The notes beneath the pieces were generated by a model. The model did no database searches. It saw only the letters and a list, made by a program, of their open reading frames with translations, and was not told the DNA's origin. A stretch of DNA of 45,778 nt, from IMG/VR virus record IMGVR_UViG_2740892271_000013. One strand, given 5' to 3'. The DNA is from a virus. Its lineage: Duplodnaviria > Heunggongvirae > Uroviricota > Caudoviricetes. Positions 1 to 45,778 of this stretch are shown here, one piece after another; position 1 is the stretch's first letter, and each line of letters begins with the position of its first letter. Both the position numbers and the translations under genes were made by a program.

Positions 1-7
1 AAGAAAT

Positions 8-38
8 AGGGCTTCCACCTGGGAAGCCCTTTCTTTTT
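8..38. terminator. Bidirectional rho-independent terminator downstream of pspG
   Basis: 9-bp GC-rich stem (8-16 pairs with 22-30), loop acctg, followed by TTCTTTTT on the plus strand and a U-rich stretch on the minus strand. Confidence 0.5.
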
Positions 39-165
39 ATAGTTCGGCTGTATGTAGGGTACAGCACGATGAATCTGTTAGAGGCGCAATAGTGACAGAT
101 TTGATTATCAATTCCTATTTTGTTCTAAGGATAAAACCTTAGGTTGTGATCATCCGCACAATCCC

Positions 166-408
166 TTAGTAACGCCAGCGGTCATAACGCTGATATTTCG
201 GCACTTTTGGTGCTTTAATCGCCTTAATAACCCACACCACCGCAATCGCCAGTAGTAACCACGGCAGCAACTTAATCATCAATGCCAGCATACCGCCGAG
301 GAACATAATGGCCGTCGCCACAACCAGCGCGGCGATAATGCCCAGCAACGAAACGCCGGTGACCATCAGCATGACAAAAAAGCCAATCACAAAAAGTAGT
401 TCCAGCAT
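166..408 (-). CDS. pspG: Phage shock protein G (small inner-membrane protein)
   Basis: 80-aa translation MLELLFVIGFFVMLMVTGVSLLGIIAALVVATAIMFLGG...KYQRYDRWRY recognised as PspG; the listed 150-aa ORF is an upstream in-frame extension, true start is the internal ATG at 408. Confidence 0.85.
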   Translation of the reverse strand: MLELLFVIGFFVMLMVTGVSLLGIIAALVVATAIMFLGGMLALMIKLLPWLLLAIAVVWVIKAIKAPKVPKYQRYDRWRY

Positions 409-443
409 GATGCTCTCCCAAATATGAAATCTCTTGCTGGCAT

Positions 444-459
444 TACAAGAATCATGCCA
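444..459 (-). promoter_or_regulatory. Sigma-54 type promoter (-24 TGGCAT / -12 TTGTA) upstream of pspG
   Basis: Minus-strand sequence TGGCATGATTCTTGTA has the GG-N10-G(C/T) spacing of sigma-54 promoters; psp genes are known PspF/sigma-54 targets. Confidence 0.55.
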
Positions 460-541
460 AAAATAATCTATTGATTTAACAGCAAAACGCCCCGCGACGG
501 TGCGCAGGGCGTGGTGAATTTGACTACTTTTTGGTGAAAAG

Positions 542-1579
542 TTAACGCTTATCCGCCACCAGTTTGAGCGCGTGTTCCAGCACATTAATGTCTGCACCCG
601 CTTTATGGGCATTTTCACTTAAATAACGCCGCCACTGCCGCGCGCCAGGAATACCCTGGAACAAGCCCAACATATGCCGGGTAATATGGCCGAGATACGT
701 CCCCTGGCTGAGTTCACGCTCAATGTACGGATACATGGCGCGCACTACCGCCACCGGATCGGCATCGGTATCCGAGGAACCAAAGATCTCCCGGTCTACC
801 GCCGCCAGAATACCCGGATTCTGATACGCCTCGCGCCCGACCATCACGCCATCCATATGTTGCAGGTGTGCTTTGGCCTCTTCCAGCGACTTGATACCAC
901 CGTTAATCGACATTGTCAGATGCGGAAAGTCACGCTTCAGTTGATACACACGCGGATAATCGAGTGGCGGGATTTCACGGTTTTCTTTCGGGCTTAACCC
1001 CGAAAGCCAGGCTTTACGTGCGTGGATGATAAACATCTCACACTCGCCTTTGCCGGAAACGGTGTTGATGAAATCGCAGAGAAATTCATAGCTGTCCTGG
1101 TCATCGATGCCAATACGCGTTTTCACCGTCACTGGAATCGACACCACATCGCGCATCGCTTTCACGCAGTCGGCAACCAGCTGCGCATTACCCATCAGAC
1201 ACGCACCAAACATGCCGTTCTGCACCCGGTCAGACGGGCAGCCGACATTCAGGTTGATCTCATCATATCCACGCGCTTCTGCCAGCTTCGCACACTGTGC
1301 CAGCGCCGCCGGATCGCTACCGCCGAGTTGCAACGCTACCGGATGTTCTTCTTCACTGTACGCCAGGTAATCACCTTTACCGTGAATAATCGCCCCTGTG
1401 GTCACCATTTCGGTATACAGCAACGTATTGCGGGAAAGCAGACGCAAGAAATAGCGGCAATGTCTGTCCGTCCAGTCGAGCATAGGAGCAATGCTAAACC
1501 GAGAACTCCAGTAAGCGCCAGTTTTTTCAGGCATCACGCTGGTTTGATTAGTTTTCTGTGTTTCAGGATTATCGTGCAT
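542..1579 (-). CDS. dusA: tRNA-dihydrouridine(20/20a) synthase DusA
   Basis: 345-aa translation with DusA-characteristic stretches ([49 protein letters not shown]); the first ~30 codons may be supplied by the integrated element; an alternative internal start (MPEKT...) exists. Confidence 0.9.
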
Positions 1580-1613
1580 TTTTGAACATTTCAGGCTATT
1601 TTTCTCGCGTTAG

Positions 1614-1647
1614 GTTCCCGCACAGGTTCCCACGCTTTATGGGAACC
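1614..1647. promoter_or_regulatory. Recombinase core-type site candidate: GGTTCCC direct repeat plus inverted repeat GGTTCCCA-N7-TGGGAACC
   Basis: Perfect 8-bp inverted repeat with 7-bp spacer (1625-1647) and an extra GGTTCCC copy at 1614-1620, in the 88-bp dusA-int divergent intergenic region. Confidence 0.35.
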
Positions 1648-1667
1648 CGAAATAACGAGGTCGTGTA

Positions 1668-2765
1668 ATGGCGTACTATAACATAGAGAAACGACTAAAA
1701 TCCGATGGCACACCACGCTATCGCTGTAATGTGATTATCAAAGAAAAAGGTGTTATCACTTACAGGGAAAGCAAAACATTCCCTAAACATGCTCATGCCA
1801 AAACATGGGGCGCACAGAAAGTGATGGAATTAGATCTATATGGCATTCCATCATCAAATGCTGTTGACGGACTTACAGTCCGTGACTTACTACACAAATA
1901 TTTAAATGACCCAAATGCCGGAGGTAAAGCAGGCCGTACTAAAAGATATGTGCTGGAACTGCTTATGGATAGTGACATCTCCGCGATCAAACTATCTGAA
2001 CTGACAGAAAATGACGTAATTGAACATTGCAGGCTAAGAAACAACGCTGGTGCAGGCCCAGCAACAGTCAGCCACGATGTTAGTTATCTTGGCAGTGTTC
2101 TGGATGCGGCAAAACCTGTATACGGAATCAATTACACATCAAACCCGGCGAAAAGCGCTCGTCCATATCTACTTAAACTCGGTTTGATTGGTAAATCAAA
2201 CCGTCGTAATCGTAGACCAGCATCTGATGAACTGAACATGCTCATTGAAGGCCTTCAACAACGATCTACTCATAAATGCTCAAAAATTCCGTTCGTTGAT
2301 ATCCTCAAATTTTCTGTGTGGTCCTGTATGCGAATCGGAGAAGTATGCCGGTTACGATGGGAAGATCTCGACCAGGAACAAAAATCTATACTAGTAAGAG
2401 ACAGGAAAGATCCACGTAAAAAGGAAGGCAACCATATGAAAGTTGCCTTGCTTGGGGAAGCCTGGGATATCGTCCAGCGACAACCCAAAAAATCAGAATT
2501 CATTTTTCCATATAACAGCACTTCTGTTACCGCAGGATTTCAGAGGGTAAGAAGCAAATTAGGTATTAAAGATCTGAGATACCATGATTTGCGTAGAGAA
2601 GGGGCAAGTCGCTTATTTGAGGCTGGTTTTAGTATTGAGGAAGTCGCTCAGGTTACAGGGCATCGTTCATTAAACGTGCTATGGCAGGTATATACCGAAC
2701 TGTATCCGAAATCTTTACATAATCGTTTTGAAGAACTCCAAAGGAGCAGAAATAAGACCTCTTGA
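1668..2765 (+). CDS. int: Tyrosine-type site-specific integrase (dusA-targeting family candidate)
   Basis: 365 aa; C-terminal catalytic region with HDLRREGASRLFEAG and GHRSLNVLWQVYTELY (R-H-R-Y signature); GAGG ribosome-binding site 7 nt upstream; location next to dusA 5' end. Confidence 0.85.
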   Translation: MAYYNIEKRLKSDGTPRYRCNVIIKEKGVITYRESKTFPKHAHAKTWGAQKVMELDLYGIPSSNAVDGLTVRDLLHKYLNDPNAGGKAGRTKRYVLELLMDSDISAIKLSELTENDVIEHCRLRNNAGAGPATVSHDVSYLGSVLDAAKPVYGINYTSNPAKSARPYLLKLGLIGKSNRRNRRPASDELNMLIEGLQQRSTHKCSKIPFVDILKFSVWSCMRIGEVCRLRWEDLDQEQKSILVRDRKDPRKKEGNHMKVALLGEAWDIVQRQPKKSEFIFPYNSTSVTAGFQRVRSKLGIKDLRYHDLRREGASRLFEAGFSIEEVAQVTGHRSLNVLWQVYTELYPKSLHNRFEELQRSRNKTS

Positions 2766-2813
2766 CACTGTTTATCCATACAGTTAAAAATAATACTGTA
2801 TACAAATACAGTG
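2762..2813 (+). promoter_or_regulatory. SOS-regulated promoter with two tandem LexA boxes upstream of the dinI-like gene
   Basis: TTGACA at 2762-2767; LexA boxes cactgtttatccatacagtt (2766-2785) and tactgtatacaaatacagtg (2794-2813), both CTG-N10-CAG. Confidence 0.7.
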
Positions 2814-2825
2814 TAGGGGACTTTT

Positions 2826-3074
2826 ATGCGTATTGAAATCTGCATAGCCAAAGAAAAAATGACTAAAATGCCAACCGGTGCTGTGGATGCGTTAAAGGAA
2901 GAATTAACCCGACGCATCAGTAAACGTTATGACGATGTAGAAGTGATCGTAAAAGCCACCAGCAACGATGGCCTTTCTGTTACGCGCACCGCTGATAAAG
3001 ATTCAGCTAAAACTTTTGTTCAGGAGACTCTGAAAGATACCTGGGAGTCTGCTGACGAGTGGTTTGTTCATTAA
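2826..3074 (+). CDS. DinI-like DNA-damage-inducible protein (RecA modulator family)
   Basis: 82 aa [11 protein letters not shown]...[13 protein letters not shown]...[16 protein letters not shown] resembles DinI (C-terminal TWESADxWF); LexA boxes upstream. Confidence 0.8.
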
Positions 3075-3105
3075 GTTCATCATCTCTGGACACCATTCAC
3101 TTGTA

Positions 3106-3134
3106 TTGACTTTAAGATCATTAAATTGTAATAA
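3106..3134 (+). promoter_or_regulatory. Sigma-70-like promoter (TTGACT-N17-TAATAA) for the RT cassette
   Basis: -35 TTGACT 3106-3111, 17-nt spacer, -10 TAATAA 3129-3134; predicted start near 3141. Confidence 0.45.
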
Positions 3135-3140
3135 TTCAAA

Positions 3141-3296
3141 GGGATGGGGCAGGTTTTTCCTCTTGCGCATGCAAGGGCGGCTCTGATAATGAACAGTAAT
3201 ATTTTACTGTTGAGCTTATGCTCACTGATCCTGCCGGGCAGGATGTTCAACGGTTCCAATATATCCTGCCCCTTCCGCTTTTAAAAAGGATCTTTT
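3141..3296 (+). ncRNA. Structured 5' leader / candidate RT-associated non-coding RNA with repeated GGCAGG/CCTGCC motif
   Basis: GGGGCAGG (3146-3153), palindrome ATCCTGCCgGGCAGGAT (3228-3244), ATCCTGCCCC (3263-3272) and small hairpins (CAGTAA/TTACTG 3194-3209); no ORF of 60 aa or more; immediately upstream of the membrane-protein and RT genes. Confidence 0.3.
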
Positions 3297-3848
3297 ATGC
3301 ATGACAATATTTGGTTTACATATAAAGCACGTATCCAAGCGCACCATCGACTAGAATGGCTTGAAAAACACTCTCAATTTATCCTCGTTTGGTATGCTAT
3401 ATTGAGTGCGGTACTTTCAATTGTAACGTTGCGATTTCCAAAGGTTCTAGGAGATAATACAGATGTCGTTGCGGCGATACTTTCAGTGGCTCTACTGGGT
3501 ATTTCTCTGATCGTATCTAACCTAGATTTTCGTGGTCGAGCAATAGCCATGAGAAGGAATTATATTGCACTACAGCGACTCTATTTTGACATTACCACCA
3601 GTCAACAGTTATCTCTTGAACAGAAAGAAAAATATTTTAATTTGCTCAATGAGGTTGAGAATCACCGTGACATAGATGATAAAATTTCAAGGGTAACTCA
3701 AGTTGGACTTAAGACGAGGATCCCCACACAAAAAGAAAAAATAATTGTTATTTTATGGATATTACTTCGAATATTTATTACTGCCGCACTTTATATACTC
3801 CCATTAATATATCTTTGGATTGACTATGACTGCAAGCAGAATTTTTAA
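3297..3848 (+). CDS. Small membrane protein with three predicted TM helices (SLATT-like effector candidate), overlaps the RT gene
   Basis: 183 aa; hydrophobic helices FILVWYAILSAVLSIVTL, VVAAILSVALLGISLIVSNL and IIVILWILLRIFITAALYILPLIYLWI, charged helical middle; AAGGA ribosome-binding site; 29-nt overlap with RT start. Confidence 0.6.
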   Translation: MHDNIWFTYKARIQAHHRLEWLEKHSQFILVWYAILSAVLSIVTLRFPKVLGDNTDVVAAILSVALLGISLIVSNLDFRGRAIAMRRNYIALQRLYFDITTSQQLSLEQKEKYFNLLNEVENHRDIDDKISRVTQVGLKTRIPTQKEKIIVILWILLRIFITAALYILPLIYLWIDYDCKQNF

Positions 3849-5196
3849 AAAGTCATTCTCGAAAAAAAATCTTCTAAAAGTATACTCTGAAAAAATCAAA
3901 GAATCAGGAGCGATTGGCATAGATCGGATTCGCCCATCAAAACTTGATTTGACAATAAAAAATGAGATCACTTTCATTTTTGAAAAGGTTAATTCTGGCA
4001 ATTACAAATTTACAGCATATAAAGAAAAATTAATATCTAAAGGCGCTAACTCTACACCCAGACAGATTTCCATACCAACTGCTAGGGACAGAATTACTCT
4101 TAGAGCTCTCTGTGAATGCCTTACGGAAATATATCCTAAGTCCAGATTAAAACTACCACATACAGTAATTGACTCATTGAAAGAAGCATTAAACAACAGT
4201 CTATATGCTGAATATGCAAAAATAGATCTTAAAAGTTTCTATCCTTCAATTGAACATAAATTGATAATTAATGCAATAAAAAATAAAATTAGAAAAAAAG
4301 AAATTAGACAGTTAATAACATCATCATTAATCGTGCCTACTGTAAGTGGAACCACAGGAAGCAAAGGTATCCCTAATAATACCAGAGGAGTACCTCAGGG
4401 ATTAGCGATATCAAACATTTTAGCTGAAATATCACTATCTAATTTCGATGATGAAATCAATAAAATGCATGACATATGGTACATGCGATACGTTGATGAC
4501 ATTCTTATTTTAACACCAAAATATCAAGCAACAAAAATAGCTTCTCATATCATTGATAAGCTTCAATCATTAAATTTAAACCCACATCCATTAAATGAAG
4601 AGAACTCAAAATCCAAAGTAGGCAGCTTGGATGAAAGTTTCAACTTTTTGGGCTACCACATAAAAAATCGAGAATTATTGATAAAACATGAGAGCATTCT
4701 TAGATTTGAGTCATCCTTAGCAAAAATTTTTACTGCATATAGACACGCTCTACTACAAGCTAAAAATAAGCGCGATAAAGAACGAGCTGTTGCATATTGT
4801 CAGTGGAAACTAAATCTTAGAATTACGGGATGTGTGTTTGAAGGTAAACGATTGGGATGGGTATCGTACTTCTCACAAATAACGTCAACAGCTCAACTTC
4901 GAGCTGTTAATCATACGATCAATAATCTTATCCGCCGATTCGGCCTTTCATCAGAAATAAAACCAAAGTCTTTGATTAAAACTTTCTATGAACTCCGCAG
5001 GGGTAGAGCGGAGACTTTTAAATACATACCTAACTTTGACAATCTACATATATCTCAGAAACGAGAAATTGTTTCTATGTGGATAGGGAAAGAGAATGAA
5101 AAAAAACTTAGCAATAGTGAAATAGAGAGAAAATTTAAATTTAAAATTGCGAAATCAGTAAAAGAGCTTGAAGAGGACATTTCAGGGATATCATAG
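3820..5196 (+). CDS. Reverse transcriptase (retron/Abi/UG-like, not intron-type)
   Basis: 458 aa; RT motifs seen directly: KIDLKSFYPSI (motif A), GVPQGLAISNILAEI (motif B), YMRYVDDILIL (YVDD, motif C), FNFLGYHI (motif E); about 160-aa C-terminal extension of unknown function. Confidence 0.85.
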   Translation: MTMTASRIFKKSFSKKNLLKVYSEKIKESGAIGIDRIRPSKLDLTIKNEITFIFEKVNSGNYKFTAYKEKLISKGANSTPRQISIPTARDRITLRALCECLTEIYPKSRLKLPHTVIDSLKEALNNSLYAEYAKIDLKSFYPSIEHKLIINAIKNKIRKKEIRQLITSSLIVPTVSGTTGSKGIPNNTRGVPQGLAISNILAEISLSNFDDEINKMHDIWYMRYVDDILILTPKYQATKIASHIIDKLQSLNLNPHPLNEENSKSKVGSLDESFNFLGYHIKNRELLIKHESILRFESSLAKIFTAYRHALLQAKNKRDKERAVAYCQWKLNLRITGCVFEGKRLGWVSYFSQITSTAQLRAVNHTINNLIRRFGLSSEIKPKSLIKTFYELRRGRAETFKYIPNFDNLHISQKREIVSMWIGKENEKKLSNSEIERKFKFKIAKSVKELEEDISGIS

Positions 5197-5290
5197 ATAT
5201 GTAATCCATTAAATCCTTTATATATAAAGCAATAAACACACTATTTAAATTCACAAATCAGCCGCAGTATCCTGCCATGACAAGTTGCTG

Positions 5291-5792
5291 NNNNNNNNNN
5301 NNNNNNNNNNNNNNNNNNNNNNNNNNNNNNNNNNNNNNNNNNNNNNNNNNNNNNNNNNNNNNNNNNNNNNNNNNNNNNNNNNNNNNNNNNNNNNNNNNNN
5401 NNNNNNNNNNNNNNNNNNNNNNNNNNNNNNNNNNNNNNNNNNNNNNNNNNNNNNNNNNNNNNNNNNNNNNNNNNNNNNNNNNNNNNNNNNNNNNNNNNNN
5501 NNNNNNNNNNNNNNNNNNNNNNNNNNNNNNNNNNNNNNNNNNNNNNNNNNNNNNNNNNNNNNNNNNNNNNNNNNNNNNNNNNNNNNNNNNNNNNNNNNNN
5601 NNNNNNNNNNNNNNNNNNNNNNNNNNNNNNNNNNNNNNNNNNNNNNNNNNNNNNNNNNNNNNNNNNNNNNNNNNNNNNNNNNNNNNNNNNNNNNNNNNNN
5701 NNNNNNNNNNNNNNNNNNNNNNNNNNNNNNNNNNNNNNNNNNNNNNNNNNNNNNNNNNNNNNNNNNNNNNNNNNNNNNNNNNNNNNNNNNNN
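5291..5792. other. Run of N (assembly gap or masked sequence)
   Basis: 502 consecutive n characters. Confidence 1.
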
Positions 5793-6104
5793 CCCTTCCG
5801 GGGATAACCAGGTAACATTTTCCGGTAACGGACCGAGTTCAGAAATAAATAACGCGTCCCCTGACGCTACGTCATAAACCGTTTTACCCCGATGGTCTTC
5901 AACGAGATGCCACGATGCCTCATCACTGTTGAAAACAGCCACAAAGCCAGCCGGAATATCTGGCGGTGCAATATAGGTACTGTTTGCTGGCAGACCTGTA
6001 TGAGGCGGAATATATGCGTCACCTTCACCAATAAATTCATTAGTTCCGGTCAGCAGATTATAAATTTTTATGGTCCGTGGTTGTTCACTCATTCTGAATG
6101 CCAT
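5793..6104 (-). CDS. tfa: Tail fibre assembly protein (lambda Tfa-like), 3' end lost in the N run
   Basis: N-terminal 104 aa [79 protein letters not shown]... matches lambda Tfa; start overlaps stf stop. Confidence 0.8.
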
Positions 6105-9100
6105 TATGCAAGCCTCACAATATAGTTAAATGCGATGTTTTTGACGGTGTTTTCCGCGTTACCCGCAGCGTTAACGGTGATGGTATGTCCATGTGAACCA
6201 ATCGCAACGGAGTGCGTATGAGCACCAATACCGACAGTATGCGCGTGTGCACCTGCAGATGCTGCTGTGCCGGACAGTGAGTGGCTATGATTACCATCTG
6301 TACTGGTATTCGCTAACCACCCCGTAGACATACCTACTGAGCCTTGTACACCCCAGGTATTTTGACCTGAGCTTGTATAACCATATTGATAAGTATCTTT
6401 AAAAACACTGGGGTTAAATCGACGGCCATCTCTATGGCTGTGATTACCAGCTGCATTCGTGCTGCCACTTAAACTATGGGTATGCGCACCAGTGTTATTC
6501 GTGGATTTAGTGCCGTAATCAAACGACGATGTGGTTTTCGTCCCCAAATCCGTACTGGATGCGCTGGCGCTGTGGGTATGCGATTTAATGCCGTCCTGTT
6601 CCTGAGACAATACGGCCCGACCACTGGCAGGTTTGCCCTTAATCGTCCAGCCACGCATATCAGGGATCACACCTGACGGATAAACGGCTGCAAGTTTCGG
6701 GTAAGCAGATTTGTCAAAAGTCTGTCCCTGCATCAGGGCATAACCAGACGGAACGGTATCTGATGGCCACGGGATTGGTGCACCGACTGGGTAGCTTTCT
6801 GGTGGAAGATTTTTCGAGGTATAAACTTCTGCCCAGTCTTCCTCAAAACCATAACCGTCTCTTGAAGAACGGTAGAACAGACCACCATTTCTGTAATGCG
6901 CCTTCATCTGCAAGGTCCGGCAACTTCCGACTCCGGTATAGAAGTTAACCAGAATATAGCTGTTGCCAGAGCGGGTGACATTGTAAGCGCCTGATTCGGC
7001 ATTCCATGGAACGCCACCATCCGCATCGGCATATGTATCCGTTGCCCTTCTGGCAAAAGCAGCCACATGCGCGGCGGTTAAAGTAATATCTTTGGAACCA
7101 TCAAACTCAACACCAGAAACCAGTCTTGGCGTTTGCAGCTTTGTTGCTGTCAATGCGTTACCGTTCAGACTTGCAGACAGTTTGGTTCCAATAACCAGTT
7201 CGCCGGTTGCGTTATCAATAACAAACGGTCTTAATGTATTCCAGCCACCATAAACATCACCTTGATTGGTAAGCAGCAGGTAAGTTTTAGCGCCATCATT
7301 ACGCCATAATGCACCATACTCCCCACCTATCATTCGAATCTGATTACCACCACGCGCTACAATTTCGTCTGTGGCAAAAAGTTTTTTGCACGACAAGTTA
7401 TCGTTAACGATTAACGAATGAGACTCATAAAAACCACGCCCACTCTTAAAATCAAGGATAACGTCCGCCGCGATACATTCAGTCGCCGGATTTGTTGCCC
7501 CAAACTTATAGGTCGTATCATTAACAACGAGATCAGCACCAGGTGCGGATATTGACAGGCCATCTTCGAGAAACGCAAAAACAGGGAAAGCAGCGCCATC
7601 AACATAGAACACAGAGCGCAAATCATCGCCCTTATTACTCATCATTATTGAGTGGATGGCTCGTTCATTGTTTTGATATTGCCAGAACATTCCATAAGCA
7701 TAACGCCCCCTGTCAGTCCAGCCACCAGGCATAACAAATCCGTTAAACTCGCAGTTATTCATCGGATCGCCTGCGATTCGCGTTGCCGTGGTGATAATGA
7801 CCCTTGATGCCAGTTCGCTTACTGAGCCAGCAGAACGCATAACAACAACAGGGTAATATTTTCCAGATGTTGCACCTGCAGGAGCGTTAACCCGCACATA
7901 ACGCATACCACGCTTATCAGCAAAGTCTGTTTTACTGACCGCGTTAATGTTGTTCAGGAAGCGTCCCTTATCGGGTATATCAGCGCCGTTCTGGTCTTTC
8001 TGCAGACGTTTCTCAGCATTGTCATTGGCTGCTTTTACTGCCTTTGGCGTTGCCGCCAGCGTTTCAGACGTGCTATTAGTCGCACTACTGAGCTGTACTA
8101 TCCCCTTTTTCGTCGTGCTCGCATCCTCAAGCGCCACGGCGGATGCAATATCCTCTGCACGTTTTGCCGCTGTCTCGGCGCGCGTTGCCGCGGATTCCGC
8201 CGTACTTTTGCTCTGTGCTGCCGCCGTCGCACTGCCAGCAGCCTCTGTCGCCTTCGTGGATGCTGTCGTGGCGCTGCCCTTCGCTGCGGACGCTTGTCTG
8301 GTCGCCTCATCTTTTGAAGCAGACGCCGATGATGCCGATGACGCCGCCGAACTGGCGGACGATGCGGCAGCCGTTTTTGAGGATTCTGCGCTGGTCTCCG
8401 ACGCTTTCGCGTTCGTCTCCGATGTCTTCGCTGCGGAAGCAGACCTCGCTGCTGCACTGGCCTGTTCAGTGGCTTCGCCAGCCTTCGTTGTGGCTGTTGA
8501 AGCGGACGATGCGGCGCTTTCTGCCGATTTTCCGGCGGCGCTAGCACTGGCTGAGGCCTGCCCGGCACTTGTTGACGCTGCACTGGCAGACGACGCAGCC
8601 GCTGTTTTTGAGCCTGCTGCTGCGGAGGCACTCTGTGCTGCTGCCGTTTCAGAGGACTTAGCGTTTGTCTCAGACGTCTTTGCCGCCTTCGCGGAATTTC
8701 CTGCCGCCGTTGCCGAGGAAGCGGCATTACTGGCGCTCGAAGCTGCGCTCGTTTCTGATAATTTTGCCGCCTCTTTTGAAGCCGACGCATCTCTGGCTGA
8801 GGTGGCTGCTTCTGACGCTTTCGTGGTCGCGGTGGATGCAGAAGTGGCAGCTGATTGTTGTGACGCTGCCGCATTCGTTTCTGACGTTTTCGCCGCACCG
8901 GCACTGGTGGCCGCCGCGCTTTTTGAGGACTCTGCAGCGGCAGCACTTTTTGATGCTTCAGTGGCCTTTGCTGATGCCGTTCCTGCGCTGGAAGACGCAG
9001 ACTGAGCCGACGAAGCGGCCTGTCCGGCTGACNNNNNNNNNNNNNNNNNNNNNNNNNNNNNNNNNNNNNNNNNNNNNNNNNNNNNNNNNNNNNNNNNNNN

Positions 9101-9572
9101 NNNNNNNNNNNNNNNNNNNNNNNNNNNNNNNNNNNNNNNNNNNNNNNNNNNNNNNNNNNNNNNNNNNNNNNNNNNNNNNNNNNNNNNNNNNNNNNNNNNN
9201 NNNNNNNNNNNNNNNNNNNNNNNNNNNNNNNNNNNNNNNNNNNNNNNNNNNNNNNNNNNNNNNNNNNNNNNNNNNNNNNNNNNNNNNNNNNNNNNNNNNN
9301 NNNNNNNNNNNNNNNNNNNNNNNNNNNNNNNNNNNNNNNNNNNNNNNNNCGGCATGTGACGGCGGGAATCCTTCCACCAACAGAATAACGCTGTACTGAC
9401 CGTACTCAACGTCCATGCTGTAACGCCCGGCTTCATCCGGATTTTCTGAGGCCAGCGTGTTCACCACCACCGTGGTGCTGTTACGTTTTGCTTTCAGCTG
9501 GATTGTGCAGTTCTGTACCGGTTTTCCTGTGCCGTCTTTCAGTACACCTGAAATCTTTACTGCCATATTCAC
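6104..9572 (-). CDS. stf: Side tail fibre protein (lambda Stf / Rac StfR-like), interrupted by an N run
   Basis: N-terminus [39 protein letters not shown], long Ala/Ser/Thr-rich shaft repeats, His-rich C-terminal region ending [31 protein letters not shown]; frame break across 9032-9349 is a gap artefact. Confidence 0.85.
9032..9349. other. Run of N (assembly gap or masked sequence) inside stf
   Basis: 318 consecutive n characters. Confidence 1.
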
Positions 9573-9576
9573 CCCA

Positions 9577-9603
9577 CAAAAAAGCCCGCCTGAACCGGCG
9601 GGC
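9577..9603 (-). terminator. Rho-independent terminator downstream of lom
   Basis: Stem AGCCCGCC/GGCGGGCT with 6-nt loop, followed on the minus strand by UUUUUUGUG. Confidence 0.6.
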
Positions 9604-9630
9604 TGTCATAACACTGTGTTACCTGGCTAA

Positions 9631-10230
9631 TCAGAATTTATAACCGACACCCACGATGAAACCGTCAGTGCGCCAGTCGCCACTGCCGGAGCCTTCATAA
9701 GCAATATCAATGGCCACGGATTCGGTCGGGTTAAACTGCACGCCAGCTCCCCACGCCAGAGACGTGTTGCTGTGGCGACCGTCATCACTTCCGGTCAGCA
9801 CATCGTGCGTTTTCCCCTTGTTGTCAGTTACGCGAAGATAATCCCCGGAGAAAGTCGACACACGGCTGTAAGCCACACCCGCCATCGCATACGCGCTGAA
9901 CCATTCATTCACGCGCACAGACGGCCCCGCCATTACGCTGAACCAGCGGTTACGAACGGAATCTTCATGCCAGCGGGTATCGCTGTAACGGGTCAGCTGG
10001 CGATTCTTGTCTCCTGCATAGCTGAATGACGTCACCAGCCCCAGTGTGTCCGTAAACTCATAACGGTATTTCACGTTAATCCCGTTCAGATCATCACTGC
10101 CGGGGACGTTCGTCGAGGCATGAAGATACCCCGCGCTCAGCGTGGACTGATGTTCAGACGCCCATGCAGGCGCACCGGATACGGCCAGACAAATGGCTGC
10201 GGACAAAATTGCTGCACAAACTTTACGCAT
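9631..10230 (-). CDS. lom: Outer membrane protein Lom (Ail/Lom family moron)
   Basis: 199 aa with signal peptide MRKVCAAILSAAICLAVSGAPAWA, beta-barrel-like alternating pattern, C-terminal GYKF; position between J and stf as in lambda; GAGAGG ribosome-binding site. Confidence 0.85.
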   Translation of the reverse strand: MRKVCAAILSAAICLAVSGAPAWASEHQSTLSAGYLHASTNVPGSDDLNGINVKYRYEFTDTLGLVTSFSYAGDKNRQLTRYSDTRWHEDSVRNRWFSVMAGPSVRVNEWFSAYAMAGVAYSRVSTFSGDYLRVTDNKGKTHDVLTGSDDGRHSNTSLAWGAGVQFNPTESVAIDIAYEGSGSGDWRTDGFIVGVGYKF

Positions 10231-10251
10231 AATTACCTCTCGCTTTTCTGC

Positions 10252-10278
10252 AATAAAAAAGGCGTCATTCCTGACGCC
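10252..10278 (-). terminator. Rho-independent terminator between J and lom
   Basis: Stem GGCGTCA/TGACGCC, loop ttcc, followed on the minus strand by UUUUUUAUU. Confidence 0.6.
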
Positions 10279-10300
10279 CTTTATTGGGGTTATAAATATT

Positions 10301-13300
10301 TCAACGAATACTGATGCCGGAAGCGGCTTTTTTGGTCACAATCACCGTACAGTCGGTGATATTGCCTGCCCCCTGATTGCCTTTCTGGAAAATCTTAAAC
10401 TCCAGAGTGACGCTTCCCCTGCCACTCGGCATATCAATAACTGCACTGTAACTACCGGGAATGGCCCCTTTAGTTTCTCTGGATGCGATTAATACGCCGT
10501 TTTTGCGAACTTCAAAACCATAACCCGTGTATCGCGTGCCTCCTGGGTTATTTCCGCTCCCCGGATCGTCATACGCTATACCGTTAAAAATAATGGGCGG
10601 AATAATAATCTGGCGGTCAAAGTTATGATCATCGCTGATGGTGACTGTAACCGTACCGTTTGGTGTTTCCGTGTTACCCCACGTACCGACTTTTTTCGGG
10701 AAGGCTTTTGATACAGCTTTAACGAAATCTCCTCTGACCTGGGTCGCCTCCAGCATGCCCTTAATCGTACAGTTCTGGTTAATCGTGACATTGTTGAGCG
10801 TCCCTGAATTTGCATTCACATTACCGCTGATATCCGCATTTTTAGCGGTCAGCTTTCCGTCTGGTGTCAGGGAAAATGCCGGCGGATTTCCACCGCTGGT
10901 AATGGTGGGAGCCGTCAGGCGTTTCAGGAACACGTCATTCATGAATATCTGGTTGCCCTGCGCCACAAACATCGGCGTTTCATTCCCGTTTGCCGGGTCA
11001 ATAAACGCGATACGGTTAGCGGCAACCAGAAACTGGCTCAGTTTGCCTTCCTCCGTGTCCTCCATGCTGAGGCCAATACCCGCGACATAATGTTTGCCGT
11101 CTTTGGTCTGCTCAATTTTGACGCCCCACATGGCATTCCACTTATCGTTGGCGTCCTTCCACTCTTTCGAAAACTCCTCCAGTCTGCTGGCGTTATCCTC
11201 CGTCAGGTCGACTTTTTCCAGCAGCTCCTGGCCGAGATGGGATTCGGTTATCTGGCCTTTGAAAAAATCCAGGTAACCTTCCGCATCATCGCTCGCCCGA
11301 CCGACAGCCTCCACGAATGCTGATTTGCCGACGGTGTTCACACTGCGGATATAAAAGTAATAATCATGGCCCGGCTTAATATTGATACTGGCGGCTATCC
11401 AGTACAGCCCCGTGCCAAGGTAGCGGGCTGTGGTTTCAACCTGCCTGATATCCGCAATCCGTTTTTCCGAGAACCAGAACTCAAACTGTACCGTCGGGTC
11501 ATAAACCGCAAGATGCGGCGTGGCGGTTATCTGAAAATAGCCCGGCGTCAGCTCAATCCGCGACGGCGCTGCCGGTGCGGCAATCCGGAACGATACCGAC
11601 GCCGGATCGCCCTGCTGCCCCCACGCATTTACTGCCCGGACTGTCAGCCTGTAGTTCCCCAGAGCCAGTTGTGTGAAGCGGTAAGTGGTTTCCGTCGTCC
11701 GGGCCGTGCTGACCAGCCGCTCACGGCCGTCATCCGCTGCCACGGTCAGGCGAAGCAGGAAGCTCACGCCCTTCACCACCTTCGGCGTGTCCCAGCGGGC
11801 CAGCACCTGGTATTCCCCGCTGTCTGCGGTGACTTCTGCGGTCAGGTGCTGCACCGCTGGCGGCGTGACACCATTTACCGTGCCGCTCTGGTCGCCGTCA
11901 AAGTGCGCCCCGTTATCCACGATGGCCTCTTTTTCCGGTACATGCTGCACGGCAGTGATGGCATACGTGCCGTCGTCGTTCTCACGGATACTCACGCAGC
12001 GGAACAGGCGCTGGCGCAGCGTCGGCAGCTTCAGCCCCCATACGCTGTATTCAGCAACGCCGTCAGGAACACGGCTCACTTTCACCTTCACGCCGTCGGT
12101 GACGGACTGAACCTCCACGCTGACCGGACTCCCCTGCCCGTCAACCAGGCTTATCAGCGTGGTGCCGGAAGATGGCAGCGTGATTTCACGGTCGAGCGTC
12201 AGCGTCCGGGTCTGGCTGTTTACCGCCAGCACGCGCCCGCCGGTGCGGATACCGGCATAGTCATCATCGCAGATTTCAATGACATCGCCCGGTACATGGC
12301 GAAGCCCTTCGGCACCCACGCTGAAGTCCACGGTCTGCGTTTCCAGCAGTTCTGTTTTAATCAGCCACAGCCCGGCGCGGTGTGCCTGCCCCCGGCTGGT
12401 ACAGCCAAAAGCATCCATCTTCGTGACGTTACGACCGTAACGGGCAATGGCCTGCGTGTCCTCCACAAGCTCTGTCGCCGTCTCCCAGCCGTTATTCGGG
12501 TCAATCCAGTTCACCTCAACGGCATTATGGCGGTCCTTCAGGGCGCTGAAGCTGTAGCGGAACGGCGCACCATCATCCGGCATCACCACATTACTGCGGT
12601 TATAGGTCCACACCTTATCCGACGGTCGGTCCTGCACGAACGTCAGCGTCTGCCCGTTCCATACCGGCATACAGCGCATCGCCGAGCAGAAATCACTGAG
12701 CACATCCCACGCCTTGCGCTGTGTGGTCAGGTACGCATTACAGGTGATGCGCGGCTCCGTGCCGCCAAAACCGTCCGGCACCGACTGATCGCAATGCTGG
12801 CCGATGACATACAGCGCCCATTTGTCCACATCCGCCGCACCAAGACGTTTCCCCATGCCGTAGCGCGGATGGGTCAGCATATCCCACAGACACCAGGCCA
12901 TGTTGTTGCTGTATGCTGGCTTAAACGTTCCGTCCCAGATACCGCTGTATTGCCGCGTCTGCGGGTTATAGCTCGACGGCACCTGCAGAATGCGCCCGCG
13001 CAGATGATAATTACGGCTCACCTGCTGGCTGCCGAACTGCTCCGAATCCACCTGCACGCCGACCAGTGCCGTGTTCGGGTAGCACTGTTTCACATCGATG
13101 ATTTCGGTGTATGACGACCAGAGCGTTTTGTTCTGCAGCTGGTCTGTGGTGCTGTCCGGCGTCATCCTGCGCATCCGTATATTGAACGGGCGCGGCGGCA
13201 GGTTACCCACCACCACCGAGGCCAGATACTGCGAGGTGGTTTTGCCCTTAATGGTGATGTCTTTTTCCGTCACCCAGCCACCATTACGTTGTATCTGAAC

Positions 13301-13714
13301 CAGCAGGCGGACTTCCGACGGATTCCTGTCCCCCTTTGAGGTGGTTTCCACCAGTGCCTGCACACCGAAGGTAAAGCGCAGACGGTCAATGTTTGCCGAC
13401 GTGATGGTCCGGGTGATCGGCGTGTCGTATTTCACTTCCGTACCCAGTACCGTCTCGGAACCTGATGATTCAAATCCCTCCGGCGGTGTCTGTTCCTGCT
13501 CACCTGCCCGGAACACCACCGTGACACCAGAGATGTTGGTATTCCCCTCACTGTCCAGCACCGGTGTACTGTTCAGCAGCACGCTTTTTAATCCATCCAC
13601 CGGACCTTCAACCGGCCCTTCGCTGATGGTATCGATCACACTCAGCAACTGCGTGGACTTCAGGTTGTCCTTTGCTTCGCGCGGGGTATGCCCCTTACTG
13701 CTGCCTTTACCCAT
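10301..13714 (-). CDS. J: Tail tip / host-specificity protein J
   Basis: 1137 aa; N-terminal and central regions closely resemble lambda gpJ ([34 protein letters not shown]...); C-terminal receptor-binding part diverges. Confidence 0.9.
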
Positions 13715-13774
13715 TCCTCACGCTCCATAAACGACAAAACCGCCCGCAGGCGGTTTCACATAAAACATTTTGCA

Positions 13775-14422
13775 TCAGCGACCAATCACCACAACCTGAC
13801 CACCATCCCCTTCGTCTGCCGTGCTGATCTCCTGAGAAACCACACGTGACCCCACGCGCATTTCACCGTACAGAACAGGCAGAACATTGCCCTGGGCAAC
13901 CATGTTATCCAGTGAGGAGAAATAGGTGTTCTGTTTGCCGTTATCTGTACTGGCTGCCGTGGGCGTCCTGGCTTTCGGTGCCAGCATCTGCGCCACTCCG
14001 CCCAGGATCATACTGGCCCCTGCCGCATACATGCCCGATACAGCCGCGGCCCCCAGCCAGCCCACAGGGTTCCACCATGCCACCGCAATCAGCGCCGCCC
14101 CAAGCACCACCTGAAACACACCGCCACTTTTAGCTCCCGCCAGACGCGGCACGATGTGGATCACGGCACCATTTGCCAGCGGCTCATTAAGACGGGCAGA
14201 TAATTCATTTTCGCCTGCATCACGCCCGGCAATGCGCACCTGATACCAGCCCTCATTCAGTTTCTGACGAAACGCCGGGATCTGCATGGCCAGCGCCCGG
14301 ATGGCTTCGGACCCCGTTTTCACTCGAAGGTCGATGCGGCGGCCAAATCGTTGTAAATCCCCGTAAAGGCAGATGCGTGCCATGCCCGGTGACGCCAGAG
14401 GGAGTGTGTGCGTCGCTGCCAT
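13775..14422 (-). CDS. I: Tail assembly protein I
   Basis: 215 aa; C-terminal NGKQNTYFSSLDNMVAQGNVLPVLYGEMRVGSRVVSQEISTADEGDGGQVVVIGR as in lambda gpI; start may be the internal Met at 14383. Confidence 0.8.
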   Translation of the reverse strand: MAATHTLPLASPGMARICLYGDLQRFGRRIDLRVKTGSEAIRALAMQIPAFRQKLNEGWYQVRIAGRDAGENELSARLNEPLANGAVIHIVPRLAGAKSGGVFQVVLGAALIAVAWWNPVGWLGAAAVSGMYAAGASMILGGVAQMLAPKARTPTAASTDNGKQNTYFSSLDNMVAQGNVLPVLYGEMRVGSRVVSQEISTADEGDGGQVVVIGR

Positions 14423-15063
14423 TTGTCGGTATACCTCTCTCGTTTGCTCAGTTGTTCAGGAATATGGTGCAGCAGCTCGCCGTCACCACAGTAAATGGCG
14501 GCATGATTCGGCACCGATGAACCAAAACAGCACAGCAGCACATCGCCCGGCTGCGCCGCTGACAACGGCACCTGATACAGCCCTGTAGCCTCCAGATTAT
14601 CCAGATAGAGATTCTGACCGTGACGCCACCAGTCATCCCCGCGATGAAAATCCGGCATCTCAATCCCCGCCAGATGGTAAGCATCCCGGAACAGCGTGTA
14701 ACAGTCCGTCACCCCGTGCTCAAAGCGCCGCCCGGTAAGATGTGGCACACAGCGGAACTTGTGAATCGCCCCCCGGCAGACCAGCCACCACGGCAAATCA
14801 CTCTGCACCTGCAGCCGCCGGTCGGCCTCACTCAGCCAGGGCAGACCACCGGGGTGGCTGTGGACCAGCGCCACAATCTCACCCTGCATCTCTGCCCGCA
14901 GCCAGTCCTCCGGCGACATCCGGAAATACTCCTCCGGCTCACCGGAGATATTCACGCAGGGAAAATATCTTTCCCCCTCCGGTGTTCTCACCACGAAGCC
15001 GCACGACTCCGCTGGCGCACATCGCCGGGCGTGCGCCAGAATCGCTGATTCTGTCTCTGTCAT
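14320..15063 (-). CDS. K: Tail assembly protein K (JAB/MPN plus NlpC/P60-like)
   Basis: 247 aa with the HSHP metal-binding motif (EIVALVHSHPGG) and a Cys/His hydrolase-like C-terminal half, in the lambda gpK position; overlaps I. Confidence 0.8.
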   Translation of the reverse strand: MTETESAILAHARRCAPAESCGFVVRTPEGERYFPCVNISGEPEEYFRMSPEDWLRAEMQGEIVALVHSHPGGLPWLSEADRRLQVQSDLPWWLVCRGAIHKFRCVPHLTGRRFEHGVTDCYTLFRDAYHLAGIEMPDFHRGDDWWRHGQNLYLDNLEATGLYQVPLSAAQPGDVLLCCFGSSVPNHAAIYCGDGELLHHIPEQLSKRERYTDKWQRRTHSLWRHRAWHASAFTGIYNDLAAASTFE

Positions 15064-15068
15064 GGGAT

Positions 15069-15806
15069 TTACTGCGAAAGTTTGTTAATGGAAAGGAAGC
15101 CGCCAAAGTTGCCGACGTTATTGCGAAACTTACAGCCGCTCAGGCATTTGCTGCATTTATCCTTCGTGATATCGGACGTCGGCTGATCATATTCATCCGC
15201 GACCGCCGGACCGTGATAACCGCACTCATCGCCGCGATAGGTCCAGGTGCAGGTGTTGGCCAGCATGATACGTCCCGGAAAAACGGCACCGTCCGTTTCC
15301 GTCGGCGTGGACAGTACAAAGGAGGCACTGACCGCGCTCAGTTCGCTGCACTGCTCGATGCGCCAGCGGCTGATCACCTCCTGCTCCGGATCGGCGTCAC
15401 TGTTTCCGTTGACGAAGTTCACCGCATCCAGAAAACGGGCGTAAACCTTACGCCGGACCACCGTTCCGCCGACCAGACTCTGCAGATCTTCCGCCATCCC
15501 GGTGACCATGCCGTGCAGGTTAGAAACCGTCAGTGTCGGACGGGCAGCACTGCCCTTGCCGTTCAGTTCAANNNNNNNNNNNNNNNNNNNNNNNNNNNNN
15601 NNNNNNNNNNATCCCGTCCCCTGAATGGGATACGCCTGATACTGTCGCCCCTGCCAGGTGACCGGCTCACCTTTTTCGTTCTGCTCATTACAGAAAAAAT
15701 AACGTTCTCCACCGACCTCTGTCAGATCGATTTCCCAGAGCACCACCTGGGCTGACTGAGTGAGGCGTGTCGTCTCATGATGTGTTTCCTGTGGAATATC
15801 CTGCAT
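15069..15806 (-). CDS. L: Minor tail protein L
   Basis: 245 aa resembling lambda gpL including C-terminal Cys cluster (CSKCLSGCKF); contains a 39-nt N run. Confidence 0.8.
   Translation of the reverse strand: MQDIPQETHHETTRLTQSAQVVLWEIDLTEVGGERYFFCNEQNEKGEPVTWQGRQYQAYPIQGTGXXXXXXXXXXXXXXELNGKGSAARPTLTVSNLHGMVTGMAEDLQSLVGGTVVRRKVYARFLDAVNFVNGNSDADPEQEVISRWRIEQCSELSAVSASFVLSTPTETDGAVFPGRIMLANTCTWTYRGDECGYHGPAVADEYDQPTSDITKDKCSKCLSGCKFRNNVGNFGGFLSINKLSQ
15572..15610. other. Run of N inside gene L
   Basis: 39 consecutive n characters. Confidence 1.
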
Positions 15807-15815
15807 CAGAGACTC

Positions 15816-16145
15816 CTATGCCACGACCTGTTCAAAATCTGCCGTTATGGTTACCCACAACGCCCCCACGCTTGCCGACCATTTACGACAAACCACCCTG
15901 ATCGGCTTCCAGTCATAAGGTGGCGTCCACTGAAATGCGCGGACGCCACCGTGCCGTTCCAGAAAGGCTTTTAAAGATGGGTGTTCACATTTACGAACAC
16001 GTATCGTCACGCTGTAAGTCGACAACTGGTTATTCAGTCCCGCCGCACGACGCTGTTCATAACCATCGCCCAGCTTCACTGTCACCACTTTCGGCTCTGA
16101 TACCACATTCATATCCGGGCGCACTTTCCAGTGAAACGTCTCCAT
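15816..16145 (-). CDS. M: Minor tail protein M
   Basis: 109 aa METFHWKVRPDMNVVSEPKVVTVKLGDGYEQR... resembling lambda gpM. Confidence 0.8.
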   Translation of the reverse strand: METFHWKVRPDMNVVSEPKVVTVKLGDGYEQRRAAGLNNQLSTYSVTIRVRKCEHPSLKAFLERHGGVRAFQWTPPYDWKPIRVVCRKWSASVGALWVTITADFEQVVA

Positions 16146-19100
16146 TACCGATATGCTCCACTTAACCGACCACCATCACGGGCCTGCTGTTGCATAAAGT
16201 CCGCTGCCGCTTTTTTCCCAAGGTCATAAACCACCTTCAGGGCAGCCGGACCTATCTGCCCGTTCGTGCCATCGTTATTGATCTCGATGTTGTACTGCGG
16301 GGCAAACATCGCCATACCTGAACCACCAATATCCGCCACAACCCCCAGCTTACCGTCAGCACCACGACGCAGTGGCAGAATGGCTTCAGGTCCCGCTTCC
16401 CCCATCACACCCGCGCCTTTTGCAAAAGCAAAAAACGTCGGACGGTTAACCACCGTGCCACTGTAACGACTCAAATCAGCAGACTGATAAATCCCCCCAT
16501 TGGCATTCAGGGAAAGGCTGCTGAGATCAAATCCCAGTACACTGCCAATCCCTTTTATCGATTTCATCATGGTTGCCTGCGCCAGGATTTTCGCCATATC
16601 TGACAGCACAGAAGAGGTGAAGGATTTGAAATTGAGTTTGCCGGTAGTGACAAAAGTTGCCAGGCCATTTCCCATGTTGCTGAAGGCTGACGAGAACACC
16701 TGTTCTGCTGTTCCTGCCGTATTATCTGCATCCACGGTAAAATCCTGAAATGCACGCAGGACTCCGTTTTTCCAGTTACCCTGCACAACTTCAAGCTGTT
16801 GCCAGTAACGGCGATTCTCATTCAGTTGTCGGTTCAGGCTCTCCGTCAGCGCCTGCTCGGCCTTTCTGTAGTCATCCGTGTTATATGTTCCTTTCTGCTC
16901 ACTATCCCGCCTCAACTGCTCCAGCTGTTGCTGGTATTTCTGGCGAAGACTCAGTTGTACCTGATATCGCTGCCGCTGCTGATCACCCATACCCACCGTG
17001 GCGATATCCAGGTCATGTTGCTGACGCTGAGCGCGCTCTTCTTCAGCCAGTTGACTGGTCAGCTGAATTGTTTTTTTCTTCAGCTCGTTGAGTGCCGTCT
17101 GTTTCTGAAGCTCCTGCTGTTTTACATCCAGCAGCGTCAGTGCCTGAATCAGTTCATCTTTACGGGCCAGCACACTCTTTTCATCTGCCGTCAGTTTTTT
17201 CCCGTCCAGGTCGCTGATGCGCTGCTGCAGAGCCAGAAGCTGTTTATGCGCTTCTGTCATCCTTTCCGTGGCAATGCCTGCTGACTGTCTGGCAGCAGCA
17301 ATCTGTCCTTCCACCTGTGCCTGTTGCTGACTGTACTGCAGCAATAACCGGGTGGCCTCATCATTACGGGGTTCGCGTGTTTTTTTCTTACCGGATGCCA
17401 GGGCTTTCTCGTAACGTTCATTTTCACGTTGTATCGCCGCATCCCTGACAGCCTGATCGGCGTACTGCATGGAATTAATACGCGCAATTTCACGCTGATG
17501 TCGTGCTGCTTCCGTTTCATTCATCCGGTTCAGTGCAGCATTTTCAGCATTACGGCGTTTCTGTTGCTCCTGATAATTCCGCTCTGCCTGCTCTTTTGCA
17601 TCCTGCAAATCCTTCTGGCGTTTTTTCTCCTGAAGCTCGTTAAGACGCTGCTGATCGTACTCAACCTGAGAAGATGATGCCGTCCAGGGGAGTCTTTTCG
17701 CCCGCGACACTTTCTCCTGTAAAGCGGAAATCTGTTCATCCAGCGAGTCTTCACGACCAATATTCATGGCCGCATCCCAGAAACGACTCCATAAATCAGA
17801 CAGATACTTCAGCGTACTGCCCAGCGCATTGAGGTTATTATCAATATCCGCAGTACGCCGACCGGTTTCCTCTGCCAGTGCAGACATGGCTATCCGTGCC
17901 GCATCACTGGACCGCCCCTGTTCCCCAAGGACGCGTATCTGCTCAAGCTGAGTGGCAGTAAGAAAATGCAGCTCATTGTCCAGAGCCTTCGCGGCATTTA
18001 CAGGATCATCCTTCAGCCGCTTAAACTGATTTATGGTATCGCTGACCGACTGGCCAACCGATCGCTCCATCTGTGCGGCAGCTCTCGCCACCATACCGAT
18101 ATCGTTTCCACGAAATGCACCACTCCCCACCACCTGAGCCAGCGCACCGGCTGCAGCATGTTGCGTAATACCATTCCCGGAAATAGCACGACTGAGCGTC
18201 CACAGCTGCCCGGCAGTGACTCCGGCATAATGCCCCGTCAGCGACAACTGGCGGTTAAATTCTTCCCCCTCCTTCTGACCGTCATACCAGGCTTTACCCA
18301 GACCATAGACAGCCGCGGCAATACCGCCAATAACCCCGCCCAGCATCATGCCTTTCGGTGACATCAGTGTGTCTATCCATCCGGCACGGTTAGCCAGCGT
18401 TATTCCGGACCCCCTCAGCGCCCCTAAATTGCCGCGGGCCAGTTCACCTATCAGAACGCCTATCTCCTGGCGGGCTGCTGCACTTTTCAGACCCAGCGAA
18501 TGCGTGGCTTTTCCTGCCTGCTCCATTTTGCGGATATACACTTCTGCAGCACTGCTTACCCCCAGCTGGGCAGCCTTAGCACGAAGCAACTCAGAAGATG
18601 AAAGATTCTGGCGGGTTGCCTGCTCTTTAAGCTGACGGATAAACGCCACTTTCTGTCGGGTAGCCTCTTCCTCAGCCTGTGTAAGAACACGGGTTTTCGC
18701 CGTAACCTCAGAAATCAGCGCCAGATAATCCTGCTGACCAATCCCGCCACTGTTTCTGGCCTGTCGGATCTGCTGCTGAATACGCTGTAATTCCTGCAGC
18801 CCCGCACTGGCCTGTTTCACACTGTCAATCTGACGATAAAACGCAGCAGCCGCTTTATCCTGAGCCTCCGCCAGAGCCATGGCCTGCGCCTGTTCCTCGC
18901 GCATTTTCTGGCTCAGTGCCTCCATGCGCTGGCGGGTTTTCTCCACCTCGCGGGACATGCGTTCATGAGCCTGTGCGTTCTTCTCCACCGTCTGCGCATG
19001 GACGGATGCGGCTGTTGCAGCCGAAGAAGCCGCCTGCGTTGTCTGCCGGGCGGCCTGAGTCTGACGCTCCATAAAACGCTGCATACGGGCAGAAGACCGT

Positions 19101-19210
19101 TCTGCATCGCTGGCTGCACCATTCAGAAGGTTTTTGATACGGGGAATTTCATTTTTAAACTCTGCCGCATCAATCCCCAAATCAATGACCAGGTTGGCTA
19201 TCTGGTCCAT
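16145..19210 (-). CDS. H: Tail length tape measure protein H
   Basis: About 1020 aa, coiled-coil-rich Ala/Gln/Arg/Glu composition, lambda H position; start chosen at the Met (19210) preceded by GGAGGTG, the longer ORF start at 19240 is an upstream extension. Confidence 0.8.
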   Translation of the reverse strand: MDQIANLVIDLGIDAAEFKNEIPRIKNLLNGAASDAERSSARMQRFMERQTQAARQTTQAASSAATAASVHAQTVEKNAQAHERMSREVEKTRQRMEALSQKMREEQAQAMALAEAQDKAAAAFYRQIDSVKQASAGLQELQRIQQQIRQARNSGGIGQQDYLALISEVTAKTRVLTQAEEEATRQKVAFIRQLKEQATRQNLSSSELLRAKAAQLGVSSAAEVYIRKMEQAGKATHSLGLKSAAARQEIGVLIGELARGNLGALRGSGITLANRAGWIDTLMSPKGMMLGGVIGGIAAAVYGLGKAWYDGQKEGEEFNRQLSLTGHYAGVTAGQLWTLSRAISGNGITQHAAAGALAQVVGSGAFRGNDIGMVARAAAQMERSVGQSVSDTINQFKRLKDDPVNAAKALDNELHFLTATQLEQIRVLGEQGRSSDAARIAMSALAEETGRRTADIDNNLNALGSTLKYLSDLWSRFWDAAMNIGREDSLDEQISALQEKVSRAKRLPWTASSSQVEYDQQRLNELQEKKRQKDLQDAKEQAERNYQEQQKRRNAENAALNRMNETEAARHQREIARINSMQYADQAVRDAAIQRENERYEKALASGKKKTREPRNDEATRLLLQYSQQQAQVEGQIAAARQSAGIATERMTEAHKQLLALQQRISDLDGKKLTADEKSVLARKDELIQALTLLDVKQQELQKQTALNELKKKTIQLTSQLAEEERAQRQQHDLDIATVGMGDQQRQRYQVQLSLRQKYQQQLEQLRRDSEQKGTYNTDDYRKAEQALTESLNRQLNENRRYWQQLEVVQGNWKNGVLRAFQDFTVDADNTAGTAEQVFSSAFSNMGNGLATFVTTGKLNFKSFTSSVLSDMAKILAQATMMKSIKGIGSVLGFDLSSLSLNANGGIYQSADLSRYSGTVVNRPTFFAFAKGAGVMGEAGPEAILPLRRGADGKLGVVADIGGSGMAMFAPQYNIEINNDGTNGQIGPAALKVVYDLGKKAAADFMQQQARDGGRLSGAYR

Positions 19211-19511
19211 AACGCACACCTCCGGAAATACCTTCCCCAAGATGCATCAGTTCTTCGTCCGTTCGCTCCGGTATCCCGTTCTCTTCCGGTAAAAGGCTGA
19301 AATCAGCCACCGCAGCATCACTGCTGCCGGACACCATTCTCACGATCAATGCCTTCAGCGAGGCAAACTGCGCATCCATCCACACATCACTGAAGCTCTG
19401 CATCCGGAAATAATCGCCCCACTGACCAAGCTCAGTGGCCGACATTTCCGACAGCATCCGCCGCCAGTCTGCCCGCCGGAACTCCCGGGCAAGCCGCATG
19501 ACAAACTGCAT
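19182..19511 (-). CDS. T: Tail assembly chaperone T segment (predicted to be made as a G-T fusion by -1 frameshift)
   Basis: ORF in the -1 frame relative to G, overlapping its 3' end, exactly the lambda G/T arrangement; 109-aa frame. Confidence 0.6.
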   Translation of the reverse strand: MQFVMRLAREFRRADWRRMLSEMSATELGQWGDYFRMQSFSDVWMDAQFASLKALIVRMVSGSSDAAVADFSLLPEENGIPERTDEELMHLGEGISGGVRYGPDSQPGH

Positions 19512-19519
19512 TTCCCGCG

Positions 19520-19909
19520 TCAGGACTTTTCCGGCGTCAGCCCCTCATGCTCCAAATCCCCGGCATTATCAATGGCCCCCATACCGCTCAGCGACAGAAC
19601 CATCTCCGCCCCCGCACCCAGGGCATCATACGACCATGTTGTAATAACGGATGCGTAAAGCGTCTCAACATCCTGAGACTGTTCCGCATTCCACAGTGAG
19701 CGGGAAACCAGCCAGGCATTGATATCCATCCCCATCCGCAGAAAAGCAATCTGTCGTTCAGCCTCCGGCAGTTCTCCCTCCCCGGCATCAAACTTTGCCG
19801 TTCGCTGCTGAACAAACGTCAGATATTCAATTCTCTGCAGCCCGGACAGCTCACTGAGCACCACGGACTGTTTTTCATAATTAAACGTGTCCTGTTTCAG
19901 AAACATCAT
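19520..19909 (-). CDS. G: Tail assembly chaperone G
   Basis: 129 aa from ATG at 19909 (MMFLKQDTFNYEK...), AGGTGGAG ribosome-binding site; position between V and H; T frame overlaps its end. Confidence 0.75.
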   Translation of the reverse strand: MMFLKQDTFNYEKQSVVLSELSGLQRIEYLTFVQQRTAKFDAGEGELPEAERQIAFLRMGMDINAWLVSRSLWNAEQSQDVETLYASVITTWSYDALGAGAEMVLSLSGMGAIDNAGDLEHEGLTPEKS

Positions 19910-19921
19910 GTTCTCCACCTG

Positions 19922-19946
19922 TAAAAAAGCCCCGAATAACCGGGGC
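19922..19946 (-). terminator. Rho-independent hairpin between V and G (possible attenuator)
   Basis: Stem GCCCCGG/CGGGGC with loop ttatt followed on the minus strand by UUUUUUAC. Confidence 0.5.
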
Positions 19947-19966
19947 AAATGATGAGTATCGTCCTG

Positions 19967-20710
19967 TTAACCTGCTGCGCTGACAGTCACCGTAGCCACT
20001 GCCACAAAATTCCCGTCAGCGGTCATGCCCACAATGCTGACACTGCCCTGCTTCACGCCTTTCACCGTGGCCACAAGCCCGTTCAGGGTCACCGTGGCAG
20101 TCTGTGGATCTGTCGAATGCACACTGATCGCTTTGTCACTGGCTCCGTCAGGTTTTACTGTAAAGGTCAGCGTGGTGGTTGCTCCCACTTTTACACTGGC
20201 AGATGCCGGTGCCACCGTCAGCCCGGTAACGCTCACTGTTTCAGTGCCTTCCTCTGCCAGATACGGACGCCCCACACCGCTGATTTTCACTGTGCGGGTC
20301 ATCACGTCTTTTGAGGCAATGGTTTTACCCAGTGAACTCAGCCAGCCACGGAAAACATCAACAGTACCGTTGGGATATTTGATACGAAACGCGCAGACTT
20401 CACCGGAGTCGAACAACTGAACCAGTTTTTTCTGCCCGCTGTCACCCGGACGCCAGGCCAGCGTCGCCGAAGTATCACCAACGGATTTCTGCCCCTGGGT
20501 TGTCGTTTTCCAGTCTGCATCTTCATCATCGAGATAAGTGTCATCTTCTGCATCAGCGGTCATTTCGCCAGGTTGCAGATCCTTCACCATCGCAAGACGC
20601 AGCCAGTCAGTGTCCGATAAAGGGTTCGCAAACGCATCGCCCTTGCCGGTATACATCCAGAACGTCGTTCCCGCACCTTTCGTTTTTGCCAGTGGATTTG
20701 GTGTGGTCAT
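19967..20710 (-). CDS. V: Major tail protein V (with C-terminal Ig-like domain)
   Basis: 247 aa from the internal Met MTTPNPLAKTKGAGTTFWMY... preceded by GGAGGTGG; C-terminal Thr/Val-rich Ig-like stretch as in lambda gpV. Confidence 0.85.
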   Translation of the reverse strand: MTTPNPLAKTKGAGTTFWMYTGKGDAFANPLSDTDWLRLAMVKDLQPGEMTADAEDDTYLDDEDADWKTTTQGQKSVGDTSATLAWRPGDSGQKKLVQLFDSGEVCAFRIKYPNGTVDVFRGWLSSLGKTIASKDVMTRTVKISGVGRPYLAEEGTETVSVTGLTVAPASASVKVGATTTLTFTVKPDGASDKAISVHSTDPQTATVTLNGLVATVKGVKQGSVSIVGMTADGNFVAVATVTVSAAG

Positions 20711-20720
20711 TACCACCTCC

Positions 20721-21122
20721 TTAATTCGTGTACGTGATCTGGTACGTGATTTCCGCCATCGCCCAGGTGGCCATCTCATTATCACGTTGATAGTTAAAAC
20801 CGAGTGGGATCAGGGTGTCGATGAGTCCGGAAAGTGCTGGTACATCATTCAAGGCCGGGAAAATGGTGCTCTCCATCCACATATCCAGCTCTGAATCCGG
20901 TGCCTGTGCCCGGATGAAGACAGCAATATGCAGAACAGCCTGCCAGTCATCTTCATCCGTCATTTTTCCGGTGTACTGAGCATCACTCAGCCACACCGCC
21001 ACGGCAGGCAGTTCCTGCGCATCAACAAATGCCGGAAGCCCGTCAAAAAACGTGGCGCTGTCTCCACACTGTTCCCGAAGGCGTGCCAGTACGACCTGGC
21101 GGATTTGTGTATGTCGGTTCAT
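20721..21122 (-). CDS. U: Tail terminator protein U
   Basis: Starts MNRHTQIRQVVLARL, aligns with lambda gpU including ATFFDG and AVAV motifs; ATGA overlap with Z stop. Confidence 0.8.
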   Translation of the reverse strand: MNRHTQIRQVVLARLREQCGDSATFFDGLPAFVDAQELPAVAVWLSDAQYTGKMTDEDDWQAVLHIAVFIRAQAPDSELDMWMESTIFPALNDVPALSGLIDTLIPLGFNYQRDNEMATWAMAEITYQITYTN

Positions 21123-21697
21123 CGGGTCAGCCATAACCTCAGTTGTTGTTTCAGTGCATACCCCAGCTGTTTCGGCATTTCCGCAGCAATGATGCGGTCG
21201 CGGGCATCTTCAAATGCCTGTGTCAGCGGTCCGGACAGCGGGATTTTCACCACATCAATGGGGTAACGATTTTTGCCATCAATACGCCGCATCACATGCC
21301 AGCGACCATTCGCCAGTTGCTGAATAAACGCATCCCGGAAAAGATATTTACCCACCTTCAGCACACTGCCACGGTACTGCAGTTTTCCACCACGCCGGGC
21401 CAGTCTGACCCGGGCTGTCCCCAGCTTAATGGCGGGCAGATTGCCCCGGTTAACGCGGATCCTGGCCGTCATTTTTCCTGACGGACTGGCTTTAAACACC
21501 CGGACACGCTGACGTACCAGTTTCAGGGGGATCCCTTTCACCTGGTTATCTCCCGCAACGGTATTCCCGGCAACCTGCCGGGTGGCAACCGAGACCGCTT
21601 TCTGTGCCACACGGTTTATCGCCCATGCGCTGGCCTGTGGCACCATACGGGTATCAAGGCTGTTCAGATTGCGGATGGCATTCTCAAGCCCCTTCAT
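21119..21697 (-). CDS. Z: Tail completion protein Z
   Basis: 192 aa MKGLENAIRNLN...NGRWHVMRRIDGKNRYPIDVVKIP as in lambda gpZ. Confidence 0.8.
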   Translation of the reverse strand: MKGLENAIRNLNSLDTRMVPQASAWAINRVAQKAVSVATRQVAGNTVAGDNQVKGIPLKLVRQRVRVFKASPSGKMTARIRVNRGNLPAIKLGTARVRLARRGGKLQYRGSVLKVGKYLFRDAFIQQLANGRWHVMRRIDGKNRYPIDVVKIPLSGPLTQAFEDARDRIIAAEMPKQLGYALKQQLRLWLTR

Positions 21698-21708
21698 CCC
21701 ACACCTCT

Positions 21709-21984
21709 TTACTCAATAAAGATCATTGGCTTACCGTTAAAGCGTTCATGCCGTGTGACCGTCCATTGTTGTCCGTCATAAACAACGCGATCCCCGCGCC
21801 GTGGGCGGTATCCCGAAGAAAACACCACCAGAGAGACCGCAGGTCCGGACAGAGCATTCAGCTCTGCCAGTGTTTCTCCCGGGATCACAGTCATATCGAC
21901 ATCATTAATCGAGGCTGTCTTTCCCATCTTTCTGACCGTGATCGCATCCATACGCGCTGCCAGCCGGGAAAAGGGATCAGACAT
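21709..21984 (-). CDS. Head-tail connector protein (lambda FII-like)
   Basis: 91 aa; N-terminus MSDPFSRLAARMDAITVRKMG and RRGDRVVYDGQQWTV resemble lambda gpFII; gene order position. Confidence 0.55.
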   Translation of the reverse strand: MSDPFSRLAARMDAITVRKMGKTASINDVDMTVIPGETLAELNALSGPAVSLVVFSSGYRPRRGDRVVYDGQQWTVTRHERFNGKPMIFIE

Positions 21985-22300
21985 TGAGTTTTACCGGCAC
22001 TTCTTCTGCACTGGTTCCGGCATCTGCCCAGACAACCCCGACCAGCGGATCAGAGCCGCTGTTAGTCAGCTGAACTTTTCCGGACTTCAGATAAACCTTC
22101 TTACCCGTTTTCATGTCATCCGTTTTCAGCTTAGGCAGCATAAACACACCTTCGGTCAGGCCGTCGCCTGTTTCACCCTGTGGAATATCGGTCAGTGCCA
22201 CCGCAAAAACATCACCCACCTGCACCAGATCTCCGCTGCTGATGGCTGCACTGGCAACAATCGCCACCGTTTTTCCTTCTTCTACAAAATTCTTTGCCAT
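21977..22300 (-). CDS. Small head protein (DUF2190-like, decoration/FI-position)
   Basis: 107 aa from the Met preceded by GGAGACAG (MAKNFVEEGKTVAIVASAAISSGDLVQVGD...); immediately downstream of the capsid gene. Confidence 0.5.
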   Translation of the reverse strand: MAKNFVEEGKTVAIVASAAISSGDLVQVGDVFAVALTDIPQGETGDGLTEGVFMLPKLKTDDMKTGKKVYLKSGKVQLTNSGSDPLVGVVWADAGTSAEEVPVKLNV

Positions 22301-22386
22301 AACTGTCTCCGCACAGCCCCGTTCAGGGGCTGATTTCAGGTACAAAAAAAGCCCTTACGGGCCATCAGAGTTGTTGTCTGCGACGT

Positions 22387-24345
22387 TTACGCCGTACATT
22401 TCACCAGACCGCGGTGATCAACTGGCGCGACACCGGCGTCAATACGCACTTTCGTTGTCACGCCATCCACACTGAAGCCCTCCATCTGATCAATATATGG
22501 CGTATCCACACCGTTGAGATAAGCCACTTCAATCGTATCGGAGCCTTTTGACGCAGCCAGGTAGAAGGTGGTCTGGCTGTTATCATCAAGACGAGGCTCT
22601 GCAATAACGGTCGCAAAATCTTTCACCGGGTTAATAATACCGGCGTTAATGTCGGCCCCCTTGACACTTGAGGAGCGAATGACCTGGTTAGCAACAGACT
22701 CCATCGCCGTCGGTACCAGTACGAACGCAGGACGAATATTCAGATGACGCTCCCCCTCTTTCTGAACGCGCATCAACTGGCGGGCTTTATCCAGCGATGC
22801 CACGTCCATTGCAGCGCTATCCAGTACGTTTGCATGTTTCGCTTTATCGAACAGACTTACATTATCTGTGGAGATTTTCGGGTTAGACGTCAGAATGGCA
22901 TAAACCAGATCGGCAATAGTGGATTTCGCCGCACGGCCCAGTTTCATCGGGACATCGGTCAGCATATTCAGATCATCATTGATAATGGCCTGACGGGTGA
23001 TACTGAACAGCTCGCCATAGGTCGCCAGTGCAATAGTGGCCTGTTTATCTCCGGTGGTGACGTATTTATATTCCGCCCCTTCACGCACCTGACGCAGAGC
23101 ACTGAAGCCCCCCATACCCACACGATGGGCAATTTTAAAATCAGACAACTGACCTTTCCGCGTCCACTGTTCATAGGTTTCAGGGGCATCTTCCCAGCCC
23201 TGCAGAATGGCTTTGTTCGCAACATCCAGCAGAATATTACCGAAGTCAGACGTACTGTGTGTGAACGCCGCACCGACCATCTGCATCGGGTTATAACTGG
23301 AAACCCCAATACCCCGTTCAGTCAGTGACATACGGGCATATTCACGCAGGGTCATCCCGTTGTAGACATTATCACGTTCGGTTTTTTCAAATCCGGCACG
23401 CGCCATCAGCGCCTGGCGGATCCCGTCCCCCACAAAATTACCGTTTCCGGCATAAATATGAGCCGGGGTATTTTTATTGGATGGCGTGGACTCGCGCCCC
23501 ATCTCGTTCAACAGCTTTTCGCGGGCCTGCTCCAGCGAACATTCAGGATCGGCAAGACACTGAGCCTGCAGCGTCTGATAACGCCCGCCAAACATGGCAA
23601 ACAGATCATTAATACCGTTTACACGCGCTTTTTGCTCTGCCAGTACCTGCGCACGGATACTGTTTTCATCCACCACGGGTGCTGCTGCCTGCACTGGCGT
23701 CCGGGAGGCTGCAGGTTCATCATCCTGTACGCGTGGAGCACTGTTGCGTGGCGGAGTAATCATGTTTCGAATGGATTCCGGCATCTTTTTAAATTCCTCT
23801 GTACGTTTTGACTGAATACATGCCATTGCCTTAACGGCTGGCGTCACCTGATCAGCAAATCCCTGTGCCAGACATTCGGCACCGGACATCCAGGTCTCAT
23901 CCGCCAGCATGGCAGCAATTTCATCGGTGGTTTTCCCGGTTTTCTGTGCATAAGCGGGTAACAGAACCGCCTCAACCTTATCGAGCAGGTCGGCATAGGT
24001 GCGCATGTCCTCCGCATCACCGCCCGTAAAGCCAAATGGTTTATGAATCATCATGAAGGTGTTTTCCGGCATAATGACCGGGTTTCCCACCATCGCAATG
24101 ACCGACGCCATTGACGCCGCCACACCGTCGACATAAACGGTAATGGACGCACCATGTGTTTTCAGCGCATTAAAAATGGCGATGCCTTCAAAGACATCGC
24201 CACCCGGTGAATTAATATGGAGATTAATGTGGGTGATATCGCCCAGTGCATTCAGATCACTGATAAACTGCTTCGCTGTAACACCCCAGAAACCAATCTC
24301 GTCATAAATATAAATATCCGCGTCACTCTGGTGACCAGCCTGCAT
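22387..24345 (-). CDS. Fused prohead protease (ClpP/S49-like) and HK97-fold major capsid protein
   Basis: 652 aa from the internal Met MQAGHQSDADIYIYDEIGFWG; N-terminal protease-like region (INSPGGDVFEGIAIFNALKTHGASITVYVDGVAASMASVIAM) continues without a stop into a capsid-like C-terminal half. Confidence 0.75.
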   Translation of the reverse strand: MQAGHQSDADIYIYDEIGFWGVTAKQFISDLNALGDITHINLHINSPGGDVFEGIAIFNALKTHGASITVYVDGVAASMASVIAMVGNPVIMPENTFMMIHKPFGFTGGDAEDMRTYADLLDKVEAVLLPAYAQKTGKTTDEIAAMLADETWMSGAECLAQGFADQVTPAVKAMACIQSKRTEEFKKMPESIRNMITPPRNSAPRVQDDEPAASRTPVQAAAPVVDENSIRAQVLAEQKARVNGINDLFAMFGGRYQTLQAQCLADPECSLEQAREKLLNEMGRESTPSNKNTPAHIYAGNGNFVGDGIRQALMARAGFEKTERDNVYNGMTLREYARMSLTERGIGVSSYNPMQMVGAAFTHSTSDFGNILLDVANKAILQGWEDAPETYEQWTRKGQLSDFKIAHRVGMGGFSALRQVREGAEYKYVTTGDKQATIALATYGELFSITRQAIINDDLNMLTDVPMKLGRAAKSTIADLVYAILTSNPKISTDNVSLFDKAKHANVLDSAAMDVASLDKARQLMRVQKEGERHLNIRPAFVLVPTAMESVANQVIRSSSVKGADINAGIINPVKDFATVIAEPRLDDNSQTTFYLAASKGSDTIEVAYLNGVDTPYIDQMEGFSVDGVTTKVRIDAGVAPVDHRGLVKCTA

Positions 24346-24358
24346 CCTGAACCAGGAA

Positions 24359-25867
24359 TTATTCTTCGGACTGGTCGTCGGTGTGCTGCGGCTCCTGTCG
24401 TTTCGTTGCGGCACTGCTGCCTCCTTTATCACTGGCCGGATCGGTATCAAATACCAGATCCAGCTTGCGGTTTTCATCAATTTCGGCCTTGCGCCGACGT
24501 TTGACATCATCCGGATTACGACCACCTGCACGTACCCAGTCTGATTCTGTCGCCGCTCCACCACGAATCTGGATTTTCCAGGCCTCAGCCTCCTTAACAG
24601 GGTCAATCCACGGCATCACCGGTCCGGAATACACCGCGGTATACAGTGAAGAACGGTCAAGATCGCGGGGTAGCCTGATAACACCGGATGCCACAGCCTG
24701 TTTCAGCCATGCACGATACATCGGGCGGGTGACGGCACCAATAAACCAGTCCTGCAGGATCAGGTAGCCATCAGTAGATTCAACCAGCTCCTGACGCTGG
24801 GCGCTGTAAGTGCCGTTATAGTTGCGCGCTGTACTGGAAAAACTCAGACGACTGCCCGCCGCCACGGCACGCAACTGACCATTACGAAAAGTTTCAAGGT
24901 TAGGATTGGGGCGATCCGACTTCACCATTCCGATTTCTTCGCCGGGTTTCAGATCGTCGTAAATAATGCCTGGCTGAATGGTAAGCTCGCGTTCCTTATC
25001 CTTGCTGCCATTACCATCCGGTTCATAGCTCTGCCCGTCGCCTTTGCGGATGTACATCCCCAGAGCAGCGGCGATCCTTGCTGCAGTCAGCTCATAATCT
25101 TCATAATCTTTCAGGGCACTGAGGCGGATCAGCACACCGGACAACAAAGACGTCCCGCGCATCTGGTGCAGACGGCGAACAAATTTAAGATGCAGCATTC
25201 GCTCTGCATCCACTTCTTTGGTTTCCATCTGCCGTCCGGATACGGGACGGCTTTTATACACCAGATATTTTTCGGGACGCCCCCAGTCATCAACAAACAC
25301 GCCCTGATTCAGCCTGTTGCTCTCATCACTGGTCATGGGAATAAAGTCCGGCTCGAGCGCCTCCAGCCAGAAATGAACACCGGCAGAAGGCGTCAGGCTG
25401 TTTATGCGCCCGGAAACCATCTGGGCAAACACCTCACCATCGCGCAGCCAGGTACGCAGCATCAGACGTTCCAGCATCGGACGGGTAAACTGCCCGGTGA
25501 CTTCCGGGCTGACAGACCATTCACTCCATCGGGTGCGAATCTCCGCAGCCAGGTCACGGGCAATGGCCCCATTGCGTAATACCGGATGTGGCTCGACAAT
25601 AATCCCGTTTTTCCCCACCACCCGTTCTTCCAGCTTGTCAAATACACCAATAACCAGATCGTGGTTGTTATCAAGGTAACGGGCCTGCTCACGTAACGAC
25701 ACGGCCCCGTACTGGCTTAACTGGTCGGCAGTTCGGTTTTCCCGCCGGCCTTTGTGTGTCCGCGTCGTTTTTACGGCCTCATAAGCCTGGATCACCGCAC
25801 GGGAACGCAGCCTTGCCGCTTTCCATCCTGGTGAAAAAACGCCAATCACATCATCAAGAATTGCCAT
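24359..25867 (-). CDS. Portal protein (lambda B-like)
   Basis: About 502 aa from the internal Met MAILDDVIGVFSPGW; size and position between W-like and protease-capsid genes; start overlaps W stop (TGATG). Confidence 0.75.
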   Translation of the reverse strand: MAILDDVIGVFSPGWKAARLRSRAVIQAYEAVKTTRTHKGRRENRTADQLSQYGAVSLREQARYLDNNHDLVIGVFDKLEERVVGKNGIIVEPHPVLRNGAIARDLAAEIRTRWSEWSVSPEVTGQFTRPMLERLMLRTWLRDGEVFAQMVSGRINSLTPSAGVHFWLEALEPDFIPMTSDESNRLNQGVFVDDWGRPEKYLVYKSRPVSGRQMETKEVDAERMLHLKFVRRLHQMRGTSLLSGVLIRLSALKDYEDYELTAARIAAALGMYIRKGDGQSYEPDGNGSKDKERELTIQPGIIYDDLKPGEEIGMVKSDRPNPNLETFRNGQLRAVAAGSRLSFSSTARNYNGTYSAQRQELVESTDGYLILQDWFIGAVTRPMYRAWLKQAVASGVIRLPRDLDRSSLYTAVYSGPVMPWIDPVKEAEAWKIQIRGGAATESDWVRAGGRNPDDVKRRRKAEIDENRKLDLVFDTDPASDKGGSSAATKRQEPQHTDDQSEE

Positions 25868-26085
25868 CAGAACCTCGCCAGCCGGTACCCGGGATGCCCC
25901 CGTCGTCGTGTAATCAGAGCCGCAAGGCGGCGCTCCCACTCCTGCCGTCCCTGCCGGATCTCAGATAAGTTTTCCATGGTCATCTGCTGACCATTAAAGG
26001 TGACGGATTTTCCGTCCAGCACCGCCATTTCAGCTTCCGTATAACGCTGAATCATGGCTTCAATATCATTCTGGTTCATAACCAT
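25867..26085 (-). CDS. Head-tail joining protein (lambda W-like)
   Basis: 72 aa with C-terminus ITRRRGHPGYRLARF resembling lambda gpW C-terminus (RRRGPAGFYV); located between terminase and portal. Confidence 0.6.
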   Translation of the reverse strand: MVMNQNDIEAMIQRYTEAEMAVLDGKSVTFNGQQMTMENLSEIRQGRQEWERRLAALITRRRGHPGYRLARF

Positions 26086-28178
26086 CCTCCGGAAGTCAGC
26101 CAGGGGTTAACATCGTCAGTTACTGTTTTCTTCCGTTTTTGTTTTTTAACAGGCGTGGATACCGGTTCCGGTGAGGGTGACGGTTCGGTACTGTCCGGGA
26201 CACACTCCAGCCAGGTTTCCCGGCTCGCCCACTCCGGTGCATCCGGCCAGCGGATCTTTTCGTATCCATGCAGAATGACCAGAGCCTCGGCATACACCAT
26301 CAGGTCAAAAGCTTCGTTGGCACCGCGACCCGGCTTACTCCATTTCCCGTCACTGCTCCGCTCTTCATACGTCAGTTCGTCGTAAAACCAGCTCCCCAGC
26401 CAGTCAGGGAAATGCACATAGCCGGGACCTGGCGAGTCACGCCATAACGCGTTATTCACCCGGTCTTTCAGTGCATCCGTCTGAAGAAGCCAGAGCGGCA
26501 CATCACCTGCGGCCTGCGCCCGTCGGCCCGTTCGTCCGGTGTTATCAGGGAATGTACGGGTGATCAGTTTTGCGCGCCGGATGCTGTCGCCCTTAAACAG
26601 GTAAATACGTTTACCAAGGCCATCACGACGGCAACGACGCCAGAATTTATAGGCATTATCAGTGACCCCGTCTTCACCGCCGGAGTCCACCGCCATTGCC
26701 ATCAGTCGCATTTGTTGAGAAGGATCGGAGGCCAGCGGCCAGCTTTTATGAAAAACATCCGTCAGCAGGACATCCCAGTCTTCCGGATAGCTGGCCGGAT
26801 CAATTCGCTGGCTCTCCCCGTCGCTGTCACCGCGCAATGACTGCGTGATGTTGTAACGATCAATAATCCAGCGTTCGCCACGGCTGCCATAGCCCGTTAC
26901 CTGAACCACAAAACGGCGATGACGTCCCGCCTGCACATCCACTGTCGCCACAAGGAAATTAACGCCATCCGGCACACTGCGGGAAGGAACTGGCTCTGCC
27001 CGCTGCTCAAGCAGTTCACTTTTTCGTTGCTCCATGCTGGCGCGGGGAAGATAAGGTAATCCCCAGTCGGTATTGATAACCGTCTTGAGTGTTTCTTCAC
27101 TTCCGGTTGTCTCGTATTCCTGTTCTGCAGTAAGCAGTTTGTAAACGAGTTGCGAGAGTGTCTGGTAAGCAGCTGCCGGACCCTCCATCCAGAATGACGC
27201 AATACGTGAGCGTCGGGGATCACCATAACGACTGCCATCCGCATTGATGGATTCACCATCCCGCAACCAGACCCCACGTCCGTTCAGCTCACGTTTGTGT
27301 TCAGGCATAATCCGTCCTGAACAGGAAGGACACTGAATATAAGCCGCCTCACTTGCCAGCACGGGATCGGCAATATCACGGAAACCAGCAACCACATCGC
27401 CGCAGGGCTGAAAATACTCACCACAGTGTGGACAGGGCCAGTACCAGCGACGGCGATCGCCACGGTTATAGAGCGACAGTATCCCCGTGGTTGGTGGAGC
27501 CTCATGCGGTGAAGTCCGTCGCCATTTCACATCCTTCACATCCCTGCCGGGGGAACTCTCCACAAGCGTCATACCACTGGACATAAATGTTGTGGTACGT
27601 TTTGAGGCAAGAGAGAAAGCATCCCCCTCGCCATCAATATCTTCCGGAAAACGGTCATAATCCGTCAGCGCGACGCATTTATAATCTGATGAGGACATGA
27701 TATTGACTGACGGCCAGCCGATTTTCAGGTAGTTACCAGCAAGGAATGTTCTGTCATAAACGTTGTTGTCATTTTTGTTCGGACTCAGGCGACTGACCAC
27801 TTCCGGGCTGACGCGAAACGTTCTGGCGAGTCGTTTTTTGGAGTGTTCGCGGGCTTTTTCCTCCGTCATCTGAATGATCAGCATATCAGCAGGATCGCAA
27901 ATCACGTTGTAAATCACCCAGCCGTCAATCAGGCCGATAGTCTTGCCGGTTCGTGCCGGGCCAACAAATATCACTGCGTCGTATTCACGCGAGGCCAGGC
28001 AGTTCATCGGCTCAATAACATACGGTGCCACCAGCGGATCCCACGGGACTGAGTTCCCTGCCCCCATGGGCACCCGCATATACTGAGCAACGGCATCAGC
28101 AACCCGCATTCGTCTCGGTGCGCGAAGGATATAACCTGAATCGGTTCGTGCTGCCTTTGCGGTTTCCTGATTCAGCAT
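26076..28178 (-). CDS. Terminase large subunit (lambda gpA-like)
   Basis: 700 aa; Walker A-like VGPARTGKT; size and position after the small subunit; ATGA overlap with small-subunit stop. Confidence 0.85.
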   Translation of the reverse strand: MLNQETAKAARTDSGYILRAPRRMRVADAVAQYMRVPMGAGNSVPWDPLVAPYVIEPMNCLASREYDAVIFVGPARTGKTIGLIDGWVIYNVICDPADMLIIQMTEEKAREHSKKRLARTFRVSPEVVSRLSPNKNDNNVYDRTFLAGNYLKIGWPSVNIMSSSDYKCVALTDYDRFPEDIDGEGDAFSLASKRTTTFMSSGMTLVESSPGRDVKDVKWRRTSPHEAPPTTGILSLYNRGDRRRWYWPCPHCGEYFQPCGDVVAGFRDIADPVLASEAAYIQCPSCSGRIMPEHKRELNGRGVWLRDGESINADGSRYGDPRRSRIASFWMEGPAAAYQTLSQLVYKLLTAEQEYETTGSEETLKTVINTDWGLPYLPRASMEQRKSELLEQRAEPVPSRSVPDGVNFLVATVDVQAGRHRRFVVQVTGYGSRGERWIIDRYNITQSLRGDSDGESQRIDPASYPEDWDVLLTDVFHKSWPLASDPSQQMRLMAMAVDSGGEDGVTDNAYKFWRRCRRDGLGKRIYLFKGDSIRRAKLITRTFPDNTGRTGRRAQAAGDVPLWLLQTDALKDRVNNALWRDSPGPGYVHFPDWLGSWFYDELTYEERSSDGKWSKPGRGANEAFDLMVYAEALVILHGYEKIRWPDAPEWASRETWLECVPDSTEPSPSPEPVSTPVKKQKRKKTVTDDVNPWLTSGGWL

Positions 28179-28672
28179 TACTCCTCCTGCTGTAATTCCT
28201 CCTCATCATCCGCACCTGCTTCAGTCACCCGCAGGGCTATCTGATCGCGCAGATCATCAATAATGGACTGAACACGGCTCACAGCGGCAGGCTGCAGACC
28301 GCAGTCACGTTCCAGAATATCCGGTAATGTCTCCAGCACCTGCACGACCGCTTTTGCCCAGATGGCAAACTCCCGTCTGACATCACTGGCCGGAATGAGT
28401 TGTGCCGTTTCCTGTTCGAACTTAAGACGCTCACGTTCAGACTGATACCAGGCTTTGCGCTCATGCGCGTCCATTTCGCCTTCTGCAACCGGCGGTGGCA
28501 ATGCCAGAAATGCCGACACAATATCAACCACCCGATAAAGCTTGAGGTTGCTTTCATGCCCCCCTGCAACGGGTAGATTTTGCAGCCTTGCCGCAGCAGT
28601 CTGGCGATGTACACCTGACAGTGCCGCCAGTTGACTGATATTCAGCGTCAGATTTTTTAACTCTCGATCCAT
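28178..28672 (-). CDS. Terminase small subunit (lambda Nu1-like)
   Basis: 164 aa; N-terminal helix-turn-helix (LTLNISQLAALSGVHRQTAAARL), acidic C-terminus; located next to cos. Confidence 0.8.
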   Translation of the reverse strand: MDRELKNLTLNISQLAALSGVHRQTAAARLQNLPVAGGHESNLKLYRVVDIVSAFLALPPPVAEGEMDAHERKAWYQSERERLKFEQETAQLIPASDVRREFAIWAKAVVQVLETLPDILERDCGLQPAAVSRVQSIIDDLRDQIALRVTEAGADDEEELQQEE

Positions 28673-28775
28673 ACCCGCTCCAGAATGTTTTAAACATGCA
28701 TCTCGCGAACAACTTTAGGCAAACGGTGTTAGTGATGAACAAAAAACAATCAAAATCGACACCATAAAAACAAAA

Positions 28776-28803
28776 CCACTGTAATATCAATCTATTACAG
28801 TGG
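28776..28803. promoter_or_regulatory. cosB-region palindrome CCACTGTAATA-N6-TATTACAGTGG within phased A-tracts
   Basis: Perfect 11-bp inverted repeat between cosN candidate and the small terminase start; flanking A-tract DNA. Confidence 0.4.
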
Positions 28804-28839
28804 TGGTGATGACGAATGAAATTTCAAAAACTAGCCTTT

Positions 28840-28865
28840 TTCCGCGACGCTCCCGCCCCGTGGCA
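28840..28865. other. Candidate cosN (cohesive end site)
   Basis: Minus-strand CACGGGGCGGGAGCGTCGCGG resembles lambda cosN ACGGGGCGGCGACCTCGCGGG, about 170 bp upstream of the small terminase gene. Confidence 0.5.
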
Positions 28866-29255
28866 GGCCACTCCACCGGGAGGACCCGTCAGCCTGACAG
28901 ACATGACGAACGTCTGATACAGCGCCTTGCATGAATGGCATCGGGATAATCCAGAAAGGAATAGCATCGTGCCCACAAGAATCTGTGTGAGTATCCTGTT
29001 TCTTCCACCCCCGCACAGGACTGGCGAGCATGAGGGACAAACCCGCGAACCATAAACGCGGTAAAAACCCGGTGTGCATCGTTTTTGATTATTCCCGCAC
29101 ACTCTCGCAGAAGGAGTTCCCCGTCGGGCTACGGTCTCTGTTAATACGGGAATACGGCGACGATACAGCGCATGATGTGTCAGGCTTGAATACCTTTATC
29201 CGTTAAAAGGGATATCAGTTAAGTTATCCCGTGTAGGGTATAAGCCATTATCAAA

Positions 29256-29280
29256 GCCACTCTGTAGGGAGTGGCTTTTG
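29256..29280. terminator. Hairpin with U-tract (GCCACTC/GAGTGGC + TTTTG)
   Basis: 7-bp stem, 6-nt loop, T-run on plus strand; orientation ambiguous. Confidence 0.4.
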
Positions 29281-29285
29281 TAATG

Positions 29286-29313
29286 GCAATAAAAAGCCCC
29301 GCGAATGCGAGGC
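29286..29313 (-). terminator. Rho-independent terminator downstream of the lysis cassette
   Basis: Minus strand GCCUCGC-auuc-GCGGGGC followed by UUUUUAUU. Confidence 0.55.
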
Positions 29314-29487
29314 TAAATCCAGGTATTTTTAATGACTGGCTCTTATTTCAACGCAGCCCCTTACCGCGCGCCAGATGCTCAACTTCAAGCATCAGCAATG
29401 AGATGTTTAATCTGGATTCACTCCAGAAGTGATCACCACCCTGTCTACAGAGCCAAATGTGAAGGATGATGAGTAAAATTATCGCTA

Positions 29488-29970
29488 TCATCGAAGGCAT
29501 TGCGTCCTGATATATTCCTGAAGCGTTCTCAGTGCTGTCTGGTCTCTGATGATTCCGTCCCGGATACCGAGAACGTTTCGTCCAGCAACTGGAGAGAGTT
29601 CGACGGTGGCATCATTGCCCATGCCGGAGGCGCTGGAGGTTTCGGCTGAGGATGGCACAGAGCATTTTCCTTTGACGAGCACCCGACCACCATTATCAAG
29701 CTTGCGCCGAAGAGCATCATTTTCAGCTTTCGCATCAGCCAACTCCTTCGTGTATTTAGCATCGAGTACATCAGCAGCACGCTGGCGTTGCTGCATGTCA
29801 GTAATGGTGGCGGTCGCCTGCTTCAGCTCACTGACTTTTTTATCACGCTGTTCTTTGTAGGCGATGGCGTTATCACGGTAATGATTGACCGCCCACGACA
29901 GGCAGACGATGATGCAGATAACCAGAGCATAAATAATCGCGGCGACTCTGCTCACTGATCTATCCCCCAA
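29488..29970 (-). CDS. Rz: Rz i-spanin
   Basis: 160 aa; [37 protein letters not shown] closely matches lambda Rz; ends RTQCLR; start may be GTG at 29955. Confidence 0.85.
29529..29735 (-). CDS. Rz1: Rz1 o-spanin lipoprotein embedded in the +1 frame of Rz
   Basis: [21 protein letters not shown] lipobox followed by proline-rich [11 protein letters not shown], as in lambda Rz1. Confidence 0.65.
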
Positions 29971-30485
29971 CAGGCTAATGCGCTTTCCTGGTCACGACGA
30001 ATAACCTGTCCATAGCAGTTATTTGAACGTATGCGGCAATCGCGCCCACCATCTTTTATCCACCAGCGAATCGCCTCGCATGCACCTTTACGATCACCAG
30101 CATTCAGCCGCTTATAAAACGTCGACGGAAAACACTTACCGGGGCCAATGTTATAGGGACAAAATGACGCGATACCCGCTTTTTGTGGCTCGGTCAGTGG
30201 TACTTTAATATTGCGCTCCACCCATGCCAGCGCCTTATCACGCTCAATGGCGTTGACCTGGTCGCATTTTTCCTTCGACAGTTTCATACCGGGAAAAACG
30301 GGTTTTCCATCCACCATCGTGGCACCCCGACAGATGGTCCAGATGCCGGACCCATCGCGGTATGCCGTTGTGTGGTTACCTTCTTTTTCATCCAGAAACT
30401 GGTCGAGAATATCAGGCGCGGGCGCACCGACGGCAATCAGTGCCAGAACGGCAGCCGACAGGCCGTATCTGATTTTTGCGTTCAT
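29952..30485 (-). CDS. Endolysin, lysozyme family with N-terminal SAR-like (signal-anchor-release) segment
   Basis: 177 aa; Gly/Ala-rich weakly hydrophobic N-terminus [17 protein letters not shown] then lysozyme-like body ([20 protein letters not shown]). Confidence 0.75.
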
Positions 30486-30632
30486 GGATATTTATCAGGA
30501 TTTATCGGTTTCTGCCCACGGACAGGTTTATCTGTTCCGGTCAGTGACTTAAGGTTGTGATTCCGGAGGAGTCTTCAGAGAACCAGTAATTCTTCCTGGT
30601 AGCTTTCCTTTGTAGGTTATCCAAACATTCTG

Positions 30633-30944
30633 NNNNNNNNNNNNNNNNNNNNNNNNNNNNNNNNNNNNNNNNNNNNNNNNNNNNNNNNNNNNNNNNNNNN
30701 NNNNNNNNNNNNNNNNNNNNNNNNNNNNNNNNNNNNNNNNNNNNNNNNNNNNNNNNNNNNNNNNNNNNNNNNNNNNNNNNNNNNNNNNNNNNNNNNNNNN
30801 NNNNNNNNNNNNNNNNNNNNNNNNNNNNNNNNNNNNNNNNNNNNNNNNNNNNNNNNNNNNNNNNNNNNNNNNNNNNNNNNNNNNNNNNNNNNNNNNNNNN
30901 NNNNNNNNNNNNNNNNNNNNNNNNNNNNNNNNNNNNNNNNNNNN
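30633..30944. other. Run of N inside the holin region
   Basis: 312 consecutive n characters. Confidence 1.
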
Positions 30945-31016
30945 AAACCAGTACCCGGCACTACCTGCTGAGGTGCCATAGGCGACACCCGTTGTTAACT
31001 TATCCATGGATTTCAT
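30945..31016 (-). CDS. Holin (phage 21 S21 pinholin-like), only N-terminal 24 codons visible before the N run
   Basis: [24 protein letters not shown] matches the N-terminus of S21 ([21 protein letters not shown]); GAGGTGG ribosome-binding site; alternative start at 31007. Confidence 0.65.
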
Positions 31017-31051
31017 AACCCCACCTCGCAGATGCGGGTGCTGTGTAATGG

Positions 31052-31077
31052 AAATAAAAAGGCCACCTGACGTGGCC
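31052..31077 (-). terminator. Rho-independent terminator between methyltransferase and holin
   Basis: Stem GGCCAC/GTGGCC, loop, followed on the minus strand by UUUUUAUUU. Confidence 0.6.
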
Positions 31078-31083
31078 ACCAGA

Positions 31084-32136
31084 TTATTTCCCCACCAGCT
31101 CGTTTATCTCTTTCACTGTCTGATTAAACCGCTCTGACTCAAGCTCAACACCTAAGGCCCGACGCCCCAGCGCCATTGCTGCTTTTATTGTGGAACCGGA
31201 TCCCATAAAAAAATCAGCAACCAGATCACCTGGTCGACTACTGGCATTGATTATTTGCCTGAGCATATCCGCCGGTTTCTCACACGGATGTTTCCCCGGG
31301 TAGAACTGAACGGGTTTATGCATCCAGACATCGGTATAAGGCACGGAGACTGATACGGAGAAATAGCGCCGGAGAGATTTAAACTCATCCAGCAATTCAG
31401 AATATTTACGATTCAGTGAATCATAAGATGCCACCAGCTGGTGGTGTGGTTGTTCCAGTTGTTGTTCCTGAAACTTCTCTGCCGCTATACGGGAAAACAG
31501 TGCCTGTAACTTCCGATAGTCAGCCTCATTCGGCAACTGCCACTGACTGGCACCAAACCAGTGGGAAACCATATTTTTCTTACCTGTGGCTTCGGCAATT
31601 TGTTTTGCCGTTATACCCAGTTCGGCACGAGCATCCCTGAAATACGATATCAGCGGTGCCATTATGTGCTGTTTGAGTTCCCTTTCTTTTGCCGCATAGC
31701 CGTCACTTTTGCCGCGATATGGCCCCTGGTAATGTTCAGCAAACAGAACGCGCTCTGTGGCAGGAAAATATGCGCGCAGACTTTCTTTATTACACCCATT
31801 CCAACGTCCGGACGGCTTCGCCCAGATGATATGGTTAAGCACGTTGAAACGTTCACGCATCATGATCTCAATATCAGATGCCAGGCGATGCCCACAGAAC
31901 AGGTAAAGGCTTCCGGCAGGTTTCAACACCCGCCAGAACTGGGCCAGACAGTGGTCCAGCCACTTAAGGTAATCTTCGTCCCCTTTCCACTGATTGTCCC
32001 AACCGTTGGGTTTCACCTTGAAGTAAGGCGGATCGGTAACAATCAGGTCAATGGAATCATCAGGCAGGGACTGAATAAAATGCAGGCAATCAGCGTTGAT
32101 TAAATCAACACTGTTTATTTTTACAGTATTTTTCAT
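31084..32136 (-). CDS. DNA methyltransferase (N6-adenine/N4-cytosine, DPPY motif, permuted beta-class)
   Basis: 350 aa; IVTDPPYF (motif IV) near the N-terminus and [12 protein letters not shown] (AdoMet motif I) near the C-terminus; no adjacent restriction endonuclease gene. Confidence 0.8.
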
Positions 32137-32286
32137 GGATCAGTAAGCGTAACTCTGGTAGGCTCACTCTGCTTTTGCGCTAAAGCAGTGGGCCGTGGTT
32201 CGCTTGTGACCAGTAAGCATGAGCGAATGGCTGGCAGGTGCTACCAACACCCACCAGCCGCCCATTTTCACAGCAGGAAACCGCCA

Positions 32287-32514
32287 TTACTGGCAGCGTC
32301 TGAATTTATTCCCGTACCCGCCGTTATCCTTCGCCAGACCCGCCAGAACTAACTGAGTCAGTATTAACTGGCACCGGGCTTCGCTTACTCCGGTAGTTCT
32401 CGTCATCATGCGTGGCGTTACCCACTTGTCAGCAGGTAAGAAATGAAGGACTGCGGCGGCGGTTTCTGTCATATCTTGCTGTTTTAGCATGTCTTTTTCC
32501 CTTCTGGTTAACAT
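32287..32514 (-). CDS. Hypothetical small phage protein
   Basis: 75-aa ORF with possible helix-turn-helix-like stretch; no recognised family. Confidence 0.35.
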   Translation of the reverse strand: MLTRREKDMLKQQDMTETAAAVLHFLPADKWVTPRMMTRTTGVSEARCQLILTQLVLAGLAKDNGGYGNKFRRCQ

Positions 32515-32610
32515 GACATACCAATAACTCTTGTCTAAAAAGCCAGCAAGATAAAAAGTCAGTATTCACGACCACCAGCGTGTTTACTGTACTGCACCAA
32601 GTTTACGGGT

Positions 32611-32636
32611 ACAAAAAACCCGCTCAGTGGCGGGTT
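32611..32636 (-). terminator. Rho-independent terminator downstream of the lipoprotein moron
   Basis: Stem AACCCGC/GCGGGTT with loop, followed on the minus strand by UUUUUUGU. Confidence 0.6.
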
Positions 32637-32713
32637 GCTATCACAGCTATATATTTACTTATTATGCCGTTACTAACATTTATCTTCGACATATAATCGA
32701 AAACAAGGTTTGC

Positions 32714-33139
32714 TTAAAACTCTGCTTTCATTTTATCCGGGAATTTTTTATTTGCAGCATAATAACTACCAAGTACATAAGCGTTCATTTGCTGCTCTAC
32801 ATCAACCCGACATGCCGCACTAGAACAAGCTCCACTGATAAGCCCAAAAGAACTCCCTTTAGCAGAGAGATCAGCTTTGATTTCCTCTACAGTGTTTTTC
32901 CCCATAGCAACTACACACCCTGTCACAATATATCTAGCTTTCACATCATCCATGCTAAGGATAGTAGTTTTCGCAATTTTGCTGTATCCATCATTTTTAT
33001 AAACATCCATGGCAAACGCACGGCAATCTGTATAATACGGACTTGCTTTAACTTGCGAATACTCAGGTAATTTCATACCTGCACAACCAACTAAACAAAA
33101 ACCTATCGCTGCTATTAATACCTTTTTCATTACAGTCAT
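32714..33139 (-). CDS. Lipoprotein (moron) with signal peptide and lipobox
   Basis: MTVMKKVLIAAIGFCLVGCAG (lipobox LVGC); AT-rich gene bracketed by two near-identical terminator hairpins; start could be 33130. Confidence 0.65.
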   Translation of the reverse strand: MTVMKKVLIAAIGFCLVGCAGMKLPEYSQVKASPYYTDCRAFAMDVYKNDGYSKIAKTTILSMDDVKARYIVTGCVVAMGKNTVEEIKADLSAKGSSFGLISGACSSAACRVDVEQQMNAYVLGSYYAANKKFPDKMKAEF

Positions 33140-33286
33140 AACCTAGAAGCATCATTGAAACTAATTTATTAAATAACCATCGAGTTTCTGGAATACAGAC
33201 GTTAACCATCTCTCCAAAATCTAAAAGATAATAAGAAAAAATGTTTAACGCACCAATCCATTTCATAGTTTCATGAGACATCAGGC

Positions 33287-33316
33287 ACAAAAAACCCGCT
33301 CAGCGGCGGGTTTTTG
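33287..33316. terminator. Bidirectional terminator, tR'-like, just downstream of the candidate late promoter
   Basis: AAAAAA-CCCGC-tcagcg-GCGGG-TTTTT; A-run and T-run on both sides. Confidence 0.6.
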
Positions 33317-33358
33317 ACATTTACCAACGGTAGACATACAAGGCCCATCGTTGAGAAA

Positions 33359-33388
33359 ATCTTATCCATATTTTTTGAAAAATGCAAG
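33359..33388 (-). promoter_or_regulatory. Candidate late promoter (pR'-like) downstream of Q
   Basis: Minus strand TTGCAT-N18-TAAGAT between Q stop and the terminator at 33287-33316. Confidence 0.4.
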
Positions 33389-33418
33389 TATCACGTCGAC
33401 ATCTTCGGCGAAAATTAT

Positions 33419-34171
33419 CTATCTTGTCACTTTTCTCAATTGCGATTCAGCATACGCTTCTTCCTGCCAGCACTTTGTAACCAGTTTATTAATAACGTCT
33501 GCATATCCTTTGTACCACTGATAATCCGTCAGGTCCGGTACCAGTTTCTGGACATGATGCCGCGCCAGTGTGGTTGGTAAACGGCTAAACCGGTTGCCAT
33601 TGCAACGCCCACAAATCTTATAAACAGGCACACCATGAAGCCGGGTTCTTTTTTCATCCAGGACAATACCTTTACCCTTACACCCTCTGCACGCTGTGCT
33701 GACTTCTCCCTTACCATGGCAATGCTGACATAGTTCCTTCACCCACTCTTCCTTGATAACAGATTCCCCGCTTCTGGAGTGTTTCACCACTTCGCGCAAT
33801 ACATTATGAAATCCAGTACCAGCACAATGCTCACAGCGAGCCTTACTTGCCGCAGACCTGGAATAATCAGCAAAGGCAAAATTCACAAGGTAAGGGATGA
33901 TCTGTAACCGGGTTTCTTCACTCAATTTGTTCAATGTCGGGTTATCCAGTGCCATCGCGTAATTGAGCAGACCTTCAATCGCAAATTGAGGATCCTGAAC
34001 ACCAACTTTTGCCAGGAATAAGGCAAACCCAAGCGGTGCTTTCGACTGCACCATCCCCTGCGCAGCCATCACATCCGTAATCGTTAAACCACCTGAGCCT
34101 GTCGCCGGTGCGTCATCGCTCAATTTTGGAGATTTTGGGGAGTAATATTTTGGTAAGGCTTCAAGGTTCAT
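33419..34171 (-). CDS. Late-gene antitermination protein Q
   Basis: About 250 aa from the Met preceded by GGAG; Cys-rich zinc-finger segments (CEHCAGTG, CQHCHGKG, CRGCKGKG, CGRCNG) as in the phage antiterminator Q family; position upstream of the lysis cassette. Confidence 0.7.
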   Translation of the reverse strand: MNLEALPKYYSPKSPKLSDDAPATGSGGLTITDVMAAQGMVQSKAPLGFALFLAKVGVQDPQFAIEGLLNYAMALDNPTLNKLSEETRLQIIPYLVNFAFADYSRSAASKARCEHCAGTGFHNVLREVVKHSRSGESVIKEEWVKELCQHCHGKGEVSTACRGCKGKGIVLDEKRTRLHGVPVYKICGRCNGNRFSRLPTTLARHHVQKLVPDLTDYQWYKGYADVINKLVTKCWQEEAYAESQLRKVTR

Positions 34172-34184
34172 GCTCGTTCTCCAC

Positions 34185-35180
34185 TTACGCCAATACGCCA
34201 ATTGCCAGCGCACGATCGATAAAACGAAATATCAGCTCCAGCTGGGAGCCATACTTCTCTTCAAATGCCACGGTATCCGCATGCAGCTCGTCGTGATGCT
34301 TTCTGCACAAAGGCAACACAAAGAGGTCATGCGCTTTTGTACCCATTCCACCCTGACCGTGGCCTATCAGGTGGTGGGGATCATCAGCAGGCTTTCCACA
34401 ACATGCACACGGCTGTGTCTTAACCCAGCGCGTGTACTTTTCATTAACCCAGCGGCGGCGTTTTGGGCGTAACATAAAAGACTCCGGCGACTCCGGATCC
34501 ACTTTCAGCGCCAGCACCTTTTTTGCCTTATCCTGGATGATGCTGGTGGCAGGAACCGAAGGCACAAGGTCACTTTCCCGGGTGACAGACGGCACAACAG
34601 GCTTTGGTAATCTCAGTGCCTTACGGGCTGCACTTTCCGGTAAGGCATCCGCCAGGTCATTACGAATCAGCCACCAGCACAGTTCCGGCATTGTCACAAC
34701 GTGACTATCATCAAAACCGAGATCCCGACGCACAACAGACAACACCCAGCGGGCACAGTTATCCGTTGCCATTGATTCCAGCCGTTCCGTGAACTGATCG
34801 CGCAGCTGGTTATCGCAGTGCCAGCACAGACGGATTGCGCCCGGAGCGTGTCGCATTGTGGTCATGTTCTCGCTGTGCCAGTCGGAATGAGGCCACTGGC
34901 AGCCTTTTTCACGAAGTAACCAGCTTTCAAGACATTCCACGCCACCAGCACGACGGATCACTGCCTCATTGCGGAACACGGCCCGAACGGCAGGATCATC
35001 CGCCAGCGGTTGTGATGCCGCCGGAACGGCACCACTGGCGAAAGATGAATAACGTTCCGGCTCAGGCTCCAGCAGAACACGCCCCTGCATAAACAGGGGC
35101 ATCAGCTCTGAACCTGGCCTGAACAATACGATCCCCATACGCGGGGCAATTTCAGGGGTCAGTAGTGCTCTCACGGTCAC
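34185..35180 (-). CDS. DUF968-family protein (YdfU-like) with HNH-like C-terminus
   Basis: 331 aa; C-terminal CACCGKPADDPHHLIGHGQGGMGTKAHDLFVLPLCRKHHDELH; typical nin-region neighbour of rusA and Q. Confidence 0.6.
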   Translation of the reverse strand: MTVRALLTPEIAPRMGIVLFRPGSELMPLFMQGRVLLEPEPERYSSFASGAVPAASQPLADDPAVRAVFRNEAVIRRAGGVECLESWLLREKGCQWPHSDWHSENMTTMRHAPGAIRLCWHCDNQLRDQFTERLESMATDNCARWVLSVVRRDLGFDDSHVVTMPELCWWLIRNDLADALPESAARKALRLPKPVVPSVTRESDLVPSVPATSIIQDKAKKVLALKVDPESPESFMLRPKRRRWVNEKYTRWVKTQPCACCGKPADDPHHLIGHGQGGMGTKAHDLFVLPLCRKHHDELHADTVAFEEKYGSQLELIFRFIDRALAIGVLA

Positions 35181-35181
35181 C

Positions 35182-35991
35182 TCAATGAACGGTATCGAGC
35201 AGCTTTAACAGCTCAGGGAATCGGGATTCGAAGAAATGCGGCTGCGTCTCGCGCGGATTTGCAGGACTGGTGATGTTCTTGCCGAACATGCAGCCTTTCG
35301 CCGTCAGCGACCAGAATTTTTTGATGTTGTTAATCGCGGTACGGCTGTATCGTTCGCGTTGTTCAACGATCCCCAGCTTCACCATCTGGTGATATGCCTG
35401 ATTAGCCGTCAGGCGGATACCATACTGCTTCAGCAGTGCACTCAGCGACAGCGTGGGGCGACTTGAGCCATCAGGCGCGTCAGCAGGAGCATCAATGGCA
35501 TAGCGCGGTGCCAGATTCGGTAAGCCAACAGCCTCCTGAAGCTTCTGACAGGCTCCAAGCACTGATGAGTTAGACAGATTTAATTCCCGGCGCATAAAGT
35601 CCAGCAGGATCACGCCAGCCTGCATCTTGTCAGCAGCCTGTCCGGATAATTTTTCCGGTGCGCTGGTTACCATGTCGAAAGTACGGATCACCTTCAGATG
35701 GAATGACGGGCTGATCCACATTGCATAGGCATACACCAGTTCTTTGCAGACATACGTCCCCTGGTTATTTCCGCCATTAATGACGCTAACTGGTTGATTT
35801 TGTTCCAGAGGCGGAATTCCACCCTCGGTGAAAAGTTGTTCAATCAATTCACAGGTTTGCTTATTGGAGAGCCAGTATTTCGGGCGGTTTTTTTGTTCTC
35901 CCCCGGCTGCCCTGTGCAGATCGTTCAGGCTGTAACGCCCATAAGCATCACGACGAACTTCAATACCATCAATGACCATCAGATTATTCAT
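35182..35991 (-). CDS. KilA-N domain protein (antirepressor-like)
   Basis: Start MNNLMVIDGIEV preceded by AAGAGGAG; KilA-N-like pattern GIEVRRDAYGRYSLNDL...GTYVCKELVYAYAMWISPSFHLKVI. Confidence 0.55.
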   Translation of the reverse strand: MNNLMVIDGIEVRRDAYGRYSLNDLHRAAGGEQKNRPKYWLSNKQTCELIEQLFTEGGIPPLEQNQPVSVINGGNNQGTYVCKELVYAYAMWISPSFHLKVIRTFDMVTSAPEKLSGQAADKMQAGVILLDFMRRELNLSNSSVLGACQKLQEAVGLPNLAPRYAIDAPADAPDGSSRPTLSLSALLKQYGIRLTANQAYHQMVKLGIVEQRERYSRTAINNIKKFWSLTAKGCMFGKNITSPANPRETQPHFFESRFPELLKLLDTVH

Positions 35992-36010
35992 ACTTCGTTT
36001 CTCCTCTTGA

Positions 36011-36400
36011 TCAGGCGGCTGCACCCGCCGGTTTCTCATACTTACTGATAGTGATCTCGACCTTCCCTTTCTGGATAACCGGTCCCCACTCCACCAGCAT
36101 TCTTTTCACCTGGCTGTCGTCTTCCCACACCCCCGCGTGGGTCAGGGCGTCAAACAGCGCCTTGTTATAGTTGTCCAGATCGCGGATCCGGTTATCCGGA
36201 GGAAACAACACGATCTCCACTGAAGCAGGTGCCGACGTTGGTTTTGGCAGACGACGTAACTGCTCAACTATTGCTGCGCACGCCGCGCTCTGAAATTTTC
36301 GCCCCGCCGCGCTTATCAGGCTCTTACCAGCAAATGCCCCTTTGTTGGGGTGTCGCCAGTACGTGTTCACGCTGGGCGGGAAAGGCAGGATCAGCTTCAT
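36011..36400 (-). CDS. rusA: Holliday junction resolvase RusA
   Basis: 129 aa; PFPPSVNTYWRH and IRDLDNYNKALFDALTHAGVWEDDSQV match the RusA family. Confidence 0.8.
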   Translation of the reverse strand: MKLILPFPPSVNTYWRHPNKGAFAGKSLISAAGRKFQSAACAAIVEQLRRLPKPTSAPASVEIVLFPPDNRIRDLDNYNKALFDALTHAGVWEDDSQVKRMLVEWGPVIQKGKVEITISKYEKPAGAAA

Positions 36401-36723
36401 ACTTTCAGGCCTCTCTCATGTAACCAGTGGGTTGCACGCAGCCTGGCGTTTTCCTCACCGGCAAGCAGTGAGCGGATAATCCCGACCGCCTCGCTGTCGT
36501 CGTCCTTCACCGCGGTATGAAGAGTGATACCCCGGGCCATGCCACGCTTTATCGTGATGACGCCTTTTTTCTCCAGTGCGCGAAGATGTTCCACCGCTGC
36601 ATTCACTGAACGGTATCCCAGCATGGTTGCCACCTCCTGATTGGTTGGCGGGAAGCCACGTTCTTTCTGGTAAGAAATCAGCATATCCAGCACCTGCTGC
36701 TGGCATTGAGTTAACGTCGTCAT
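36397..36723 (-). CDS. Winged-helix DNA-binding protein with LexA-type N-terminal domain
   Basis: 108 aa; LTQCQQQVLDMLISYQKERGFPPTNQEVATMLGYRSVNAAVEHLRALEKKGVI resembles the LexA DNA-binding domain; no peptidase domain. Confidence 0.55.
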   Translation of the reverse strand: MTTLTQCQQQVLDMLISYQKERGFPPTNQEVATMLGYRSVNAAVEHLRALEKKGVITIKRGMARGITLHTAVKDDDSEAVGIIRSLLAGEENARLRATHWLHERGLKV

Positions 36724-37373
36724 GCCGCCATCTCCCTGACCAGTTTTTCCGCCTGCTGGCGAACCTGCGCCAGAAACGCCTCACCACATGCCTCAAGTTC
36801 ATCGCGCCCGATGTAGCTGATTGCCGGTCCCTTCCAGGTCTTGTCGAAAACAGCAATAGCACCAGCGAAGAAAGCGCCTGTCGGCACCTGCTTCTCGTCC
36901 TTCGGGATAAACCAGGCAGGCAGTTCAAAACCAATACGCCCGCGAATAAAAGCAATATGATCTGCATCTTCCGGCCACCACACTTCGCTGGTGGCAGCTT
37001 TGATCAGGAAAACATAGCGTCCGCCCTTATCACGCATGGCACTGGCATGTTTCATGATGTAACGCATGCCGGTGATGTATTGCCCTTCATGCTGACTGGC
37101 GCGGCTGTACGGGGGATTACCAAAGGCAGCACCTTTAAGCTCCGCAAGACGTTCAGACCAGTCATGCGCCAGCGCGTTGTCTTCCGCAGTGTAATAAGCG
37201 GCACATTTGGCGTTATCACCATCAGTGAACAGATCCAGAACAAACGGGCCAAACAGGGTGTTAATTCCCCAGAAAATGTTATCCGGCGTGCGCCACTGAT
37301 CGCCCACTTCCTTCAGTTCATGGGCTGGTTTGTTCCGCAGCTCCACCAGCGCCTGGCAATATTTATTACTCAT
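36720..37373 (-). CDS. Phage N6-adenine DNA methyltransferase (Dam-like)
   Basis: 217 aa from the internal Met; GNPPYS catalytic motif; ATGA overlap with upstream gene. Confidence 0.75.
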   Translation of the reverse strand: MSNKYCQALVELRNKPAHELKEVGDQWRTPDNIFWGINTLFGPFVLDLFTDGDNAKCAAYYTAEDNALAHDWSERLAELKGAAFGNPPYSRASQHEGQYITGMRYIMKHASAMRDKGGRYVFLIKAATSEVWWPEDADHIAFIRGRIGFELPAWFIPKDEKQVPTGAFFAGAIAVFDKTWKGPAISYIGRDELEACGEAFLAQVRQQAEKLVREMAA

Positions 37374-37867
37374 TAAGCCCCCACGTAATTCCCTGACAGA
37401 TACCACTCTTCACCCGATGCAGCGCGCTTGCTGCTTTTCCGTAAGCACCGCTCACGACGCGCCAGAAAATTGTTTCGTTCTGGCTGGGAGTGGCTTTCAC
37501 GGAATGCCGCCATCCACACCGTTGCAGCACGACGGTATAAGCCCCTGGACTCCAGTTCTTCCGCCTGGCGGGTCAGGCACAAAATCACCCGGGGATCGTT
37601 AGTGCCGACATAGAAATTGCGCACAGGTCTGGTTTCACGAACTGGTTGTGGTTCCGGCTCCTGCGCTCTCTCAGTCAGGCGTGGGAAATGTCTGCGTGTA
37701 TCTCCTTCATAACGGTGAGCCACACGCCCACTCTGACGTAACTTGCTTGCTGACTGCAGAACGCGCTGCCGTGAGTAACCTGCAAAAGCATCCGCAATGT
37801 CTCCGGAAGTACACCCCGGATGGGCTTCAATGAATTTCTGAACTTCATTCAAAAGACTCATGATCAC
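37373..37867 (-). CDS. Hypothetical protein, possible winged-helix regulator
   Basis: 164-aa ORF translationally coupled on both sides; Arg-rich C-terminal half; family not recognised. Confidence 0.4.
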   Translation of the reverse strand: MIMSLLNEVQKFIEAHPGCTSGDIADAFAGYSRQRVLQSASKLRQSGRVAHRYEGDTRRHFPRLTERAQEPEPQPVRETRPVRNFYVGTNDPRVILCLTRQAEELESRGLYRRAATVWMAAFRESHSQPERNNFLARRERCLRKSSKRAASGEEWYLSGNYVGA

Positions 37868-38682
37868 CCCCTGAATCCTGCCGGGATCTGGCTGTAGTCC
37901 ACGTTGTCGTAACTGGCTTTGAAGTACGGGTCCTCGCGTCTGGCTGCAGATACCGCAGGAACTTCCCAGAATTCTTCGAAATGACGATCCGGACCAAAGA
38001 ACGTGACAGCCTGTTTCACAAATTGTGTGCCGCTGTTACCCATCGCAGATACCCATCCCGCGTAGCGTTTCACACCTTCCAGCATGGTTTCGGGGTTTAC
38101 TCCCTCATTCAAACGGGCTTTCCAGGCTTTGAAGGCTGCAGATTTTGAATTGCCACCAGCACGTTTGGGATATGCCAGCCATGCCTGCTCAAACTCCGGA
38201 GAGTATTCCGGTCGGTTTGAACGAACTCGCACGGACTCATCAACTGATGCACCAACAGCTATTGGTTCATTGACTGGTTCTTTGACTGGTTCAAAAGAGT
38301 GACTGGTTCTGGGTGAATCTCCTGCACTACCCCCTGGTGCAACTCCTGCACTACCTGGTGAATTTGCTGCACCAGATAGTGAATTATTTGCACTACCCCC
38401 TAGTGAATCTCCTGCACCATCCAGATGAAGGAGATAGATATTACTTGAGTTACCTTTTTCACCTTTCCGGGTGACTTTTTTTACCAGCCCGGACTCACAA
38501 AGGGCCGCAATATGATTCATCACAGAACGTTTGCTAATTTCGCACTGGTCAGCAATATGCTGGTAGCTGGGCCAGCACTCACCCTGATCGCTGGCATTAT
38601 CAGCCAGCTTGATCAGAACCAGTTTTCGCAATGGATTACCCACTCGAATTTTCATCGCTTTAACCATCAGCTCCATACTCAT
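37864..38682 (-). CDS. Replication initiation / replisome organiser protein (O-like)
   Basis: 272 aa; N-terminal helix-turn-helix (WPSYQHIADQCEISKRSVMNHIAALCESGLV), Gly/Ser-rich linker encoded by DNA iterons, C-terminal domain. Confidence 0.65.
   Translation of the reverse strand: MSMELMVKAMKIRVGNPLRKLVLIKLADNASDQGECWPSYQHIADQCEISKRSVMNHIAALCESGLVKKVTRKGEKGNSSNIYLLHLDGAGDSLGGSANNSLSGAANSPGSAGVAPGGSAGDSPRTSHSFEPVKEPVNEPIAVGASVDESVRVRSNRPEYSPEFEQAWLAYPKRAGGNSKSAAFKAWKARLNEGVNPETMLEGVKRYAGWVSAMGNSGTQFVKQAVTFFGPDRHFEEFWEVPAVSAARREDPYFKASYDNVDYSQIPAGFRG
38261..38422. repeat. Candidate origin of replication iterons inside the O-like gene
   Basis: Three copies of TGACTGGTTC (38271, 38283, 38300) and five tandem 21-24-bp repeats of type GTGAATnTnCTGCACnACC (38313-38422). 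Confidence 0.5.
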
Positions 38683-38915
38683 GCTGCACCTCCGAGATGC
38701 TTCATGTTTTTTCCGGAGCGAAAGGCTATAAGCGGCATACTGACGCGGTAATTACGGCCCAGCGGTTCACAAATCACCTTCTGGCATTCACGGTCAACCA
38801 GGCTAACACGTAGAACATGCCCTGCAGGCGTGGTGTACCACTGCCCAACTGTAGGAATTGATATTTTTTTACGCTGAAGCAAACGGCAAATATTGAGGAT
38901 CAACGGATTAAGCAT
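38679..38915 (-). CDS. Hypothetical small protein
   Basis: 78-aa ORF overlapping both neighbours by a few nt. Confidence 0.35.
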   Translation of the reverse strand: MLNPLILNICRLLQRKKISIPTVGQWYTTPAGHVLRVSLVDRECQKVICEPLGRNYRVSMPLIAFRSGKNMKHLGGAA

Positions 38916-39744
38916 GACGATGCCCTCCGCTGATATTCAGGAGACGGTGAATATGAAAATTAGCCTTATCCGCCAGACGAATACGTTCAGCTTGCAAGTT
39001 AAGAAGGGTTTCTACCAGAACCTGATGTGCCTGCGGATCCGAAAGAGTTACCTTGCGCAGAGCACGTAGTGCAGTTGTTACATAACTGAGTTTATGTAAG
39101 TCTTCATCATTCAGACGAGTGAGGGCTGGGACAGTAGCCATGATGGCAGCCTCCTTGATCGGTGAAATACTTCCACCACCGGAAACGCCAATTTCGCTGG
39201 TGGTGAACTGAACGGGGTTGGCGTAACCGGTGATCAAGGAAACCGGCGCATCTTTCGATGCCCCCGCCCAGCCCACCATAACTTTGATGTGAGCAAATGC
39301 GGACGATAAAAAAGACGCTGGCGCGTCATATATCGCCTTGATCAATTCCAGGACGCCAATCCCGGCACCCGCTTTATAAGGTGCCTGAACAGTGTAACGT
39401 CCCGGAATGGCAGAATCAATGTGCTGGTGGTCCTTCACACTCAACAAAATCACGCCTGAATTTCCACAAAGGACTAAAGCACTCATGCGGGTAGTCTTTG
39501 CGAAGATAGATAACGCGCTGTGTTTCTGGCTCCCAACGAATAACATGAACATAAAGTCCTCTTCCGTCACGAAACCAGCGGTTAAGTTCCTGCACAACTC
39601 GCCCCCCACAGTCAGGTAAAGTTCTCTGTGGTTACTTACAGCCAGGTGATTTGGTAATCTGCATTCATGCCGTAACAACAGGTGTTCAGCGACGCTGACC
39701 ACCAGCTGTTGCGACAAACGGTTATTTGCCGTTAAACTGTTCAT
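38908..39744 (-). CDS. Hypothetical protein of unknown family in the early-right operon
   Basis: 278-aa ORF between cII-like and O-like genes; Gly-rich segments (AGAGIGV, SGGGS); no recognised motif. Confidence 0.45.
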   Translation of the reverse strand: MNSLTANNRLSQQLVVSVAEHLLLRHECRLPNHLAVSNHRELYLTVGGELCRNLTAGFVTEEDFMFMLFVGSQKHSALSIFAKTTRMSALVLCGNSGVILLSVKDHQHIDSAIPGRYTVQAPYKAGAGIGVLELIKAIYDAPASFLSSAFAHIKVMVGWAGASKDAPVSLITGYANPVQFTTSEIGVSGGGSISPIKEAAIMATVPALTRLNDEDLHKLSYVTTALRALRKVTLSDPQAHQVLVETLLNLQAERIRLADKANFHIHRLLNISGGHRHA

Positions 39745-40304
39745 GCGTTAGTTTCTCCACAGACACAAAACGCCACGACGCCCGGAGCTGCACACTCGCG
39801 GGCGTCACTCTTTTCTGGAGCGCAAAAGATTTTGTAGACCAGTGCTGCATGCTCCTGGAGCTTCGAAATTGACAGATACAACTCATCATTAATTGCTGTC
39901 TGCTCGTGTGGCTCCACTACCCCATCTTCGATTGCCGAACGAATCTGCTTTGAGTAACTCCCGATCTGTTCGATGACTTCCAGCAGGCGCTGGTTTATAT
40001 CGGCGTTCTCTACTTCCTCAATTTCAGGAAGCGATACAAACACCCCACCAGCAGACTGTGCGACAGCATCCGCAATGTAGTGAGTGCCAGCCGCGCGCTG
40101 TAAAATCATTGCCCATCCCAGCGGGAAAATCTGATCGCCATCTGCACGAAGGCGGTTGAATAAAGCGTTCTCTGTTACATCCAGCCACTCAGCAGCTTCA
40201 GCGTAACCCCCCGGCAACGCCGCGATAGTTTTTCTGACAGCTTTCACGTACCACTCAGGCTGTTTTTCTACTTTCCAGTGATGCTTACCCACGGTTAGCC
40301 TCAT
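39741..40304 (-). CDS. CII-like regulatory protein (YdaT/Phage_CII-like)
   Basis: 187 aa; position directly downstream of cro-like gene; helix-turn-helix-like segment AEAAEWLDVTENALFNRL. Confidence 0.45.
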   Translation of the reverse strand: MRLTVGKHHWKVEKQPEWYVKAVRKTIAALPGGYAEAAEWLDVTENALFNRLRADGDQIFPLGWAMILQRAAGTHYIADAVAQSAGGVFVSLPEIEEVENADINQRLLEVIEQIGSYSKQIRSAIEDGVVEPHEQTAINDELYLSISKLQEHAALVYKIFCAPEKSDARECAAPGVVAFCVCGETNA

Positions 40305-40335
40305 CGTTCTGTGGTTAAAAATTGAAGGTGTTCTG

Positions 40336-40536
40336 TTAATCTTTCGGATAGATATCCGGTCTTAAGTCAGATTTCGTAATTGCACCTGACGTGCATTGCT
40401 CAAGTTTTTTAGCCAGCACAAAACTGGCTTTTTTATAACCATTGAAAACCAGCCGTAAGTAGCCTGGTGTTGAGCCAACTTTTCCGGCCAACTCACCCTG
40501 CTGTTCTTTGGTTAAAGAGTCCCAATACGCTTTCAT
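40336..40536 (-). CDS. cro: Cro-like repressor (helix-turn-helix)
   Basis: 66 aa MKAYWDSLTKEQQGELAGKVGSTPGYLRLVFNGYKKASFVLAKKLEQ...; GGAGGT ribosome-binding site; divergent from cI across an operator region. Confidence 0.7.
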   Translation of the reverse strand: MKAYWDSLTKEQQGELAGKVGSTPGYLRLVFNGYKKASFVLAKKLEQCTSGAITKSDLRPDIYPKD

Positions 40537-40542
40537 ACAATA

Positions 40543-40620
40543 TGTACCTCCGGTATACATATTACATGATTGAGATGAACCTTCAAGATACTTGTACCTT
40601 ATCGGTACAAAGGTTTTAAT
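40543..40620. promoter_or_regulatory. Immunity switch: operators (A/T)TGTACC-N5-GGTACA(A/T) with divergent PR-like and PRM-like promoters
   Basis: Perfect palindrome TTGTACCttatcGGTACAA (40592-40610) and related ATGTACCtccggTATACAT (40543-40559); minus-strand TTGAAG-N16-TAATAT; plus-strand TTGTAC-N17-TTTAAT ending at the cI ATG. Confidence 0.55.
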
Positions 40621-40626
40621 TTCTTT

Positions 40627-41301
40627 ATGAAAACAGTCCATGACATCCGGCGGTCTAACGCCAGAAAACTGAGAGATGGTGTTGGCGGGAATTCTTCCTT
40701 TGCCACCATGATTGATCGCGAGCCAACCCAGACCAGCAGGTTTATGGGAGATGGTGCAACTAAAAATATCGGTGACAGCATGGCACGGCACATCGAAAAA
40801 TGTTTCGACCTGCCTGTCGGATGGCTTGATCAAGAACACCAGACAACGAACATCACAAAAAAACCTGACGTTTCAATCACTAACAAACAAATAACGTTAG
40901 TCCCTGTCATATCATGGGTACAGGCCGGAGCATGGAAAGAAGTTGGCTATTCTGAGGTTGATTTGAGCACAGCAGAAACTTATCCCTGCCCTGTACCCTG
41001 TGGCGAAATGACTTATATCTTGCGGGTGATTGGTGATTCAATGATTGATGAGTACCGCCCGGGAGACATGATTTTTGTTGATCCTGAAGTCCCTGCCTGC
41101 CACGGTGACGACGTTATTGCATTGATGCACGATACAGGCGAAACCACCTTCAAGCGGTTGATAGAAGATGGAACACAGCGTTATCTCAAAGCATTAAACC
41201 CAAACTGGCCTGAGCCTTACATTAAGATTAACGGTAATTGCTCTATAATTGGTACAGTGATTTTCTCAGGAAAACCAAGAAGATACATAATAAAGGCCTA
41301 A
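40627..41301 (+). CDS. cI: CI-like repressor (XRE-type helix-turn-helix plus S24 LexA-like peptidase domain)
   Basis: 224 aa; C-terminal autocleavage domain with Ser (VIGDSM) and Lys (TTFKRL); N-terminal helix-turn-helix. Confidence 0.8.
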   Translation: MKTVHDIRRSNARKLRDGVGGNSSFATMIDREPTQTSRFMGDGATKNIGDSMARHIEKCFDLPVGWLDQEHQTTNITKKPDVSITNKQITLVPVISWVQAGAWKEVGYSEVDLSTAETYPCPVPCGEMTYILRVIGDSMIDEYRPGDMIFVDPEVPACHGDDVIALMHDTGETTFKRLIEDGTQRYLKALNPNWPEPYIKINGNCSIIGTVIFSGKPRRYIIKA

Positions 41302-41312
41302 TCAATATTTAT

Positions 41313-41337
41313 AACCTGCTTCGGCAGGTTTTTTTAT
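41313..41337 (+). terminator. Rho-independent terminator downstream of cI
   Basis: ACCTGC-ttcg-GCAGGT followed by TTTTTTTAT. Confidence 0.65.
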
Positions 41338-41339
41338 AC

Positions 41340-41367
41340 TTGACAATGTACCTTTGGGATACATAAT
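41340..41367 (+). promoter_or_regulatory. PL-like early-left promoter (TTGACA-N16-CATAAT) with embedded operator
   Basis: -35 TTGACA 41340-41345, -10 CATAAT 41362-41367; spacer holds ATGTACCtttggGATACAT, a third copy of the immunity operator. Confidence 0.6.
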
Positions 41368-41805
41368 GTATCTAAAAGAAACACAGCACAGGCAAGATTA
41401 AACAAAATTTGGTTGTAACACGGCGTATGGCACATGCGTCGTTAGCGGTCTGGGGACGTTAAAGGGGACAATCCACTCCTTGCTCGGGCAAACAAACCAG
41501 GTAGCCGGAATGTGCAAGTCAATGATGATGCTGATAAGACGCCTAACCAGCGTGGCGATTCGGTTTGACGCCTGGGAAGAGACCAGGGTGCAACGATGAG
41601 GACATTTATGGAACCGCGACAAAGTGTGGTGCCGTAACTGGCTAAGTGCTCTCAGCGTTGTGGTGAATGCGCAGGCTGATGCGCGAAAGACATTGCAGCT
41701 AATGCGGAAAAGAGCTGTTCGGCGGGGCAATTAAACGCCCGTGAGAGTCTGAAATAACCGCAAGCCGGAGATCAGCACCGGTCACCACAACAGCCACTGC
41801 TTTGG

Positions 41806-41850
41806 CGGTACCAGTTTGTACACTTGCTTCCGGCTGGTACCGCTCTTTTT
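41806..41850 (+). terminator. Strong rho-independent terminator inside the early-left leader
   Basis: 9-bp stem CGGTACCAG/CTGGTACCG with 18-nt loop followed by CTCTTTTT. Confidence 0.55.
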
Positions 41851-41936
41851 ACAAAACAGAGAAGAGCATCACCGGACGACGGGCTCATAACCAAATCCAT
41901 CCGGGCGGCTGCCACCGCAGGTGTTCTTCTCTGTTT
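41851..41936 (+). promoter_or_regulatory. Long inverted repeat (16-bp arms) forming a large stem-loop just upstream of the first early-left gene
   Basis: ACAAAACAGAGAAGAG (41851-41866) pairs perfectly with CTCTTCTCTGTTTTGT (41921-41936); GC-rich 54-nt loop. Confidence 0.45.
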
Positions 41937-41987
41937 TGTGGAGAAACCAACCGACCTTGCAGGGTCGATATGATTAGGAGCAGCAAA

Positions 41988-42350
41988 ATGGCTAGCGAAC
42001 GCAGTACTGATGTGCAGGCATTTATTGGGGAGCTGGACGGCGGCGTATTTGAAACCAAAATCGGCGCAGTTCTCAGTGAAGTCGCTTCCGGTGTGATGAA
42101 CACGAAAACCAAAGGTAAGGTCTCACTCAACCTGGAAATCGAACCATTTGATGAGAACCGTGTGAAAATCAAACACAAACTCTCATATGTTCGCCCGACT
42201 AACCGCGGGAAAATTTCCGAAGAAGACACCACCGAAACGCCGATGTATGTCAATCGCGGTGGTCGCCTGACTATTCTGCAGGAAGACCAGGGACAATTAC
42301 TGACTCTTGCCGGTGAACCTGACGGAAAACTCCGCGCAGCAGGTCATTAA
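41988..42350 (+). CDS. Early-left protein, YfdP-like (uncharacterised)
   Basis: 120 aa from the ATG preceded by AGGAG (MASERSTDVQAFIGELDGG...); the longer listed ORF uses a TTG in the leader. Confidence 0.55.
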   Translation: MASERSTDVQAFIGELDGGVFETKIGAVLSEVASGVMNTKTKGKVSLNLEIEPFDENRVKIKHKLSYVRPTNRGKISEEDTTETPMYVNRGGRLTILQEDQGQLLTLAGEPDGKLRAAGH

Positions 42351-42415
42351 TATCGTTCTTAATTAACCGATTATTTATCTCATCACTGAATATCTTTATA
42401 TAGTGAGGACTTATT

Positions 42416-43240
42416 ATGTCTCAGAACTTAGACGCAACCGCAATTAATCAAATCCATGCCCTTATTTCTGCTCAGGGTGTTAATGAAATTATCAGTAAGA
42501 TTGGTGCCGATGCTGTGGCATTGCCTGAGAATTTCCGCATTCATGATCTGGAAAAATTAAATTTAAATCGTTTCCGTTTCCGTGGTGCGCTTTCCACTGC
42601 CAGCATCGATGACTTTACTCGTTATTCTAAAGATCTTGCAGATGAAGGCACCCGCTGCTTTATCGATGCTGATAATATGCGTGCCGTCAGTGTTCTTAAC
42701 CTGGGTACTATTGATGAACCAGGTCACGCAGATAACACCGCCACTCTCAAACTGAAAAAGACAGCTCCGTTCTCTGCTCTGTTGTCTGTTAATGGCGAGC
42801 GTAACTCCCAGAAGTCACTGGCAGAATGGATTGAAGACTGGGCCGACTACCTTGTGGGCTTTGATGCTAATGGTGACGCCATTCAGGCAACCAAAGCGGC
42901 TGCGGCGATCCGTAAAATCACAATTGAAGCGAACCAGACCGCTGATTTTGAAGATAATGACTTCAGCGGCAAACGCTCCCTGATGGAGTCTGTCGAAGCG
43001 AAGACCAAAGACATTATGCCAGTGGCATTTGAATTTAAATGCGTTCCGTTTGAAGGTCTGAAAGAACGTCCGTTTAAATTACGCCTCAGCATTATCACTG
43101 GCGATCGTCCTGTACTGGTTCTGCGCATTATTCAGCTGGAAGCGGTACAGGAAGAAATGGCTAACGAATTTCGTGATCTGCTTGTTGAGAAATTCAAAGA
43201 CAGCAAAGTAGAAACCTTTATTGGTACTTTCACCGCCTGA
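42416..43240 (+). CDS. Early-left protein, YfdQ-like (DUF2303-type, uncharacterised)
   Basis: 274-aa ORF immediately downstream of the YfdP-like gene; size and neighbourhood match the CPS-53-type pair. Confidence 0.5.
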
Positions 43241-43253
43241 TTTCATTACTGCA

Positions 43254-43274
43254 AATGCCCCTGCGGGGGCATTT
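43254..43274 (+). terminator. Hairpin (weak terminator) after the YfdQ-like gene
   Basis: AAATGCCCC-tgcg-GGGGCATTT; no long U-tract. Confidence 0.35.
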
Positions 43275-43416
43275 ACGGAAGCGATAATTTTAACTATTGC
43301 CGCCCCTATAAAGAACCATTAAACAATAACGTGACGTAGCTATTGATAGTAAATGAAGCACTTGCAAAATAATTGCATTGCGTATATATACACACATGTG
43401 TTGTATTACAGCGATA

Positions 43417-44211
43417 ATGGTAAAGCAAATGATTAACTCTGAAGCAATTGAGCAACTAATGTGGCTATGGTCCTTATTTGACATTAAATTCTTATCTATT
43501 CTTGCCGCTGCCTTCACTATATATTTTGGCGTGCAAAAAATATCAAAAAAGGTGACAGTGTCGTATTCAGCAAATGCAAGTAGAATATATGACATGCATA
43601 TATCAACCATAATCCTGAATAATAAAAGAGATAATGCAATTGCTATATCTTCAATCAATATGGAGGTTGAAGGTAAAGGGATACTACAAGTTATTAAATT
43701 TGACTCCCCTCTTCTTTTAAAGAACTATGATTCTTTAAAAGTTGAACCACCAAAATTTAGCAGCCTTTACAATAATGATGGCGTAGTTAAGTTAGATATT
43801 TCTGATAAGTTTCATTTTTATATAATCACGACATCTGGAGATGAAATTAAATGTATTTCTGAAAATAAATATGTAGCACCAAACATGGAAAACAAAATAG
43901 CTACAGACATAAGAAAATTTAATGGCATTGTCTTAACAAACAGAATGTCTTATATTTTTTTCTATGCAAATGACAACGGAGAGAAATACTGCATAATAGA
44001 TGTTTCATTGTTCATAAATGGTGACAACCCATTTCATTTTAATTTTTTAAAAGAAGATGAATTAAGAGATTTTTCTAGCATCCTTATTAGTTACGGATAT
44101 CACCAACAGTTTAAAAGTTATGCATTGTTTAAAATAGACAACCATCTTGCTCCTTCTTTGGTTTTAAATAAATCAATGATAGAAAATAATATTATTGAAA
44201 TGAATAAGTAA
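43417..44211 (+). CDS. AT-rich moron: membrane-anchored protein of unknown function (candidate superinfection-exclusion or abortive-infection factor)
   Basis: About 265 aa; N-terminal TM helix LMWLWSLFDIKFLSILAAAFTIYFGV then Asn/Lys/Ile-rich domain; GC content far below the flanks; own TTGCAA-N17-TATATA promoter candidate (43362-43390); start codon uncertain (43396, 43417 or 43429). Confidence 0.55.
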   Translation: MVKQMINSEAIEQLMWLWSLFDIKFLSILAAAFTIYFGVQKISKKVTVSYSANASRIYDMHISTIILNNKRDNAIAISSINMEVEGKGILQVIKFDSPLLLKNYDSLKVEPPKFSSLYNNDGVVKLDISDKFHFYIITTSGDEIKCISENKYVAPNMENKIATDIRKFNGIVLTNRMSYIFFYANDNGEKYCIIDVSLFINGDNPFHFNFLKEDELRDFSSILISYGYHQQFKSYALFKIDNHLAPSLVLNKSMIENNIIEMNK

Positions 44212-44247
44212 CTCACCGGGTGCAGCCGGTTATGATGGAGAAATGAT

Positions 44248-44529
44248 ATGAATACCTTGTTTTTACTGATGGCTGAATTCAATACCCCAAACATTGAACT
44301 CTCAGCAGTTAGTCAAAAATACTTTGGTATGAGTCCAGCCACAGCAGAAGCAAAAGCAAACGCTTGTAAGTTGCCTGTACCTACATATCGCATCGGTACA
44401 TCACAAAAAGCAAAACGTTGCATCAATATTCAGGATCTTGCGGAATACATAGACAAAAGACGAGAAGAAGGACGTATCGAGTGGGAACAGGTCAGAACAG
44501 GCAAACAGAAGGGCAAAGAACATCACTAA
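44248..44529 (+). CDS. Small DNA-binding protein, PrtN/excisionase-like candidate
   Basis: 93 aa with GGAG ribosome-binding site; basic C-terminus; weak resemblance to excisionase/PrtN-type winged-helix proteins. Confidence 0.4.
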   Translation: MNTLFLLMAEFNTPNIELSAVSQKYFGMSPATAEAKANACKLPVPTYRIGTSQKAKRCINIQDLAEYIDKRREEGRIEWEQVRTGKQKGKEHH

Positions 44530-44559
44530 AGAAAAAACCCGCCTAAAGGCGGGTTTTCA
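44530..44559. terminator. Bidirectional rho-independent terminator
   Basis: AAAAAA-CCCGCC-taaa-GGCGGG-TTTTC; serves converging plus and minus strand units. Confidence 0.6.
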
Positions 44560-44575
44560 AAAAGCACCAGCTATG

Positions 44576-44749
44576 ATCATGCTGCTTTGCGACGACGAAG
44601 CTTACCCTGCTGCTCTTTACCAGAGACAGTAGCGTGAGTGAACGCATTAGGAGCAGCCTTCATCAGAACTTCAACAGCAGCACCCATACCTGCGAATGCT
44701 TTCATTGTGTCGAACTTAACCTGTGGCTTGGTTGCTTTTTGATCTTCCA
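44576..44749 (-). CDS. Small hypothetical protein (57 aa), last gene of the minus-strand cassette
   Basis: Hand-translated MEDQKATKPQVKFDTMKAFAGMGAAVEVLMKAAPNAFTHATVSGKEQQGKLRRRKAA; GGAG ribosome-binding site 6-7 nt upstream; followed by the terminator; below the ORF-track size cutoff. Confidence 0.45.
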
Positions 44750-44789
44750 TAGAAAACTCCAGAAGCTATACCGAAACAATTCCTGTTGT

Positions 44790-45209
44790 TTACTCATCAT
44801 CAATAGATGATACGCAATATTTATTTTTAAATTTAAGGTTCTTTGGCGTAACTTCATCAGATATATCAAAACCGTCCAGAATTCTATTGAATGTAGCTTC
44901 TGGCATATCATCATGAACGGAAATCTCACCCGATCGCTGCTTTCTAACCATGTTATCCACTCGCCAAATTATAGCTTCAGCGTAAACAACATAACTTGGA
45001 TGCTTGATAAAGCGATGATCACCAGAATTCAAGACGCAAGACGGATCGTGGGGGACACCATCCTTGATACTAGAAATATTAACAACTAAAACACAATAAC
45101 AATCGTTAACGGGGTAATAAACAGGATCATTACAAATCACATGAAGATGATTGCATGGCCCAGTTGGGGCAAGCACAGTTCCTTTCCTGTATGGCTGATA
45201 ATCCGTCAT
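44790..45209 (-). CDS. Hypothetical protein, candidate toxin partner of the Panacea-like gene
   Basis: 139-aa ORF whose ATG overlaps the upstream stop (ATGA); Cys/His-containing, no recognised family. Confidence 0.5.
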   Translation of the reverse strand: MTDYQPYRKGTVLAPTGPCNHLHVICNDPVYYPVNDCYCVLVVNISSIKDGVPHDPSCVLNSGDHRFIKHPSYVVYAEAIIWRVDNMVRKQRSGEISVHDDMPEATFNRILDGFDISDEVTPKNLKFKNKYCVSSIDDE

Positions 45210-45778
45210 GATAATTGCAAAGAAAATTCCTTAAGTTTCTGAGATTCTTCCATTTTGCCAATTATACGATTAGCCTCATCCTCGCTTTTACCCTCACTGA
45301 TCAGCATTTCTTTCAGGTCTATAGGCTTACGAGAATTGCCAGGATTGTGCCACTCTGGACAAACGCTTTCTAAATGCGTCATGTTTGCGAGATCAAATCG
45401 GTTCATATGCCCATACAGAGAATAGATTTCATCTAAAATCCGGATATCTGCACGGCTCAACTCATCAAAGACCTCGTCTGCATCCATTTCCCTCGGATCT
45501 GAACGCAACAACACATCATGCCCGTTCGTCTCTATCAGGTTGTACCAGTAGTCACCAATACCTTCAGCCTTACCACGAATCAAGTTCAGCGTATTCGACA
45601 TGACTGGACCAAATTTCATAGAGTAAAGGCTATCTTCGCCGATCATCCTGCCATGCTTCAAAATCGACTTGCGGTTAGACAGATAGAGCAGCTTCATCAA
45701 TTTCAGATATGCCATGCGCCCACCTCGCTTAAGAAGTAGGTATGCAGCCATTTGAGCTACTTTTTCTTCGCAAAACAT
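45206..45778 (-). CDS. Panacea-domain (DUF4065, SocA/GepA-like) antitoxin candidate; may be 5'-truncated by the window edge
   Basis: 190 aa; N-terminal pattern AYLKLMKLLYLSNRKSILKHGRMIGEDSLYSMKFGPVMSNTL fits the Panacea signature (L-KL-KLLYL ... GPV); ORF reaches the last base of the window. Confidence 0.55.
   Translation of the reverse strand: MFCEEKVAQMAAYLLLKRGGRMAYLKLMKLLYLSNRKSILKHGRMIGEDSLYSMKFGPVMSNTLNLIRGKAEGIGDYWYNLIETNGHDVLLRSDPREMDADEVFDELSRADIRILDEIYSLYGHMNRFDLANMTHLESVCPEWHNPGNSRKPIDLKEMLISEGKSEDEANRIIGKMEESQKLKEFSLQLS

Follow-up and report, generated by a model that had tools for sequence, protein, structure and literature searches.

The window analysed here, the whole 45,778-nt stretch of IMG/VR record IMGVR_UViG_2740892271_000013, contains pspG, dusA and a complete lambdoid prophage of the CPS-53/KpLE1 type, up to the gene that we call panA. 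The integrase gene of this prophage (1668-2765) adjoins dusA, and the opposite prophage end is occupied by a minus-strand unit (44533-45778) that reads, from the sequence, as three co-oriented genes encoding proteins of 190, 139 and 57 aa followed by a terminator. The first gene, panA (45206-45778, minus strand), encodes an antitoxin candidate recognised by Pfam PF13274, by its PGAP annotation and by homology to a PanA protein of Pseudomonas reinekei. The second, panT (44790-45209, minus strand), encodes a toxin candidate with a predicted MazF/Kid/CcdB-like fold that belongs to the T6 family of Kurata et al. (2022). As an earlier note on this DNA had proposed, the two genes are translationally coupled: the ATG of panT overlaps the stop codon of panA as ATGA (45209-45206, minus strand). 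A spacer 3' of panT (44761-44789, minus strand) leads to the 57-aa gene (44577-44750, minus strand; phrog_2741, E 8.4e-36), which has the ribosome-binding site of its own that the note had described, a GGAG at 44760-44757, six bases before the ATG.

The unit ends, again as anticipated, at an intrinsic terminator. The terminator scan placed an 11-pair, GC-rich hairpin followed by a T-run at 44533-44558 (minus strand), 3' of all three genes, and this is the only terminator of the unit. It is used back-to-back by the minus-strand unit and by a convergent PrtN-type excisionase gene (44248-44529, plus strand); an Rfam scan of 43000-45778 returned sub-threshold matches only, centred on the same hairpin. 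The note had located the cassette at the prophage end, directly beside an AT-rich moron. The first part of this description holds, but the AT-rich ORF (43378-44211; 27-32% GC) is not a direct neighbour, because the excisionase gene lies between the two.

The PanAT cassette thus sits at the prophage end far from the integrase, about 250 nt from the duplicated 5' fragment of dusA, in a slot between the attachment site (attR, in dusA) and the excisionase gene. The same three genes are carried by phages Lys8385Vzw and SKA5, whose free genomes have the cassette flanked by the excisionase gene on one side and the integrase gene on the other. Among 5,426 complete E. coli genomes, 208 contain the PanAT pair, near full length in all but two (206/208).

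The Panacea gene and its partner

The assignment of the first gene to the Panacea/SocA type, made earlier from the letters of the sequence, was borne out by an HMM search: PanA matches Pfam PF13274 (SocA_Panacea) with 67.9 bits against a gathering cutoff of 25.7 (E 1.8e-18), the match covering residues 27-137 of the protein and positions 1-109 of the 113 in the profile. PanA is a stand-alone Panacea domain, with neither an N-terminal accessory domain nor a DNA-binding domain. It carries a C-terminal extension of about 50 aa with the motif H..CPEW.(D/N)P..S..PI, which is kept in all eight partner antitoxins that we aligned.

The ATG of panA forms the final three bases of the window, and the earlier note had suspected that the true start lies beyond 45778. 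The identical gene of E. coli A14 (WP_000458583.1, "Panacea domain-containing protein" in the PGAP/RefSeq annotation) and the equivalent gene of phage Lys8385Vzw both have the same length of 573 nt; panA is therefore complete within the window, with its start inside, and only its promoter is outside. In E. coli A14, a GAGG ribosome-binding site is present in the 250 nt upstream of panA, as is a candidate promoter recognised by its match to the consensus (TTGACC-17-TAAACT), some 130 nt from the ATG. The panAT promoter would accordingly be expected about 130 nt beyond the window end.

For panT, the PGAP/RefSeq gene model begins at an internal GTG and gives a protein of 128 aa. Residues 1-11 of the longer reading are conserved among homologues, with P6 and G10 invariant in the alignment, so PanT begins at the ATG at 45209, and the RefSeq model is too short. 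PanT has no sequence match in Pfam, NCBIfam, PADLOC or PDB. A search for homologues returned 62 proteins, mostly from Enterobacterales and including Vibrio and Shewanella, all called "hypothetical" wherever the source gives a name. The family is considerably larger when searched by profile: among 1.84 billion cluster representatives, 2,678 relatives were found at E <= 1e-3, of which 915 reach E <= 1e-10. In an alignment of 110 diverse members H21 never varies, and at least 90% keep L22, V43, D55, C58, G63, H65, F67, S72, Y76, G113 and S117; the E. coli protein has the full set of family-invariant residues.

Each PanT homologue whose genomic context we examined lies directly after a Panacea gene of 165-188 aa; the lowest figure comes from a single gene model that shortens a 186-aa protein. 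The pairing was seen in Proteus, Vibrio, Methylococcaceae, Bdellovibrionales, a second E. coli element and two Pseudomonas genomes, with a spacing between the Panacea gene and the toxin that ranges from a 4-nt overlap to a 5-nt gap; the Proteus and Methylococcaceae loci share the 4-nt overlap of the window. The surroundings of the homologous pairs are unrelated to one another, and include prophage tail regions, integrative elements and housekeeping genes. The Panacea-PanT pair hence shows the conserved two-gene architecture, with the partner no more than 100 nt away and in at least two species, that served as the criterion of Kurata et al. (PMC8832971).

Relation to cluster T6 and the predicted fold of PanT

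The Panacea domain was named, and its partners catalogued, by Kurata et al. (2022, PNAS 119:e2102212119; PMC8832971). One of their toxin clusters, T6, carries the HHpred label "EndoA/PemK/MazF-family RNAses" in the portion of Dataset S1 used here (PMC8832971). In the same portion, the antitoxin precedes the toxin in T6, the two reading frames mostly overlapping (-4 or -1). Members come from Pasteurellales, Halomonas, Pseudomonas, Proteus, Pantoea, Photorhabdus and other taxa, and there are rows for Proteus vulgaris FDAARGOS_556 (GCF_003812525.1), for P. reinekei BS3776 and for Pseudomonas moraviensis. A 2026 survey of Photorhabdus toxin-antitoxin systems (PMC13617665) does not mention PanA, its text matches being the software name PanACoTA.

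The P. moraviensis pair (toxin WP_083201923.1, antitoxin WP_083354365.1) is the validated representative of T6 (PMC8832971). Its PanT is toxic in E. coli and is neutralised by its own PanA, the two proteins co-purify in a pull-down, and the toxin selectively blocks the incorporation of 35S-methionine, that is, protein synthesis (PMC8832971).

Three results connect the window to this cluster. First, Proteus vulgaris FDAARGOS_556 (GCA_003812525.1) has a 188-aa Panacea gene that overlaps by 4 nt the gene following it, whose product is 61-63% identical to PanT, in agreement with the T6 entry for that strain in the part of Dataset S1 at hand (PMC8832971). Second, a profile match to PanT (P0078, E 2.7e-32) clusters at 90% identity with P. 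reinekei SAMN04490202_2415, to which PanT itself is 36% identical over 125 ungapped residues (BLASTP, E 2e-29). Third, the PanA encoded 5' of this P. reinekei toxin is 42% identical to PanA of the window (E 8e-41), and its N-terminus, MIFSEQKVAQ, equals the ten residues that were added to P. moraviensis PanA in PMC8832971. The P. reinekei BS3776 pair is the T6 entry beside that of P. moraviensis in the same portion of Dataset S1 (PMC8832971). A genome scan with P0078 found nothing, and one with the PanT-family alignment had hits in P. reinekei MT1 and Pseudomonas sp. KK4 only. Among the best 120 matches listed in our profile search of a set of 5.8 billion proteins, the P. moraviensis toxin is absent, and the link to it runs via membership of T6 and via the P. 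reinekei member. By homology to listed members and by the overlapping antitoxin-then-toxin order, PanT belongs to T6, an assignment made at the level of sequence.

The window pair and the P. moraviensis pair resemble each other closely in design. Both consist of a stand-alone Panacea antitoxin of about 185-190 aa without an N-terminal domain, directly followed (-1 or -4) by a toxin of about 130-140 aa that has no Pfam/CDD match and a structural similarity to MazF. They differ in their setting: the window pair lies on an E. coli lambdoid prophage of inducible type, in a cargo slot beside attR in dusA, whereas the P. moraviensis pair is marked 'NotPhage' in the portion of Dataset S1 consulted (PMC8832971). 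The E. coli pair is, as a candidate judged by sequence, a two-gene unit of the described PanAT family. The accessions WP_000458583.1 and WP_014640052.1 were not found in the text and the available portion of the supplementary data of PMC8832971, where the E. coli rows belong to clusters T1 and T3 only.

We consider it unlikely that the E. coli copy is inactive as a toxin-antitoxin system, with a 139-aa protein that does not poison its host and a pair that serves some other purpose or no purpose. Such an outcome would have precedents, since only nine of the 25 PanAT candidates assayed by Kurata et al. were validated as toxin-antitoxin pairs, leaving most unconfirmed, and a Panacea pair of cluster T1 from an E. 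coli prophage is scored 'not Toxic' in the portion of their data used here (PMC8832971). Against it stand the integrity of both genes in nearly all carrier genomes, the presence of all invariant residues in the toxin, the retention of gene order and ATGA coupling across bacterial classes, and the toxicity of a member of the same cluster in E. coli, the assay host (PMC8832971).

An AlphaFold2 model of PanT, built from a 35-sequence alignment, reached a pLDDT of 91.1 and a pTM of 0.84. When this model was compared with the PDB by Foldseek, all of the top 50 matches were chains of MazF/PemK-family toxins, with probabilities of 0.94-1.0 and target-normalised TM-scores (TMt) of 0.52-0.66, and the best viral matches in the fold search were a "PemK-like protein" and an "Endoribonuclease". 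The predicted model thus has the SH3-like barrel fold of the MazF/CcdB type. The earlier note had found nothing recognisable in the 139-aa partner and had raised the prospect of a new toxin family; the predicted MazF/Kid-like fold and the homology to T6, a catalogued cluster with a validated member (Kurata et al. 2022), speak against both statements.

At the level of sequence, a relationship to MazF could not be detected. The Pfam scan gave no match of PanT to PF02452 (MazF/PemK) at E <= 1, phmmer and profile searches of the PDB with PanT did not find MazF, and hhalign comparisons of the 110-sequence PanT alignment with MazF, Kid and a 4-sequence MazF profile returned probabilities of 0.3-0.6%. 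As the Pfam, PDB and hhalign results are all non-significant, PanT cannot be assigned to PF02452 on sequence, and the relationship to MazEF and Kid-Kis (PemIK) appears in structure comparison only. Since there is no MazF/PemK sequence match, it is the fold that points to an RNase chemistry for PanT.

The catalytic residues of MazF are Arg29 and Thr52, and those of Kid are Arg73, Asp75 and His17. The polar residues conserved in the PanT family are a different set, H21, D55, C58 and H65, and H21 may, together with D55, C58 and H65, form the active site of PanT. Compared with MazF and Kid, the predicted model also has two extra C-terminal helices (residues 104-131). The antitoxins differ as well, in that PanA is a globular Panacea protein, whereas those of MazEF and Kis type consist of a DNA binder (AbrB or RHH type) and a disordered tail. 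Instead of being an RNase that blocks translation, PanT could act as a CcdB-like poison of DNA gyrase or have some other non-RNase activity on the MazF/CcdB scaffold; we attach little probability to this reading.

The 57-aa gene and the cassette junctions

The earlier note had treated the 57-aa gene as part of the cassette, and its position allows such a view. Its start lies 39 nt past the end of panT, the interval between the two genes showed nothing resembling a promoter or a terminator on the minus strand, and the one terminator follows all three genes; in addition, three-gene architectures were permitted in the screen of Kurata et al. (PMC8832971). A three-component system, in which the 57-aa protein would be a functional partner of PanA and PanT (a regulator, a chaperone or a second toxin), is nevertheless very improbable in light of the distribution of the gene. 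Neither this gene nor any other conserved third gene accompanies the PanA-T6 loci that we examined in Proteus, Vibrio, Methylococcaceae, Bdellovibrionales, the second E. coli element and Pseudomonas. By contrast, 562 complete E. coli genomes have the 57-aa gene against 208 with the pair, and in 354 of the 562 it is present without PanAT. Its family, phrog_2741, is confined to Enterobacterales, and the gene was found without PanAT in mEp460, E. coli O157:H7, Salmonella, Enterobacter and Hafnia. In these other contexts it follows a phrog_4350 gene of 177-179 aa, at several different prophage positions. The protein itself has no match in Pfam, NCBIfam, PADLOC or PDB, and its AlphaFold2 model is poor (pLDDT 60.7).

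The junctions of the cassette point in the same direction. In an alignment with O157:H7 and mEp460, homology between the PanAT allele and the 177-aa one breaks off at about 44761, the right-hand cassette junction, just 5' of the GGAG that serves the 57-aa gene. The blastn matches in the 562 genomes end at query positions 221-224, and the homology breakpoint falls 10-13 nt upstream of the 57-aa ATG. The two alleles rejoin about 190 nt beyond the window end, in conserved sequence beside the attachment site. A PanAT cassette of about 1.2 kb, together with its own upstream region, has therefore replaced the 177-aa gene, and the 57-aa gene is the leftover of a two-gene module of 177-aa and 57-aa genes. 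Transcription from the panAT promoter probably runs on into it, so that it would share a message with the pair. In dusA prophages, cargo cassettes are exchanged at precise junctions within the slot that separates the attachment site from the excisionase gene.

Mechanism and role

Taking the leftover gene aside, the segment 44790-45778 (minus strand) is, with good confidence, a type II toxin-antitoxin operon of the PanA/PanT kind with a T6, MazF-fold toxin. The suggestion of a toxin-antitoxin module made in the earlier note is in this respect upheld: every sequence-level feature of a PanA-neutralised pair is present, at a prophage end. In the mechanism that we propose, PanA and PanT would be made together, co-translated from messages started at the promoter expected beyond the window end. 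PanA would bind PanT directly and keep it inactive, as has been shown for the P. moraviensis homologue. If PanA were lost or displaced, free PanT would stop protein synthesis, as the 35S-methionine result of the homologue suggests, and would do so, to judge from its fold, by cleaving mRNA, tRNA or rRNA.

The least credible alternative is a type VI arrangement like SocAB of Caulobacter, in which PanA would deliver the toxin to ClpXP for degradation without blocking it directly: the Pfam family takes its name from SocA, which shares PF13274 with PanA, and PanA gives a weak match to the NCBIfam SocA_antitoxin model (NF047745, E 0.043), but the 13.5 bits of this match are far below the equivalog cutoff of 190, the partner has a predicted MazF fold and nothing that ties it to SocB, a family member forms a stable PanA:PanT complex and is neutralised directly (PMC8832971), and direct binding is documented for stand-alone PanA proteins (PMC8832971, PMC10440598), which neutralised their toxins directly in the cases tested (PMC10440598).

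For the type II pair, the most plausible role is abortive-infection defence or prophage retention, a proposal that we put forward tentatively. Cargo is found at both prophage ends, the integrase-proximal one carrying a DRT UG17 reverse transcriptase and a SLATT defence pair, and this arrangement is consistent with a role in defence or competition. None of the three proteins of the unit matched a PADLOC-DB v2 model at E <= 0.1, so a defence role has no direct support from that source. By analogy, PanAT may be compared with CapRel(SJ46) and other prophage-borne toxin-antitoxin defence systems, with which it would share a prophage location, an effector that targets translation and a possible sensor role of the antitoxin. 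It differs from CapRel(SJ46) in its type of toxin, in consisting of two proteins where CapRel(SJ46) is a single fused one, and in having no PADLOC match.

A further reading departs from MazF more strongly. The T6 PanT family might have placed a different catalytic or metal-binding centre (His21, Asp55, Cys58, His65) on the MazF scaffold, and a different centre on this scaffold could entail a target or chemistry unlike those of the MazF/Kid RNases; the prophage pair would then act in abortive-infection defence, with the stand-alone Panacea domain sensing a phage cue. We regard this combination as doubtful, yet if it were true, the pair would offer a tractable E. coli model for the trigger of a Panacea antitoxin.

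Our results leave the current understanding of toxin-antitoxin systems unchanged. Their significance lies in placing in E. coli a barely studied family, the T6 PanT proteins, for which there is one validated member and a mechanism inferred from the fold. E. coli is the best-equipped experimental host, and the prophage, which also exists as free phage (Lys8385Vzw, SKA5), is present in about 4% of complete genomes. Sensing by the Panacea domain, the target that the toxin cleaves or modifies, and a possible protection against other phages are all testable in the E. coli copy. In addition, the analysis corrects the RefSeq start of the toxin, which is 139 aa long and not 128.

Start codon of the toxin gene

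In RefSeq/PGAP, the toxin gene of the PanA-PanT pair (a Panacea antitoxin candidate and its partner) is annotated from an internal GTG, giving a protein of 128 aa (WP_014640052.1; L001, E. coli A14, 9591-9977), versus the 139-aa form that starts from the ATG at 45209 (window 45176-45209, -). Phage records give the gene as 420 nt. Conservation of residues 1-11, together with the ATGA coupling, shows that the 139-aa form, rather than the RefSeq/PGAP one, is correct.

The pair is present at least twice in the single genome of Proteus vulgaris FDAARGOS_556 (CP033736.1, at 1.98 and 2.05 Mb; L013 and L014), with an identical toxin sequence, for which three protein accessions are recorded in that genome; both copies adjoin prophage tail-fibre genes.

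The 57-aa gene and its usual partner

The 57-aa gene (phrog_2741; window 44577-44750, -) usually belongs to a mobile pair of its own, in which it comes second, following a phrog_4350 gene that encodes a protein of 177-179 aa with no match in Pfam, PADLOC or PDB. By eye, the 177-aa protein seems GNAT-like in its C-terminal half. This pair (L025:3908-4441(-); L003 3361-4264; L030-L039) recurs in E. coli O157:H7, phage mEp460, Salmonella, Enterobacter and Hafnia at prophage positions that differ, and may be an uncharacterised two-gene moron. In the Hafnia loci L034-L036, the 179-aa and 57-aa genes lie directly 3' of a RelA_SpoT-domain gene of 319-352 aa, possibly a toxic alarmone synthetase, and are followed by phage holin genes.

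Within window 44525-44628, Rfam returned matches to rnk_pseudo, RNAI, sroH and P9, all of them sub-threshold and centred on the bidirectional terminator hairpin; chance is their best explanation.

Slot boundary and other prophage cargo

The swappable slot, the cargo site between attachment site and excisionase gene, has its att-proximal boundary marked by the conserved sequence GGTTCCCAATAGGCTCCCACAAAGT.TATAACTA.TTGTTTTTCAAAAACGGTACATCCTATCGAGCA (L001 ~10770-10850; L025 ~4530-4610; L003 ~4450-4620). The excisionase gene and yfdQ flank an AT-rich ORF (27-32% GC, 260-277 aa; window 43378-44211, +; phrog_14996, E 2.9e-178) without a Pfam or PADLOC match; at its position, exonuclease and ead/Ea22 genes are present in related phages.

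At the prophage end opposite PanA-PanT, adjoining integrase and dinI, genes for a SLATT-domain protein (window 3297-3848, +; PADLOC RTasSLATT, E 1.5e-56) and a UG17 reverse transcriptase (window 3820-5196, +; RT_UG17, E 1.1e-158) constitute a candidate DRT-class defence pair. In mEp460, additional GGTTCCC/GGGAACC repeats are found close to int, and these may be integrase arm sites.
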